A DNA stretch of 64,000 nt from Rhizodiscina lignyota. Lineage: Eukaryota. This document shows, piece by piece, positions 1-64,000 of the stretch (positions within the stretch are counted from its first letter, which is position 1; the number at the start of each line of letters is the position of its first letter). The notes under the pieces were generated by a model that ran no database searches, was not told where the DNA came from, and saw only the letters and a list, made by a program, of their open reading frames with translations. The position numbers and the translations under genes are program-made. Location of the stretch: positions 124,001 to 188,000 of the forward strand of contig ML978126.1 in the NCBI GenBank assembly GCA_010015805.1, in the 5' to 3' direction.

Positions 1-221
1 AGAGGGGCCCGCGAAACTGCATCGGTGGAGAGTTCGGGACGCTGGAGCTCAAGGTCGTGATGGCATTGACGTTGAGGGACTTCGACTTCGTTCCGGCATA
101 TGCCAAGGATGCGCCAACGGTGGATGGAGAGGTGTGCTATCAGATGTTGTTTGGCAGTGCGAAGCCGAAGAGTGGAGTTCCGGGTAGGGTCGTGTGCAGG
201 TTGAAGACTGAGGAGCCGTAA
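1..221 (+). CDS. Cytochrome P450, C-terminal end (partial, runs off left edge)
   Basis: Frame from nt 3 reads RGPRNCIGGEFGTLELKVVMALTLRDFDFVPAY...TEEP*, containing the heme-ligand motif GPRNCIG and the following L-helix. Stop TAA at 219-221. Absent from the ORF track. Confidence 0.9.
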   Translation, partial: RGPRNCIGGEFGTLELKVVMALTLRDFDFVPAYAKDAPTVDGEVCYQMLFGSAKPKSGVPGRVVCRLKTEEP

Positions 222-672
222 ATTGGCTTTCTATTCTCGTTTTGGGTTTATGAGCGAAAGCAAATCGGAGTTTGCTCACTTCTTCAGAGATGGTTTCGGG
301 GGGACGCGCTTTTTGTGCCACGCGGAGTTCAGTTATGTGGCTTTTCGTCCGAGATTAACAAATGAGCAAATTAGTTGGCTCATCGAACCTTTTTAAACAA
401 TGAGTCTAGAGGATATGTTAACGGTAGTTCTAAATCTCGTAACTTTTAGATGATTCTTTGCCGACATATTCAAAACAATACGTGATATATCCAAGTCACC
501 AGAACAGTAGGTAGAATTTATATACATTGAAATCCAACACTAAATACTCTTGTAACTTTTGAGATCGCTCGAACCTTATCTACTGACTCTCGCAGCCATC
601 TCGACGCTCGTCTAACGGCGCAAACGGATCCACGTCATCCTGATCCCATGAAATTCTCTGCCGCGGTACTTC

Positions 673-1290
673 TCATACACTCACATCAACTTCTTCATCA
701 ACGCTTGCTTCCGTTGGCGACTTCTCCTCCGGTGGTTCCATGGCCCCAATGAGTTCATCAATATACTTGAGAATCCAATCAAACTTCTTCACCCATTGCG
801 CACGCCACGTCTCTCTCTAGTACGATTTGAACGATTCAAAGTGCTTGTCAAAGTGCATGTCGAATACGTAAATTGTTTCGTAAAGCATCAGCGTCCACAT
901 GACTATCGAGTCCTTGTCCATCTGACGTCTTTTGTTTTCAAGTATAGGGCTAGAATCTAGATCGTCTCTTGTGAGCTTGAAATGGTCCCAGTATTGCTCA
1001 ATCGTGATCACGTGATCGATAACCGCTCCGTAAGTTCTCGGGTCCGATGAAGTTGGTGCCAATCCGTCAGTGGACATGGAACGGGTGTGAAAATGTTGCC
1101 GTCGTCGCGGAGCCACCAGTATCCACTCTTTCTACAGCCAGTCCACTGTGGGCTTGAACTTCTCCGCATTCGCCGGCGGATGGCTCAGAAGAGTCTACCT
1201 TTCTGTAGACATAACCATCGCTTCCGTCGTAGATGAGAAAGGGGGGTTCGGCTCAGTAGGATTGACGCGCTGGTCTTGGAACGATTCCAT
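673..1290 (-). pseudogene. Probable pseudogene of unknown function with three in-frame TAG stops
   Basis: One frame from ATG 1290 to TGA 673 (205 codons) is interrupted only by TAG at 1197-1195, 1134-1132 and 819-817. The translation is protein-like across the stops (KPTVDWL*KEWILV; FKSY*RETWRAQWVKKFDWILKY). Confidence 0.6.
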
Positions 1291-1613
1291 GGTATGCTAT
1301 GCCGACAGGAAAGTACAGTCTGGTGGACGTTGATGTGGTGGGTAACCAGCGTCGACTGCATATTTGGAATGTTTGTATACCAAGGCCAAGTTGTTTTCAT
1401 TAGCAAAAATGCCCTCAACGTGAAGGCGTATGCATTTGCGAATACAGCACAAGCGAGGGCCGGACAGGGACATCAAAGCCGGATAGCGCGAAGAGGGAAT
1501 GTGTCGATTGGCCGTTAAAAGTATTCGCGCAACTGCTATATGCGTGCCTCGTATCAGTCGATGAAACCATATGCATTCCCATGCGTGAGCCGTGGGTTAT
1601 GCATTCCAACAAT

Positions 1614-4571
1614 TCATTGAAAATTGAAAAAGTCAAGAGACCCAGTCAAATTTTGAGAACGTCGCTGCGTTTCCTCAATAGCCTGAATCAGCAATTCCGA
1701 CGCCATTAGAGCCATATCAGACTTTCGTCCGAGGTACCACAGCGCTTTGACGCAAGATCTGCATCGCTGAAGAGCCTTTGCTGCATCTTCCGTGGCATCT
1801 TCTCCAGCTTTGCTCTGAGAAGCCGTAGCTCGCTTAATCAGCAAAGAGCCGGCTTTGGTGAAGACGCGGATCAAGCAAGCCGTCCAAGGTTCTGTCAGCA
1901 GAGCTCTCTGGCTAAGAGCATCATGCCATTCACCTCCGACCGAGAACGAGGATGGAGCATTGTCGTCATCGGGGCAAGCTGCCTTTGCCAGCGCCGCCAC
2001 AGCGGCTGAATTACGACTACGAAGAGCGTCGACGAAGCCACTAGCGTTTCTCACGAGGCGATGAGACTCTCTACCCCAGCATCCCGAGTCAATATTCTCA
2101 ATAACATCGGCGAGTATGAGAGTAGCGAGGTACCAATGGCCCGCGAGACAAAAGTACCACGATTGGATTCGGTGAGGGAGTTCCTCGTGATTGTGTACGC
2201 AGTCGTGGAAGAAAGGGTTGAAGGTTCGATTCCAGTAATCATACACGCTAAGGGCATCCGAGATAGCTTCCTCAAACTCTTCTTGTGGACGCGTTCTCCT
2301 TGCGAGAAGTGATTGAAGGCGGGTGACTTTGCGAAAGAGTAGGACTTTAATGGGAGCGGCATCGTTTAAAGTGCGTGCGGCAGCCTCATAGGAGCAAGGC
2401 CATCGCTGGGGTTGTGTCCGAGAAGAGACTCCTGCCTGCTGTCGGAAGAAGTGATCACCCCAGAGATTGTTTCTCGCAGCAGAGCGATTAATGTCCGCAG
2501 AGGTAGATTCAGCAGCAGGTGTGATTTCACTGTCCTCGTCTGAGACAACAAGTGGACGCTTGTGCATGGCAGCAGAGAGTGTATCGAACATTATGGCAAG
2601 CCAGTACAGTAGATCGATTGTTTTACTGTCCTCCGCGCTAAGACGAGAGACTTTCATCGGCGGAATTCTACTGCTTGGCCATGTGATGCCGCTAGGGCTT
2701 GAAGCGTCTTCTCGTTCGAGCCTTTCCAATTTTGACCGCATTGTATGGATATGACGAAGGCCTTGTTCGAGGTATATGGGGGGACCATCTTTGTCAGCCA
2801 AGTCCTCGAGCTCTGCCAAGGAGAGAGGAGGCGTTGGGGCACCAGTCCTCGATGGTTGGAAGGGACGATGGTGCTCTGCAGATCCTAAGTTTGCGGCACG
2901 ATTGGCTGTACGAGCATCAAACCTAGCAGAGTGCAGGTCGTTCAATTCTTCCGGCTGCCGCGGCCTCTGCGATGAATGTCGTCGTAAGGTATCTGAAAGG
3001 AGTGGTTTCTGCGTGAGACCGAAGATAATGTGCGCAAAGACGACCCGAAACGATTCTATATCTGCTGTATCCTGCAGAGCGCGGCGAGCTTGCTGCCACG
3101 TGGACTCTTGAATCGTTCGATCAAATTCTTGCTCCATGGTTGAAGCGAAATTTTCCTCCACCGATTCTCTTCCGTACTGTGAGGTGTTGCTCAGGCTGCC
3201 TGAAAGAGGAGACTGTCTTCTCCCGTTCATATCATTTTGAGAGTATGGAAACGTTGCTCGAGAACGCTGACTGGCCTGTGCCCACTGCGAGCCGAAAGAT
3301 AGAATAGCCAGATGGAGTGCTTTCGTCGCAGCCTTATCTTCTTCTCGGGTTAGCTCGCTTCCGCGGACGGTGGCGACGAGCTTATCGAGCTTGAAAACGC
3401 GTTTGTAGATTCGATTTGACCAGTCGGGACCCCATTCTTCGAGCATGCTTGCGGGTGAACGATCGCTCGTTGCCCGGACAGTCAGACTATAAGGGCACGT
3501 CCTCTCAGTAAGCCAGCAAGATAACGCATTTTCCATACTATCATGATATATTTTCATGAGGTTCACTGTGACAAGATTTCCGTTTGTCGCCGCTACAAGA
3601 CCTCTCGACATTAATCCTGGAAGTGTGTCGATGACGAAGGGACTTTTCTGGGAAGGCATGCGGCGCTTCCTCTTCCGATTTGGACGAGTGTCGGGCTCAT
3701 AATAGGATGAATCACGGCTGGAAGACCGCCACAATGCATTGACATTGGTGGAAATGTCGTCATCGGGATTTTCCGGGTCGACTATATCACTCGCATCCTC
3801 AATGGTCTCTGGATACATGGACGGATCGATACCACCGGAAATGCTTTGGAATGGTTGCGTAGCTGCGTTCAACCAGCTCAAAGAGCTCTCCGAAAGATCC
3901 GTCTCGACAGGTGAACATATCGAAGGTTGTGAGGCGCCTATCGATGATCCGTTGGCTAGCGATTGTAGAGATCCATCCAAGCTGGAAATGGAATTTTGAG
4001 GATAGATATCAGGCACAAACGGATTGCTCTGGGATGCGTCAAGCAAATTGTATCCCGCAAAAGATTGCCACCGCGATTCGGTACTACCAGCTTGATATGC
4101 GCCTGATGCAGGAACGCCCTGTGGAAGATTGGGGAAGCTTTGGCTCCAATCGGTCGATGACGTGAAATCAGACGTCGTCGATTCTCGCCTCTGTGTCTTC
4201 GGCGGCCGGAAAGACATCGTCGACTGCTGCTGGGCCTGGAGCCAGTCGAAAGTGCAGCTCTTGTTCGTTTTCGCACAGTAAGAGCATCGCCTTTTTGGGT
4301 CGATTACGCCTTGAAAACGCACGTCAGCTGAGGTTCTGATAAGCTTGTTTCCTGTGCGTCTGCTCTTCGTGGACGTTCAACAGGTAAACGGACCTGGATC
4401 AGGCCCTTGCGAAGGAGATGCAAAGCTCGCATCGCAAGCCCGTTTCCCCCTTCTGCACTGATCGCAACTCTTATTCTGCTTCCTGACCGTCTTGAAAGTC
4501 GATGGGTAGCTACCGGCCTGCGCAGGCGGATCGTTGGGGATTAAGTCCGTTTCAACTGTCTGGGTTGCCAT
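1614..4571 (-). CDS. alcR: AlcR-like Zn(II)2Cys6 transcriptional activator (2 exons: 4571-4394, 4309-1614)
   Basis: Spliced cluster CDQCRRGKRAC-x21-CSYCAKTNKSCTFDWL with the long C3-C4 loop typical of AlcR. AlcR-type blocks IYHDSMENALSCWLTE.CPY and WLAIMFDTLSAAMHKRPLVVSDEDS. Intron 4393-4310 (GTCCGT..GCTGAC..AAG) restores the frame. Confidence 0.88.
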
Positions 4572-5238
4572 TGCTTGCACAAACATGTAGGAGCGATGCA
4601 GTGAAAGGACAGCTGACAAACGAAGCAGAATGCTATAGGTGCCATCCAAACAGACAAATTGAGAAAGGATGGCTTTGAGATGCGGGGTTGTGGAGAAGTT
4701 CCTGGGGCCCTTGCCCGCACATCCCAGTCGCGGATGAACGCAGTCTGTCCTGACCGCCGATGCAGCTCCATGGCATTGGCTCTCAAGCGAGAAGGGTCTT
4801 CAGTCACATTCGGGCAGCCCGGGAGTGACGAATTGGGCCTGTAGCCTTTCGCGACATCCATGCAATGGCGCTCAAGGCGTTGCTGACGCGTGTTCGCGGT
4901 GTACTCCGCAGACGAGAGGGCAATATGGATTTTCTGCTGCCTGACTATGTATTGCAAAACTAGCAATGAAGAAATATTAACGTCCATAATGAGAAGAACG
5001 CTCTTGATTTCTAGAGGGGAATATCAAACATCGACCACGTCAAAAAGAACACGAAACGCCAATTCCGAGACACGCTCTTCAGGAGCAAGAAATCCTCAGA
5101 AGCCATTGAGGTTCGCTTGGAACGGCCAAGGCGGAAACCGGACGAAGGCAATTTCCGAAAGGGGTTGAACGCCGCCCGCCGCCTGGCACGTGACATCGCC
5201 GGGCCATCTCTACCGATGGAAGATCGTGATACGAATAT

Positions 5239-5874
5239 CTAGCTGTCCTCCTCCTTCTGTTGTTCCTTGGCCATCTTTTCAGCTTGCTCCTTCTTCTTCT
5301 TCTCTATAGCTTCGCGGTTTTTCTTCGCCCACTTGGGTTCAACCCCATCTTTCCAAGGCCCTCTATACAGCATGCGGTCTGCGTACTCGAGTAGCGTGTA
5401 TTCCTCCTGCGTCGGCGTGCCTGGTAGCTGCCATGGATCCACGATACAGGACTTCTCGCCTTGTGCTTTGCCCGAACCCACACACTTACACGCTAAAGCC
5501 CATCCCGCATCGTTCCGCTTTTCGGCTTTGCAACTGCGGTCCGGGTTCTCTTTGTTTAGTCTCTTTGCCTCCGCCTTGGCCTTCTTCCTGTGCCATGTTC
5601 CTCGGGCCATCAAGAGCTTGTAGACTTGCGCAGATTGTGTCGGATTGTGTTGGATCTCTGACATGTCCATTGCCGGCGTGGATTCAGCTGCCATAACCGC
5701 CATGTCATTTCCAACACCGGGCTCTTTGTCACAATTAGCTTAAGATGCCGATATGCGCATTCCAGGGTGGAAGTCATTTCGCCATAACATACCTGTGCTA
5801 TCATCAACTGGTGCAACAACAGAAGATGCCACGGCCGAAAGAATGGAAAAAGCCAAAATGAACCTGAGTCTCAT
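5239..5874 (-). CDS. Small secreted basic protein, about 188 aa, 4 Cys (effector-like)
   Basis: Signal-peptide-like MRLRFILAFSILSAVASS. Intron 5792-5724 (GTATGT..GCTAAT..AAG) joins it in frame to ORF 5239-5703. Confidence 0.75.
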
Positions 5875-6298
5875 ATCGATGAGTTGGTAGCTTGTAATTG
5901 CGACTAATGGAATATGGGCGTATGGAGAACAGCTTGGTTGAATTTGTTGGAAAGGTTTGGAAGGTATACCCCGACATGAGTCCTCCTTCTCCACCACCTC
6001 ATGGTACTGGCATGTGACTAGCATGTGTATATTGAGGGAGTTGCACCCCAACCCCGCTATCATGAAGTCGTGCACCTAGTCTCAAATACGCACTTACTAA
6101 AGCATTTCGTCTTAAGCTTCAACGAAGCTCTCGCCTAAGCAGAGGAGCAGTACTCGTTTCTTTTATCGCCCTCGAACCAAGTCAAGCTCAATCGATGCTG
6201 ACCAACGCGCGACCATTTCAAATCGAATCATGGCATCACAAGGCGCAAGGAACCGCCGAACAATACTGGTCTAGATGCAATCCTATTTGCCATTTGAC

Positions 6299-7702
6299 TT
6301 ACTTTCCAGAGCGAATAGCTGTATAGACTTGTGTCTCGACATCGAACCACATACCCAGCACCTTTGCGTCTGCAAACGGAAGTATCTGGGTACAAACCAT
6401 GCCTGCGACTCCAGACTCTCGATCACACCACCACCAGCAATTCGGCAGACCTGCCCAATGACCCGTACCAGTTGAGCGACCAGTTACTCCTCCGTTGCTG
6501 AGCATGAATGTCAGCCCCCATCCTTGTTCCGGGCTTTCTGGAACCGGGTATAGATCTGGTATCGGATTGGTCAACTCCGGTTTTGCGTCTGGAATTCCCT
6601 TGCGTCCAAAATTTGGAAACTTCGTGATCTGGTTCTGGAACATCATGTCCACCGTCGACTGCTCCAAAAGCTTCACATGGGTTTTTGGTGAAACTCCTCC
6701 GTTCAGTAGCGTTGCCAAAATTTCTGACAATGTCAGCACATCGAATTTGCAGTTCTCGAAGGACATGTTGCTTACGGACATAGTCCCCTGGCTTTGCAAA
6801 GCATCCCGCACCACCACTATGGAAGAAGTCGTTTACTTTCATACCCGGCACTAAAGGCCGATGAAGTAGATGATCCCTGCGAACCAAGCTTCCATCAGGA
6901 CGGCGATAATGCATGTGCGCCAGCGCTGCTCTCATTTTCGGCCTTGGGTGCATCGTTATGTTTTCCAGCCCGAGTGGATTGAAGATGTGCGTCTGGATAT
7001 ATTCATTCAAGCTCATTTTGGTCGCTCGCTCGAGGGCAAAGCCTGCCCAGTCAATATTCACCTAGCCAGATATGTCAGAATTGCCCTTGACACCACGTTG
7101 GTGCATAGCTTACACCGTACTCCCAATCTTCTCCTGGCTGGTGAACCAAGGGCTGTTGGAGAAGGTCCTGAGCAGCACCAGAAAACTCGTCGAAGCCTAC
7201 TGGATAGCTGAAGTCTCGGAGCTTCTCATTGAAAAATGTGTATCCGAATCCAGCTGTATTCTCATCGGTCAGAGAACTCGAAGTAGAAATGCATAGAGGA
7301 TGACAAAGTACCTGTGTGGCTCAGGAGCATGCGAAGCGTGATTCTGTTTTTCTGTTCTACGAGCTTTCCATCATCTTGCAGTACTTTAAGACTTTTCAGT
7401 TCGGGGCACAGCTTGTCGAGATGATCCGCATCATCCAATTTGAGCATGCCTCTCTCCACCAACTGCATGCAAGCAAAGCCAACAATCATTTTCGTACATG
7501 ATGCAATCCAGTAGACGCTGTCCAGCGTCATTGGCTCATCACTTCCACTTCCTCTCTTTCCGCCAGCATGGGCAATGAGTTCTTCGCCATTACGATCTAC
7601 AACGACAACTGTCGTGCCTGGAATTCCAGATTTCTGGTCTGCGCAGGCAGTATCGATTGTATTTTGGATGTTTTTGATTGTTTCTGCGCTCAACGACGAC
7701 AT
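6299..7702 (-). CDS. Serine beta-lactamase-fold hydrolase (family VIII esterase / LovD-like), multi-exon
   Basis: SxxK motif WIASCTKM, ITLRMLLSHT, NIDWAG, GGAG and WAGLPN motifs across ORFs 7262-7774, 6423-7061 and 6299-6817. First ATG at 7702. Confidence 0.9.
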
Positions 7703-7880
7703 TTTGCTGTGGTGCCTGGTTAGAGATTTTCTAGGCAACGCTAAAGCTGATACCCGGAGCACAGGAGCAGACAACGTCTATTTACGGCTTTGCTTACCAC
7801 CACATTCACTATGACCAAATACGGACCACGGACGAAAGGTTTGTACCTAATTGTTAGATGACGCCCCTGCACGGATTTCC

Positions 7881-7928
7881 CCGCATAGTATGCGGATCCG
7901 CAGCTAATGAGGCTTTCGCGGGTCCGCA
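7881..7928. promoter_or_regulatory. Cluster of AlcR-type binding sites in the divergent esterase/BVMO promoter
   Basis: Perfect inverted repeat TGCGGATCCGCA at 7891-7902, near-perfect CGCGGGTCCGCA at 7917-7928 and an extra CCGCA at 7881-7885. Matches the A. nidulans AlcR consensus WGCGG-N2-CCGCW. Confidence 0.65.
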
Positions 7929-8443
7929 ATCCTTCCGACAGCCTCAAAACGCGGGGACGTCCCAGGTGCCAGGGCTCCAGAAAGGCAATAACACCATTTC
8001 AGTAGGGTCTAAAGATCCAGGCTCTTGGCGAACGTCAGATTGCCCCCATGGTCGACCTATTTGAGAACACTGAAAACTGCAGATGAGCTTGTAGATCTGC
8101 GGAGATGACACCCCTCATCGGTGTTGGCAGGAACCGGATGCTCCCGTTGGACCCTCACACGACAGATGACAGAAAGCATTGTCGCGTGTGCAGTACCTTG
8201 CGGAAGCGCAGAGCGAGAGCGACAAATGTCGTCTGCTTGCAAAGGTGCGAATGTTGGAGGCATTTCCAATTGCGGGACCGATGTTTGAAGCGGGGACAAT
8301 TAAGGGGCAGTGACTGAGTGTGTAACTGTCAAAGGAAGTATATAGAGCCTTATATCTTGTCTATTTTGAATATAATCTTCACTTATTCAAATCTCATTCT
8401 CTATTGTATGCATCGACTCCCCTTTCTTCGTAGCTCAGCCAAA

Positions 8444-10415
8444 ATGTCGACCGCAGAAGATGTTTTCGCCGCGCACAGCGACCCGGCCGTAATGGCCAAG
8501 ATGCATACGGACCTTGCGCAGTACAGCAACAGAAGGTCGACAACCGGGCCGTACGCGGACGATCTTGATGTCGATGTTCTCGTTGTGGGAGCAGGTTTCG
8601 GTGTGTCACCTCTGATGCTCTTGTCGTGCTTCACTGCTTGCTGACCACTATTAGGTGGCGTCTTTTGTGCAAAGACGTTACGAGAGATGGGCCTCAAGGT
8701 GGTCATCTACGAAGCTGGACAGAGCTTCGGAGGAACCTGGAGGTGGAACAGATATCCAGGTGCAAGGGTCGACTCTGGTACTAGAATCCCTGGTCACTCC
8801 TAGTCAGTTGCTGATGAAACTCAGAGGTACCTGAATACGAGTTCTCTTGGCCAGAAGTCTGGAAAGATTGGACATGGTCCACCAACTATCCGAATTACCA
8901 AGAACTCAGAGAGTACTTTGACCATGTTGATAAGGTCATCGACCTGAGCAAAGATTGCTCTTTTGAAACCGTAGTTACGGGAGCACAATTTGATACCAAG
9001 GAAGGAAAGTGGCATGTGAAGACGGCGGATGGAAGGCTCGCAAAGGCCAAGCATCTCGTCGTCGCAGCAGGATTTGTGTGTATATCTCCAATACCCGACT
9101 TTTCTCTGCTGATCCTCGCAGGCCTCTAAGCGCTACATTCCCAACTGGAAGGGACTGGACAGATTCAAAGGAACACTCCATCACAGCTCATTCTGGCCAG
9201 ATGAGGGTGTAGATGTCAAGGGCAAACGCTGTGCCGTCATCGGCACCGGCGCATCAGGCGTCCAAATTTCCCAGGAATGGGGTCCAGATGCTGGCGAACT
9301 CAAGGTGTTCCAACGAACGCCTAACCTCGCGGTTCCTATGGGAAAGCGCATGCTCACTCCCGAGGAGCAGAACAAAGGAAAAGACTGGTATCATCGACTG
9401 TATCAGTTGCGAGAGAAGTGCTACGGCGGCTTCTTCTACGGCATGCATGAGCGAAACACGTTCCAAGACACCCCAGAGGAGCGCGAAGCATTCTATCACA
9501 AGCTGTGGGATTACGGCGGCTTCAGGTTCTGGCTCGGTAACTACAAGGACATGCTCACGGACGCAAAAGCGAACCAGGAAGCCTACAACTTCTGGGCTAA
9601 GAACGTGAGAGCCCGCATTGGGGATGCGAGGAAGCGAGATATCCTTGCACCACTTGACATGCCCCACTATTTTGGTGTGAAGCGGCCATGTCTCGAGCAG
9701 AATTACTACGAGCAGTTCAACCGAGACAACGTGGACGTCATTGACATCAAGGACAATCCGATTGCCGAATTCACGGAGACTGGAATCAAGCTGGAGAATG
9801 GCGATCACTACGAGTTTGATGTGATTGCCATTGCTACTGGCTTCGTACGTCAAACCTTCGTTAAACCAAGACAGGATAGCCTTGAGCGCTAACGATCGCA
9901 GGATATTACAACAGGTGGCATGACCAACATGGGCCTCAAGAGCATCAAAGACACCGACCTTAAGACCGAATGGAAATCCGCCGCGAATACCTATCTCGGC
10001 ACCACTGTCGGCGGATATCCCAACATGTTCCATCTGTAAGTCATTTATCTGGCCCTTACTTACGCCTCGGCTGACAACATATAGATACGGCCCTCACGGC
10101 CCCACGCTTCTCTCCAACGGCCCCAGCACCGTTGAGGTGCAAGGACGGTGGATCTGCGACTGCATCCAGAAGATTGAGCGCGAGAACTTAAAGTATATCA
10201 ACCCCACCGACGAAGCGGTGAAGGCGTGGAAGAAGCGCATCAATGACATTAGCGATGCTACGCTCTTCCCGACGACGAGATCGACATACATGGGTGGCAG
10301 CATTCCGGGCAAGGCGTTTGAGCAGGTGAACTATGCGGGCGGAATCCCGGCATACTGTGTAGAGATTCGGAATGCGTTGGATGGATGGGTTGGATTCGAA
10401 ACTGTGGCAGCGTGA
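8444..10415 (+). CDS. Type I Baeyer-Villiger monooxygenase (FAD/NADPH), multi-exon
   Basis: VVGAGFG Rossmann motif, GGTWRWNRYPGARVDS, BVMO fingerprint FKGTLHHSSFWPD (FxGxxxHxxxWP), second VIGTGASG, FQRTPN, KRP and ATGF motifs. Confidence 0.93.
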
Positions 10416-10717
10416 TATTGCCAAAGAAACTTTCTACGCTAGACGAGATTACGATAAGACTAAAAAGGTAAAGACCGCCATTTGCGGAAAAGGAAATGAA
10501 TAAGTCCATCAGAAATGTGCAATCTTTCACGTTTTAAGCCGTTCTAATATTATTACATTCAATCGTGATGAAAGAAATTCCTCTGCTCCGCACATCCTGC
10601 CAAACATACCAGTATCATCTATCAATTCTCCCTAAGGTCATGACTCTCCCGTGCATACTTTTGAGACACGAAGATACTAGTCTCGGCCAAAGCATAGTTG
10701 CGTGACATGAACCCTGC

Positions 10718-11185
10718 CTAAGCCGCCGTCTGAGACTGCGTGTGGTGCTTCTCATGTCGCCAGCTCTTCTGGCCATGCGGAGCCCTCGTGAACGTTGCTG
10801 TCACAGTTGTCTCCTTCTCGTGTTCCTTGAGCCAACTTTCATATTTGGCGCTGTGATGATGAGCGTGATGTTGATGCTTCCACTGCTTCCACTCTTTGTC
10901 TTTCGAGAAGGCAGGCGCAGTGAAAGTGGTCGTCACAGCTATCCGAGGCATCAGTCATAGCGGAAGAAAAAGATACAGGATGGCTTTACTTGTAGGAGAT
11001 GTAAGACTTTTGGTCATGTGATGCAAGGGGCCCTCGCGCTCGTATGTCGTGAAATGCGGTGGTACAGATGACAAGTTCGACGTAGCGCTAGCCCAGACCG
11101 GAGAGGTGACAGTTTTCTGAACGGGATTGGCATCTACGACTGCAAGTGCAGTGGCAGCTAAGAGGAACTGAAACAGGTGAATCAT
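10718..11185 (-). CDS. Small secreted His/Thr-rich protein, about 138 aa
   Basis: Signal-peptide-like MIHLFQFLLAATALAVVDA. A 51-nt intron 10989-10939 joins ORFs 10955-11185 and 10718-10951 in frame. Contains KHQHHAHHH and RHEKHH. Confidence 0.65.
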
Positions 11186-12158
11186 TTTCGAAGACGGAAT
11201 CGTGCAAAAATATAAAAATATAGTGACTTAGAAAGCCGAAATGTACGGAGTGATAGGCGTAAAGCAGAGGAGCTCGTTGCTTAAGGAATACTGGAAGGTA
11301 TCCAACGGAGAACTTTATACCTATTATTTGCTGGGCCGTCAATTCATCAGACGTACTTCTTCGTTCAATAATGGTACGGGGTATTTGCTTGCGAAAACAT
11401 CCCGTGCCGTAGGCGAACCGCATGCACAATGGAGTCGCTGAGATCAACGAAGGTGTGGATAGCCGGACAGTCCAATGGACTCAGTCTTATCGTTAACCAT
11501 GACGTGAACCAAAGGACTGTGCCTCTCTTCTTTCGATTTTCGCCCTCGTTCTATGTGCCACGCTCGAAGACTTCTTTCATTGAGAGCAGGTCGTCGGCGT
11601 GTTCTCCTCCAATGCATCTCACCCCGAGGTGCTTCGCCTCAAGAGCTCGCGCCGTAGCTGGATCACCGTGAAAATCTGAAGCATCGTAAAGGCACAGTCG
11701 TTTATGAAAGACAATTACGGAGATCCCAGTATGAACAGAAGCTGGGGCGATATGTGATGGTCTGCTAACCACCGACGAGGACGCAACAAACGCCATTGGT
11801 AAGCGTGCCTGCTGCCACACCCTTAAATGTCACTGCTGAAATACAAACGTACGAACTCAGTCGCTCCGGAAGGGGTCTTAATATAAGTTTGAGCGAATTC
11901 AGACGAGAATGTATGTCGAAGAGAAGTGCGAAGAATTCTTTCGGCTGCCGTCTTTCCGTCGCGGCCTTCTTTCCCCGCTAGCATCGTGGAACCAACAAAT
12001 GAAATGCTAATCAATTGTGGTTCGAGTATATCAAATTACGTTTAGTTAAATTAGTTGATTATTTCTCTTTCTTTCATCTTCCCAATATTCTGCAGTTCAG
12101 AAATACCAGCTCTCTTTTCAAATTAAAATCCAATATTTGAGATTGTGAATTCTTCAAC

Positions 12159-13055
12159 ATGGAGCGCGACGGACACCCATATCAAAGCATTACGTACAAA
12201 ACCGTAGGATCGCTGCCCATCAAGCTCGATCTCTATCTCCCCTCGGCCTCATCTTCTTCCTCCAAAACGCCTATCCTCGTCTGGTATCATGGAGGCGGCC
12301 TGCTTAACGGCAGTCGTGCTGCTGTCAAACCTCACACTTACTCGCCTTTGGAGCATGGCTACGCCCTGGTGTCCCCTGACTACAGGCTCGCGCCGCAAGT
12401 GCCAGCACGTGAAATCCTGACAGATGTTCTGGACTGTCTGTCCTTCGTTCGCGATAAGCTGCAAGAGCACGTTCCGGCATCTTCGGGAATCACGTTCGAC
12501 AAAAGTCGGATCTGCGTATCGGGCTCGTCCGCGGGCGGATATATCTCGCTGCTGGCCGGTCTGTACAGCGACGTCCCTAAAGTCTTGCTGCCAATATATC
12601 CGATGACGGACTGCTGGGGCACTTTCTTCACCAATCCACAGATGCAGGGTGTGAAAGAGGGGCACATCGACAAGAGCGTCGTCGCGCCGTTTTTGGACAA
12701 GAACGCGGAGGTTATGGCTGATAACGACCCATCTTCACCACGTCAGCTGATCTACTCGTACATGCTGCAAGAAGCTATTCTGCCGGAGCTGTGGGATGTC
12801 GAAAAGGGCGATGAGAAGATGACTATCAGGCTTGCGATTATGAAGAAAGGCTCAATGCCCCCTTCTTACATTGTGCATGGGGACGCAGACACGAGGGTCG
12901 GCGTAGAGCAAGCGGACGAAGTCGTGCAAGCGCTGAAGGACATCGGTGCAGAAGTTGTGTACGAGCGACTACCAGGTCTGGACCACTCATTTGATATTGA
13001 ACCCAAGTACACTATGGATGAGATGTACGCATTCATGTATAAGCACATGCAGTAA
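12159..13055 (+). CDS. Alpha/beta hydrolase (HSL-like esterase/lipase)
   Basis: HGGG oxyanion motif, DYRLAP, nucleophile GSSAG, HGDAD acid and DHSFD histidine. Single 298-aa ORF. Confidence 0.92.
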   Translation: MERDGHPYQSITYKTVGSLPIKLDLYLPSASSSSSKTPILVWYHGGGLLNGSRAAVKPHTYSPLEHGYALVSPDYRLAPQVPAREILTDVLDCLSFVRDKLQEHVPASSGITFDKSRICVSGSSAGGYISLLAGLYSDVPKVLLPIYPMTDCWGTFFTNPQMQGVKEGHIDKSVVAPFLDKNAEVMADNDPSSPRQLIYSYMLQEAILPELWDVEKGDEKMTIRLAIMKKGSMPPSYIVHGDADTRVGVEQADEVVQALKDIGAEVVYERLPGLDHSFDIEPKYTMDEMYAFMYKHMQ

Positions 13056-13133
13056 ATTGGAGTTGAATCTATAATCTATTTATTTCCCCAAACAGTTGAT
13101 GACACATACAATTCCGAGAAAAATCCTATTAAA

Positions 13134-16100
13134 CTAAGCGACCCTCCTAAATCCCCATTGCTCCATCCAAAGCGCCATCCACTCAGGTGTAACGGGCCCC
13201 AGTTTTTGCATCGTATGACTCTGCTGCAGCACCTTCTCGATCTTTAAGACTGGCAGAATCTTTGCTGCACCGTTGGCGTGCCCTTTACTATCGACAGTCA
13301 GTGTCTTGTAGAATTCGAGTAATTTGATGCCAGGGTTCTTGTCCACGTCGGCGCCTTTCGCACCCTCGCCGCTCTCCTGCAGCAACCGAACCCATTCAGC
13401 GAGTGACACAACCTTCACTTTCGGATCAAGGTAAGGTATCACACCGGGTAGGATAGTCCTCCAGCTGACACATGTCGGATTTGATAGATGGATCACGTCC
13501 GTGATGGAGGCGCTCTTCGAGCCCAGGAGAATTTCAGTGATCGACGGGGCCAGAATGTCAATCGGAATCCAGTCAATTCCATCCTGCAAGCCGAGCTCAT
13601 CAGGGATCGCGCCGATGTGTTCGGAAGAGGCGATTATACTGGGCAGCCACTCGCGGATGTTCCAGACCCCATGCGAAACCGACGTACCAGCAAGCACAGG
13701 ACCAGCAATCTGGCCAAGCCGAAGGATGGTGGATTGGATGCCAGAACGTTCCCCAGCGAGAGTCAGGAGCCGCTCTGCGATATGTTTAGAGGCTCCGTAA
13801 GCGTTCAACTGCGATACATCGATGTTGCTTGATATCGTTTCAGGTACCAATGCAGGTGAAGGATGGTCCATAACCGCGGAGATGGATGAGATGAAGAAGA
13901 TCCTTGGGGAATGGTGACCTCGGGAAGCAAAGTCAATGAGGTGCTTCACACCGTGGATATGCGGGATGAAAGACTGCAGTGGTTGATTAAAATCTACAAG
14001 CCAAGCATTATGCAGGATATGTGTCGTCTCGTGTAGAAGGGTTGTGTATTGATCGAATGAGAACCCGAGGAGAGGGTGAGAGACGTCGTAGGGGAGGTAG
14101 ACGACTTGGTCATCGGACTGGCCGGCATTGCGGCGGACCAGGCAATATATCTTGTCGAAGGATTTTCGCAGGGAAGACAGAAGATATGATCCTAAATTTC
14201 CCGTCGAACCTGTGAGGATGGCGACTTTCCGTGGAGACAGTGGAAGGCTTGAGGATAAGCTGCTGAGAAGTTCAGATGCGATTTCGTCGGTGTTGACCTT
14301 TCGATCATTGACCCCCGAACGTACGGCTTCCGTCAGCTCCGCAATCGTGGGGTTATTGTATATTGTCGTTGAGGTGACGTTAGATCCGAGCACTGTGTTG
14401 CTGAACAACTGGGCCAAACGAATCACATGTAGTGAATCAACCCCAGCCATGAATATATTCTGATCATCCTCAAGGCCAGATATGTCTGTCACTTGGTGGA
14501 TAATCTGACGAATGGTGCTCGCTGTGACGTCTTCCGCACGAGTCACAGGAACTGAAGCGTCCCCATTCATACCGTTCACTCCGTTAGCATGTCGATTGGT
14601 CAAGATCGAGCCCTGTTTGCGGTAGACCTCGTCCAAGTCTTTCTCATATGCTTCGAAAGTTTTGCGGCGCATGAGGCTTCCTTTGGGGGTTTTTATGATT
14701 GGCCTCCCATGTTTCGTGACAAGAATAAACCCCTTCTGGATTCTGCCATGTGCTGGTAGTAACTCGTTGGCTTTGGCCACCGCGGGCCATAAATCGTCGG
14801 CATATTTGCTGTCATCGAAATTGGGGTCGTTTGCCAGTTTCTCGTTAGGGTCAACGAGGAGCACAGCTTGATCACGATCTTGACCAAATACGGCACACAC
14901 TGTGACCTCCGGGAGAGAGTCGATAACTTCCTCCAGTGCCAACGGGTTGAACTTTTCTCCATTCACAAGAGCAATCACGTCATCCTTTCGGCCCGCATAC
15001 ATCCACAAGTATGATTTTTGAGGATCTGGATGTCGACGAAACAGGTCTTTCGTCCTGTATTCCTGCAGCCTAGGAAAATTATCGAAAACGGCCTGGCGCT
15101 CCTTCTGAATCCTGTCATCCCTGATGTAGACCAGTTCGTACAAATCAGTGCCAGGATCCTGCTGCAACTCGACGCCAAAGCCATCTATGAACCAGATGTA
15201 CTGCCAGTCATCGCCATATATCCTATGGCAAGGTGCAAAGCTTGTTTCCGTGGAAGCCATGAAGTTTGATATGTTCGGACCGAGCGCTTGGATGTTATTT
15301 CCTGCGTCCAGTGGCATATGCGCCCCAGAAGTGGCGATGTTCTGTAATTGCCTCAAAGCCGGGTAATATGCGACATCCTTTTGGAGCTCGACAAGGATTG
15401 CAGGTGGCGCAACAGCGGCCTTGGTCCCGGTCAATGAGATAATACGCGCGCAAAGATCTGCATTCACAATTTGGTCCGGTGGAGGAAATATCAACGTCTG
15501 CACAAGGTAAATGGGCTTGAGAGTAGCCCAGAGGAGGGCGGCGGCATGAAATAGTGGAAATGCGCAGAGCCATATGGGAGGAGAAGCATACGAGGTACTG
15601 ACACTAACGGGGAGTCCATCCTTCGGCTTATAATCCAGGTAGCCCCACATTCCCGATGACATGCAGCCATGTGTGAATCCAATCGGCTTTGGCAAGCTGG
15701 TCGTCCCTGAGGAGTGTAGGATAACTAATGGCTTCCGACGAATGTCTTCGAAATCCTTTGTGAATGGAATGTGCTCTGGTGCTGGACCGTCGAGCATGGC
15801 TTCGAGTTCTGGGATAAGGATTTCTTCGAGCGGCCTCGATTTGAGGATGGCATCGACACCGTAGAGTCTCTTCGCTGGCGTTGCAAAGACTGAGCATCCG
15901 ACTTTGTCGATAAGATGGATCTGAGCCTCCAAGCTATTTCGTGGTGATAGGTAGAGCATCTAAATGGATATTAGAACGAACAAATCAATAAGAGTACAAG
16001 GAACAATTAACTAACCACACAATTTACTTTGACTGCCGCAAACATGAGAATAACATATCGAAGGTCATTGGGCCCAATGTACGCAATCTTCCGAGTCTCC

Positions 16101-16318
16101 TGTTTTGCTGCAGCGGGCCCAACTGCTGCACGAAGGTGTCCGGCAGCCCGGTCAACTGCATCCGCAAATTGCTTGGCCGTCACATCTCGTCTACTCGCCT
16201 TGAGGTGTTGAGAGAGGAATATTGTGTAAAGGACGGTCTCCGGTCGGTGGATAGCGTGCTGGTCTACGAGGGCAGCAGAATTCCTTTTGTCGACACCGTC
16301 ATACATTTCGAGGGCCAT
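13134..16318 (-). CDS. NRPS-like A-T-R enzyme (carboxylic acid reductase type), about 1042 aa
   Basis: Adenylation motifs HSSGTTSLPK, STET, YRTKDL, GRKDD, TPKG. Carrier motif GVDSL. Reductase TGSTGNLG and YGASK. Intron 16015-15960 links ORF 16007-16318. Confidence 0.92.
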
Positions 16319-18750
16319 AACAAGGATTCGGGACTGTGTTACACAGGAAGGAGAAGATCGTTGAAAAGATGAGCAAAGTCAGCAAATATAAGTGAGACGA
16401 GAACTCGTTCTTTTAAGCTGATTCCATATACTCGAACCGGAGCCATTCTCCAAAATGAGACACATGCAGCGCCTGGCTGGAGGCAACTAACTGCGAGGAG
16501 AAAGTTTGGCTATGACGACGGCAAACCCGGAAGATCAGTCTCTACTCCGTAAAGTCAGTTAGCAAGTTTTGGAATCTCACACCATTCAATGGTTCAATCT
16601 TACCATCGTCCATCCTATTACGTGCCCTTGAAGCGATGGAGACAACCACATGATCCAAATATTCTCTGACCGAGTAAAATGGTTCTGAATTGAAAGATGC
16701 TTACTTCGATCGGAAACACGAGGATGACAATGGTTGATTAATATGGCTCCACCCGTGAAACCTACCATGAAGGAGATTGGCTGAGTCGACGACAATTTGA
16801 TTATATGGGTTTAGTGAGTTGCTTCGAAAGACGTCTGCAGCCTTTCCAAGCCCTTAGAAGCCCATGCTGCCTCGAGCCGAGTATGCTTACGTTGTGTTGA
16901 GCATGATAAGAGAGGTCGAGGAATGCGGGTTTCAAAGAACGAAGTGTAGGCGGCCGCTCAAGACCGCTCAACGATATAAGGTACCAAGCCGAGCTTGGTG
17001 AATAATAGCAGGCGTGGCGGGCTACGATCTCACACGTTCCGACACTGCCACGCCGAGTGAGCCACCCGAGTGAGCCACCCCATGTGAGACGAGGGCGAGT
17101 AAATCGACCATCGGGCTACCGACGTTTGCCCACATATCGTTTACGAGATTGAACTAGAGATCAAAGAATTAATTGGCCATGTTCATACGAGACGCTCCTG
17201 GCGATGACGGAAGTGAATGTTGTGATTTCGGGAGAGTGGTGGGCTAAGGAAGGCGTTGCGGAATCGAGACAGATGCAGAGCCCTGTCCAGACGCTAGACC
17301 AGTTTCGAGCACTTACAGCATCGACTTCACATTCTTCTTCTCGGACGAGATGCCACGAAACGACGCGTTCCACAGCAAATCTATGAATAACGAAGCTGAA
17401 CATTCAAGTGCTGACGTGCTCAAGATTCAATGGCTACGAAGTGGACTGACCTTTGCCACAGTGCCGTCCTGCTTCCCTTTGACTCTCCGTCGGAATTGTC
17501 CCTGAGATAATCCAAAGACACGGAGAACGACCTGACGTCCAAGACCCACAGCACACCGCATATATCGGCAACGTAGACCTAATTTCAAGGTTCTGTGCGA
17601 ACAGTTCGGCACTACCCTCGACCCTCGACCGCGATTGATATTAACCGGCTTACTTAACGATCGCGATGTGCTTCTCTTTGGCTGCCCTCCTCCATCTCAT
17701 GCAAGACAGTTGACCACGACGTCTCGAGCACAGCACGAGTTGTACGACCACAGCCAACAGGAATCTCGATAGAACGGTGAATACGCCATACATGCAAGCC
17801 TGAACTGCTTGGGGCCGATACGGACGAGCTTTCGCCTCCCCTACTAGTGTCGAACAGTTCAGGATATATTGAGGATAATTATTGCATCCGCGGAGATGAA
17901 CACCGAGGAGTAATTAGAAGAGGCTGAGCTGGGCTCAAGCATCCACAAGGGCACCCGCTTTCTCTGGATAATGTCCACGATGCCGATCCAATATACGCTA
18001 GATGTAAGATACTTCGGAGGAAAGTGATATGGACACTACAAGCGTTGCACTCATTTATTGCAGTGATTAACAGGCTCACTTCCCTCCAGGAGAAATGCAT
18101 GTGTTTGGCTTCTTTCGAGGCTTTGAACGCTGCTTCCCACAGGCGCAAAGCCTGCACTGATCCGCACGATTCTGGATTCCGGTACATACATCCATCATTA
18201 CACCACAGAATGATGTAATCCATAGGCAGCTACTAGCAGCTACTGAAACTCTTCAAATATGCTCCCGCTATCGTTGTGTAAGCTACCAAAATCAATTTGC
18301 TTAATCTCCATCTTCCGGTCTATTTTCGTAGTCCGTGATTTCCAACACAATTTCATGCTTGTTTTATCGTAGAACGCTGGTCAGATCTTCACTTGTGTCA
18401 TTGTAGAAGTAATGAAATTGTTCTCTCATTCCAGTGAAAGCAATACGCGTATCGGAAAGTTTGTAGTGGACACAATTCAACGGTTCGCCTTGCTCAGTCC
18501 ATTTCAACGATATCAACGATAGGTAGCCAATGGGATTTAATCGATTACCTTTCACCATGATGGCGTTCAACCCAATTTTTTCTCTCATTGTACTGCTATA
18601 AATTTATAGTATCTCCGCAGCTCACTCAACATCCTCTAAGAGACTTAATTTCGACCTGCATTCACCGGAATTCGTTACAAGCTCGCAAAATATACTTCTC
18701 TCCGAAACAAAAGCAAGCAGGAAGACAAGTCTTATTTGCAGCCTCCTACC

Positions 18751-20214
18751 ATGTCTATAGCCGCATTTGAAGAGGATGCTTGGTCTGAGTTGGTGGAAAC
18801 CGTCATTCACGAGGCACAGCTAGAAAGAAACAAACCAAAACTTCAGCATGATCCGGAGTTGGAGTTCACCGACAAGTCATACTCCAAGTTCTTGCAATTG
18901 CCGGCTGAGATTCGCTACAGTGTCTACGAGTCATATCTGGGCAGCGACAATCTCCTTACCTGTCCCGATTTCATGGGCTGGAAGCCCCCAGTCCCTGTTA
19001 TCGTCAATCCAAGGGCTATTTTCGAACCCATCCAGGCTCGACTAGGGGATGTTGCTCGATCTCACCAAGATTCGCCTTCCGAGCATGCTTTGAAGCGCAA
19101 ACGGGAATGGCGACTCCCTCTGGTGTGCAAGGCAATCGCATCTGACGTGACAAGGCATCTTCATCCTTCTTTTGATAAGATGGGTATCACTATCGAAGGA
19201 ACGGGGGTCTCCATTGACGGCCGACACTATAGGACGCAGGGTGTCGTATATCCGGAAGTTTTACAGAGACTTCTCTCTCGGTACTTCGAACATGCTAGAG
19301 AGGTGCTAATACATAGCACTATTTTGCCATGCGAAGACTTATGGCACCGCTGGGATGACTATTCTGGTCTCGACGGTATTACTCCTTACAGCAGAGAGTT
19401 GGGTTTTGGGTATTCAGGATATGAACTGAACAGTATATCGTACGCTTTCGAACCGTGGTCCATCAAGAACACATGGCGTGTGATCGCACCTCTTCTCGAC
19501 AGAAACAATGCTCCGCACCTGCGCAAACTCACGATCGTATTTCACACCCACGTCTCGATGCGAGTACAGCAAAGCCTCTTGTCGCAATCGCATCGGGTAC
19601 TCGGCACCACCCCCATATCGGCAGACACCATCACCTGGATCCTAGAGCCACTGACTAGTATCCGCACCGCCGCGTCCATTGTCTTGGAGTCAGTACACAT
19701 GTCAACAGACGGCGGGTGGGGCGAATTGGATCCGGTCAGTGTAGGGATTCATATGCGCACCAAACTTTCACAAGAAGTGCGAGACTCCTTCCCAACGCTC
19801 ACAAAGCAACTCTGCAAATCAACGAAGAGTTTCAGCACTCCGCCTCATTGCCGCGCATTCGATACCTTTGCGTACTTTGAAGCTCTCCTCTGGGAAGCCA
19901 TGACGGTGCCGTCCCTCCTCGACACCGCATTCTGGCTGTACCAAGGACAGTTGCTCCGTGACGAGCACGACGTCTACAGCTACAGGGCGCTCGAGGACAT
20001 TGTGTTGCAAGAGTACGCTGTCGAAATAGATTCTCCTTCGGTCGTCCGAGCGGTGCCGCAGTATATCGTTGCCTTGTTCAAGGCCTTCCGTAGTGCGTGT
20101 AAGGAGAGGGAGGAGTGCAGCGGTACACATACTGAAGGATACTGGCAGAAGCGCCCGATGTATGAATGGCTCAGTACTAAGCATCCCATTGGGCGATATA
20201 ATGTGCATAGCTAG
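18751..20214 (+). CDS. Hypothetical protein with N-terminal F-box-like motif
   Basis: Long single ORF (first ATG 18751) with FLQLPAEIRYSVYESYL. Confidence 0.7.
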   Translation: MSIAAFEEDAWSELVETVIHEAQLERNKPKLQHDPELEFTDKSYSKFLQLPAEIRYSVYESYLGSDNLLTCPDFMGWKPPVPVIVNPRAIFEPIQARLGDVARSHQDSPSEHALKRKREWRLPLVCKAIASDVTRHLHPSFDKMGITIEGTGVSIDGRHYRTQGVVYPEVLQRLLSRYFEHAREVLIHSTILPCEDLWHRWDDYSGLDGITPYSRELGFGYSGYELNSISYAFEPWSIKNTWRVIAPLLDRNNAPHLRKLTIVFHTHVSMRVQQSLLSQSHRVLGTTPISADTITWILEPLTSIRTAASIVLESVHMSTDGGWGELDPVSVGIHMRTKLSQEVRDSFPTLTKQLCKSTKSFSTPPHCRAFDTFAYFEALLWEAMTVPSLLDTAFWLYQGQLLRDEHDVYSYRALEDIVLQEYAVEIDSPSVVRAVPQYIVALFKAFRSACKEREECSGTHTEGYWQKRPMYEWLSTKHPIGRYNVHS

Positions 20215-20439
20215 TATGGGTGCGCAGACTCCAAGGTTGAGAGGATGAAGGCTTGTAGGTCGGTCGCGAGACGGAGGTACAGAGAGAAGTGTCAGCTTAA
20301 AGTGGAGATGCAATCAAACTCATGTGCCTGCATAGCTGTTTCCGAGCATTATAAATGCAACCTCTAAAACAGGTGTAACATTCGTTCAGAAGATTCTCCC
20401 TTACTGTCAATGGCAGACACTGTACCGACGAACACATAT

Positions 20440-21260
20440 CGCCGCAGCGCAAGACACCGCGTGACTCCCGCATTATGGCGAACAAGCTCAGGGACATGAC
20501 GGACCATTAGGATACTTTAATCGAACCTAGGCCTTACTGATATAATCGATGCCACCCTACTTGCATATCGTCTAGGAGAGCATGACTCGTATCTCTCATC
20601 ATCCTCTATCCAGCTTATCCTAACTCTTGTAAGTCATATACTGAGTATTCTCCAATATCCTACTCACATGTACCTTAAGTTTAATAGGAGACGCGCTAAA
20701 TAGAGTGAAGCGCTGTTAAACAGACGATACTAACTTATACTTCCTATCTAACTCATCCTAGCCTCTCTATCATCACCTGCCGTATATCCAATAGCAATAC
20801 CTACGAACAACCTCCTAAAAACTAACCTTATTCCCTTTCACAAAACTAAGCGGGCGGCTCAGGATAGGTATAAGTCTTAGGGTATAGACCCATCCAATAA
20901 GAGGTCTTTCCTACCTAATTCGACTCTTAGTCCGACGTAAAAGGTTAATTTCTTCCTTATTAGAGAAAAGTGGCTTCGACTACCTTCTACGTCCGCGAGC
21001 GATCGTAAGCCGCGGCCAGGCTATTTATAGTATCATCCTCAAATTCCTTAAATAGAATAGGTTCTCGATCAAATATAGCAGTCGGGCTGCTAATAGCACT
21101 AGTAATTTCATACAGGTAGACCAGCTATTATCGGCTAACAGTGCGCAGCTTCTCTCAATCAAGTGGAGGCTCGGACATCTAAGTCAAAAGTGTCTACGAC
21201 TTTGGGAGCTAACTCTGATCGTCCCACAGTTTTAAGCGATGACTCTGATAGTCAAGCTTG
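20440..21260. pseudogene. AT/TpA-rich decayed relic, paralogous to the 37.2-37.6 kb region
   Basis: No ORFs, many TAA/TAG. 21125-21217 matches 37194-37286 at 85/93 nt; 20442-20467 matches 37613-37638 at 24/26. Confidence 0.6.
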
Positions 21261-21546
21261 ATACATTCTCCGCTCAACGAGAAGGAGACTCCCGCGATAT
21301 TTAAACTACGCTCCAACAGTGTCCCCATTTGAGCATTAGTAGCCGTCACTCCAGATCATCTATTTACGTCGCACGCTCTGTTTTATGGAAGCGTAATTTA
21401 TTTAGTGCACTATATGTATAATGTCTAAGCATCAGTCTCTTTACCACTGCTGTGTGCTTGGCCGCTAAGCGACAAATTTCTGTCGGCGAGCTTAGAATCG
21501 TCTTTTCAACCTTTGCCAGCTATCCTTTGCAGAAATCTAACCATTT

Positions 21547-22893
21547 CTACGTGTATGCCCAATCCCTCCGCCTAATCCCATCTTCATGTATTTGCTCTTC
21601 GTTCGACGCACCACCATTCTGCGCAACCCTTCCAGGGTGCTTTCTCCTCCGCCCTCTCCGGGCTAACGACAGGCCAACCGAGTCTTGTCGGCTGTGAACG
21701 CAATTCGCCACCCTGGACATCTCTTCGACAGGCCCACGCAATGTAGCGGTCGATGCCAGCAGGGCAGGACTGGGCTTTGGTCGCCGATATTCCGGCACGG
21801 GCGGCACGCTCATCTTGAGGCCCTGGTGTAGCAGCTCGTACTTGTACACCCTGTTGCCGCTACGGACGCGTGCTTTGAGAGTCAGAGTATGTGAGACTTT
21901 GAGTGCCGGCGTGTTGATTGTGGGATTGATGCCCGGTAGTACGAAAGTCATGCCCATCAGAGCACTGAGGTCGACTGGCTTCTCGGTGGAGAAGGTGGCC
22001 TGCATGTTGGACCGCTTGAACGGCCATTTGAAGGTGTTGTTATACTCTTGGTCTTTTTTGTGCACGGCGCCGTATTTAATCGTGGTAGTTTGTACTACCA
22101 CGAGTTTCACCTGCAACAGTTGGATGTTTGCTGCCCCTGTTGGCCACGAGTCGCCGTCGATGTCCACAAGCTTTAATTTAATGCCGAGAGGCTTGTCCGC
22201 GCACGTGATCGGATCGCGTGCGATCCAGAAGCGTGGTGCAGGCCAGGCTCTGTACCTCTCGCTGAACCAATAGATGGTTGGCTTGACTTTGTTGGCGATG
22301 CTTGCATATATCGGCTCAATCATTCGCTTCGGAGGCAATATCGTGATCGTTTGAGACCTAGCGAGCATACTTGTGCTATGAATTATCGATTGGTGCGTGA
22401 TAAGAGTGCCAGACTTTTCCCTGCCTCGTCTCCTTAGCTTGGCGACCAGTTTGTATTCGATGCCAAAATCACATCGATAACGGTTGCGGCTGACAAAATC
22501 GCCCATTATTGTTGGAGGTAAGAGATGTGGCGCGTTTCCGCTACCAAATCCCTCCATGGCGCTTGATACGCCATTGATGAGAGGAATCGCTGATGACAGT
22601 GCAGGAAATGTAAACCGGAAAGGCCAAGTTCGCGTTCCATCGATGACGTCCGATTCCTTCGCCATGAGGTCCAGCCTTTGGTCGAAAAGAGTATGTCGGC
22701 GTATCGTCTCGCCACCGAGTTCGCCTGGGATTGTGAGTGTTCCCAAAAATAATATCGTAACAGAAGTCACCATCTCTTGACCATGATGATGCGGTGGCCA
22801 GCAGTCTGGGACTCGAACAATGGCACCCTCCACGGCGTCACCGGCGCTGTAAACAGGCCGGTCATCAGGGAGAATGATTCTGAATGCGCACAT
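21547..22893 (-). CDS. Arrestin-N-like domain protein
   Basis: VYSAGDAVEGAI, VTILFLG, WPFRFTFP, LPPT and IEYKLVAKL pattern of fungal arrestin-like proteins. Start taken at ATG 22893. Confidence 0.65.
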   Translation of the reverse strand: MCAFRIILPDDRPVYSAGDAVEGAIVRVPDCWPPHHHGQEMVTSVTILFLGTLTIPGELGGETIRRHTLFDQRLDLMAKESDVIDGTRTWPFRFTFPALSSAIPLINGVSSAMEGFGSGNAPHLLPPTIMGDFVSRNRYRCDFGIEYKLVAKLRRRGREKSGTLITHQSIIHSTSMLARSQTITILPPKRMIEPIYASIANKVKPTIYWFSERYRAWPAPRFWIARDPITCADKPLGIKLKLVDIDGDSWPTGAANIQLLQVKLVVVQTTTIKYGAVHKKDQEYNNTFKWPFKRSNMQATFSTEKPVDLSALMGMTFVLPGINPTINTPALKVSHTLTLKARVRSGNRVYKYELLHQGLKMSVPPVPEYRRPKPSPALLASTATLRGPVEEMSRVANCVHSRQDSVGLSLARRGRRRKHPGRVAQNGGASNEEQIHEDGIRRRDWAYT

Positions 22894-23515
22894 CCTGATA
22901 TATACTGTAATATCTCGTAGCACGGTTCTGTGAGTTCGACAGATCTGCAATAAAGACAGACCGCTTCTGTGTAGAATATTGCGATGGCCCTGGTCCAATT
23001 CTGCTCTTTCTCGACGGTTTCCGATGAGACTGCTACGAGATGTACACTTTGCGATTGAGCGGATACGAAATGTAGACTTTGAAGGAGGAAATGAGAATAT
23101 TTAAAGATTTTACTCAATTACCTTTGAACTGACGCGGAATGGTCAATCGTGCTCTTTCAACGCTTCTTGGCGTTATACGGTTCCACTCTCAACACTTTTC
23201 CTCTCATATCGTCGAAGAGTCTATTTATCGTGTCGAGACTCACTCAAACAGTGCGGATGTTGAATTCCTGTGTCTTCTGCAGCAGCGTGATGATGCCGTC
23301 GCAAGAGATACTGCATAATCAAAGTGGGTGTGAAGTCAGCGAGGTCGGTTTATTGATGCTCCTGAGGGACCGTCCATTTTGCTTATTCGCTGCAGAGTAT
23401 TGGATAGCTTCCAAACAGCTTGATCGAATGCCAAGATCTCTCGGAGGCCATATCAGACCCCACAATAGCAAAACAATGCATTCCCTTTCCAGCAATCTAT
23501 GAGAGCTTGTATGCT

Positions 23516-24273
23516 TCATATCAATACCACTGCGCCGCCAATGGCAGCCATAGCCATGAGTTCCGGCACCCAGGTTTGTCTCGTCGCAGCGGCTGTTGAT
23601 GATGAGCTACCACCGCCATTTCCAGACTCGCTGCCCGTCGCAGTGGAAGTAGAAGCTTGGTTTGCTGCTGTCGTTGCAGCGGTCTTAGATGGACTGGTGC
23701 TAGATGGATTGCTCGTAGCAGAGAGGCTCGTGCTAGACATGCCGCTCTCTGATGAACTGATAGTAGTCGTGGAACTACCATCACCTCCTCCTCCGCTCAA
23801 TTTCTCTACGCCGCCGGTCACACGCACTGGATAGTACGTGATATCACTCCCACTAAGCACCGTCCTGGTCGTTCCGGGGTTCGTCGCCGCCTCGCCGCCA
23901 AATGACTCTGAGCAACTGGCCGACGTAGTGCCTTGGACATCACATCTCCAAGTTGCGGTTAAGGTGGCCGCTGTCACATTCATCGCAAAGAAGTTGCGGC
24001 CTTGCGTGACCCATTCATTGTCGGTATCACAGTCGTTTTCATCGGTATCTGTTTTAAAGTGAGTGGAATTTAGTTTCATTCTAGAAGGTAAGAGAAATTA
24101 CTAGCTTCGCAGTTGACGAGATACACAGTAGATGTTGCGTCGGCGTGTATCACAGATGCGACAAGTGTGCCTGCATCTTCGTCAAGTAGAAGGAGAGAGA
24201 CAGTCGTAGTGGCCTGTGCATGGATGAAAGATGGAAATAGGGCGGCAAAACCGAGCAACAGAGACTTCTTCAT
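23516..24273 (-). CDS. Secreted Ser/Thr-rich, probably GPI-anchored cell-wall protein
   Basis: Signal MKKSLLLGFAALFPSFIHA, Cys domain (ASVIHADATSTVYLVNC...PVRVTGGVEKL), Ser/Thr tract, hydrophobic C-terminus. One intron. Confidence 0.85.
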
Positions 24274-24718
24274 TTCATGCTGTGAGCAGGTTTTCCAGCA
24301 TGAACATAGGAGACGAAAGAAAGTAGAAGTCACTCAAAGATGGGCAATTTGAGGGGTCACTACTGATATGGGCGCTCAGGTGGGAATGTCACCGGAAATA
24401 CGGGGAGGTGACTCGGCATGCAGAGGTGCATGAGCGTCGGAGTATTTGCATTTCTCAAAAGGCCATGAAACGTCTTTTACGCAAAGATGCCTGTCCTCAT
24501 GTGAGGGGATCTGCTCTGTGGGTTCTGCCGGAAGCAAAAGTAGGATGGGGTCGATATCCCTTGCCTAAATATCACTACTCCTCTGCCCCGTAGGCGCGCG
24601 TTTACCGCGGCCAAAGTAATATAGCTCTCTCCCGAAGAGCTTCCTTGGTGTCCCGAACAACCTCAAACCTCAAGATCCACCCCAGTTCATCCAATTGGCC
24701 TCTTAGTCCTCCGCAAAG

Positions 24719-25149
24719 ATGGTCGCCTCATACAACATCTTCGGTCGTCAGATCCAATCGCATTGGGTATGTTCCCTGATTCCTCCACGAGCCAGTCTTC
24801 CCGAACAAACCCTTACAACTGGCTCAAAATCTCTTGCTTCTCTCCTCTATAGACCGATTCTGAGACATGCCGCTCATATGATATCGCTGACGTCTGTATT
24901 TCATGATTGTAGCTCTCCATGGCCACCCTCTTCGGCACATTCGGCGTCGCAATGTACGCGACAAGCGGGAAGAAAGCAGCAGAGGCCAAGGGCCCGCCAA
25001 TCAATGCATCGAGCAAGGAGGAGGAGAGCTTCATTCAGTACGTTGCGGCTACAATCAACTGTCCTCCCGAAACTCAGGAATACTTTACTCATACTTATTT
25101 ACGCAGGGACTTCTTGAAAGAAGCCGAGAGCAAGTCCGAGGCGAAGTGA
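24719..25149 (+). CDS. ATP19: Mitochondrial ATP synthase subunit k (3 exons)
   Basis: Spliced MVASYNIFGRQIQSHWLSMATLFG...PPINASSKEEESFIQDFLKEAE matches the Atp19 pattern. Introns about 24767-24912 and 25038-25107. Confidence 0.9.
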
Positions 25150-25551
25150 TATATTCATCTATACGCGACTGCATAAAGTACCCACTGTGAGAGGACGAAA
25201 GGATGGAATGTGTGGAGGCACAAAGGGCACGGGCAAAATAGACGGTGCTGAATGTACATATACTGCTGTACTTCCAAAATCAAGAGCATTTCAAGACAAA
25301 TACACGGCGCTGGGCACGCAGGCCCCACTTGTATCAAGGTGCTTTATTGCTCACTTGCAACAGCGTGCAAAAGAAAATTCGAACAGACCACCACCATCAA
25401 GCCAAAGAAACCCGACCCCAGAACGAGTCAAAGACCATGCAAATTGCAACTCGCAGCCAAGGTATCATACCCTTCAATCCCCTTGACCAAACTCCCAAAG
25501 AGCAACCACCCACCAATACCATAACCACATATCATCGCATCATACAGTGGG

Positions 25552-27288
25552 CTATTCCTCCACAACAACCTTCTTAGACATAGAATCCAGCACCTTAGCA
25601 TAGAACTTGGCCGCAGCGTTGCGAGGGAAGCAAATCTCCTCCGTCAAGTAGTCTGGCAGGACATCAATGAGAGCCTGATCGTTCTTCTCGTCGAGCAACG
25701 GTATATACGCGAACTCTACTTCGTCAAAGTTCGCTGCGCCGTCTGTGCCGGTCGGGATTTGCGGGACAGACAAGTGGAAATGGAGTGCTGTGGATTTGTT
25801 AGCACAAAGGTATTCACCACAGGTCAGACATGGGGAGTAGAGATATGGCAACATACTCCCATTCCGGCCCGTCTGGATGCAGTCAAACACGTCTTCTCCG
25901 TCCACCTTCTTGACATTCCGAACCATCAAGCCGGTCAAGTCACTATATAGTTCCTCCTTCAGCTTCAGCACTGCCATGTCTGCATTCAAAGCATTCAAGT
26001 TTGCGTTTGCACTGGCCAGATTCTTCTGTGCACCCTTTACTGCACTGCCGGGGATTTTCACGCTCGCGGCTGCTGTTTCAGCGGCTTTCTCAGCCGCCTT
26101 TTCAGCTGCTAGTAGCTTCGTCTGTGTCGTGGAGAGCCTCGCATTGAGGGACTTGATCTCGTTCTGCGCATCGGTTAGGGAGGACGTTTGGGATTTTGAT
26201 TCGGATGTGAGGCGCGCGTTCTCGGTCATTAGTCGCTGATTCTCAATGTCGATGGCCGTGATTTTCGATCGCATGGACTTAGACTCGGATTGGTTCGCGC
26301 GAATGGCGGCGAGTTCTTTCTTCAGTGAAGCGATTACGTCGTCCTGATCTGTTTTACTTCGTCAGTCCATGTGCCAAGTCTAATTATCCCTAAATTAAGA
26401 CGTACCTTTTGCCCTCTGCTCAGTGCTCTTCCTCAGCTTTTCAAAGTTGCTCTCTGCATCCCTCGTCCCAATGTCCTTCAACTGCTTATATTTCAAATCC
26501 AGATTTTCGAACTTCTTTGTGATCTCGCCCAACTTGCGTCTGAGCGCAGGATCGTGTGTCCTCCTTTCTGGATCTGATACGCTGCCCGCGCGACTTCGCG
26601 GCACAGACGGCTGCCGTACCATCGATGTGTGTCGCACGTCTCGACTGCGGCTTGGTGCGCACGGAACAGCGCGAGTTGGAGCGGGCTCGATGGGTATTTC
26701 AGTGACTTCGTCAATGGATGGCTCGATGTCCATGGGGTCCGGCTGTGTCTCAGGGATAAGGCGATGTGGCTGGGGTTCAGTGGATGGTTCGCGTTTGGAC
26801 TTCTTGCCGCGCGATGTCGCATTGCTAGAGGATTTCGGAGCGCGTGCTCGTTCGCGCTTCGCTGGCTTAGGCGCTTCTTCTTCTTCGGCGTCGACCTCAA
26901 CTTTACGGCGGGCTTTGCGCTTTACAGGCACCTCGGTTGCCTCCTCTTCAAAGTCCTCGACCTCTTCAGTGTCGCTTTCGTTTGGAGCCACGCGCTCTGC
27001 CAACGCCTTTCGCTTGCTGCCTGTCGTCTTGCGTCCCCCGCTCGCTCGTCGCGCAGGCGCTTTTGCCTTTGTCACTTTAGACGCAGCAGCTTTCGTTGAG
27101 GTTGTTTTATTCGAAGTTGAAGCTTTGCTCTTCGCGCCAGATTTTTGACGCGACGACGGGACTGGGTTCAGATTCTCGATGCCAGTTGACTCCATAGTGT
27201 TCTCGAGGGTCGTGGTCTGGTCTAGCTCATCCTCTGAAAGAGGATCGAGCATATGCGAAAGCGCTGCTCTGGTCTTTTGTGCAGGCAT
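25552..27288 (-). CDS. Monopolin complex subunit Csm1/Pcs1 family
   Basis: Coiled coil followed by KEELYSDLTGL..FDCIQTGRNG..LHFHL..YIPLLD..LPDYLTEEICFP. Confidence 0.88.
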
Positions 27289-27557
27289 TTTGGTTGTATG
27301 GCGCGCACAATTGCAATTGGGATTGTGGAACGGGCCTCTGTTCGGTTGTGGAGCACCGAGAAGGGGTGTAAACAAACAGCGCGTCATGCGCTAGGCTCAA
27401 AATAGAATGCGTCCCAAGTCCTTTCCATCTCATCGCTCCCCATCATCTGCTTTGCATGTCTTCAATGTCAAGACAATTCCATGCTCTAAATTCTCTCACT
27501 ATATCGAAATTCTGAAATTCAGTCCCGTGCTAACCTTCCCCGGCCCTAATACCTGTT

Positions 27558-28958
27558 CTAATCAAATTTGACACCCATTCTTCCTTGTGCCTTTCCTTCG
27601 TGCTATTCGACTGTCAGGTTTCGTTCCAACTTTCTATTGCGGAGACTTACCATCAACTCAATCATCTTCGGTAACTCCTCGAGCTTGTAATATGTTATGT
27701 GTGGAGCAATCTTGTGCTTTGCGCTGAATTCAATGCAAGGTGCCATGTTATAGCAGGCTGTCCCGAAATTAGTACAACGTCCGGGCTATTATCATGAACC
27801 ACTCACTCCCGTTGTTAGAGCCTTTGACGCGATAACGGCCGAGAGCGATATCAAGCTATTAATCTGTGAGTCAAATTACACCCAAGGCTTCGTATGAGAC
27901 TCACGGCATTAAATTGAATAGGCTGCTGAGGAATGCCCACAACCATAATCAAACCTTGGCCAGGCTTCACCAATGCCGGCATGTCGTCATAAGCCTTCGA
28001 CGGTCAGCTTCGTCTAAGTTTTGATATGGCTTTCCTTCGTCGCTCACCTTCTTCGACGCGGTAAAGTTGGCCGCAGCATCCACTCCACCGCCCGTAATCT
28101 CCGTGATCTTCTTGATGTAATCCTTATCCGTCATCGAGTTAAACACATAGTCCGCACCCTGATTCTTGGCCTCCTCGAGCTGCTGGTCAACGATATCAAT
28201 ACCAATGACTTTCAACCCCATAGCCTTTGCATACTGGACTCCCAGATGGCCTAAGCCGCCTGTACCAACGATGGCAATCCATTGGCCGGGCTCCAGCTCG
28301 CAGTCTTCGACGCCATGGTACGACGTCACACCAGCGCAGAATAAAGGCGCAGCTGATGCGACGTCCATCCCCTTTGGAAGGACCATGGTGTTGCGGGCGT
28401 CGACACATACGTATTCTTGGAAGAATCCATCGCGGGAAAAGCCTTGCATCATCGTCTTTCCAGTAACGCACCTTTAACTCGTCAGTTAGGCATATTTCAT
28501 CTCGCTCCTCTCAAGACATAACCTTACCATGCATTGTGCCTGTGGCCTCATCAGCACGTCGTGGCTCACTCATAAGGACAGTCGCACTCACACTTCCTTG
28601 CAAGGCTTACATTCAAAGCAGCACTCCACAGGACAAATAAAGCCTACCTCATCTCCCTCTTTGAATCCCTTGACATTACTACCAGGTTGCACAACTCGAC
28701 CCGTTGCCTCATGTCCGATCGTGACAGGGTTCTGGCCCAGAATCAAGCCCTGGTCGTTCGGCTCGAAATGCATGACATCTGAATGGCATAGTGAAGCGCA
28801 GACGACCTTGACCAAAATTTCATGCGGCTTTGGCTCGGGTATCGGGATTTCGTTAAGGTGGAGCTTATTATCTCGCGCATCATATCTGATATCATCAGAT
28901 AAATATTCAGTTTCGTTCAATTTACCTCTTACTGTTGCGCTTTCTGTGTCTTCGCCAT
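27558..28958 (-). CDS. Zinc-dependent (MDR) alcohol dehydrogenase, multi-exon
   Basis: LCHSD, GHEATG, structural Cys CFECKPC, APLFCAGVT, GTGGLG. Last exon GRMGVKFD*. Confidence 0.9.
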
Positions 28959-29512
28959 GGCTTGATGGTCGGAGATAGGGTTAGGGTTTTGCGGAGCTCG
29001 GTAGTGATTACTGGAAGGGGAAATGAAGATCAGATCAATTGCAACGAACTTCGATAGCAAAAGATGTTGGTCGTCTATTTAAGATCAAACTGCACGAGTC
29101 ATTACTCCAAAAACCGCTCCAAGCCAATGACTTTGCTATTTTATACATGTGGTGCGGCTATCGTAGTCCGTCTAAAGTGATCCGCCATTTCCCCACTTAG
29201 GAAAAGGGATACCGAAACTAAAAGGACGCAGCATCATATGGGTGTCGAGCTATTCGAGAAAGCCTATAACACCTCGAGAAGAGCATAGAGTGTGATTAGA
29301 GAGTGCTGTATGGTGGCTTTTGCTCCTGGAGAGACTTTATATGCACTGCCCATTACTACAAGATCGTTGATTGCAACTGTATGCAGACGCGATACGTCCA
29401 TTCGATATAGAACAGATTAAATATGACATTTGGCACAATCTCAGTGGTATCTAAACTCTGCGCCATCGCTATGCATGCTCCATATGTGAACCAAATCCTT
29501 ATCCCGTAGTCC

Positions 29513-30575
29513 TCATGCCTCGATCAAATCTGGCACTGCCGGACCAACACCCCTTAGCAGTACAATGGTATTGCCGTCCTTCAGCGCGTCGCCCACTTTC
29601 TCCTTAAACTCCAATAGTCGCCCTGCCTCAACGTGGAATACCCGCAATCGTTCGTCTTCCCCTTCAACCCGATTGTTGACATTCGCAACCTGCAGCGCCT
29701 TCGCTGCAGCGTCCAGTACCCTTCCTATACTCCACTCTTTCGAGTAGAAAAACTTCCCAGTGGGATACTTGGCCGTCGTGGTATCTGCTGACGCCTCGAC
29801 GTGGAGATACACACGCTTCTCAGGAGGGATCTTATCGTCACCTTTCGCGCTGCGCTTCAGTGCGTTCATCGCCGCGAGGCTGCTACTAGCACTTGAGTTC
29901 GAACTTGAATATGACGTGATCTTCTTCAGTCCTGCCAACGGACTGCTCGTCTTTGCGGCAGCGGCTTTCTTGTTCGCGCCCCACGCTCGCAGCTTCTCCA
30001 GTGCTGCCATCCCCTTCTCCCGTGACGTGACTGCGCCTGGTCTTGCGCCCAGCGGTGTCAAGTTTTTACAATCGTGGTCTTCACCCATGCGATGCTTCAA
30101 GCAGTACGTGCGGTTACAGTTCGCGCAGTGAACACCAGGGTTGGTGGCGGTGTCGACGAGAGTCTTACAGGAGGGCGAGGAACATTGTTTGTCATAGGTG
30201 AATACGCTGGGCTTGCCGGAAGGTGTGGAGGAGCGTGAAGGGGAGGGGGAGACACCCGTGCGGCGGCGCGCCCATTCGCCGGCTTTGGCGCATGAGTGTG
30301 CGGTTTCGGTGCGGTGGTCGAGACAGAATGTGCTATGAAACTGTTAGTAGATGCTCTTTCGCAAGGCTGAAGGGACGATATAGGATGAAAGGAAGAAATA
30401 AGTGGAAAGCAGATACGTACCCTTTACAGCTCTCACATCGAAACGGTAGGAAGTCTAACTGATGGCAAAAGGCCATCTGGCAGTGCGCGCCAATGGACTC
30501 GACGTCTCCAACAGACATGCTGGTGTAGCTTTGCGCGGAAGCGTCGTTCGGGTTTAGGGAGTTGTTGTTTGCCAT
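29513..30575 (-). CDS. AN1-type zinc finger protein (Cuz1/ZFAND1-like)
   Basis: IGAHCQMAFCHQLDFLPFRCESC, a second AN1 finger (CLKHRMGEDHDC) and a C-terminal ubiquitin-like region WSIGRVLDAAA. Confidence 0.9.
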
Positions 30576-31206
30576 CTTGGAGGTGTGGAATGCGCAAAAT
30601 ATATATGGGGCAAATAGGGACAATTAGTGATGGCTTCGGCAGGCTGACGAGCCCACGCGGCTCGTGGTGATGAGGTTCGAAGATGCCAGAAGAAGATGGC
30701 GAGCGGCGCTGAGTGATGAAAGCTCACCGAATGTGGCACAGCTCCCGGGCTCGCTTAACGCCGATCTCCCGCCGGACGCCACCTGACGCCACAGCAGTCA
30801 CAGTGCAGTGCAAATCTCCCTACCTAGCCGTATGTACAACTCAACTTAATGTGATCTTGTAGTGTCATTGATCTAGTCCATAGCGAACAGTGCTGATATT
30901 CCTTTCATGCTTGAAATAAGTGTTCTCTATTTTTTCAGTCCGCTAATACTCCTCCGCGTCGTAGAGGGCATCATCGCCTTCGGCTGTATCAGGCGCTGCA
31001 AGCTTAATACGCTGACAGTTTTCAACGTCCTCAATCAACTCTTCTGGATGTTGAATGACTCATCTAGACACTCGACAAGGTTATTGAGTACATTATGTAG
31101 ATTCCTCCTGCATCGTACGAGACATGGTCGCTAGATTCACGGGTTCGCACCTGCAGTCAAAACGTGAGCACGAGGTCTACATATACACTAAGCTTAACTA
31201 TATTGA

Positions 31207-32230
31207 TCAACTCTTCAATCCTGCCTTGTCCACATAACTTTTCAAAAATTCAACTGGCAGGACCACGAATTTCTCATATCCTTCTGTTCCCTCGACAAGA
31301 CCAGCACCAAAGGCATGGCCCATCCCTTTGGCAATCACAAGTTCTGTATCCACTCCGCTTGCCCTCAGTTTCTCATACGCAGCTTCTGCCAGCCTGACAT
31401 CCACAACTTGATCTTCCTCTCCCCATAGGAAAAAGGTTGGAGGAAAGTCCTTGTCAAGACGCAACGCTGGATCGACCATCTCTTCGTGTCCTTCGATACC
31501 CATAGCCTTCATCCAAGTGCCACGACTCACGTGTCCGAAATGCCATGCATTACGAGGGTATGAAAAGTCAATTTCCAGCTTCTCCGAGGCGTCGATTTTG
31601 ACTGCGCCGGCGGACGTGAGCACTGGTTCGTCGTGAATCTTGTTCATGAAGTCTTCGTCAAAGTTCAATGGGCCCTCCGGAATCAATGACATGATCTGAT
31701 TGACGGGTTTTCGGTACGAAGGGTCTCGAAAGAAGAGGGGCCCGTAGCAATTAAGTATTGCACAAGGCTTCTCTTTCTCCAGCCCTAGCATCATAGAGAG
31801 ATGGCCACCCGCAGACCAGCCGAGGGCCACTATTCGATTTCCATCGAGCTCGACGCCAACATCGCTTTTCACGATGTCCGGAAGGCGGCCACGGCACCAT
31901 TGATAGGCATCCCGCGTATCCTGGATAGGGCCATCGTAGAGAGAGATTTGTGGACAAAGTCGATAGTCGATACTAACAACAACGAAGTCTCTGTCGGTGA
32001 GCGCCTTGATCCACTGCGGCGCAATGGTATCCCGCTTCCCCAACACAAATCCGCCAGCATGTATGGTAAGCGCTAATTTATTTTCCGTGAGTGTGTTGAT
32101 GTTGATGCAGGATAGAATGAATTGCACCTATTGCTTGCCTCTTTGCTTGGGCGTTGTCACCGTAGTGCACATCGGCGAGGATAGGTTGGTCGCTACCAAA
32201 GGTCTTGTAAGTGTATGTTTTGAATGGCAT
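31207..32230 (-). CDS. Alpha/beta hydrolase (HSL-like esterase)
   Basis: Exon 1 MPFKTYTYK..ADVHY, then HAGG, DYRLCPQ, GWSAGG, GEED, GHAF. Same family as 12159-13055. Confidence 0.88.
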
Positions 32231-32542
32231 GCTCTCCTAGATGATATGCAAGTAGGGTAGAATCGATTATATCAGTAACGTAATTATAGTCTTTAGTAGG
32301 CATTTCAGTTTATTAATTAAGGGATATAAAAGGTACCTCCGGTTGTTTCAGCTTCGGAGAGATTATCGTAATCACTTGTTCCGATCAGGGCCGACTGCAT
32401 TTTCGCTACCACGACAAACATTAGACTGATATAAGCTACGTAAAACATTAAGGTATCAGATTCTATCCATGTAACACTAAACATTCGATACTAATGATAT
32501 CTTGCCTGGCCTGGCACCATTGTACAAGTCCTGAACATGCGT

Positions 32543-33328
32543 CTAAATTCCCAAATTGATGACGAACATTCCTGCAGCGATACATACATACAAAGGCTGC
32601 AGGCCGATGTAGAAATTTCTGCCACTCCCAGAACTTATCTCCTTTGCGTCTGCAGAAGCACTGCGTGTGGATGAAGCACTGTTGCCGGAAGCACTGCTGC
32701 CCGTTGTAGCCGTTGTAGATGCTGATGTATTCTTGCCCGGAGTATACGATCCATCATTAAGATTGCCATAGCCACCCGTTGGGTCCGTGAAGGAGCCCGT
32801 TTTGACGTTGATGCAAAGAGGTACGCTCTCGTAGACGAAGCATGTCTGGGAGCTTGTGCAGGAGAAAGAGCTTGTAGAGCGCTTGCCCCAATTACCCGCA
32901 TCTTGATCCGCGAAACCATCTGCAGTAATGGCACTGAGGGAGCCGCTACTAAGCATGTCGGAATCTCCAAGTAGTTCCTCACACGATGCGTCTCCATTGC
33001 AACCATCTCCACTGGAATCAGAGCTGCCATCCCCTGAATCATCAGATCCATCGTCGCCGGAGTCATCAAAACTGTCATCCCCAGCGTCATCTGAACCATC
33101 ATCGCCAAAATCATCAGAGCTGTCATCGCTAGAGTCATCTGAACCGTCATCGTCGGAAGAAGAGGAGCCGGAAGAGTCGCCCGAGGAGCCGCTGGAGCCT
33201 GAGCCTGAGCCTGAGGAAGTTATGGAATTTATTTGGTAGCCATTGTTGACGTTGCAGACTTGCGCAGTAGTGAAGCGTAGTTGCACTATGGCGAGGATGA
33301 GAAATATTTGAAGGATATAGGATTTCAT
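32543..33328 (-). CDS. Secreted Asp/Ser-rich, probably GPI-anchored protein
   Basis: Signal peptide, DDGSDDSS-type repeats, KR dibasic site, small Cys domain, Ser/Thr tract, hydrophobic tail. Confidence 0.8.
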   Translation of the reverse strand: MKSYILQIFLILAIVQLRFTTAQVCNVNNGYQINSITSSGSGSGSSGSSGDSSGSSSSDDDGSDDSSDDSSDDFGDDGSDDAGDDSFDDSGDDGSDDSGDGSSDSSGDGCNGDASCEELLGDSDMLSSGSLSAITADGFADQDAGNWGKRSTSSFSCTSSQTCFVYESVPLCINVKTGSFTDPTGGYGNLNDGSYTPGKNTSASTTATTGSSASGNSASSTRSASADAKEISSGSGRNFYIGLQPLYVCIAAGMFVINLGI

Positions 33329-34733
33329 GGTGAAAGATCGCGGGTAGTAGAGAGCGTGTCGAAATGGATGGTGCTTGAAAAGAGATGGATAAAAACAAAG
33401 GGAGAAGAAGTGACCCTATAAGTGTATATTTTCTTTGCAGATGAGGTTCCTCAGCTCAGGAGGTCGGGAGATGCCATTTCTCCATGCTAGAGTGCTACTG
33501 CTTCTCAGCCTCAGCCTCTCAATAGCATAGCCGTCCGAGTTTCATTGCCAAACGCCATTTACGTCGCTTAACGAGAGCCAGGTCTACTTGTTCAACACAA
33601 GCCGGTGAATTGAGTGAGGTAGAAGAAGCTTGTGACGCTTGTTGTGGTCTCGATTTACGCCATCACTGCAAGCGGGCGCCACAGCGTCTGGGCAAGCCAC
33701 CTTTCAGAGACATGTGCAAGAAACTGTAGGGGGTATAGGAAGTTTGAGAGGAAATAACCGAGAAGTTCAGAGGAGGCGAAGCAACATTTCTAGATTTTAG
33801 TAGTGTTATCATTGTGAGAGGCGGTGCGAAAACTGTTGTAGTGTATGACACGCAGCAAAAAAATCTTCGATGATGCGCGAAGCTGTTCGAAACTAGACCG
33901 CGAGGACTCGAGAAATCAAACCAATGCTCCACGGGGGAGAATCAAATGCGCATCGTGAATGATCCGGGACTGGAGCCGAGATGCGAGGATCGAAGCTGTT
34001 AGTTATTTTGACCGGTCTTCCAATTCGTAAGTCTGAAAAGAGTTGCCAAGTCGCCCGGCTTTGTTCGATGCCAAGATACCCCTGGTGTTCTTAAATAGGC
34101 ATCGGCTAAACCCAGTTATCGTTAGGCGCTCTTCAATCTGAACCCCAGCTTTAGGGCTTTGGCTTTGACAACTCAAACGTGTTTTTGAGCACCGAACACG
34201 GAGAGGTTCCGAGAAACCATACCAGATGCATCGGGCAGATGGTGCCTTGATCTGGTACTCCGATGATTCCTCCACTTAGGCGCAGTGAGTCTTTACTACT
34301 TCGCATGTTCATCCCTGAGGGCGGCAGAACCTATCTCTCAACATCGTCGCCCGGCCACCACTGCGAAACGGATAGGCTTTCGATATGCAATATCTGGCAC
34401 CCGAATTGCTGCCGAAATGGTTAGAGTATAATGAAGTGGAAAGTTTGGACAATAACTTAAACAGGACGAAAACAGTCATCTATTATGTCGAGCCTCGGGA
34501 GATCCACGGTGAAAATCAAGTCGGCTTTATGTACGACGGAGATATTCTCCACAACATTCGAGCTCCATGCGGGGTTGGCACTGATCTGCAACGCTCTTAC
34601 TCTCATAAAATCTGCTCTTCCACTGACGGAGCATATCCCGGAGGCTCAATCCTGCTCAGACTAGCATAGCAAGGCTGTTAGAGATAGAAACCTCGGGTAT
34701 GTACCATGGCATCGCATGCAAGAGAGAGGATAT

Positions 34734-34752
34734 TGCGGATTGCGGCACCGCA
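34734..34752. promoter_or_regulatory. AlcR-type inverted repeat upstream of sugar-porter gene
   Basis: TGCGG (34734) then TGCGGCACCGCA (34741-34752), ending about 94 nt before ATG 34846. Confidence 0.5.
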
Positions 34753-34845
34753 CAGCGTCAAACTCCTAATTTCATCAGTGTTCTCTCATTGAAGTTATTC
34801 CGTTCATGTCAATAGAAAGACACCTCTTTTACTAAACTCGTCATC

Positions 34846-36728
34846 ATGGGTCTTATTACTCTGCGAGGAAGGCCTCTCTACCTTCTCATGAAAATAATAT
34901 GTGGAACATCCTTCATGATGTATGGCTACGACGCTGGCGTGCTCGGCGGTATGCTGTTGCACAAGCCTTTCCTTGATGCTATGGGTAACCCGACCGGTGT
35001 CTACGTTATTCCCATGATTGTAGCATCGTACGACCTCGCTGCGTGTGTGACATCCATCGGAATTGCCTTCTTCGCGTTCAACATTGGCCGCCGTGGCACT
35101 GTGATCTTGGGCAACATTGTTGCGGTTATCGGATCAGTTTTACAGGCTTCATCTTATAGCGTGGCACAAATGATCGTTGGAAGGCTCTGTACTGGATTCG
35201 CAATCGGATGCATCTCAGCGGCTGTACCATCTTATTTGTCGGAGACTGGAGGGGAAATTGCGGATAGAGGCCCCGCGAATGCTTTGAATGGCATTTTTCT
35301 AATTAGCGGTGTGCCGATTGTAAGTCTTCCATTTGGTGACAGCAGCCTTGTACGCTGCAGAAACTCCGCTTATCTGATTGCCAGGCTTATTGGATCGATT
35401 ATGGATTCGTACATTGGAACGCCCAAGCAAGTTGGCGCATCCCTATTATCTTCCAATGTATCTTTGCTTTTGTTTCGGGTGGCACGATGTATTTTCTGCC
35501 TGGTACGTCTTTGCGGTCATTCATATCATACCCTCTATACTCACCACCGCTCCAGATACACCACGATGGTACTATGCTCGAAACCGCTATGAAGAAGGCG
35601 ATGCAGTTCTTTCTCGGTTGTACGATGCCGACGTCAGTTCTGAAAAGGTGCAGTCTACTCGCACCGAGATTCTTTTTGCGATCGAAGCGGAGCTAGAAGC
35701 CAGTGCCAGCTTGCACTGGAAGCAATTTCTCACTATGGGCTTCGTCGACAAGACGAGAATGAAGATCGTACGTAGGCTGTGGATTTGTTTTTGGCTGACG
35801 ATGATCCGTGAGTGGATGGGCAGTAGCTTGATTGGCTACTACAGTAAGCAACCCCAACGATATTGGATGGAATCATTGTGCTCTTGACTGAAACTCATCA
35901 TATTAGGCGCGATCATTCTATCTTCTGTCGCGAAGCCGTCGCTCGTCTCACTTCTTTCCGGAGTTCTGAATACTTTCTTCGCTCTCGGCTGTGTCCCGTT
36001 ATATTTCACAGTTGAAAAATTCGGTCGTCGAAGTATCTTGCTATACGGCGCATGCGCTTCGACTTGCTTCGTCACCGCATTCACGGTGCTAGTTGCCATT
36101 GGCGGTAGTTCTGCCGTGAACTGGGCCGCGGTAGCGATGATATTCTGTTTGCTCTTTGTCTTCGGATGGGCATGGCAAGGTCTTGTTTGGCTTTATTGTT
36201 CGGAGATCGCACCTCTCGAATACAGGCATATCGGTGGATCCTTTACTGCTTGTGGGGAGTGGCTGATGGTCTTTATTACTGTTTTTGCGGGCCGTAAGTG
36301 TCTTTATTCTTTTGAATCAATTACATCGCTAATTCACGTGGTGTAGCTATTGGATTCGATAACATAGGGTGGTATTTCTGGCTTTGGGTCATTAGTGGGA
36401 ATGTCGTCGCAATCGTTTTTGGTAAGTGCAAGGATATGATCGCTGGATCGCTTACAAGATGCTGACGTGCTGGAAGTTGCACTTCTGTGTCCCGAAACCG
36501 GTGGCAAGACACTTGAGCAAGGTGAGTGTTGCGAGGAGATTACGTTCCGGTATCAAAATACTGCTAGCTGACTCCGCAACAATAGTTGACTACTTATTCG
36601 TCGACAAGGCGTTTGCTGGATTACGAAAGAACTTCGACATTGATGCTGAAGACGCCGAAGCCAATATTGGCGAGAAATCGAATGAGGAACGAGAGGAAAA
36701 TATAGCAAACATTTCGAAATCCGCGTAG
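34846..36728 (+). CDS. MFS sugar porter (STL1-like sugar/polyol transporter), multi-exon
   Basis: YGYDAGV, IGRR, GRLCTG..VPSYLSE, PDTPRW, FGRR, WLYCSEIAPL, PETGGKTLE motifs. Confidence 0.9.
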
Positions 36729-37270
36729 TTGGATCCATCACTCTCCTCTCGTCAACAAGCTCAAGCTCGAGGCTTGTAGCCTCGATACGGCGCCGCCGGG
36801 CCTATAGATCTTTGCTTTAATCTCAAGTCCTCATGATTAATCGAAAAGTAGACCGTCGTCCCGTTGCGCAATCCAACGGTTTGTTATCAACCCAGGAAAC
36901 ACAGCGGGTTAGGTTGACTATCTGTGTCGCTCTATGAGGGAGTGGAAAGGAGAATAAACAGAAACAGTACACTTAAATAACATCCCTCCGGGTTTACGGG
37001 ACGCCCTTCGTAAAGGGACAAATTACAGGTATTTTAGCGTCGAGTAATTCAAGCATCTTATACAAGCTGAAAATTCTAATTATTGTGCGTCCGTCGTATA
37101 GTGCAGGTATTGCTAAACTACCCAGGATCTAGCTACCTAGAAAATTTCTTCGCATCGTCGTTGTCGCGCCTGATCTGCGAGGACCTAAACTACCTATTAT
37201 CGGCTAATAGTGCGCAGCTTCTCTCAATCAAGCGCAGGCTCTGACATCCAAGTCAAGAGCGTCTACGACT

Positions 37271-38149
37271 TTGGGAGCCAACTCTGGTAGTTCATCGGGC
37301 CTCCAGCCGCTGGAAGCCCCCTTCACGCCTGCCAGTTCGAAGATAAGCGTCTCCACGGCCGGTGCTCAACAACAGGATGGTGAGTTTAAAGTAGACAGCC
37401 CCAGTGTTTCGCAAATAACCATATCAGGGACAGTCGCAAATCCCCAGCCTTCCTTCTTCAATACCGCTCATCATCCTGCATCATCGCACCCGCCAGCTCG
37501 CGTGAAGAGGAAGATAAAGGAAGAGTCTCACTTTTATCCAACACAGCAGAAGAAGGCTCGCACTTTCGACGCCACTCGAGCGAAAGGGGCGACTGCCAAC
37601 AAAGACAAGGTCCCGCAGCGCAAGATGCCGCGTGACTCTCCGGTTATGCTCGACTTGGTGAAAACCCCTGGCGATCCAAGTTTTGAGTCTGAACCTGAAC
37701 AGCGGAAGATATCACGTCCAGCTCACAATGTCCGTGTCCACTCGTCAGCTTCACCCAATCCACACGATCCGTTCTTGACTTGGTTTTCTCGTATCAAATG
37801 CCATGGCGATGACATGATTGGCCTTTGGGATACACAATCACTCCGCGAGATGATTAAACTAACGGACACCCTCTGTGTCGACGCTCCTACCATCCTTCGA
37901 TATGCATTTCCGGGCCTCGAGAGTTTGTCAGATCAGGTGTACGAACTTCTATCTACATACGCAAACAGGCCAGACTCAATTCTGCTGACGCCACCTCAAA
38001 CTTGTCCAACTTGTCCACATATCATGCTCTCGCCTAAGGATACAATTGCTTTTATGCACTCGCTTCAAGGGCTTCAACCGACAAATAATCTTTACGACCT
38101 TCTGGCGGTTCTATGGAGATATTGTCGCAGATGTCAATGTCACCTGTGA
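37271..38149 (+). pseudogene. Hypothetical ORF, probably the 5'-truncated remnant of a RIP-mutated gene
   Basis: ORF starts at TTG. Upstream the same frame is closed by adjacent TAA TAG codons, where the 21.1 kb paralog has TAA CAG. Confidence 0.5.
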
Positions 38150-38460
38150 ATGTGGAGAAACGGGAAGTTTCTTTCACTTATTATTTGGATCACACAAATT
38201 GTCACATCACAGTTCGGAGTGACCATGGTGGTGCGGCCCTTGCAAGGCGGTTGGGTTCACCAAAGAAGGGCTAAATCATCATACTTCTGCCGGTCCATGA
38301 TGGGGTCTGGAGGAAGATACGCAGACGCATATGGAGGAGACTGGCCATCGCCCCAAACCCGCTTCTAGCAAGAAGCGAGTTCTTTGAGCGTATTGACTTG
38401 AGATACTTGCACGGAAGGGATACATGTATTTTCTAAATTTTGCATGCAGGATTCATGGCT

Positions 38461-38620
38461 GAATGCTCTCAAGTGTCTTAGAATTGATGGCTGGATGTTC
38501 TTAAATCCCAATCTGGCTTGTTACTCTCGTAGCGTTCTTTGAATGCTCTCAAATGTCTTAGAATTAATGACTGGATGTTCTCAAATCCCAATCTGGCTTA
38601 TTACTCTCGCAGCGTTCTCA
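38461..38620. repeat. Tandem duplication of an 80-bp unit
   Basis: 38461-38540 and 38541-38620 both begin GAATGCTCTCAA and differ almost only by G/A and C/T transitions. Confidence 0.9.
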
Positions 38621-38770
38621 TCACCAAATATCTGACTATGAAATGGAAATATTACCAGTAATCAGACTGAATTATCACACCTTACTTAGCTTATTACTCT
38701 CCGAGTGTCCTTATACTAGACGGAAATGGTAATATTGCCTAAACAAGTTTACCGTCTTTTACCCACAGCG

Positions 38771-38880
38771 CACTTCCTCGTGCGGGAATCTCCTCCTCGC
38801 CGCCGCCTTATTCACGGAATATATCTGTTTAAATCGCGTCCTGCACCCACTTCCTCGTGCGGGATCTCCTCCTCGCCGCC
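38771..38880. repeat. Direct repeat of about 33 bp
   Basis: CACTTCCTCGTGCGGGA(A)TCTCCTCCTCGCCGCC at 38771-38804 and 38848-38880. Confidence 0.9.
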
Positions 38881-38953
38881 ATCTTATACTTTAACTAACC
38901 TTTAACCTTATAGGGCCATCGCAAGACAGCTCGCGAAACGTATACCTCAGCGT

Positions 38954-39460
38954 ATGCGTGTCAAACGTGACATCCCCGAGATCTCAAGCTATCTCAAAGG
39001 CGAAGTGCCGGCATTTCGTATGCTTACAACGAAGAAGCGGGCACGTACCCTCAGACATATTGCTACTATCCTCCGTATCCCTCCAAAAGCACGAAATAAA
39101 GCTGCACTTGACATAGGACAAAATGTGGAGCGACACCTAGAGCCCGAACATATCACACGTGAGGGTGTCCAAGAGGTTCAGCTCGATGCAGAAACAATGC
39201 AGATATGGCGCACACTTAGGTCACTCTCTGTTACCACGATTCGGAGCGTGCTTAACTTATCCTTCGCGGAGGCAATAGTAAGACACTCTCATTTTAAAAC
39301 TATACTTACTTACAAGAATAGCAACTCTTCTATGATCCTCGCCATCCCCAGGCCTGGAACTAGGGAGGACCAGTTCATATTCCAGGAAAAGCATCTCGGC
39401 TTGAATCCCTACGAATACTACTCCCGCAGACTCGAGTCGAACATTAAAACGAGGCACTAA
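38954..39460 (+). CDS. Hypothetical protein or gene fragment
   Basis: 168-aa ORF with plausible composition in a decayed region; no motif recognised. Confidence 0.35.
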   Translation: MRVKRDIPEISSYLKGEVPAFRMLTTKKRARTLRHIATILRIPPKARNKAALDIGQNVERHLEPEHITREGVQEVQLDAETMQIWRTLRSLSVTTIRSVLNLSFAEAIVRHSHFKTILTYKNSNSSMILAIPRPGTREDQFIFQEKHLGLNPYEYYSRRLESNIKTRH

Positions 39461-39669
39461 TAGGCCTCACGCTCTAACATGACAGGGGCGATCTAGAGAC
39501 ACAATAAGAGGAGGTATCTCGAATGGCGTCATATCGAGCGCTGCACAAGGATGCGCCTCCGCATTTTCGATCATAGTCGAAGACTATTAGAGCTAGTGGA
39601 ACTCTAGGAACGTAGAGAAGTTATCGATAGCCTCAAGGGCGGACACGGAGGGAGAAATGCAACCGACAT

Positions 39670-40503
39670 TCATGCTGACCGCTCGGTGATGGAGATGATC
39701 CAATCTGCGACTTCCTTAGGACGAGATGCGTTTGGCGCATGCCCTGATTCGATTTCTGTAACATCAATCTTGCCACCGATCTGCCTTTCCATCATCGCGA
39801 TGCTCGCTCTCTGGAGCTCGGGCTCCTGCGCAAGGTCCTTGGTACACAGTAAATACGAAACCGGCACATCTTTGAACCCAGCATGACTTAGACTAGCAGG
39901 AAACGTAGAGCCCGAATGACGAGTACTCATCTTTGCCCACTTTTCGGCCTCTTCCTTCGGCAGGTCGTTGAAGACATTGGAAGCAGCAGCCGAGATATCC
40001 GCCTGATGCAACCATCCATCATCCTATATTTCACATTAGCCCCAGACACACTAATTGCATGAAGCGAGACAGACATCAAACCTGATCTCGAATGGAGTGG
40101 CTCGGGGAAGCATATTGTCCGGCATAATAACGCTGGCATCGAATTCTCCGACTGGTAGAATGATGCATGAAATATAAGCCAGTCTCACCAGACCGCCTGA
40201 ATTGCCCTGTCGCTGTCTGTCGACTTTGCTGAGTCCTTTTGTGCTTTCTGTAGCAGGTAGACCGCCGTAAGAGTGGGCGATGAGTACGACGTCCTTGCCT
40301 TCGTTTGCGAGTTTTGAAATTTCTGAAGCGATGAAAGTGGCGTCGCCTTGCATGGTGCCTGGGACGTTGGTTTTGTAGCCTACGCTGGGAAGGTGAAGAG
40401 CTTGAATGGAGTAGCCTTCACTCGCCACATGGGTGATCCCATCACTGTACAGTTCGGGCAATGTGAAGCCTCCTGGCACGATCAAGATTGTCGGCTTATC
40501 CAT
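39670..40503 (-). CDS. Alpha/beta hydrolase (Abhydrolase_6-like)
   Basis: ILIVPGGF, nucleophile AHSYGG, YLLCTKD, SGHAP. One intron. Confidence 0.88.
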
Positions 40504-41359
40504 GGACCGCAGAGAGAATTGATTGAGGAAAAGCTGTATTGGGCACGAACAGCCTGAAGGGTTGATGACGATGACGACGATGATGATGATGTTGTTGATG
40601 AGGAGAGGGGGAGGAGGCCGCCCGCGGCCAGGAGGGCCGTGAATATCTCGGTAACTATTCAATGGTTACTAGTGTGATTGAGAAATCCAATTCCGCAAAA
40701 GATATAGCCTCCTTGATAGTTGTAATTAGCCATCATGGGAGCCTGTCGTCCTGAGCTATGAGTCCTAAACTTTCCTGCCAAGCCATCGAGACAGGCAGCA
40801 GTGTGTGGAGATGTCAAAGCTCGTGCTATTGGACACCTGGCTCGAGTCCCTTTTATGCGCAATTCCTCTATTCTGCTTGGCTATATTTTTTGATTTTTTT
40901 TTTATCCATCTTGAGCTTCGAGACAAGTGAGCCCCGGTTTCATCAATAGATCACAGACATCGTGCATGTTTTTGGATTGCGAGTAGAAAATCTGCTTCGT
41001 GGAAATGCTGCTTCAGGGGCACGATAGAGTAACCGCTCCTTCGGGCCGGAAACGGGATAGGAAAAATACGCTCTGGCTCCCCATCTTGCTTCAACATTCA
41101 ACACGGAAGTCCACAAGTGCAGCATAATGAGTCCAAACACCTCCGCGAAATAGCTCGATGAAATGAAACATGGGCAGCTACGATAAGCTTATAAAGCTCG
41201 CTCCTAGACGCGCACTCCTTCGATGGAACTAGGCCTACAATGGTCCCCAAACCCGAGGCTCTCAAGGCAGCAACATACAGATAAAATTGCTACTGGGTAT
41301 TGTAGAACGGTTTTTAGAATCCGCGAGGAATTGGAGTTGTTCCATCGACAAAGATCATC

Positions 41360-41989
41360 ATGGGATCTCAATTGAGCTCTTTTGCGGCCTCCTCTCTCTA
41401 TCGGCTCCTTCCCTCCCTCCACCTCCTGAGTTATGCCACACTTCTGGGCACGGGGATTTACCAGACATTCTTCATGACGAAGATTTGCTTTCAAGCTCTT
41501 CCTATGTCGGCTTTCACCACGTTGCAAAAGCGCGTCTTCCCCGTCTACTTCCAGATGCAGCTTGTGCTGGCTACAGCAACGCTCGTCACCTATCTACCGT
41601 CCGGTCCCGTCTCTTTGAAGAATAGCCCGACCGATTTTTCGATCCTAGCGTTAAATGTTGCCCTCTCGGCTCTGAACTTCTTTAAATACGGCCCTAGAAC
41701 AAGCGCAGTCATGGTTGAGCGCATTCATCAAGGTGTGTGGCACTCTCGAATTGGCAGTAAAACAAAAGACGATCCCAATGTTTCACGAGCACAATTGCTG
41801 ACTGCAACTTGTAAATTAGAGACGAGAGATGGGAAAAAGTACAACGCGAAGGACACTAGTGAGGAGATGCGAAAAATCAATCGGCGATTCTCAAGAGAGC
41901 ATGCGATGAGCATTCACCTCAATCTCATCGCGGTTCTAGCTTCTTTGGGATATGGATTCCGTTTGGCGCCACACATTCAAATAAAATAA
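41360..41989 (+). CDS. TMEM205/DUF4149-like membrane protein
   Basis: HLLSYATLLG, LQKRVFPVYF, YGPRT, FSREHAMSIHLNL and several hydrophobic segments. Confidence 0.8.
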   Translation: MGSQLSSFAASSLYRLLPSLHLLSYATLLGTGIYQTFFMTKICFQALPMSAFTTLQKRVFPVYFQMQLVLATATLVTYLPSGPVSLKNSPTDFSILALNVALSALNFFKYGPRTSAVMVERIHQGVWHSRIGSKTKDDPNVSRAQLLTATCKLETRDGKKYNAKDTSEEMRKINRRFSREHAMSIHLNLIAVLASLGYGFRLAPHIQIK

Positions 41990-42160
41990 TCACAGCAAGA
42001 ATAAACACTTCCAAAGATCCTTCCATTGATCTTAGATGTTACAACACTGATTATGCTAGAATGAGTCCGCCATGATAAAACCTCTCGAACACGAAGAGCC
42101 CAATAAATCGCCGAACAAATCATAGTACGGAATTCCTATTAAGCTGTACCGTTCGAATCA

Positions 42161-42342
42161 TATCCCCCTTAGCGCTAGGGCATTCCCGGACTCGGTACAG
42201 AGGTACCCGCCAGCCTCGGTACGGACGTACCCACATTACGGGGGCCTTAGCACCCAGTTCCCCCCAGAGCTGGGTACCCTACCCCCCTAGAATTTAGGTA
42301 CTAAAACCGGAAACGCCAGGTCTACCGCCAAGGGGGTTATAT
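42161..42342. mobile_element. Putative MITE-like insertion of about 180 bp
   Basis: Imperfect terminal inverted repeats: TATCCCCCTTAGCGCTAG (42161-42178) vs reverse complement of 42322-42339 match 15/18. ATAT occurs at both ends (42160-42163, 42339-42342). Confidence 0.5.
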
Positions 42343-44882
42343 AATGTTGTCCATTGCCGCAATAAATCATTCACAGAACTGCTGTCTGGTATATTGACCT
42401 TAACCCCCGGATCGTCCAGTCGCGTCTTTCCAAATGATGCAACGCTATCCCGCGATCCAAACGGGCCCAGTTTGTTCACCACAGCCCCTTTCTTCGAGTA
42501 GTCAGTCATTGTCAACTTTTCTAATTTTAGCAAGTCCTCAAAAGACTCTTGTTCACGCAGAATTGGTTCGGCAGGGTCAGAAGGAAAGTTATGGCTACAA
42601 GCGCGAGCCCTCGTACTAGACAGAGAGCGAGATATTGAGCGCGAACGCGAGCTTTGATAATCACGAGAGAGAGAACGGGATCTGGATCGTCCTCGATACT
42701 GTGAGGGAGAGCGCGATACGTCGGTAAGGCGGTTTGCTGCGAGTCCGCCTACGACTGATTCAATCAGATGACCCTTGGACCGGTGGCCAGCTTCTTTGTC
42801 GAGCAGCGTACCAACATTTGCAAAAGCCAGCATGACGGGACCCTCGCGCTTCCGAGTCCGATATGCTTCGGCGGGACTGGCGGCGGCGGCGGCGGCAGCA
42901 GCAGCAGCAATAAACGAAACGCCTCGAGGATGGAGACTGCGTGCGCTTTGGTCTGAGCCGTTGTCATATCGATCACTTCGCCCTTTGCTATCAGCTCCCT
43001 GAAGATGTTCTATCAGCAGATCCCGCCGTGCAGAGTCGAAAAGCTCAGAGTCGCTGTATGATCCGTCGTGATGTAGTCCCAGATCGCGCTGCCATGAATG
43101 CGGTATTCTTTGTTTACCAAGATCCTCGGTCGTAGCATCGCGGTTGAAAAGGATTCTATTGGGCTCTACTGGTGCTGAGTTTTGCCTGTTCCGGAGTGTC
43201 GGCCTTATTGAAGCATCATTATTCTCCCCGTCATTCCTATATGTGGCAACGTGTCTATGTCTGGTTTGTCTCCTAGGCTTCTGTTCCGTGACCTGATGCT
43301 GCCGTCCTCTGTCAAATTCAATAGTGTGATTCTCCCTCAATAATGCTGCATCAATCCACGATGCTTGGCTAAGCTGATGCGTCAGAGCCTCGAGACGTGC
43401 GCGTCTCCTTCGCTCCTTTTCTTGACTAGATCCTGCAACAGCCTGAGGAAGTGTCGGACTCCGCCATCTCTGCGGTATTGCCGGGGGCAAATGACTGGGG
43501 TATATCTTCGGGCTCTTTTCGAATCCCAATTCACCAGAGGCCGAAGCAGACGCAGTCCTGGTCCCCCCACCCCCTGAAATAACATTGCTGATATCTCTTA
43601 GCTTCATCGGAGGAGGAGGCTGATTAGTCCTTGCATAAAACCGATGAGCCGACGGCTCTCTAACGAAAGCCTCGTTGACAACATGCTTTGCGAAATGCCA
43701 CTCGTCTGCGATGTATGCTCCTCGGCGCCGGACAGACCGCTCTGTGAAACCTTCATCAATCATCCCTTGTAAGTACTCAATTTGGCCAATAAGCGATTTG
43801 AGTTGGGTGAGGCATCCATCAATTTCTTTTCGGTTGATTCGTTTCTTTTCGTCGAGATGCTCAGCTACAATTACCTTATAAAGCGAATAGTTTTCGGTGC
43901 TGCTATCACTCTCGTAGTCGTATTTGCCGCTAGTGCTATCCTCTTGGAAATGCACCATTTTGGTATGTCTCCGCCCGAGATCTCTAGTGGCAAGCCCCTT
44001 ACTCTCGACCGAAACTTGAAGCCGTGTAAGTCCCTCATCAGCGCGATTTTGAAGGTCTTGATTGTACGATGGTGGTGGGTACCAACTTCCGGGCGGTTGC
44101 TGGACGTCCTCGGGCATCTTCATCCTGGCCAACGAGATAAATGGCAGAGAACTCGAATGCTCATCAGAATTTAATGAGCGCCCAAGGTGTGATTCGTTCT
44201 GAGTATCTGAGTGCGACATTCCAGGTAGGTCTCTTTGTTGAGGGGTGAGAAGGGGTAGTATATGCGCCTCGTCCAGTGTGGGTGGTGTATTTCGGCCGAC
44301 AAGAGGTATCCTGTTGCTTATCGCTTGATTCTCCCGTGACGATGCTTTATCAAAATCCTTTTTGGAATTCTCATACTCTTTGAGAGCACCATCTCGAAGC
44401 TTGATGAGTCCTTCAATTTCTGCCCTCTGTGCGTTGATTAATGCCTTATCTTCCGAATTGCTGAGTAGTTGTGCGTGAATGAGGACATGCATGAGTAATT
44501 GCAAGTTGCTCTTCACTCGCTCCAGATCTGCTCCGTATAGGGCCAATTTTGTTTCTTTAAAGGGGAAGATCAATTTTCCGACTTTCCCTTTACGCTTGTC
44601 CACTGTTCCGCTAATTTCTCTAAAGAGAGATGAACAGCTGTTGATAGACTCCTGTGCCGTAATGATTGCATCCTTGGAGACAATTTGTGCAACTGCAGAG
44701 TCTCCGAAGATCCCCTCAAGCTCCTTGATGACTGTAGATGTCAATTTGACTTGCTGGGCTATAGCTTTGATGCGGATGTCGGAGGATGCAACGGAATCAG
44801 CATACTCATAAAGAGCTTTCGACAGCGTTATTCCTGTTGCGGCAACTTGGATTATGGAAGCTGCAAGACCGATCTCCGCCAT
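42294..44882 (-). CDS. Protein with fungal N-terminal HeLo-like/SesA-like helical domain and disordered tail
   Basis: MAEIGLAASIIQVAATGITLSKALYEY..IAQQVKLTSTVIKEL..FPFKETKL..LERVKSNLQLL N-terminus; RS-rich tract; DLLRQWTTL near the end. Confidence 0.75.
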   Translation of the reverse strand: MAEIGLAASIIQVAATGITLSKALYEYADSVASSDIRIKAIAQQVKLTSTVIKELEGIFGDSAVAQIVSKDAIITAQESINSCSSLFREISGTVDKRKGKVGKLIFPFKETKLALYGADLERVKSNLQLLMHVLIHAQLLSNSEDKALINAQRAEIEGLIKLRDGALKEYENSKKDFDKASSRENQAISNRIPLVGRNTPPTLDEAHILPLLTPQQRDLPGMSHSDTQNESHLGRSLNSDEHSSSLPFISLARMKMPEDVQQPPGSWYPPPSYNQDLQNRADEGLTRLQVSVESKGLATRDLGRRHTKMVHFQEDSTSGKYDYESDSSTENYSLYKVIVAEHLDEKKRINRKEIDGCLTQLKSLIGQIEYLQGMIDEGFTERSVRRRGAYIADEWHFAKHVVNEAFVREPSAHRFYARTNQPPPPMKLRDISNVISGGGGTRTASASASGELGFEKSPKIYPSHLPPAIPQRWRSPTLPQAVAGSSQEKERRRRARLEALTHQLSQASWIDAALLRENHTIEFDRGRQHQVTEQKPRRQTRHRHVATYRNDGENNDASIRPTLRNRQNSAPVEPNRILFNRDATTEDLGKQRIPHSWQRDLGLHHDGSYSDSELFDSARRDLLIEHLQGADSKGRSDRYDNGSDQSARSLHPRGVSFIAAAAAAAAAASPAEAYRTRKREGPVMLAFANVGTLLDKEAGHRSKGHLIESVVGGLAANRLTDVSRSPSQYRGRSRSRSLSRDYQSSRSRSISRSLSSTRARACSHNFPSDPAEPILREQESFEDLLKLEKLTMTDYSKKGAVVNKLGPFGSRDSVASFGKTRLDDPGVKVNIPDSSSVNDLLRQWTTLYNPLGGRPGVSGFST

Positions 44883-45737
44883 ATTGAGTTTCTCTCATTG
44901 CAAATGCGTCAGACTTGGAAATCGAGAAGCCTGGATAGCTCTTCGGCCTCCAGGGTCTGTCGTTTAGAACAGTGGATGTTGATCTGTCATTCCTCTCGAG
45001 ATTTAGCGCTAGGATGTCACTAAACTCTCGAGGGTGGATGGTGGAGTAGAAAAAATTTGACCCATTGTGGATGTGGAGGATACGTAACTATGGAGTAGAT
45101 GTTTGCTCGTTCTCGTCCAAGTCCAGCCTTGTCTGAGCGTTATGTACGTCAGGGCCGTCGCGAGAGGACTCGGGGAGCTTGCTCGCCGTATTACAGCGCC
45201 ACATCTGAACTCAGCCACAATGCCTTCAGGGGTAACAGACTTCAAGACGGCACGGCTCTTTAGGCCCGCAGCTTTCTGTCAACTACACGCTCCGAGGCAC
45301 GAACGACACCTCCATTATGCGTGTAGCTATCGAGCGCTCGAACTATTCGAGCGTCGCATTAGTGAATACGATAAGGGACAGCATGTCGAACGTCAGCGAA
45401 CATTTTCAGGTCCTTTTTGGGAAACATGCACAATGCAAACGGGACCTTGCTATTGGACCTTAAGGTTGTTCTTCGCAATTGCCATCGGCATTGTCTTGTA
45501 CTTCTCATCTCCTAATATATCTTTGGGTTAACCGTTGAAACTTTGTGCCTGAGCCAATCACCAAAGCCACAATGGTGCTCAAGCCCATATTCCAACGGTT
45601 CCAGATTGAACTTCAACGTTTCCACATCCAGAGTATAAAGGCGATCAGTTTCTCCTCAATCTTTTCAATCTTCAAAACATCTTCCCACTGCTATCTAAAG
45701 TCTCATTTACCTCACATTCTTTTGTGGAACGGTCGCC

Positions 45738-47492
45738 ATGGCACCGCCGCAAAGTTTACATTCCTCGCCAAGTCATTCGAAGTCTGAATACAATAAACAC
45801 ACATCTGCCCCTGTCACCTCCTCGCCGTCTAAATCCAGGCGCAAAGATGGCGAACCTCAAGCCCGAAGACATCAGGGATTGAAGCGCTTGCAATCTTTTT
45901 GCAGTCAGCACTTACATTTCAAAAGAGACGTCTCCTCCCCACGTCTGTCCTCCCCAAAACGACTCTCTCTCCGCCGCTCAAGGTCCCGATCTCCTGCTCG
46001 TATCATCAATACTCTCCCATGGTCTCGTACTTTCGATACCACACCAATGCGCTATACGGATGACTATCTCACAGCGCGGGCGGCAAACCCTCGTACAGGT
46101 GCCATTTCTCCGACCTCCTCGCGTGCCATGTCCATTGGCACGGGCGCCATTCGCTCAGTATCAGCTTCCAGTATCTTCTCCACGAGATCGGATTCTGCCT
46201 CGCCTTCCTCTTCTCCGATTTCAAGTGCTGATGAGACATATGGGTTCGGTGGTTCGCCATATGGAGCTAGCAGTCGTCTCATGCAAGATGTGACCAAAAT
46301 CGCACTGAGCACAGCACCGAGCACAGCACCAACCGGGAGAAAGCAAAGGAGTGTGACTGGGAATGGGCAGCAGATTCCATTTCAGTTCCCTTCGACGCCT
46401 GAGCGATATCCGCACAATAAAAGGATGCAGGAGATGGAGTCAGCCAAGCGATGGCGGGTGGATAACAATCGCTGGATGGTTGGAGCGAAGCAGGGTTCAT
46501 CACCGAAGGTACTGAGACATGGCCTTGCATCAACTGAACTTGGTGAAGCTCCCAAATTCGAATCCAGGGTTGCTCCCACAAGCAATCTTCCTCGACGAGT
46601 CAATTGGAACGATCATCAGGCACATGTGGAACCACAAGACGCCTCATGGTCAGTGTATGAAAGCCCGCAATTGCCTCGCGGCAGGGTCCTCGGAAGGAAA
46701 AGCAAGGAAAACATTCCTTTAGCCAATGTACGGGGCGTCAGGGAGCACAACGAAATCGACACTCCACGAAAGACAATCCCGGTACAAAATGCGACACCTG
46801 CACAAGTGGAAGCATTCAACCACTACCGGCGAAAATCACAACGACTGTCTGCGCACGAGTATGCTTCCGGGTTTGCGCCTCCAATCATCAACCTTCGGAC
46901 CAATGAAGCAGGGTTCGCCGATCGCCAAGTCTATCACACTTACGAAGATATTGTTGACGCATATGCTTCCCGAAATCGAACTGCCTGCGGAGCTGAAGCT
47001 GAAGATGGCCGTACACGCTCAGAATACCCGACCAACGAGTCCATTGAAGGTGCAGCATCCACACCGCCGAAAGCCCAGGAGCCGCGAATAGTTGAGGTTG
47101 ACTATTCGCCGTCAATATCTCCCTGCAGCAGATCGCCACATCAATTGCGTTCGAACAGCAACTCACCGTCGAAGCGGCCAGCGCTTCTGATTTACCGGAA
47201 GCCAGTCGGAGCATCGTCTTCAATCACTCTCCCCTTGGTTACTACGACATCCATCTCTTCAGGAGCCGTATCCAAACCAAACGCCATCTCACACTCTCGT
47301 TCACCTTCATCTCAAGACATTGTGGTGGTACGTAAGGACTGGATCGTTGGTGGAACAAAACTGATAGTAGCATGCTATGTTGCTGTCTGCTTGTGGTCCG
47401 TCCTGGATGCCTTACGTGCCGCTATGGTGGGCGTCCTGTGGCCGGTTTGGATGCTCTGTAGTTTTGGACAGTGGCTGCTAGGGAGCCTGTAG
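45738..47492 (+). CDS. Hypothetical Ser/Pro/Arg-rich protein with C-terminal hydrophobic segments
   Basis: 584-aa ORF, ARAANPRTGAISP block, hydrophobic C-terminus. Confidence 0.7.
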   Translation: MAPPQSLHSSPSHSKSEYNKHTSAPVTSSPSKSRRKDGEPQARRHQGLKRLQSFCSQHLHFKRDVSSPRLSSPKRLSLRRSRSRSPARIINTLPWSRTFDTTPMRYTDDYLTARAANPRTGAISPTSSRAMSIGTGAIRSVSASSIFSTRSDSASPSSSPISSADETYGFGGSPYGASSRLMQDVTKIALSTAPSTAPTGRKQRSVTGNGQQIPFQFPSTPERYPHNKRMQEMESAKRWRVDNNRWMVGAKQGSSPKVLRHGLASTELGEAPKFESRVAPTSNLPRRVNWNDHQAHVEPQDASWSVYESPQLPRGRVLGRKSKENIPLANVRGVREHNEIDTPRKTIPVQNATPAQVEAFNHYRRKSQRLSAHEYASGFAPPIINLRTNEAGFADRQVYHTYEDIVDAYASRNRTACGAEAEDGRTRSEYPTNESIEGAASTPPKAQEPRIVEVDYSPSISPCSRSPHQLRSNSNSPSKRPALLIYRKPVGASSSITLPLVTTTSISSGAVSKPNAISHSRSPSSQDIVVVRKDWIVGGTKLIVACYVAVCLWSVLDALRAAMVGVLWPVWMLCSFGQWLLGSL

Positions 47493-48326
47493 GCCCAAAA
47501 TGGTTTCGGACAGTGGTATTTGTGGGTTTGAGGCGTGGAAGAAGACGCACAAGTTGTATAGATAATCAATGGATTAGCATGAATACCATGTTTTTGTTCT
47601 TCAGCCAATACATAACGTTCTCCCCAATATCATACATCCATAATGAATACTATTCAACATATATAAATAAAATCAAGCTTGCACAGATGCTCTCAACCGC
47701 GTTGAAGAGCAACTTGCGATTTCGCTACAGGCGTTCGACTATGAAGCCCAACTATTTTTGTCATCCTCGAGGCTATTTATAAGACTAAGCATTCAAGGCC
47801 TCCAACCAAATAAACACTAGCCAGAGCACATCGAATTAGGCTTGTGATGTTATCGATTCTGTTGAAGAGCCAAACTGATAATCCCCGCCTTTTCAATATT
47901 CATCCGAATCGGTGATTTTGTCACCCTCGCGACTCCTGATAGTGCCACGACTCAGCGAAGCAGTGAGGCATGTTGAATTATGCAAAACAATGAGGTTGGA
48001 ATTCTGTGTTTAGTGTTGAAGGATTGAACGGATCATTAGTATCCGTGAAATGGTCGGAAATGATCTGCGTTCTGCAGGTGGCCTTCTCTCCGCACCTCCG
48101 CAACAGTGCTTCCGACTGACCTCACGCTTCAAGCCTAACATAATACCTGTTGATACCTTGCAGATATCATGTCTAGGCGGCGGGGAAATCCAGGTTGATC
48201 TCCGCGAGGATGGATTCATATAAGAGAATAGTGCGTAGCCCGGGCTGACTGCGCCGACGTAGGTGAAGATATCTTCCTCCATTTCCATCTCCTACGAGTG
48301 TATGTTTCGTTTGAGTCTTTCCCAAA

Positions 48327-50168
48327 ATGGACAAAGTCAATGAAGTCACGTACTCGAAAAACGAGACAGCGCGAGTTGATGATACTTCTAAGGATATCTA
48401 TGAACCGGAGCTGAAGAGCGACGAACTTTTCACGTTTGATAATGGGGCGACAGATGCTCTCGCAGAGCTGCCAGAGAAAGAGGCTAGAAGGATCCTCCGG
48501 AAAGTCGATTACCGGCTTGTCCCATTACTGGGGATCCTCTATCTTGTTGCATTCGTTGATCGGAGCAATAGTACGTCCAACTTGAAGGCCATGCTTTCAC
48601 GAGATTCCATCCTGACTCACATGCCTGTTCAGTCGGAAATGCAAAGGTTGCCGGTCTGACCGAAGACCTGCATATGAGCGGTCCAAACTACAACGTCGCG
48701 CTAACCGTGTTCTTCGTTTCTTATGGGTTCTTCGAAGTCCCGAGTAATATAGTGCTGAAGCTCGTGCGGCCTTCAATATGGATATCTATCCTGTTGTTCT
48801 TCTGGGGGCTCACAATGACGTTAGTATTGCTTGTATCCCGCATCGAAAACGGGATTCTTAACTAATATACACCACAGACTTATGGGGATAGTGCATAACT
48901 ACTCGGGACTTGTAGCAGCAAGGTTCTTTCTGGGCATGGCAGAGGTTGGAGCTATTTGTATAAGGAAATGGACATGTACTGACTTTGGCATCAGGCGGGA
49001 TTCTTTCCAGCTGCAACATATCTCCTGACAATATGGTATCGGCGGTACGAAGTCCAGAGGCGTATGGCTGTGTTCTATACCGCCGCTTCACTCTCCGGGG
49101 CCTTCTCAGGTCTACTTGCATTTGCAATTCAGAAGATGGAAGGCATCAGCGGCCTGCATGGCTGGCAATGGATCTTCATCCTCGAAGGTCTTGTCCCCGT
49201 TGCACTCTCTTTCGTGGTTTGGAGATTGCTGCCCGATTCGCCAGAAACGGCGCGCTTCTTGGAGAAGGAGGAGAAAGAGTTTATTATCAACCGACTCGCG
49301 CTGGAGACAGGATCTGGACGGGGGAGGGTTACGAATGCCGATAAGCTTAAGCTGCATCATGTTTCGGACGCGTTTAAAGAATGGAAGATATGGGCAATGG
49401 TTATAGTATTCTGGGGTAACACGATTTCGATCTACGGGTACGGACTCTTTCTATTTCTTGCTAAGAGAGAGGATTGACACTTTGCTAGATTCACCGCAAC
49501 TGTCCCAACAGTGATACAAGAGCTTGGGTATTCTGCAGCAAATGCACAACTTCTGTAAGTTTGTGATGCATCCAACCTGTGAGATATCTGCTAATCACTC
49601 ATCATCCCATAGAACGATTCCCATCTACCTCTTTGCCATGATCATCACCCTCATCTTCTCCTTCTGGTCCGATAAAGCCCAAGCCCGCTCTCCATTCATC
49701 ATCACCGGATTCTCCATTGCTGCCGCCGGATTCATCGTCCAACTCGCGATCCCAGAGCCCCATTTCCCCGGTCTCACTTATGGATTCTTGTTCCCTGTCG
49801 CCGTAGGATTCTACTCTCCCTTCATCTGTATCGTCTGCTGGATGGCGAACAATCTCGCACCGTCGTCAAAACGAGCAGTTGGCATGGGCCTATTGATATC
49901 GCTCGGCTCCTTTGGTGGAATCTGCGGCTCCAACATCTTCATCGCGAAGGAAGCGCCGCAGTACCCTGTCGGATTTGGTGTTTGCCTTGGGATTTCTGTT
50001 GCCGCGGTGCTGATGACCCTTTTTCTAAGGAGAGCGTATCAACTAGAAAACAGACGGAGGCGCAAAATGATAGACGAGCAAGGAGAGGAGGCAATTAGAG
50101 CGAGATACACGGATCAGGAGTTGCTCGACTTGGGTGATCGAAGCCCCTTTTTCATTTACACCCTTTGA
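48327..50168 (+). CDS. MFS transporter, allantoate/nicotinate (Dal5/Tna1) family, multi-exon
   Basis: RKVDYRLVP, AFVDRSN, FFEVPSN, GWQWIFILEG, LPDSPETARFL, NNLAPSSKRA, FIYTL end. Confidence 0.92.
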
Positions 50169-50914
50169 GATAGAAGACCACTCGACCTCGATAGGTCTCG
50201 TCGCAGAAGAAGAGCATCTTAGAGAAATACTTAACCAAGTTGGCCTGTTGTAGGGCGGAAGAGAAAGAGTGCCTCGATGTGTTGCAACGCCTGCCAAGCA
50301 CGCGTTCGCTTGGTTGCAATCCTTCTTTGATGGGTGGCCAACCAAGACTTGAGGCTTCCATCAGGAGTTTCTACGCTGACTCTGCCATCTGTGTCCATGC
50401 AGGTTCACTAGCAATAGGGATAAAAGGAAAAGTTTGTGAGACATCGCCGTAGTACGACCCGTCGAAGCAGTACAACTTGCCAACTACCTGATTTTTTTTT
50501 GGCGACACAGTCACGTAGTAACGTAGTGGATACCTCATAGTTAGTTTGAATCGCCTATGTATGCAAAGGTTTAAGAATATCGAGCAAACTGCCTTACAGA
50601 ATTGCTGGAATTCAAATACATAACCAGAATAAATTTAAGTGGATTGATTTCTTGCCACGCCTACCAAGAGATGGCTCTCCTTACGCCTGACAATGGAGTT
50701 CGAAAACAATTAGACTTGAGATAAGTTGTACTGAATCTGTTTGTGTCTTGAAAGCTGCGGCAGCATTGAAGATGAGGCGAAGAGAATCTAAGCAATTATC
50801 TAATCAGATCCAAAATTTCAAGTATCTGTCTTCTCCCGACTTCACAAAAACATCCGCTCATAGAACAATCACCAGTCAAGAGAGCTGCATTCCAACTCTG
50901 TGATAGCGCTGCCG

Positions 50915-51502
50915 ATGAACTTTTATTCCATCCTCGCCCTTCCCACACCATCTCCCTCCACGCCACCGCCGTCGTCGGACACTCTCAAGGAAGCGTACCG
51001 CCGTGCGCTGCTCAGACACCACCCGGACAAGTCAAATAGTTCGCCTCTCAAGCCCGCCTCTGCTCAGAACACGCCAAACCAGTCATCTCCGAAGCCAACG
51101 ATAGACGAAATAACACTCGCGTTCCGCACTCTGTCCTCGCCCAGCCTCCGCGCCGAGCACGACCGCGAACTACGTCTGCGCAAGGCCGTCGACGGCGCAG
51201 ATGGAGCAGAGGTCTTCCACACGGGTCTAGATACCGTCGACCTGGACGACCTCGAGTACGACGACGACGCGGAACTTTGGTATCGTGCGTGCCGGTGCGG
51301 GCAAGAGCGGGGCTTTGTGGTGGACGAGGCACAGCTCGAGAAGGCGGCGGAGAGGGGCGAAGGGGAAGTGCTGGTGGGGTGTAGAGGATGCAGTCTGTGG
51401 CTGAATGTGCTCTTCGGCGTCGTCGAAGAGACGGCGGGACAGGATGGTCAGCAGGCGCAGGAGAATGGGATCGGGCATGGGAAGGACGTTGAGAATGGTT
51501 GA
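50915..51502 (+). CDS. DPH4: Diphthamide biosynthesis protein 4 (J domain + CSL zinc finger)
   Basis: FYSIL..AYRRALLRHHPDK J domain followed by VDLDDL..CRCG..GCRGCSLWL. Confidence 0.92.
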   Translation: MNFYSILALPTPSPSTPPPSSDTLKEAYRRALLRHHPDKSNSSPLKPASAQNTPNQSSPKPTIDEITLAFRTLSSPSLRAEHDRELRLRKAVDGADGAEVFHTGLDTVDLDDLEYDDDAELWYRACRCGQERGFVVDEAQLEKAAERGEGEVLVGCRGCSLWLNVLFGVVEETAGQDGQQAQENGIGHGKDVENG

Positions 51503-51505
51503 TGA

Positions 51506-52080
51506 TTGGGAGAAATTATCTACTTGAAGCGAAGGTTTCCCACGCAGGGAAAGAATATTTGCCGTTTCTCGACACTACGCCTTTCAAGAACCAAGACTTT
51601 CTGAGCCTGCCTAGCAGAAGAATTCTGGTGGCTTTCTCGAATGTTAAGAAGCCAGCAAAAATTAGTGCTGGCAGAGGGTCCCAGGCGGCTTTCGAGAGCG
51701 TTCAGAAACCAGCGAAGATGAAAGGTGCAAAAGGGGGAAACCAGGCCATCAATTTATTCAGTGGCCAGTCCTATCCCAGAGCGAGCCCAACGCATTGGAA
51801 CTGCGAAAGCGCAGACTCATCTTAGAAAGATACGTTTCGTTGGAATGGTGTTATCTCAATAAGCACTGCCTAACATGTCGTACTGGACGTTCAACAATGC
51901 TCTCGCTCAAGTTGAAGAACAAAACCTCGATTGCGCTACACCCTCTCAACCTCCCTGAGAGCACGCGAAGAATGTGGAGAATAGTTGATAATAACATTTG
52001 GGAGAAATATCTACTCGAAGCGAAGATTTTCCTCCCAGAGAAAGAGTTTTGTTGCCGTTCCTCCACACTACGCCTTTACC
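51506..52080. repeat. Diverged direct repeat of about 80 bp, two copies about 490 bp apart
   Basis: TTGGGAGAAA(T)TATCTACTYGAAGCGAAG...TTGCCGTT...ACACTACGCCTTT at about 51506-51583 and about 51998-52077. Confidence 0.75.
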
Positions 52081-52401
52081 AGCCCAACCAGGAGACCGTG
52101 GCCGTTCAAGAATTTTATAGATCCTGTAGGATCTGGGTATCTTCCAGGCCCTCCCAGCCATCCAGAGAGATCCCGATTTTCAAAAGTTCGCCAAAATTAT
52201 ACAAGCACTCGCGGGCTATGCTAAAATACAACACGTATAAGGAGGCGATCCTTAAAGAACGCCGCCTCGGGCCGGCGTATTGCAGCGCTCCGTATATTTT
52301 GCGCCATGAACGGTAAAGGAGAGTCGTGAGATCGTCATTATGTAGGCCGTTAACGCTTACTCTCTGAAAAGACGGAAAAGAGTCGACAAAAAGCGGGGTC
52401 A

Positions 52402-55189
52402 TCAAGTTGGCGGCCAGAAGGAGAGCAAGAAGCTTGCCTGCAGGCGCGCCGTGTATTTGAGTTGGTTGTCAGAAGAGATACGTTCGCGCGCACGTTCGCG
52501 GAGGAATTCGCCTGTACGGTGTTCAGCAAACAATGCCAAATATGAACTACGATATACTCACCCTTTGCCGCCGTTACGTTGGCAACAGCGTTGATGAAGT
52601 CGAAAGCGCGCTCGCCCAGTTGCTCCCTCATTCCTGGCTTCGTGCGATCGCGGAGCGGATTGAACTTTTGATGGTACTTGAGCCTGAATAGCTTCGCAAT
52701 GAAGTCGAACCGCTCGTCGATTACCTCACACGCCTGCTCACCCACTCTCTTCGCCTCGTGAGGGCTTATATTCCCTTCGTCCACCTCCGTCGCGAGGATC
52801 AGATGGATGAGTTGTTGGCTCTGCTCGTGCGCCACCGCCAAGCCCAGTATCGCACAGAAAGCTGCCGTCCAACGCTCGTGGCGTCTGCTGCTCTTAAGGT
52901 ACTGTGACAGCTGCTTGAGGATGCGCTCCATAAGGCGGTCGCGTAGCGTCGAAAAGATGTGCTTGAGCTGACGGTTTGCTAGCTTCGGCCCGCAATGCTT
53001 CTGATACATGTGTTTATTGGCGCACTGCATTTGCGAGAGGGTGTTCATACGGCGCGACTCAGCGATGGTGACTGCATGCGAGAGGCAGTAGGTTACGATT
53101 AGGAGTCGGAAGACGTCGCGGAGGAGTTTTGTCTGTGGATGATCAGCTGAAGTTGAAGGCGAAACCGTCTGCAACGGAAAGACCCCGGAGATGGGGTATT
53201 CGTCGGTCGTAGAGGATGGAGTGTGACAGACCTCTTCAGCAGGGCTCCGGCAGAAATCTGCCATGAGCGAGAGCAAGCGCTTCGGGAATTCGTCCTCGCT
53301 CTTTGAGTAGAATCGCGGAACAAAAATATGTAGCCAATTGTTCACGATATCGTCGACCTCTTGGTTGAACTTTTGTGAGTCGTGTCCGTTAATCATCTCC
53401 ATGCCGAGAGGTGGGGATAGCATCTTCTCAATGTCGGACGTATTCGTGACCCAGTCGCTCACACCCAGTACTGAATGACGAATGACCTCGTCCCTGGGCG
53501 CGAATTCGTACATCTCAACCTCAATTGGTGCAAAGCCCCATATGAGTTTGCACGGCACAATGATAGCCTTCTTGTGCCAGTAGCCGATGTGTGCGCGCGC
53601 AAAATCCTCAACTGCCTTCTTTTCGTACATAGCGGTTATGATTTCTGAGTATCTGTTAGATCATGCTTCCCACAATGAGCAGATTGAGTCGTACTAGGGA
53701 CAAAAATGTCCTTAAGGTCTTGAAGCTTTGTGCGATCGCATCCCAACGTTACATCGGCATGAGGACGAGATGATCGGCGATGGCAACGCTGGCAGATATC
53801 ACCCCCAGAGCACTAGAGAATCAATGTTAACTAAATTCATGAAAATAGCGGTGCGCGGAAGCAAATAGTACTCCATGGCGGGCACCTTACTTCATCGCGT
53901 TGCAAAGAGCAGACCCAGCACGCGCCATCCTCGCGCCGCTCCTTGATCTTGTTCGCCTTTTCTGAGTCAAACTTGTGACCGAGCTGCCTTCCGCCAACGC
54001 GCCTATTTTGGGGAGGTCTCTGAGGACCATGCGGCCGTGATGGAGTCGGAGCAGTGGCGGAAGGAGCATATGGCTCGAATCGATATTGTCTGTTCCGTGA
54101 GATAGTTGTCGCAGGCGCTTCTTCTTGCTTGATGACAACCGGTGGCGTGATGCTCTTTTGTGGCAACCTATGAGCAGTGCCGACATCATCACTAGGATCT
54201 GCATGCGGCCTGGATGGACCTATGTCAGAGCTGCCCAGCGAACGCGGAAACGACATTGTCCGTTCTAGCTCAAAGCCGCCAGTGTGGATGGTTAGAAGGT
54301 CTGGGTTGTAGCTTGGCTGTTCGTCGGCGAAAGAGCCTGCGTAGCTAGGCACTGGTACTGGCCATTGTGGTTGGTTCATAGGACTATCACGGGTCCCTGG
54401 GGAGATAGACTGTTCCGTACCAACAGGTCCCGTGCTGGGTTGCGCAGCGTAGTGCGCAAAGGGGTTGTCGAAGGAGGGATATTCAGGAGCAAATAGGAGG
54501 GCGCCAGCGTCGGCAGAGAATGGAGCTCTAGAGGCCTGGCCGGCCCACGAGTCTTGAAGAGATAGGGTATCGTTGGAGACATTGTATCCCATTTGACTTG
54601 GGTACCTCGGGCCAGCATGGCGAGGCGCTGTTGAGGGATATGCGGGAGCGGTTGTATTGAGCGGTTGGAGTTGCACTTGAGCCGTGGTAAACGCAAACAT
54701 GTCTGCAAGTGTCTGTTGATCCATTGAAGATGGTTGAGCCGGCGGAACGGTGAACAGGGTGTGAGATGTGAATCGATCTTCCGGCGACGACGTGAACGGA
54801 CTGAGCATCTGGCCGCCGCTATGGACCGCCGACGACATGGACGACTGAATCGAAAAGGTTCGGGGGGCGCGCTGTGTGGCATCATGACGGCTGTGACTTG
54901 ATTCACCTGAGACAGAGCGCGGATTGTTGTATGGCGAGTGCGGCGACGACGGTATCAACTGCCAATCGCGCATAATATCAGAGCTGTTGGGAGTAAGGTC
55001 GAGGTCGTCGAAGTTAAGATTAACGTATGAGCTTGGAGATGCGCCGCAGATCTCTTCAAAGGAGCCCGCCGACAGAAGGCTTCGCACATCATGCTCTCTC
55101 TCATTCGAATGGGTGTCAATTCTCATCCTCGAGCGGAGTACATCATGGACACCTCCATTTGACGCGGGAGAGGCACAAGCGGCGCTCAT
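52402..55189 (-). CDS. Zn(II)2Cys6-like transcription factor, multi-exon
   Basis: Spliced ACWVCSLQRDEC-SGGDI-CQRC...LGCDRTKL after a long disordered N-terminus. Helical C-terminal domain (PKLANRQLK). Final exon ends SFWPPT*. True start uncertain. Confidence 0.78.
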
Positions 55190-56541
55190 ATCCAGTAGGT
55201 ATCAGGCGTATCGGCGGCACAAGGTTTCCGCAAGACTAGGTGCGAAAGAAGAGAGGAACAGAGGAATCTCAGATGGCGCACACACTCAAATCAAGACTGC
55301 CAGGCCATGATCTTTCAAAATGGCGGCTGACACGAGGCCGCCAGGATGGAGCAAACAGTATTCTAAGGCACGAACAAGCGACGCAAGGAAGCCAGGGCGG
55401 ACGGCCGCTATTAATCAGGCAACAAAGAAAAGCCGAAATTTGACACGCAGCTGGCCGCTGCACGACATGAGAAATGACCCGACCTGGAAGCGATTGAAGC
55501 GTGTAGCGCAGACTGGGGGAAGGAGTCTTCACTCAAACTCGCTGTGCTCCCCACCTTGCCAAAGCGAGCACCGGTGAACAACCCCAAGCATGCGGGCCGG
55601 CACACGGCGGCTGGCCCAAGCTGCCACGAAGGTAGCATGCCACATCCCTACTGGGCGCGTCGGCGCTGGCATCTCACTGGTCCGCAACGGTCGCGAGTGA
55701 GGCTCAGTGCAGCTTTCGTCCTGAGGCGTCGAGTCTGGCGGGGCGGTGCTCGCACGCTTTCACCGCCAGACGTGGAGCTGCTCGTCTCATATCAACCATG
55801 TGTTTCCCATGGCATTCGAGAGCGACATGCGCGAAAGTAGCGGAGTGCGCCGACGCTGCACCCCCGCCTACTCGCGGCTTTGCATCATCCAAGTGCGTCT
55901 CGCCGTTTCCGTGCACTTGCTAACGTAGCTCTGCATGCTCCAGCGACTGACCGGTCTTCGGAATGAGGCTCTGCTATCTGGAAAGACGGCTCGCGAGTCG
56001 CGAGGAGGAATTCGAAAACTGCCTTGCACGTGAGCAGAACGGAGGAGATAATTTCCCGGAGAGTGGACGAGGCTCAAATGGCTTGACCCTAACGTGGCCG
56101 GGCGTGCGTGAAGAAAAGAGGGACGGACAGAGGTGGCACGGCTCGGGCTTCGCTTCAATACATATCAACGGCCAAAAGACTCGCATAGACCGACGATGGC
56201 AAAACACACATCAATTGCCTTTTCTCCTCGTCCAAGCTTGATGGTGACATGTTTCGAGTGCCTTCCTTGACAGCGAATTGCCATGGAAGACTGTAGGGGT
56301 GCCGATGTTCGGCGACGTCATAATCGACCAGCAAGCACAGCTTTCTCCACATTGACCACAACGCGGAGCAGCAGGTTTCTGACGCGTATTCATCACCTTC
56401 AAAAATGCCAATGACCTTTTCACAACTCTCCTCACCTGTCTTCTACAGCCACTTGGCCTCTCTCTGAACCATTACTGGCTGCTTCTATTTCTGCAACTCT
56501 CACACAGATCTGCTACTTCAATCAAGTACTTACAAACTAAC

Positions 56542-59500
56542 ATGGAAGGCCAAGAAGATGTGGAGGAATCCCGACGCAAATACAAGGCTCCGTATACCCA
56601 AAAGCACCCAATTCCTACGGTCCAGCATTATCGCGAGGAGAAAGCACGGCGGAGGGCTGATTCCGGAGAGGAAGGACGTGGTGAGGAAGATGACGTCGGC
56701 CCAAGCAAGACACGCACTGTCATTGAAACATACCAGAAGATCCGACACGGTATAGTCGGTGGCGACAGAGGAGATGGACGAGAAGAATACCCCGCCGTCA
56801 ATCAGAATGCGGCTGGGCAGGCAGAAGCTGGGGATGCGGAGGAGGAGGATGGTGACATGCCTACACCTCCGCCCCACGGCGAAGAACGTGAGGACGAGGG
56901 GGATGAACAGGACGAAGAAGACAAGCCCGATCCTCAGCAGGCTGGCCCCGACTCCTCTGCAGAGGTGAAGGACACTTCTGAGACCGTGTCGAACCCCGAC
57001 CCCAAAGCCCGACGAAAGGAGGCCAAACACTCCAAGGACAGCCGTGCCGAGCGCGAGGTGACAGATCCCGTCACTCATCTCCCCGTTATGATCCACGATT
57101 TCACTGGCAAGGACCTGAAACGCGTGCCTTCGAACGAGAAAACACCTGGCAGCACACTGCGCAGCGCGACGGGGCTGAGTGCCAAGGGGAAGGATGAGAA
57201 ACAATTGGCAGAGGAAGAGAGTGAGGGGAAGGGTGTGCACGAAGGCATGGAACGCTTGTTCCCGCCGCCAGACTGGGAAAGCGCAAAAGAGGAGCTGACC
57301 AGGATATTCTCCCTGGCTTCGACGGCCGGAATGTTGGTGGTTTTTGGGGCGATGCTCGCGGCGTACCCGCTGCAGGAGGTCTTTGGATTCCCACATAGCA
57401 TCAAGAATACCTGGATTCGACGCGCATATAAAGTGCTATATCCACTGGTGGCGATTGGCCTCGGATGGGTAGCGAATACAGCCGTGAAAGGATGGGCTGC
57501 ATACAAGATGAAAGATGTTTGGGATAATGAGGTCTGGGAGGCAGAGCGACGACAAGGAAGGAAGTTTGCGGAAAGTCAGACGCCAGAGAGCACGCAGTGG
57601 TTGAACTCGCTGTTTGCGAGCATCTGGCCGTTGATCAACCCAGACTTATTTACCAGTCTAGCGGACACATTGGAGGACGTGATGCAAGCGTCTCTTCCGA
57701 AGATGGTGCGTATGGTCAGCGTTGAAGACATCGGACAAGGAAGTGAAGCACTTCGAATTCTCGGAGTGAGATGGCTGCCGACAGGAGCAGCTGCGAGGAG
57801 CGTCACAGCGGAAGGAAAACTCAAAAAGCCAGATGATTCCCAGAATAACGATCGAAGCGTACCAGGACAAGGCGAGATAGATGAAACGGGGAAGGACACT
57901 AAAGATCAGAGTGACGGAGAGAACAAAGAGCAAGGGCAGGCTGATGAGCAAGAGGAACAAAATGTTGACGAAGGTATGGAAGCTGAAGAGGGTGACTTCG
58001 TCAATATGGAGATTGCTTTCGCCTATCGCTCTCGCGCGGCTAGCGGATTTGGCATGAAAAGTAAATCCAAGAATGCGCACTTATATCTTGGGTTTTATTT
58101 GCCCGCAAACATCAAATGTCGTAAGTTGAAGTCAATTCTGCCGTTATAGTATCTCTTATGCTTACTTCAACGCCACAGCTGTTTGGGTCGAACTTCGTGG
58201 CATTGTTGGAGTCGTTCGACTACGGCTGCAACTGACACCCGATCCACCGTTCTTCTCCTTGGTTACATTAACCTTCCTAGGCCAGCCGAAGGTAGATTTG
58301 TCCTGCATACCCCTGAGCAAGCATTCTCTGAACATCATGGACTTTCCGGTAATCTCCAACTTCGTGCAAAGCGCCGTCGACGCGGCAATGGCCGAGTACG
58401 TCGCCCCGAAGAGCTTGACGCTGGATTTGAAAGACATGCTAGTAGGTGACGACTTTAAGAAAGATACAATTGCGCGTGGTGTCATCGTCGTGCGCATCAA
58501 AAGGGCATTTGACTTCAAGGAGGGGGATGCTGGGATCGGTCCCTTTAAGGATGGAAGCGCAGATCCGTACGTCTCCGTCGGATGGGCCAAGTTTGGGAAA
58601 CCAGTGTGGTCGACGAGAGTCATTCTGTCCGACATGCATCCGCATTGGGAAGAAACTGCCTTTGTCCTTGTGACACCCCAGGAGCTGAATGTTGATGAGA
58701 GACTGAGAGTGCAGCTATGGGACTCTGATCGAACAACCGCAGATGACGATTTGGGCCGCATCGAAGTCGATATCAAGGAGCTTATGAAAGGCAAAGAATC
58801 CAGCGGGAAAATGTGGGATAGAGTGGATGGCTTCAGGGCATTAAAAGCAGGACAAGATATGCCGGGGAAGTTGGAGTGGAGCGTGGGGTACTATTCGAAG
58901 ACCAGAGTCTCAGACGAGCAAATGGCACAACAGACAGAAGACCCTGACATCAATACTGTAGAGCAACTCAAAGAGAAGGTGAACGAGCAGGCTGAGCAGA
59001 AGCTGAGGGAGGCAAAGAAGGATGAATCCCGAGAGATTGAGCAGCAGAAAGCTCAGGACTTCAAGGTCTGTCGTTCATTTTATTCCCTTAAGCCCGACAC
59101 TGATGAGACATGTAGATGCGAGAGGACCAGATGGTCATCAGCTCACCTCCTCTGGAGGAATATCCGTGTGGCATCCTTTCAATTCAGGTTCATCAGATCA
59201 CGGGTCTGGAACTTGAGGCAATCAACAAGAACGAGACAAGTAAGAAGGAAGACGCAAGCGACGAGATGGAAGAGGGCGACGACCTGCCCTCGGCATACTG
59301 TACCATCATCCTCAACCACCAGAAGATCTTCCGAACACGCACGAAACCGAAAAACTCCAAGCCGTTCTTCAATGCTGGCACTGAGAAGTTCATCCGTGAC
59401 TGGCGGAACACGGAGATTCATCTTGCTGTGCGTGACGCGCGAGTGCATGAAGATGATCCGCTTCTCGGCATCGTTTACCTTCCACTGGGCAAATTGTTCT

Positions 59501-60411
59501 CTAAGCGATCTCAAGTCAACCATTTCTTCCCTCTATCTGGTGGCATTGGATATGGTCGCGTCCGTCTCTCGATCGTATTCCGCTCGGTCCAGCTCCAGTT
59601 GCCAAAGAATATGCTTGGCTGGGATTACGGGACGCTCGAGATAATGCCTGAAATCAAGGCGCTGGACCTGCCGGCGGATTTGAAGAAACTGAGGTTGAAG
59701 ATCAGAACGAATATAGCCCATGGGAAAGCGTACGCTGAATCAGAACTTGGCGAGGAGGGAACTCCAGGTTTCAAAACGAAGAACGACACGTCTTTGAAGC
59801 TACCGGTGCGCAAGCGGTACAGCAGCGCCATGGTAGTCGAGTTTCGCAGCTCAAACAAAATGATGGATAAGAGCCCCGCGTTCGGAGTATTGTGGCTCAA
59901 AGATATTCCTGACGAAGAGGAGTACTCTGTTAAATTGCCGATTTGGAAGGGTGACCTGAAGCGCGCTGAAGCAAATTGCCTGGAGGAGTATGGCGACCGC
60001 GTTGGAGAGGTTGAAATGAAGCTCAAGTTCTGGGACGGCTTGAGTGGTTACCATTCGGGCCTCGCGAGCAAGGACGCCAATCTTGCGGACATTATGGAGG
60101 TGCTCGACACTACGTTTGACAATGACGACGACGTTGACGAGGTAGAAGGATCGAGGGAAGCTGCAGATGGCAGCAGCAGTAGCAGCGACGATGAGGAGCG
60201 GTCGGAAGATGGAAAAAGAGGCACGGTCGGACAGATCAAAGACTACAAGAAGGATGCGAAGCAGTTGCATCGGCGTAACAGAGGGCTGATGCAATGGAAA
60301 GCTCCGAGGACAGCCAATTGGATGATGAACAAGGTTGAACATGGCGAAGATCGGCTGACGGGACTGTTCAAGCACCGTTCGCGCGAGAGTGGTATCGAGA
60401 CCGAGGTGTAA
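56542..60411 (+). CDS. SMP/C2-domain membrane protein, Mug190-like
   Basis: VTDPVTHLPV, TM hairpin, PESTQWLN..WPLINPDLF, QLTPDPPF, C2 domains (DPYV, WDSDRTTADDDLG), GIETEV end. Introns near 58.1 and 59.1 kb. Confidence 0.88.
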
Positions 60412-60881
60412 TGGGCTACTGAGATACACGTGGGTGAGGAGACAGGATCTGGGGGAAAAGTTAATGCCAATCGGTACTATGTTGCCAATCAGCGAATAAT
60501 AATCATGCCACAAGCTATTGTTGAGCGATTGTCTGACTCCGTAACTCTTGCAATCCGACGAAAACGAGGATGTGACGCATATCTGCAGGAGGTGGCGGAT
60601 ATCACCCACTCAAGACGTTCAATTTAAGCTTCCACCACGTGAACTCGCGTGGTTAGCGCGATGAGGCGCGACGCCGCTTCACTAATACGCGAAACCCCTC
60701 ACTCTAGCACCTGCAAGATATCGCATTTCGCATTTTGCTGCCTGGGCCATCAGCATCAACTACCTCGTTGCTGCGTATATAGTTGGCTTAATTCCAGTAG
60801 AGAATGGACACCATCAGACAAGTCGAGTATCAATTGAACAACCAGATTAAGCAACCAGGCTAAGAACTGCTTTACCGTACA

Positions 60882-61504
60882 ATGGCCACCGACAAACCTT
60901 GGATTGGCACACCATGCTGGATCGAGATTCCGGCGGTGGACCTTGAGCGATGCAAGGTATGATTGTTTAGTCCACGATGGCTAGCAATATGACTGACTCG
61001 GAACAGGATTTCTACCTTGAGCTATTCGAGGCATGGGATCTCAAGTCGACTCCGGCTCCCAAAGATAGTGATGCCCCTACTATGGCGATGTACCAATTCA
61101 AGAGTTACAAGAGTAGGCGAAGCACATATCTTGCGGTATCGAGCGTAGCTCAAGCTAACCTTCTCATCGAGCAGCGCCTTTCCTGAGCGGCGGCATCATG
61201 AAGATTGATTCCTCCTGCAAAGGGGAGCAACAGAAGAACGGCAATGGCATGACGGTCTACTATCTTGTAGACAACCTCGAGAAGGTACTCGACTCTGTAT
61301 CCTTGAAGACTTGTCATTTTTGCTAACGTACATTAACGCCAGACCGAGGAACGTATCATCCAGCTCGGCGGTAAGAAATATATGGGAAGGACGCCGACGG
61401 GGAAAGAAGGTGCTTTTGCAAAGTGCCATGACACTGAAGGGAATTTGTTTGGGATTTATGAAGTGAGCAACCAGCAGCAAGCAATTGATGCGCTGGGATC
61501 GTAA
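60882..61504 (+). CDS. Glyoxalase/bleomycin-resistance (VOC) family protein, 4 exons
   Basis: Spliced GTPCWIEIPAVDLERCK|DFYLELF..GGIMKI..TVYYLVDNLEK|..LGGK..DTEGNLFGIYE. Mostly missed by the ORF track. Confidence 0.85.
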
Positions 61505-61780
61505 TGGGGATGAACTTCCAAACCTCATGATATGTGCTGTTGCATCGTGCATATGCAAGAACCAATCAAAGCCACAACCACTTGCTTCATCAGAATTGAA
61601 AGATTGCATTTTGGTTTCGTGATGTGCCCACTTTCACCGTCTTTTCCACTCATCGAAGTGGAGCCGCCGGCGTCCGTCACCGTAGACGCTTCGCCAATCG
61701 GTCGGTCATCCATAGTACAATTTGCGTCGGACCTTTTCAATTGCACTTGGCTGAGAGATTTGACTGACAGAGTCATGATA

Positions 61781-62738
61781 TCAAGAACAGCGCTCGTCCT
61801 TGTCATGCTTGTGATACCTTTCGCAGAAGCCTGAGCGAGACCAGTACGGAGTCTTCATTTTCTTGCTGGTCCAAGGGTAGAAGCCCAATCGAGCGGGACG
61901 GCAGTCTGTATACGCTCTGCGATATGTGGTCGCCATGCGTTGCCAGAAGAGAGCGCCCATGGTCTCTGTAACCAACTCCTTGAATAATTCTGTTGATTTG
62001 CTCAATTGGTGGCTATCCAAATAGCCCTCCACCAGAGAGTCAATGTACTTGCAGAATGGTTGTGCACGAGGCAGTTCTTGAAAAGCTGACTTAATAATGC
62101 AGAGAGCAGGTAACCACAAATTATCCCTGAAATTATCGTGAAGGGCGTCCACCACGGCGTTTCTGAGCAGTGGGACATCGCACTTGTCTGCCAGAATGGC
62201 AAGCTGTACCAATCTTAACTCGAATCTGTCCACCGGATGCGCTCGTAGACGCTTGATAGTTTGCGCACGAGAGTGATCGTCCATCAGTGATAAGGGCTTT
62301 CCGTCGGCACCGACAAACTCGAAGTTGGGATCTTCACCCATATCATCTGTATCCGCACAATTGCACGCATTTTCCAAGGAACCGTCGATGTCCTTTTCTT
62401 CTTTCCATGCCTCGATATCGAGTTTCTGTTTGTAGAGCCAAGCCACGAAAATCTCGAACGTCTCAGTCTCCACATCCGGCAGGTTGGACTTTTTCTCTTC
62501 GGCTTCCTTGAAGTTACCTCCGAAGGCGGCCTTGAAATATTTCGAGTAGTGACAGATAAGGTCTTTGTGGACGACAAACGCTTTCTTCTCCGAGCCCACT
62601 GTGATGGTAACCATAGTGGAAAAAAGAAGAGTTCTGCTCAGAGTGGTAGTTAGTATCAATAAAGGCTCAATTGGGCAAATGGTAGGCGTACATCGATGGC
62701 CGTGGATGAGAGCCTTCGCCTTTCTTGGTTGGCACCAT
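61781..62738 (-). CDS. BTB/POZ domain protein
   Basis: VTITVGSEKKAFVVHKDLICHYSKYFKAAFGGNFKEA..LPDV..FEIFVAWLY, then LADK. Short first exon from ATG 62738 splices in frame. Confidence 0.88.
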
Positions 62739-63165
62739 TGTGCTTTCACTCGAATGAGACAGTGAAGATCTGTTACTCGTCTGAAGAGTCCGGTCTCTGG
62801 GTCCGGTCGTAGAATATTAGGTAGGCAGTGATAGAGTGACGAGTGAGGAAGAAAATGAGAGATGGAAAGGGAAATTGAGGAGAGGAGAGAAGTGATGCTC
62901 TTATATATCCTCAGCTGAATACACCGAAGACTGCATTGCCGATCGAGCTCCATACTTATGCTTAGTTAGGAAACAATGAGATTAAAAAGTGAGCTGTCAC
63001 CGAATCGAGATGGTTAGATCAAGATCCGTAGAGATGCCGCTTTCACGACGCACACTCTCGCGGTTTCACACACATAAAAAATATAACTACACAAATGAAC
63101 GCCCAATTCGCTATGCAACCATGCAACCATGCCATTCATGCAAAACCCACTCCAAACTTCACCCA

Positions 63166-64000
63166 TCAATACACCGAGCACTCAACGCTGGCCCTCAAAA
63201 ACGCCTCAGAGAAGAAGCGCTGCATCGCGGCAAAGTGAAACAGGATGCCCCCGATGACCGCCAGATGCCACAGGTTGTGGCTGCTGCCCACAAAGTCCGT
63301 GATTCCGCCGGGACACCAGCGCTCGGGGATTTTCGCCGCGTAAATGCACGCACCGGAAACGTACACGACAAGGCTCATCGTGATGGGGGAGTAGAAGTGC
63401 CACGCCCACGTGATGCCCCGCGTGTGCACGAGCTGGGCGACTGGGAGGAAGCCGGTGCAGGCAAGAGTGACGTAGAAGCCTACTCTCGCCCAGCTCATGT
63501 CCGCACGGTTGAAAGTGGGGTTCCATGGTAATACACATCCGGCAACGGAGAAGAATCCAGTGGTCAGGAGGTATACCCACCGGCTGACTGGCTCGCAGTA
63601 AAACGCGCAGTATTCGGTCGTCATGATTGAAGCGCCGACAAGGAGCGAGATGCCAGTGTAGTCGACGCAGGCGAAGCGTTCCATGAGCGATTGCTCGGAT
63701 ATCGAGTTGAAGGTGTGCCACATGATGCTGCAGACGAGGCACTTGCAAGCTGCGAAGAAGAAGACAGCGGCGATGAAGACGTCGGAGCGCGTTGAGATGC
63801 TGAAGTTTGCGGAGGTGGGGTAGAAGTAGAAGGCCACGGCCAGGACGACGATAAGGCCAATCGCGTGAGTCCATATGTTGAGCAGTTCGTTGTGCACCCC
63901 AAACACGGACCAAAGGCACTCAACCTTTTTGGAGTGGAAGCGGTAGCCGCGCATGATGTGGGGATTGATTCTCCACGGGACGGGTATCTCGTCGAGGTTG
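63166..64000 (-). CDS. PAQR/hemolysin-III (IZH-type) membrane protein, partial (5' end off window)
   Basis: PWRINPHIMRGYRF, HNELLNIWTH, SIMWH, DYTGI, PERW, SHNLWH motifs. Confidence 0.93.
   Translation of the reverse strand, partial: NLDEIPVPWRINPHIMRGYRFHSKKVECLWSVFGVHNELLNIWTHAIGLIVVLAVAFYFYPTSANFSISTRSDVFIAAVFFFAACKCLVCSIMWHTFNSISEQSLMERFACVDYTGISLLVGASIMTTEYCAFYCEPVSRWVYLLTTGFFSVAGCVLPWNPTFNRADMSWARVGFYVTLACTGFLPVAQLVHTRGITWAWHFYSPITMSLVVYVSGACIYAAKIPERWCPGGITDFVGSSHNLWHLAVIGGILFHFAAMQRFFSEAFLRASVECSVY

Follow-up and report, generated by a model that had tools for sequence, protein, structure and literature searches.

A regulator–esterase–monooxygenase gene trio: a probable fungal unit for ketone breakdown, not described before

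Within the 64-kb stretch of DNA analysed here (the window), genes for a Zn2Cys6 regulator and a beta-lactamase-fold esterase lie on the minus strand, next to a gene for a type I Baeyer–Villiger monooxygenase (BVMO) on the plus strand. The original prediction had placed such a trio within 9 kb, with the esterase and BVMO head-to-head; all three genes were found there, and the start codons of the latter two are 741 bp apart (7703–8443). The regulator gene lies 1.7 kb past the esterase. The features of the locus are:

1614–4571, minus strand: whole regulator gene, Zn2Cys6, 957 aa (open frame and splice model)
4571–4394, minus strand: regulator exon 1, with the ATG, a basic stretch and Cys 1–3 of the cluster (partial Pfam Zn_clus match)
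4310–4393, minus strand: regulator intron, 84 nt, GTCCGT ... CTGAC ... AG, inside the Zn2Cys6 domain (sequence reading)
4309–1614, minus strand: regulator exon 2 including the stop, with the second Zn2Cys6 half and a long C-terminal regulatory region (open frame and splice model)
5239–5739, minus strand: doubtful, lysine-rich open reading frame of 166 codons in the regulator–esterase gap, outside the conserved unit
6299–7702, minus strand: beta-lactamase-fold (family VIII/LovD-like) serine esterase, 413 aa, 4 exons (Pfam Beta-lactamase PF00144)
7702–7312, 7253–7114, 7061–6776 and 6723–6299, minus strand: esterase exons (model identical to public P0121)
7703–8443, no strand: bidirectional promoter, 741 bp from esterase ATG to BVMO ATG, with 8 WGCGG sites
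7881–7928, no strand: core site cluster CCGCA-N5-TGCGG-N2-CCGCA with a further CCGCA 21 bp on, about 180–225 bp upstream of the esterase ATG
7891–7902, no strand: palindrome TGCGGATCCGCA, TGCGG-N2-CCGCA
8444–10415, plus strand: type I BVMO, 572 aa, 6 exons (spliced model)
8444–8600, 8655–8777, 8825–9075, 9122–9844, 9902–10035 and 10085–10415, plus strand: BVMO exons (spliced model)
13137–15959, strand not given: NRPS-like enzyme, adenylation–thiolation–reductase

The doubtful reading frame between the regulator and the esterase returned no family in a Pfam search and no match by tblastn against nine related loci. The regulator, esterase and BVMO genes were the only ones common to the window and the nine related loci examined.

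The spliced regulator carries the full six-cysteine pattern C-X2-C-X6-C-X21-C-X2-C-X6-C, in agreement with its homologues (252 at E ≤ 0.001). Pfam Zn_clus matched exon 1 partially, at 17.5 bits, falling under the 21-bit cut-off because the intron splits the domain. The public protein model P0001 begins 223 aa downstream and is without the DNA-binding domain. Among PDB sequences, the best match of exon 1 was AlcR 1f4s (E 5.3e-5, residues 27–49), and the AlcR DNA-binding domain 1f4s was the sole match for the N-terminal 60 aa of exon 2 (E 0.013). At E ≤ 10, zinc-cluster proteins other than AlcR were listed for neither half. The loop of 21 residues between the third and fourth cysteines reflects a long loop common to the family, spanning 12–40 residues across those homologues whose whole motif was readable (47 out of 120; in the remaining 73 models it was not). 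PDB matches, homologues, the tree described below and the long loop agree with the predicted AlcR type, and on this sequence evidence the regulator is assigned to the AlcR family of Zn2Cys6 proteins, a family-level placement that does not extend to strict orthology with the A. nidulans ethanol activator.

In a quick, unrooted tree of 53 rows, built without A. nidulans AN8978, an AlcR-like Penicillium clade was nested in Eurotiales, and the regulator lay far from it, grouping with unnamed relatives. Members of this bona fide AlcR clade (P0114–P0116) scored 87 bits against the AlcR domain. Some regulator-family members (P0033, P0054 and P0116) carry the AlcR name from their sources, and each Dothideomycete or Leotiomycete species in the tree had one family member among the matches listed. 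Both observations favour a reading in which the regulator is an AlcR orthologue that mainly controls ADH/ALDH genes elsewhere for the use of alcohols and aldehydes, with the esterase and BVMO at most peripheral to its regulon or their adjacency without regulatory meaning. We regard this as improbable, as the window's densest AlcR-type site cluster falls in the esterase/BVMO promoter and the regulator adjoins the esterase in 16 or more species besides that of the window. Furthermore, the sole Zn-ADH gene in the window (27970–28980) is 23 kb from the regulator, and its upstream region has three WGCGG sites, about the number expected by chance; outside the window, a wider regulon may exist.

The esterase has the predicted beta-lactamase fold, as judged from its PF00144 match and an intact Ser-Lys-Tyr triad. 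Residues 68–71 (SCTK) supply the Ser-x-x-Lys motif, and Ser68, Lys71 and Tyr176 do not vary across 25 aligned orthologues and line up with the corresponding 4lcm residues. The best PDB matches were 4lcm, labelled 'Transesterase' (E 1.6e-44), and 6kjc, Pc15g00720. We take the PDB 'Transesterase' entries (3HL9 and 4LCM) to be the LovD acyltransferase, Pc15g00720 (6KJC) to be the lovastatin hydrolase PcEST and 1CI8 to be EstB. The transesterase label of the nearest solved relative counts against the esterase being a hydrolase.

Type I BVMOs are defined by an FxGxxxHxxxW[P/D] fingerprint flanked by two GxGxxG dinucleotide-binding motifs. The spliced BVMO model, which equals public P0241 plus 16 extra N-terminal residues, contains the fingerprint FKGTLHHSSFWP and the dinucleotide-binding motifs GAGFGG and GTGASG. 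P0241 matched BVMOAFL210 (PDB 6y48) at 895 bits (E 1.4e-268, residues 6–554), and 33 PDB sequences matched at E ≤ 1e-50, including PAMO, CHMO and steroid monooxygenase; the nearest characterised relatives are fungal enzymes. The fingerprint and the similarity to solved type I BVMOs over the full length thus bear out the class originally proposed.

The promoter shared by the esterase and BVMO is locally enriched in AlcR-type sites, with 8 WGCGG in 7703–8443, where the window mean predicts 2.9 (Poisson P 0.009), and 7 versus 1.6 expected for TGCGG alone (Poisson P 0.0014). The highest WGCGG count of any 741-bp frame in the window (9) falls in the intergenic region, and the core cluster at 7881–7928 is the only one in the window with at least four WGCGG sites in 60 bp. 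Half-sites and 2-bp spacer of the palindrome are as in the alcA AlcR inverted repeat, a site quoted in a figure legend of PMC13606033. Matches to WGCGGNNCCGCW number 3 in the window versus 0.19 expected, a count reached in 0 of 100 shuffles. The WGCGG enrichment from this single window is modest (P about 0.01): the whole window has 248 sites versus 253.6 in shuffles, and so no overall enrichment, and 741-bp frames with at least 8 sites make up 2.2% of it, others lying near 29.6, 34.7–35.2 and 54.4–55.1 kb. The regulator's own upstream region (4572–5238) has three WGCGG sites, at chance level. CGG-containing sites are usual for many Zn2Cys6 factors.

Orthologous promoters show the same pattern. 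Five other esterase/BVMO promoters had 6.8–16.6 WGCGG per kb, against a background of 4.1–4.7 per kb over three whole loci (L008, L020 and L060), so that density was 2- to 4-fold over background in all six of six. The TGCGG-N2-CCGCA palindrome occurred in the equivalent promoter of three of the five other loci (twice in L020, and in L021 and L029); it was not found in two of the six promoters (L008 and L060), which had single or direct sites only. WGCGG-N2-CCGCW palindromes numbered 5 in the 5,581 bp of the six promoters versus 3 in the rest of the 686,777 bp of loci. The sites predicted between the esterase and BVMO are thus both locally enriched and conserved, marking these motifs as candidate AlcR-type binding sites.

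Synteny also upheld the proposed unit, with the trio recurring across classes. Outside the window, seven species representing four classes, a Lipomycetes yeast among them, carry regulator, esterase and BVMO under consecutive accessions or locus tags: Zopfia rhizophila, Polyplosphaeria fusca, Lophium mytilinum, Lepidopterella palustris, Dipodascopsis uninucleata, Cirrosporium novae-zelandiae and Claussenomyces sp. In Thermoascus crustaceus the trio is interrupted by one gene (tags 4209, 4211 and 4212), and accession sets that were looked up were consecutive in 8 of 8 species. The regulator–esterase pair was adjacent in eight further species, and gene order varied between species though the trio was kept. 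The window's layout, BVMO(-)/esterase(+)/regulator(+), appeared on 3 of 80 metagenome loci. In 68 of the 80 the esterase relative stood alone, many of these being short contigs or more distant paralogues; L036, L038 and L014 have long flanks and no regulator or BVMO partner, and in L044 and L048, which pair esterase and regulator, the 10 kb and 5.6 kb upstream contain no BVMO. For Sarea resinae, Coleophoma crateriformis and Pyrenochaeta, the top BVMO matches were on separate contigs. The BVMO is therefore a cluster member in some but not all loci.

Chance adjacency of the three genes, with the GCGG sites as noise, would fit the absent window-wide WGCGG enrichment and the frames with at least 8 sites elsewhere in the window. 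This reading is contradicted by the synteny data, given consecutive trios in seven other species of four classes and three metagenome contigs with the window's layout, and the 12-bp palindrome in the equivalent promoter of four of six loci; we give it almost no credence. The surroundings of the locus raise another reading, in which a secondary-metabolite cluster centred on the NRPS-like enzyme uses the esterase and BVMO for tailoring and has the Zn2Cys6 protein as its specific regulator. The NRPS-like gene and an alpha/beta hydrolase gene lie 2–6 kb past the BVMO, and fungal biosynthetic clusters include LovD-like enzymes and BVMOs. However, the NRPS-like gene and the hydrolase were unmatched in the nine related loci in which the trio was matched, no conserved core synthase with tailoring genes was found among those loci, and in the seven species with consecutive trios a synthase never came in between, making this reading very unlikely.

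Instead, we favour a co-regulated catabolic cluster, under an AlcR-family activator, that converts a ketone to an ester and then to alcohol and acid. The activator would bind the TGCGG/CCGCA sites, palindrome included, in the 741-bp bidirectional promoter and so turn on the esterase and BVMO genes together, with a ketone or ketone product as the presumed inducer. The BVMO would put oxygen beside the ketone carbonyl, yielding an ester, and its substrate would most likely be an aliphatic 2-alkanone; the esterase would cleave this ester to alcohol and acid (acetate in the case of a methyl ketone), products that could then be used in general metabolism. The model builds on the gene identities, intact catalytic motifs, cross-class clustering and conserved AlcR-type promoter sites observed here, and every computational test run agreed with the AlcR-driven ketone route originally predicted. 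No fungal description of the regulator/esterase/BVMO arrangement was found in the open-access literature, and the trio probably represents a fungal unit for ketone breakdown that has yet to be described. In yeasts, dodecan-2-one is converted to decyl acetate via inducible enzymes, and the authors call knowledge scarce (PMC4192553).

The unit could also be real and co-regulated with a natural substrate other than a simple aliphatic ketone: a cyclic ketone converted to a lactone, a plant or lignin aryl ketone, or a specific metabolite of fungal or plant origin broken down for detoxification, with the esterase acting as a lactonase or specialised hydrolase. BVMO orthologues are labelled 'steroid', 'cyclohexanone' or 'cyclopentanone monooxygenase', which are automatic names, and the esterase's nearest solved relatives, taken as LovD and the lovastatin hydrolase, work on a complex polyketide ester. 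According to PMC4966971, BVMOAFL838, among the nearest characterised relatives of the window's BVMO, also accepts aryl ketones, but it prefers aliphatic 2-alkanones and converts few monocyclic ketones. Moreover, an AlcR-family regulator suits small aliphatic carbonyl effectors, because 2-butanone and acetaldehyde act as inducers of the alc genes (PMC5371717). We therefore consider a substrate other than a simple aliphatic ketone unlikely, though the most plausible of the alternatives.

Esterase linkage within the tree hints at a possible origin for the family. The branches nearest the Penicillium AlcR-like clade are esterase-linked, namely Aspergillus section Fumigati (regulator–esterase adjacency by accession or tag) and the Thermoascus and Paecilomyces 'b' copy, as are all deeper lineages in this unrooted tree. 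This linkage of nearest and deeper branches lends support to a tentative scenario, which we put forward as a possibility, less likely than not: the AlcR family may have begun by controlling a ketone-splitting BVMO/esterase cluster, old or mobile enough to span Pezizomycotina and a Lipomycetes yeast, and the AlcR that activates ethanol use in Aspergillus and Penicillium may be a derived Eurotiales branch that moved to ADH/ALDH genes.

In bacteria, the BVMO–esterase route of ketone catabolism is well established, and fungal ketone catabolism has so far been known chiefly as chemistry; the cluster would supply genes and a switch. If the favoured model is true, it gives a physiological role to a fungal BVMO family hitherto treated as biocatalysts. 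AlcR is a classic eukaryotic gene-induction model and the basis of the plant alc gene switch; its family would be tied to ketone metabolism, making the old observation that a ketone induces AlcR directly testable. The promoter and regulator could also act as a ketone-responsive expression switch.

Among known systems, the A. flavus enzymes BVMOAFL210 (6Y48) and BVMOAFL838 (presumably PDB 5J7X) resemble the window's BVMO over their full length (895 and 601 bits) and share its fingerprint motifs; they differ in having been investigated as biocatalysts. The available part of PMC4966971 mentions MekA; there, 'esterase' has 0 occurrences, and the A. flavus enzymes are assigned neither a physiological role nor an esterase partner or a regulator. 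LovD, PcEST and EstB share with the window's esterase the beta-lactamase fold and the Ser-x-x-Lys plus Tyr catalytic set but are distant from it (E 1.6e-44 to 2.4e-17). Unlike in a LovD-type context, a polyketide synthase is absent around the window's esterase, whose sequence does not separate hydrolase from transferase.

AlcR of A. nidulans (PDB 1F4S, 1F5E, 2ALC and 3ALC) is, like the window's regulator, a Zn2Cys6 protein with an unusually long loop between the third and fourth cysteines, and its basic stretch ahead of the first cysteine and C-T-F-x-W-L motif past the last are both conserved. WGCGG half-sites and the TGCGG-N2-CCGCA palindrome, as at alcA, lie in the regulator's presumed target promoter. 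By contrast, the loop has 16 residues in AlcR (from the alignment) rather than 21, and the window's regulator was not found beside alcA (ADH I) as in the alc cluster, its neighbours being the esterase and BVMO.

Bacterial methyl-ketone and acetone catabolism is encoded by mekA–mekB–mekR of Pseudomonas veronii MEK700 and acmA–acmB of Gordonia sp. TY-5. MekR is AraC-type, differing from the AlcR-family Zn2Cys6 protein of the window, and the bacterial partner esterases are unlike its beta-lactamase-fold (family VIII) esterase; the bacterial genes form an operon, whereas those of the window are intron-containing eukaryotic genes, with esterase and BVMO divergent across 741 bp. As in a mekABR-type module, the BVMO and esterase are adjacent with a linked regulator, matching the logic of mekABR and acmAB, in which a ketone becomes an ester and then alcohol and acetate.

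Gene models for the trio were built by hand from open frames and splice signals, in DNA that is fungal, with short introns (source class Dothideomycetes):

4571 to 1614, minus strand: regulator with an AlcR-type zinc cluster; one 84-nt intron (4393-4310), 957 aa, hand-built model
7702 to 6299, minus strand: beta-lactamase-fold esterase; four exons, 413 aa, model equal to its public protein P0121
8444 to 10415, plus strand: type I Baeyer-Villiger monooxygenase (BVMO); six exons, 572 aa, equal to its public protein P0241 plus 16 N-terminal residues

In these models, the esterase and BVMO start codons lie head to head and 741 bp apart, bearing out the original prediction, which had put the gap at about 740 bp. 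The 741-bp stretch contains eight AlcR-type half-sites (WGCGG), where the window mean would give 2.9, and includes the window's WGCGG peak for frames of this length. Some 180-225 bp before the esterase ATG, positions 7881-7928 form the window's only cluster of four or more WGCGG sites in 60 bp and contain the palindrome TGCGGATCCGCA. Its half-sites and spacer match those of TGCGG-AA-CCGCA, which is contained in the AlcR site that a figure legend of PMC13606033 gives for the alcA promoter. The window has three occurrences of WGCGG-N2-CCGCW where 0.19 would be expected, a count that 0 of 100 shuffles reached.

The AlcR-type sites noted between the two enzyme genes are present there in excess, and the palindrome recurs in three of five other such promoters. 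Across six esterase/BVMO promoters (the window and metagenome loci L008, L020, L021, L029 and L060; together 5,581 bp), there were 6.8-16.6 WGCGG sites per kb, versus a background of 3.9-4.7 per kb in the window and the whole loci L008, L020 and L060. The six promoters carry five palindromes (window one, L020 two, L021 one, L029 one), and elsewhere in the 686,777 bp of loci there are only three; the L008 and L060 promoters have no palindrome and only single or direct sites. The 667 bp upstream of the regulator itself contain three WGCGG sites, about the chance number and not an enrichment, so we make no claim of autoregulation. Of the other two palindrome matches in the window, one belongs to a triple site, TGCGG-N2-TGCGG-N2-CCGCA (34734-34752). 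An MFS gene of the sugar-transporter family (Pfam Sugar_tr) probably starts about 95 bp downstream of this triple site, and the regulator may act there too. The other, AGCGGTGCCGCA (20049-20060), lies inside a long open frame (18649-20214) and is probably coding and coincidental.

The regulator's Zn2Cys6 cluster is split by the intron, with the spacing C-X2-C-X6-C-X21-C-X2-C-X6-C. Its public model, P0001 (734 aa), begins 223 aa into the 957-aa model, at an internal Met, and lacks this DNA-binding domain, so that databases show no zinc-cluster domain for the regulator. The AlcR DNA-binding domain was the first match among solved structures both for exon 1 (E 5.3e-5) and for the start of exon 2 (E 0.013), and no other zinc-cluster protein was among the solved-structure matches listed for either. 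The large exon has 252 homologues (E<=0.001) in Leotiomycetes, Dothideomycetes and Eurotiomycetes, a few of them named AlcR at source. In 47 of the 120 homologues listed the whole cluster is readable, with a Cys3-Cys4 loop of 12-40 residues between strongly conserved flanks (C-D-Q/P-C-R-K-G-K-R before the loop, C-T-F-x-W-L after); the models of the other 73 have no readable cluster motif. The loop is 16 residues in AlcR, counted from the alignment, whereas it is 21 in the window's regulator.

Relations within this family were examined in a quick maximum-likelihood tree (LG+G4, SH-aLRT support, midpoint root) of 53 of the 120 listed homologues, which kept named species and a few others and dropped 67 rows. 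The Penicillium proteins P0114-P0116 form a nested Eurotiales clade, and the DNA-binding domain of P0116 scores 87 bits against AlcR; P0020 and P0093, both esterase-linked, reach 25-31 bits. The sister of this AlcR-like clade consists of esterase-linked proteins of Aspergillus section Fumigati (support 88, unstarred), and the next branch out joins Thermoascus and the Paecilomyces ‘b’ copy (starred), also esterase-linked. The second Paecilomyces copy (‘a’) falls on the AlcR side of the tree; the two copies therefore imply at least one duplication in Eurotiales. A descent of AlcR from a ketone-cluster regulator, with its ketone response ancestral, is the boldest history considered here, and one that we judge less likely than not. 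The window's regulator groups with three relatives amid Dothideomycete lineages. We accordingly class it as a member of the AlcR family, and this part of the original prediction, which had called it an AlcR homolog, stands; we do not call it an orthologue of the ethanol activator, because the tree is unrooted (midpoint aside) and does not include A. nidulans AlcR (AN8978).

The two enzymes carry the expected catalytic features. The esterase matches Pfam Beta-lactamase (PF00144) and has SCTK at residues 68-71 plus Tyr176; an alignment of 25 orthologues shows no variation at Ser68, Lys71 or Tyr176. Its closest solved relatives are the ‘Transesterase’ 4lcm (E 1.6e-44), which we take to be LovD, Pc15g00720 (6kjc), presumably lovastatin hydrolase, and bacterial family VIII esterases. 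Rhizodiscina lignyota encodes one more esterase relative (P0202; 66% identity over the query exon) on a different contig, and partnerless esterase paralogues are common among the metagenome loci too. The BVMO contains the motifs FKGTLHHSSFWP, GAGFGG and GTGASG, and P0241 matches PDB 6Y48 over residues 6-554 (895 bits, E 1.4e-268) and 5J7X (601 bits). The source name ‘HK97 family phage prohead protease’, attached to this protein and to dozens of fungal orthologues, is evidently a propagated misannotation of a flavin monooxygenase. According to PMC12015234, 6Y48 is BVMOAFL210 of Aspergillus flavus; PMC4966971, which also mentions MekA, describes the related BVMOAFL838 as preferring aliphatic 2-alkanones (for C8-C12, a Km of at most 0.01 mM) and converting few monocyclic ketones.

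The synteny comparison proposed with the original prediction, in which three homologue lists were compared and accessions then looked up, found that the trio recurs: it has consecutive accessions or locus tags in seven species and the window's layout in three metagenome loci. The seven are the Dothideomycetes Zopfia rhizophila, Polyplosphaeria fusca, Lophium mytilinum and Lepidopterella palustris, Cirrosporium novae-zelandiae (Xylobotryomycetes), Claussenomyces sp. (Leotiomycetes) and Dipodascopsis uninucleata (Lipomycetes, Saccharomycotina; P0048, P0159, P0328). All eight species sets whose accessions were looked up were consecutive. In Thermoascus crustaceus the tags are 4209, 4211 and 4212, which leaves one gene in between. 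Another eight species have just the regulator and esterase side by side (Leptodophora, a Mollisiaceae species, Oculimacula yallundae, Sarea resinae, Plenodomus lindquistii, Paecilomyces variotii, two strains of Aspergillus turcosus, and A. hiratsukae), and the regulator adjoins the BVMO in Glonium stellatum. Gene order varies by species (BVMO-esterase-regulator, BVMO-regulator-esterase, esterase-regulator-BVMO) while the trio is kept, as selection for clustering, rather than inherited order, predicts. The neighbourhood is more than chance. Within the quick tree the regulator of D. uninucleata is placed amid sequences from Pezizomycotina, a position suggesting that the cluster was either retained from ancient times or acquired by horizontal transfer.

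When metagenome contigs were scanned with the esterase alignment, 80 loci were recovered, and their gene content was read by tblastn. The complete trio, arranged as in the window, was found in three (L008, L020, L060), esterase and regulator in seven (L025, L041, L042, L043, L044, L048, L061), esterase and BVMO in two short contigs (L021, L029), and an esterase relative only in 68, many of them short contigs or more distant paralogues. Loci L036, L038 and L014 have long flanks in which tblastn found no partner genes. No BVMO lies upstream of the esterase and regulator in L044 or L048, the upstream neighbours in L044 (5653-8395) being a carbon-nitrogen hydrolase and an amidohydrolase, and the best BVMO matches of Sarea, Coleophoma crateriformis and Pyrenochaeta sit on other contigs. 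These BVMO-less loci and off-contig BVMOs count against a strict trio.

Beyond the trio, the window's first 22 kb had no gene in common with the nine related loci examined. Its other genes include:

5239-5739: open frame of 166 codons; no Pfam family, no counterpart in the nine related loci
12159-13052: alpha/beta hydrolase (BD-FAE/Abhydrolase_3), just past the BVMO; not conserved with the trio
13137-15959: NRPS-like adenylation-thiolation-reductase enzyme, past the BVMO; not conserved with the trio

The 166-codon frame was ruled out as a member of the unit, having neither a Pfam family nor conservation, and a secondary-metabolite reading was dismissed, since neither the NRPS-like gene nor the hydrolase accompanies the trio in the related loci. 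At 27970-28980, 23 kb away from the regulator, is a gene for a zinc-type alcohol dehydrogenase (ADH_N, ADH_zinc_N), with three WGCGG sites upstream of it, about the chance number.

In the ketone route that we infer, the regulator would be activated by an effector (a ketone or ketone-breakdown product being the most likely), bind the TGCGG/CCGCA cluster and drive both enzyme genes from their shared promoter. The BVMO would convert a ketone, most likely a 2-alkanone, to an ester, and the esterase, coupled to it, would release alcohol and acid. Such a route fits the conversion of dodecan-2-one to decyl acetate in yeasts by inducible enzymes, as reported in PMC4192553.

The original prediction knew of no such arrangement in fungi; likewise, our searches of the open-access literature found no fungal BVMO/esterase pair described together with a regulator of AlcR type. 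The logic of the trio is that of the bacterial mekABR (Pseudomonas veronii) and acmAB (Gordonia) modules. Unlike these, the fungal trio has a different regulator family and esterase fold, a eukaryotic divergent-promoter layout and a link to the AlcR family.

Follow-up and report, generated by a model that had tools for sequence, protein, structure and literature searches.

Conserved AlcR-type sites between divergent esterase and Baeyer-Villiger monooxygenase genes next to an alcR-like gene in Rhizodiscina lignyota

Organization of the locus

The window analysed here is a 64,000-nucleotide stretch of Rhizodiscina lignyota contig ML978126.1, near one end of which lie genes for a transcription factor, an esterase and a monooxygenase, all three modelled as spliced, with GT-AG introns and open frames. 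The 957-aa Zn2Cys6 transcription factor is encoded at 1614..4571 on the minus strand. Among PDB entries, only 1f4s, the DNA-binding domain of AlcR, significantly matches both of its zinc-cluster exons (E=6e-5 and 6e-3), and the body of the protein matches entries named AlcR with E=2e-154 (45% identity) and E=3e-120 (42%). Judged by its sequence, the product of 1614-4571 is a member of the AlcR family. No second AlcR-like gene was found in the genome, a single copy being a lower bound. AlcR is a textbook fungal regulator, widely used as an inducible switch.

The AlcR family is marked by an extended loop between Cys3 and Cys4 and a basic N-terminal arm, and the zinc cluster of the regulator agrees with this type, its loop measuring 21 aa. 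It departs from that of Aspergillus nidulans AlcR at several residues close to the recognition region, and has Thr, which is common within the family, where AlcR has Trp. A Lys and several Arg residues align with AlcR, three basic residues differ or are replaced, and DNA contact by AlcR involves four arginines (PMC6265462; articles with PMC numbers are cited here from excerpts). The C-terminal part has a confidently predicted helical domain, for which Foldseek returned no match at E<=0.001; a second structure comparison ranked Cep3 first (Z 13.2, rmsd 6.3, 372 aligned residues), a weak likeness that is borderline by the standards of helical folds and does not bear on the inducer. The only intron of the gene (4310-4393), located inside the zinc cluster, is 84 bp long (in frame) and contains a stop codon, with a weak-looking donor and an AAG acceptor. 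Its splice sites are predicted, and its retention would yield a truncated regulator.

The second gene (6299..7702, minus strand; exons 7312-7702, 7114-7253, 6776-7061 and 6299-6723) encodes a 413-aa esterase of family VIII (PF00144), whose marks are the beta-lactamase fold, an S-x-x-K motif and a downstream Tyr motif. The S-x-x-K is present at residues 68-71, the Tyr motif is found as well, and the PDB relatives of the protein are esterases and transesterases. The third gene (8444..10415, plus strand, six exons) encodes a 572-aa type I Baeyer-Villiger monooxygenase (BVMO), or one of 553-556 aa if translation starts 48-57 bp further downstream. It carries both type I fingerprints, FxGxxxHxxxW[P/D] and [A/G]GxWxxxx[F/Y]P[G/M]xxxD, and the two GxGxxG motifs of this class. 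With one exon as query, its best PDB matches are 6y48 (E=2e-111) and 5j7x (E=3e-81), corresponding to the Aspergillus flavus enzymes BVMOAFL210 (PMC12015234) and BVMOAFL838, its closest solved relatives.

The divergent intergenic region

The esterase and BVMO genes are transcribed divergently, and the interval between their two ATGs (7703..8443, 741 bp), delimited by the gene models, lies 3 kb from the alcR-like gene. An earlier sequence-only reading had described it as a promoter rich in AlcR-type inverted repeats (7891-7902, 7917-7928, 8199 and 8271) and in WGCGG half-sites (7881, 7891, 7898, 7924, 8098, 8199, 8271 and 8289), and all four repeats and all eight half-sites are present at these positions. 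The perfect repeat TGCGG-AT-CCGCA (7891..7902) is about 190 bp from the esterase ATG and is followed by CGCGG-GT-CCGCA (7917..7928). Towards the BVMO gene are a degenerate repeat with one mismatch, TGCGG-AA-GCGCA (8199..8210, plus strand), and the sites TGCGG-GA-CCGAT and AGCGGGG (8271..8295, plus strand), 150-175 bp from the BVMO ATG. The half-site in TGCGGGG (7879..7885, minus strand) can also be read as the CreA-type motif SYGGRG, the one in TGCGGAG (8098..8104, plus strand) overlaps such a motif, and GCGGGG (7951..7956, plus strand) matches SYGGRG and lacks WGCGG. Putative TATA elements precede the BVMO gene (TATATA, 8339..8344, plus strand) and the esterase gene (TAAATA, 7779..7784, minus strand). 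The sites thus fall into two groups: one near the esterase gene, at 179-249 bp from its ATG, which includes the two complete repeats, and one near the BVMO gene, at 154-345 bp from the ATG of that gene, in which the repeats are degenerate. The region is probably a pair of back-to-back promoters, each with its own site group.

In 5000 dinucleotide shuffles, WGCGG occurs 2.93 +/- 1.62 times, compared with the eight present (P=0.006). GCGG-N2-CCGC is present twice against 0.01 expected, a number reached in none of the 5000 shuffles. Taken by itself, the number of half-sites stands out only moderately, with at least eight WGCGG in 29 of 1266 overlapping 741-bp intervals of the 64 kb (∼2%), including others near 35.0 kb and 54.5-55.1 kb. 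Across the 33.4-Mb genome, single WGCGG-N2-CCGCW repeats are not enriched (127, against 142 for the reversed control). Two GCGG-N2-CCGC repeats within 5-35 bp of each other occur once, at 7891-7928, and the reversed-control pair also occurs once. With single repeats at background and the pair count equal to that of the control, the window alone is suggestive, and the case rests on other fungi. Chance clustering of GC-rich words would fit these background frequencies, and it is weighed below against the orthologous promoters.

Extension of the motif to a genome-wide regulon was considered and set aside: eight other TGCGG-RY-CCGCA sites lie in or near genes that are unrelated by Pfam, mostly without extra half-sites, and are not counted as targets. 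Elsewhere in the window, TGCGG-AT-TGCGG-CA-CCGCA (34734-34752), a direct repeat combined with a perfect inverted repeat, lies about 95 bp upstream of the start codon of a sugar-transporter gene, which may be a remote target of the AlcR-like regulator. A third perfect repeat (20049-20060) lies within the reading frame 18649-20214 and is probably due to chance.

Conservation of the gene cluster

A metagenome scan with an AlcR alignment yielded 59 alcR loci, many of them short, with neighbours known within 10 kb or from locus tags. Among these loci, 17 contain an orthologue of the esterase, eight a close orthologue of the BVMO, six both, and five the same divergent layout. When at least 4 kb upstream of alcR is available, one or both enzymes are present in 14 of 29 loci, or 13 of 24 after merging near-duplicates. 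Ten of the 24 distinct loci contain neither enzyme, and in two of these ADH or ALDH genes were identified. ORF clustering of the alcR loci revealed no other enzyme family that recurs next to alcR in distantly related lineages. Adjacent or near-adjacent locus tags are carried by the AlcR and BVMO genes of named genomes (M1834_003219/003218, M1818_004940/004939 and VTN00DRAFT_4212/4209), and at least seven further species, one of them a yeast, list both proteins on contigs of equal length, which suggests adjacency without proving it.

In the window, the BVMO gene is adjoined by an alpha/beta hydrolase gene (12141-13055, plus strand), and an NRPS-like adenylation-thiolation-reductase gene (13134-15959 and beyond, minus strand) lies near it. 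Neither gene has a match in any of the 59 alcR loci, which places both outside the conserved module. A secondary-metabolite cluster including the NRPS-like gene was rejected on the same ground, as it is not conserved.

Conservation of the sites in orthologous promoters

Phylogenetic footprinting had been proposed as a check of the sequence-only reading. The motif was fixed from the letters of the window before any orthologous sequence was seen, and was then counted in the divergent promoters of five orthologous loci (L004, L014, L023, L033 and L038), leaving out the window itself. Dropped before counting were L018 (which aligns with L016), L039 (a duplicate of L032), and L021, L054 and L060 (little or no upstream DNA). 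In the five promoters TGCGG occurs 37 times against 8.5 in shuffled sequence, ranking first of 512 5-mers (z=11) ahead of GCGGA, and GCGG-N2-CCGC occurs six times against 0.05 expected. All six have the 2-bp spacer that characterizes AlcR inverted repeats, and every other spacer from 0 to 12 occurs at most once. Direct and everted repeats in these promoters have no preferred spacer, and permuted control words do not exceed expectation. Relative to the rest of the same loci, TGCGG is enriched 4.2-fold and the repeat 74-fold. The perfect 12-mer of the window recurs in the promoters of L014 (twice) and L038, and the degenerate 12-mer at 8199..8210 recurs identically in that of L033; the L004 and L033 promoters have half-sites and no complete repeat.

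By blastn, the five promoters have no similarity to each other or to the window, and the enzymes of these loci are 61-77% identical, so that the shared sites do not reflect carried-over sequence similarity. The recurrence of a motif fixed in advance, with one spacer only, in promoters that cannot be aligned, and the absence of enrichment of permuted words, already contradict chance clustering of GC-rich words, which we regard as extremely improbable.

Ten further promoters, each serving an esterase gene alone or a BVMO gene alone, agree when pooled (TGCGG 50 against 15; repeat 5 against 0.11), and those of L006, L013 and L016 are weak, with 1-3 TGCGG as in control promoters. In L024 the esterase and BVMO genes lie apart, on either side of alcR, and a repeat accompanies each of the two, from which both genes appear to be targets. 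The L024 esterase promoter (L024:2220-2340) contains tandem near-copies of a short unit with CCGCA in each, as if sites arose by local duplication.

The footprinting thus finds the sites conserved in the orthologous intergenic regions and, together with the AlcR-family identity of the regulator, strongly supports the earlier assignment of AlcR-type sites. At the level of sequence, distant ascomycetes retain TGCGG half-sites in front of both enzyme genes, with a preference for the form TGCGG-N2-CCGCA. These half-sites agree with the AlcR consensus, and the genes behind them stay linked to an AlcR-family gene. With WGCGG half-sites arranged in repeats above chance and conserved, the region has the sequence features of an AlcR target promoter. 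The sites are highly likely to be functional. The DNA motif itself was already known, and what appears new is its conserved use at an esterase-BVMO-alcR cluster.

Control promoters and the ethanol genes

As controls we used 31 promoters of ADH, ALDH, BVMO and esterase paralogues from this genome, placed by tblastn offset and in some cases including intron or coding DNA. These contain 0-3 TGCGG per 750 bp and no repeat, including the promoter of an unlinked esterase paralogue with 65% identity. Compared with them, the 16 target promoters (window included) have 3.35-fold more TGCGG, and the repeat is present 13 times against none. The best alcA-like (L074, 74%) and aldA-like (L078, 71%) genes lie on other contigs and have two TGCGG and no repeat in 750 bp, placing them among the signature-free controls, so that the ethanol genes do not look AlcR-controlled in this genome. 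Neither gene shows the AlcR-site signature or the clustering with alcR that marks an alc (ethanol) regulon. As a positive control, loci L009 and L010, with an A. nidulans-like zinc cluster and ADH or ALDH neighbours, have the same repeat upstream of these neighbours, indicating that the site follows whichever genes adjoin alcR. The upstream region of the regulator itself (4572-5240) contains three TGCGG and no repeat, and none of the other alcR genes scored has an upstream repeat; autoregulation of the AlcR type is therefore not visible. In L012, L022 and L025, two perfect repeats (positions 256 and 6736) flank an ABC-transporter gene upstream of a Trp-type alcR, and the ABC transporter, or a gene beyond the DNA covered, may be a target.

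CGG half-sites are general to the Zn2Cys6 class, and the sites could be real and bound by another factor of this class, with alcR merely linked; the lack of visible autoregulation would agree with this. The enriched word is nevertheless the published AlcR pentamer (A/T)GCGG, which AlcR binds as a monomer (PMC6265462), the same repeat precedes ADH or ALDH genes where those adjoin alcR, and unlinked paralogues lack it. Another Zn2Cys6 factor is thus quite improbable, and binding by the regulator encoded at 1614-4571 is, on the strength of these sequence patterns, very likely. That both the esterase and the BVMO genes are its targets we consider likely, only a little less firmly.

CreA-type motifs and glucose repression

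In the sequence-only reading, SYGGRG motifs mostly overlapping GCGG were taken to mean that AlcR and CreA compete for overlapping sites, resulting in glucose repression. The region contains six SYGGRG motifs against 2.8 expected (P=0.053, 5000 dinucleotide shuffles). Four of the six do overlap GCGG, and two non-overlapping ones (7754 and 7975) had been omitted. All four overlapping motifs are of the form GCGGRG, so that the overlap with GCGG follows from the motif itself. Compared with the control promoters, SYGGRG as a whole is enriched 1.27-fold (P=0.06). The forms containing GCGG are more frequent (GCGGGG 2.3-fold, P=0.003; GCGGAG 2.7-fold), and no enrichment is seen for those that cannot also serve as AlcR half-sites (CYGGRG 0.86-fold, GTGGRG 0.69-fold). 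The CreA motifs of the earlier account thus find no support beyond chance overlap.

Lone half-sites are followed by GG in 26 of 116 cases, against 113 of 2181 in the whole-locus background, and a CCCCGCA element is conserved in three alignable promoters. Some dual CreA/AlcR sites may be real. Against the promoter controls, however, the excess of GG after GCGG has P=0.43 for all sites and a marginal P=0.05 for lone sites. Competition between the two proteins had been cited as established, whereas ChIP in A. nidulans shows CreA and AlcR occupancy rising together, with a positive correlation (PMC8844935). In the same data, 33 of 62 AlcR targets are also CreA-bound, and about half of the real CreA peaks lack SYGGRG (PMC8844935). 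Taken together, competition for overlapping sites as the cause of glucose repression is unlikely. Glucose repression of the gene pair is plausible, and repression by CreA is possible and unneeded to explain the sequence.

Proposed function of the module

We propose that 7703-8443 controls a catabolic module of three genes, the alcR-like regulator, the esterase and the BVMO. A small carbonyl compound would activate the product of 1614-4571, which would bind the TGCGG sites and induce both enzyme genes. The BVMO would then turn a ketone into an ester by inserting oxygen, its substrate most likely being an aliphatic methyl ketone and possibly an aldehyde or a cyclic ketone. Hydrolysis of the ester by the esterase would release an alcohol and an acid, to serve as a carbon source or in detoxified form. 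Known inducers of AlcR are acetaldehyde, the physiological one, and 2-butanone, termed non-physiological (PMC5371717). BVMOAFL838 converts 2-alkanones to alkyl acetates and prefers aliphatic ketones (PMC4966971). An AlcR-family activator inducing a ketone to ester to alcohol and acid module is the best explanation of the locus and, in our judgement, a reasonably probable one. Ketone catabolism as the job of the module, with the substrate taken from relatives, is favoured with less assurance.

AlcR might instead run the module for another job, such as detoxification of aldehydes to formate esters, conversion of cyclic ketones to lactones, or tailoring of secondary metabolites. Biosynthetic roles are known both for BVMOs and for this esterase fold, and the transesterases among the PDB relatives of the esterase, the nearby NRPS-like gene and the role of acetaldehyde as physiological inducer (PMC5371717) would all fit such jobs. 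On the other hand, the NRPS-like gene and the neighbouring hydrolase are unmatched in the 59 alcR loci, the esterase and BVMO are the only enzymes that the ORF clustering shows recurring next to alcR in distant lineages, and the related BVMOAFL838 prefers aliphatic ketones (PMC4966971). Another job is therefore a credible minority reading, with ketone catabolism preferred.

Relation to known systems

To our knowledge, nearly all that is known of AlcR concerns ethanol use in Aspergillus. The alc regulon of A. nidulans (AlcR with alcA, aldA, alcM and alcS) shares with the locus the regulator family, the (A/T)GCGG half-site, the inverted repeats and the clustering of the regulator with its targets. 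The locus differs in that the putative targets are a BVMO and an esterase, the best alcA and aldA orthologues of this genome lack the signature, and the regulator has no upstream repeat and has its Thr-for-Trp substitution in the second half of the zinc cluster. Clustering of alcR with its targets is also seen in the alcR-alcA-aldA-alcS cluster carried as Starship cargo in Penicillium, as excerpted from PMC12256816, which L009 and L010 resemble and with which they share the repeat. The Penicillium cluster has ethanol-oxidising genes in place of the BVMO and the esterase.

BVMOAFL210 and BVMOAFL838 have been studied as biocatalysts, and the excerpted sources assign them no regulator or native pathway that we could find. 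Bacterial operons combining a BVMO and an esterase are known from Pseudomonas veronii (mekAB/mekR) and Gordonia (acmAB). They convert a ketone via an ester to an alcohol and an acid under a dedicated regulator, a likeness of chemical logic, in bacterial operons with unrelated regulators. MekA is named in PMC4966971.

In the literature searched we found no account of a cluster of alcR with esterase and BVMO genes, or of AlcR acting on such genes, and an earlier mention, for instance in the primary alc papers or the list of 62 AlcR ChIP targets, is possible. The excerpts of PMC4117967, PMC4360782, PMC12501005, PMC3998117, PMC10526403 and PMC13606033 do not describe the cluster. The conserved cluster would give the AlcR family a second, possibly older, job, and the patterns in the sequences suggest that what AlcR induces is often, and was perhaps at first, the breakdown of ketones and not the use of ethanol. 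The cluster would also provide a large group of fungal BVMOs with a proposed native pathway and offer a direct way to test why methyl ketones induce AlcR. Switches with a different range of inducers could be built from the cluster promoters and from divergent AlcRs.

Evolution of the AlcR linkage

Trees were built from 44 AlcR-family sequences (550 columns), covering 27 of the 59 loci and rooted at the midpoint with no outgroup. A. nidulans AlcR is absent from these trees; its zinc cluster is nearly identical to that of sequence P0116. The Penicillium-type clade linked to ADH/ALDH genes has a support of 100. It lies inside esterase/BVMO-linked lineages, enclosed by a series of nodes supported at 98-100, and its closest sister is the BVMO-linked L036. 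Linkage to the esterase or BVMO occurs on both sides of the midpoint root which, with the nesting, makes the esterase/BVMO pair the older partner by parsimony. Starships carry alc clusters (PMC12256816), and horizontal transfer in the history of these clusters is possible.

AlcR may have begun as the sensor of an ascomycete BVMO-esterase module for ketone catabolism, the ethanol regulon of A. nidulans and Penicillium being the outcome of late rewiring in which the DNA site and the carbonyl-sensing domain were retained; we put this forward tentatively, as an account with slightly less than an even chance of being right. If true, an ancestral ketone role would explain the strong activation of AlcR by 2-butanone and would assign a native role to BVMOAFL210-type enzymes.

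A divergent AlcR-like subfamily (L040-L048 and L051) lacks the usual zinc-cluster pattern, and several of its members adjoin a distant flavin monooxygenase with ∼25% identity to the BVMO of the window.
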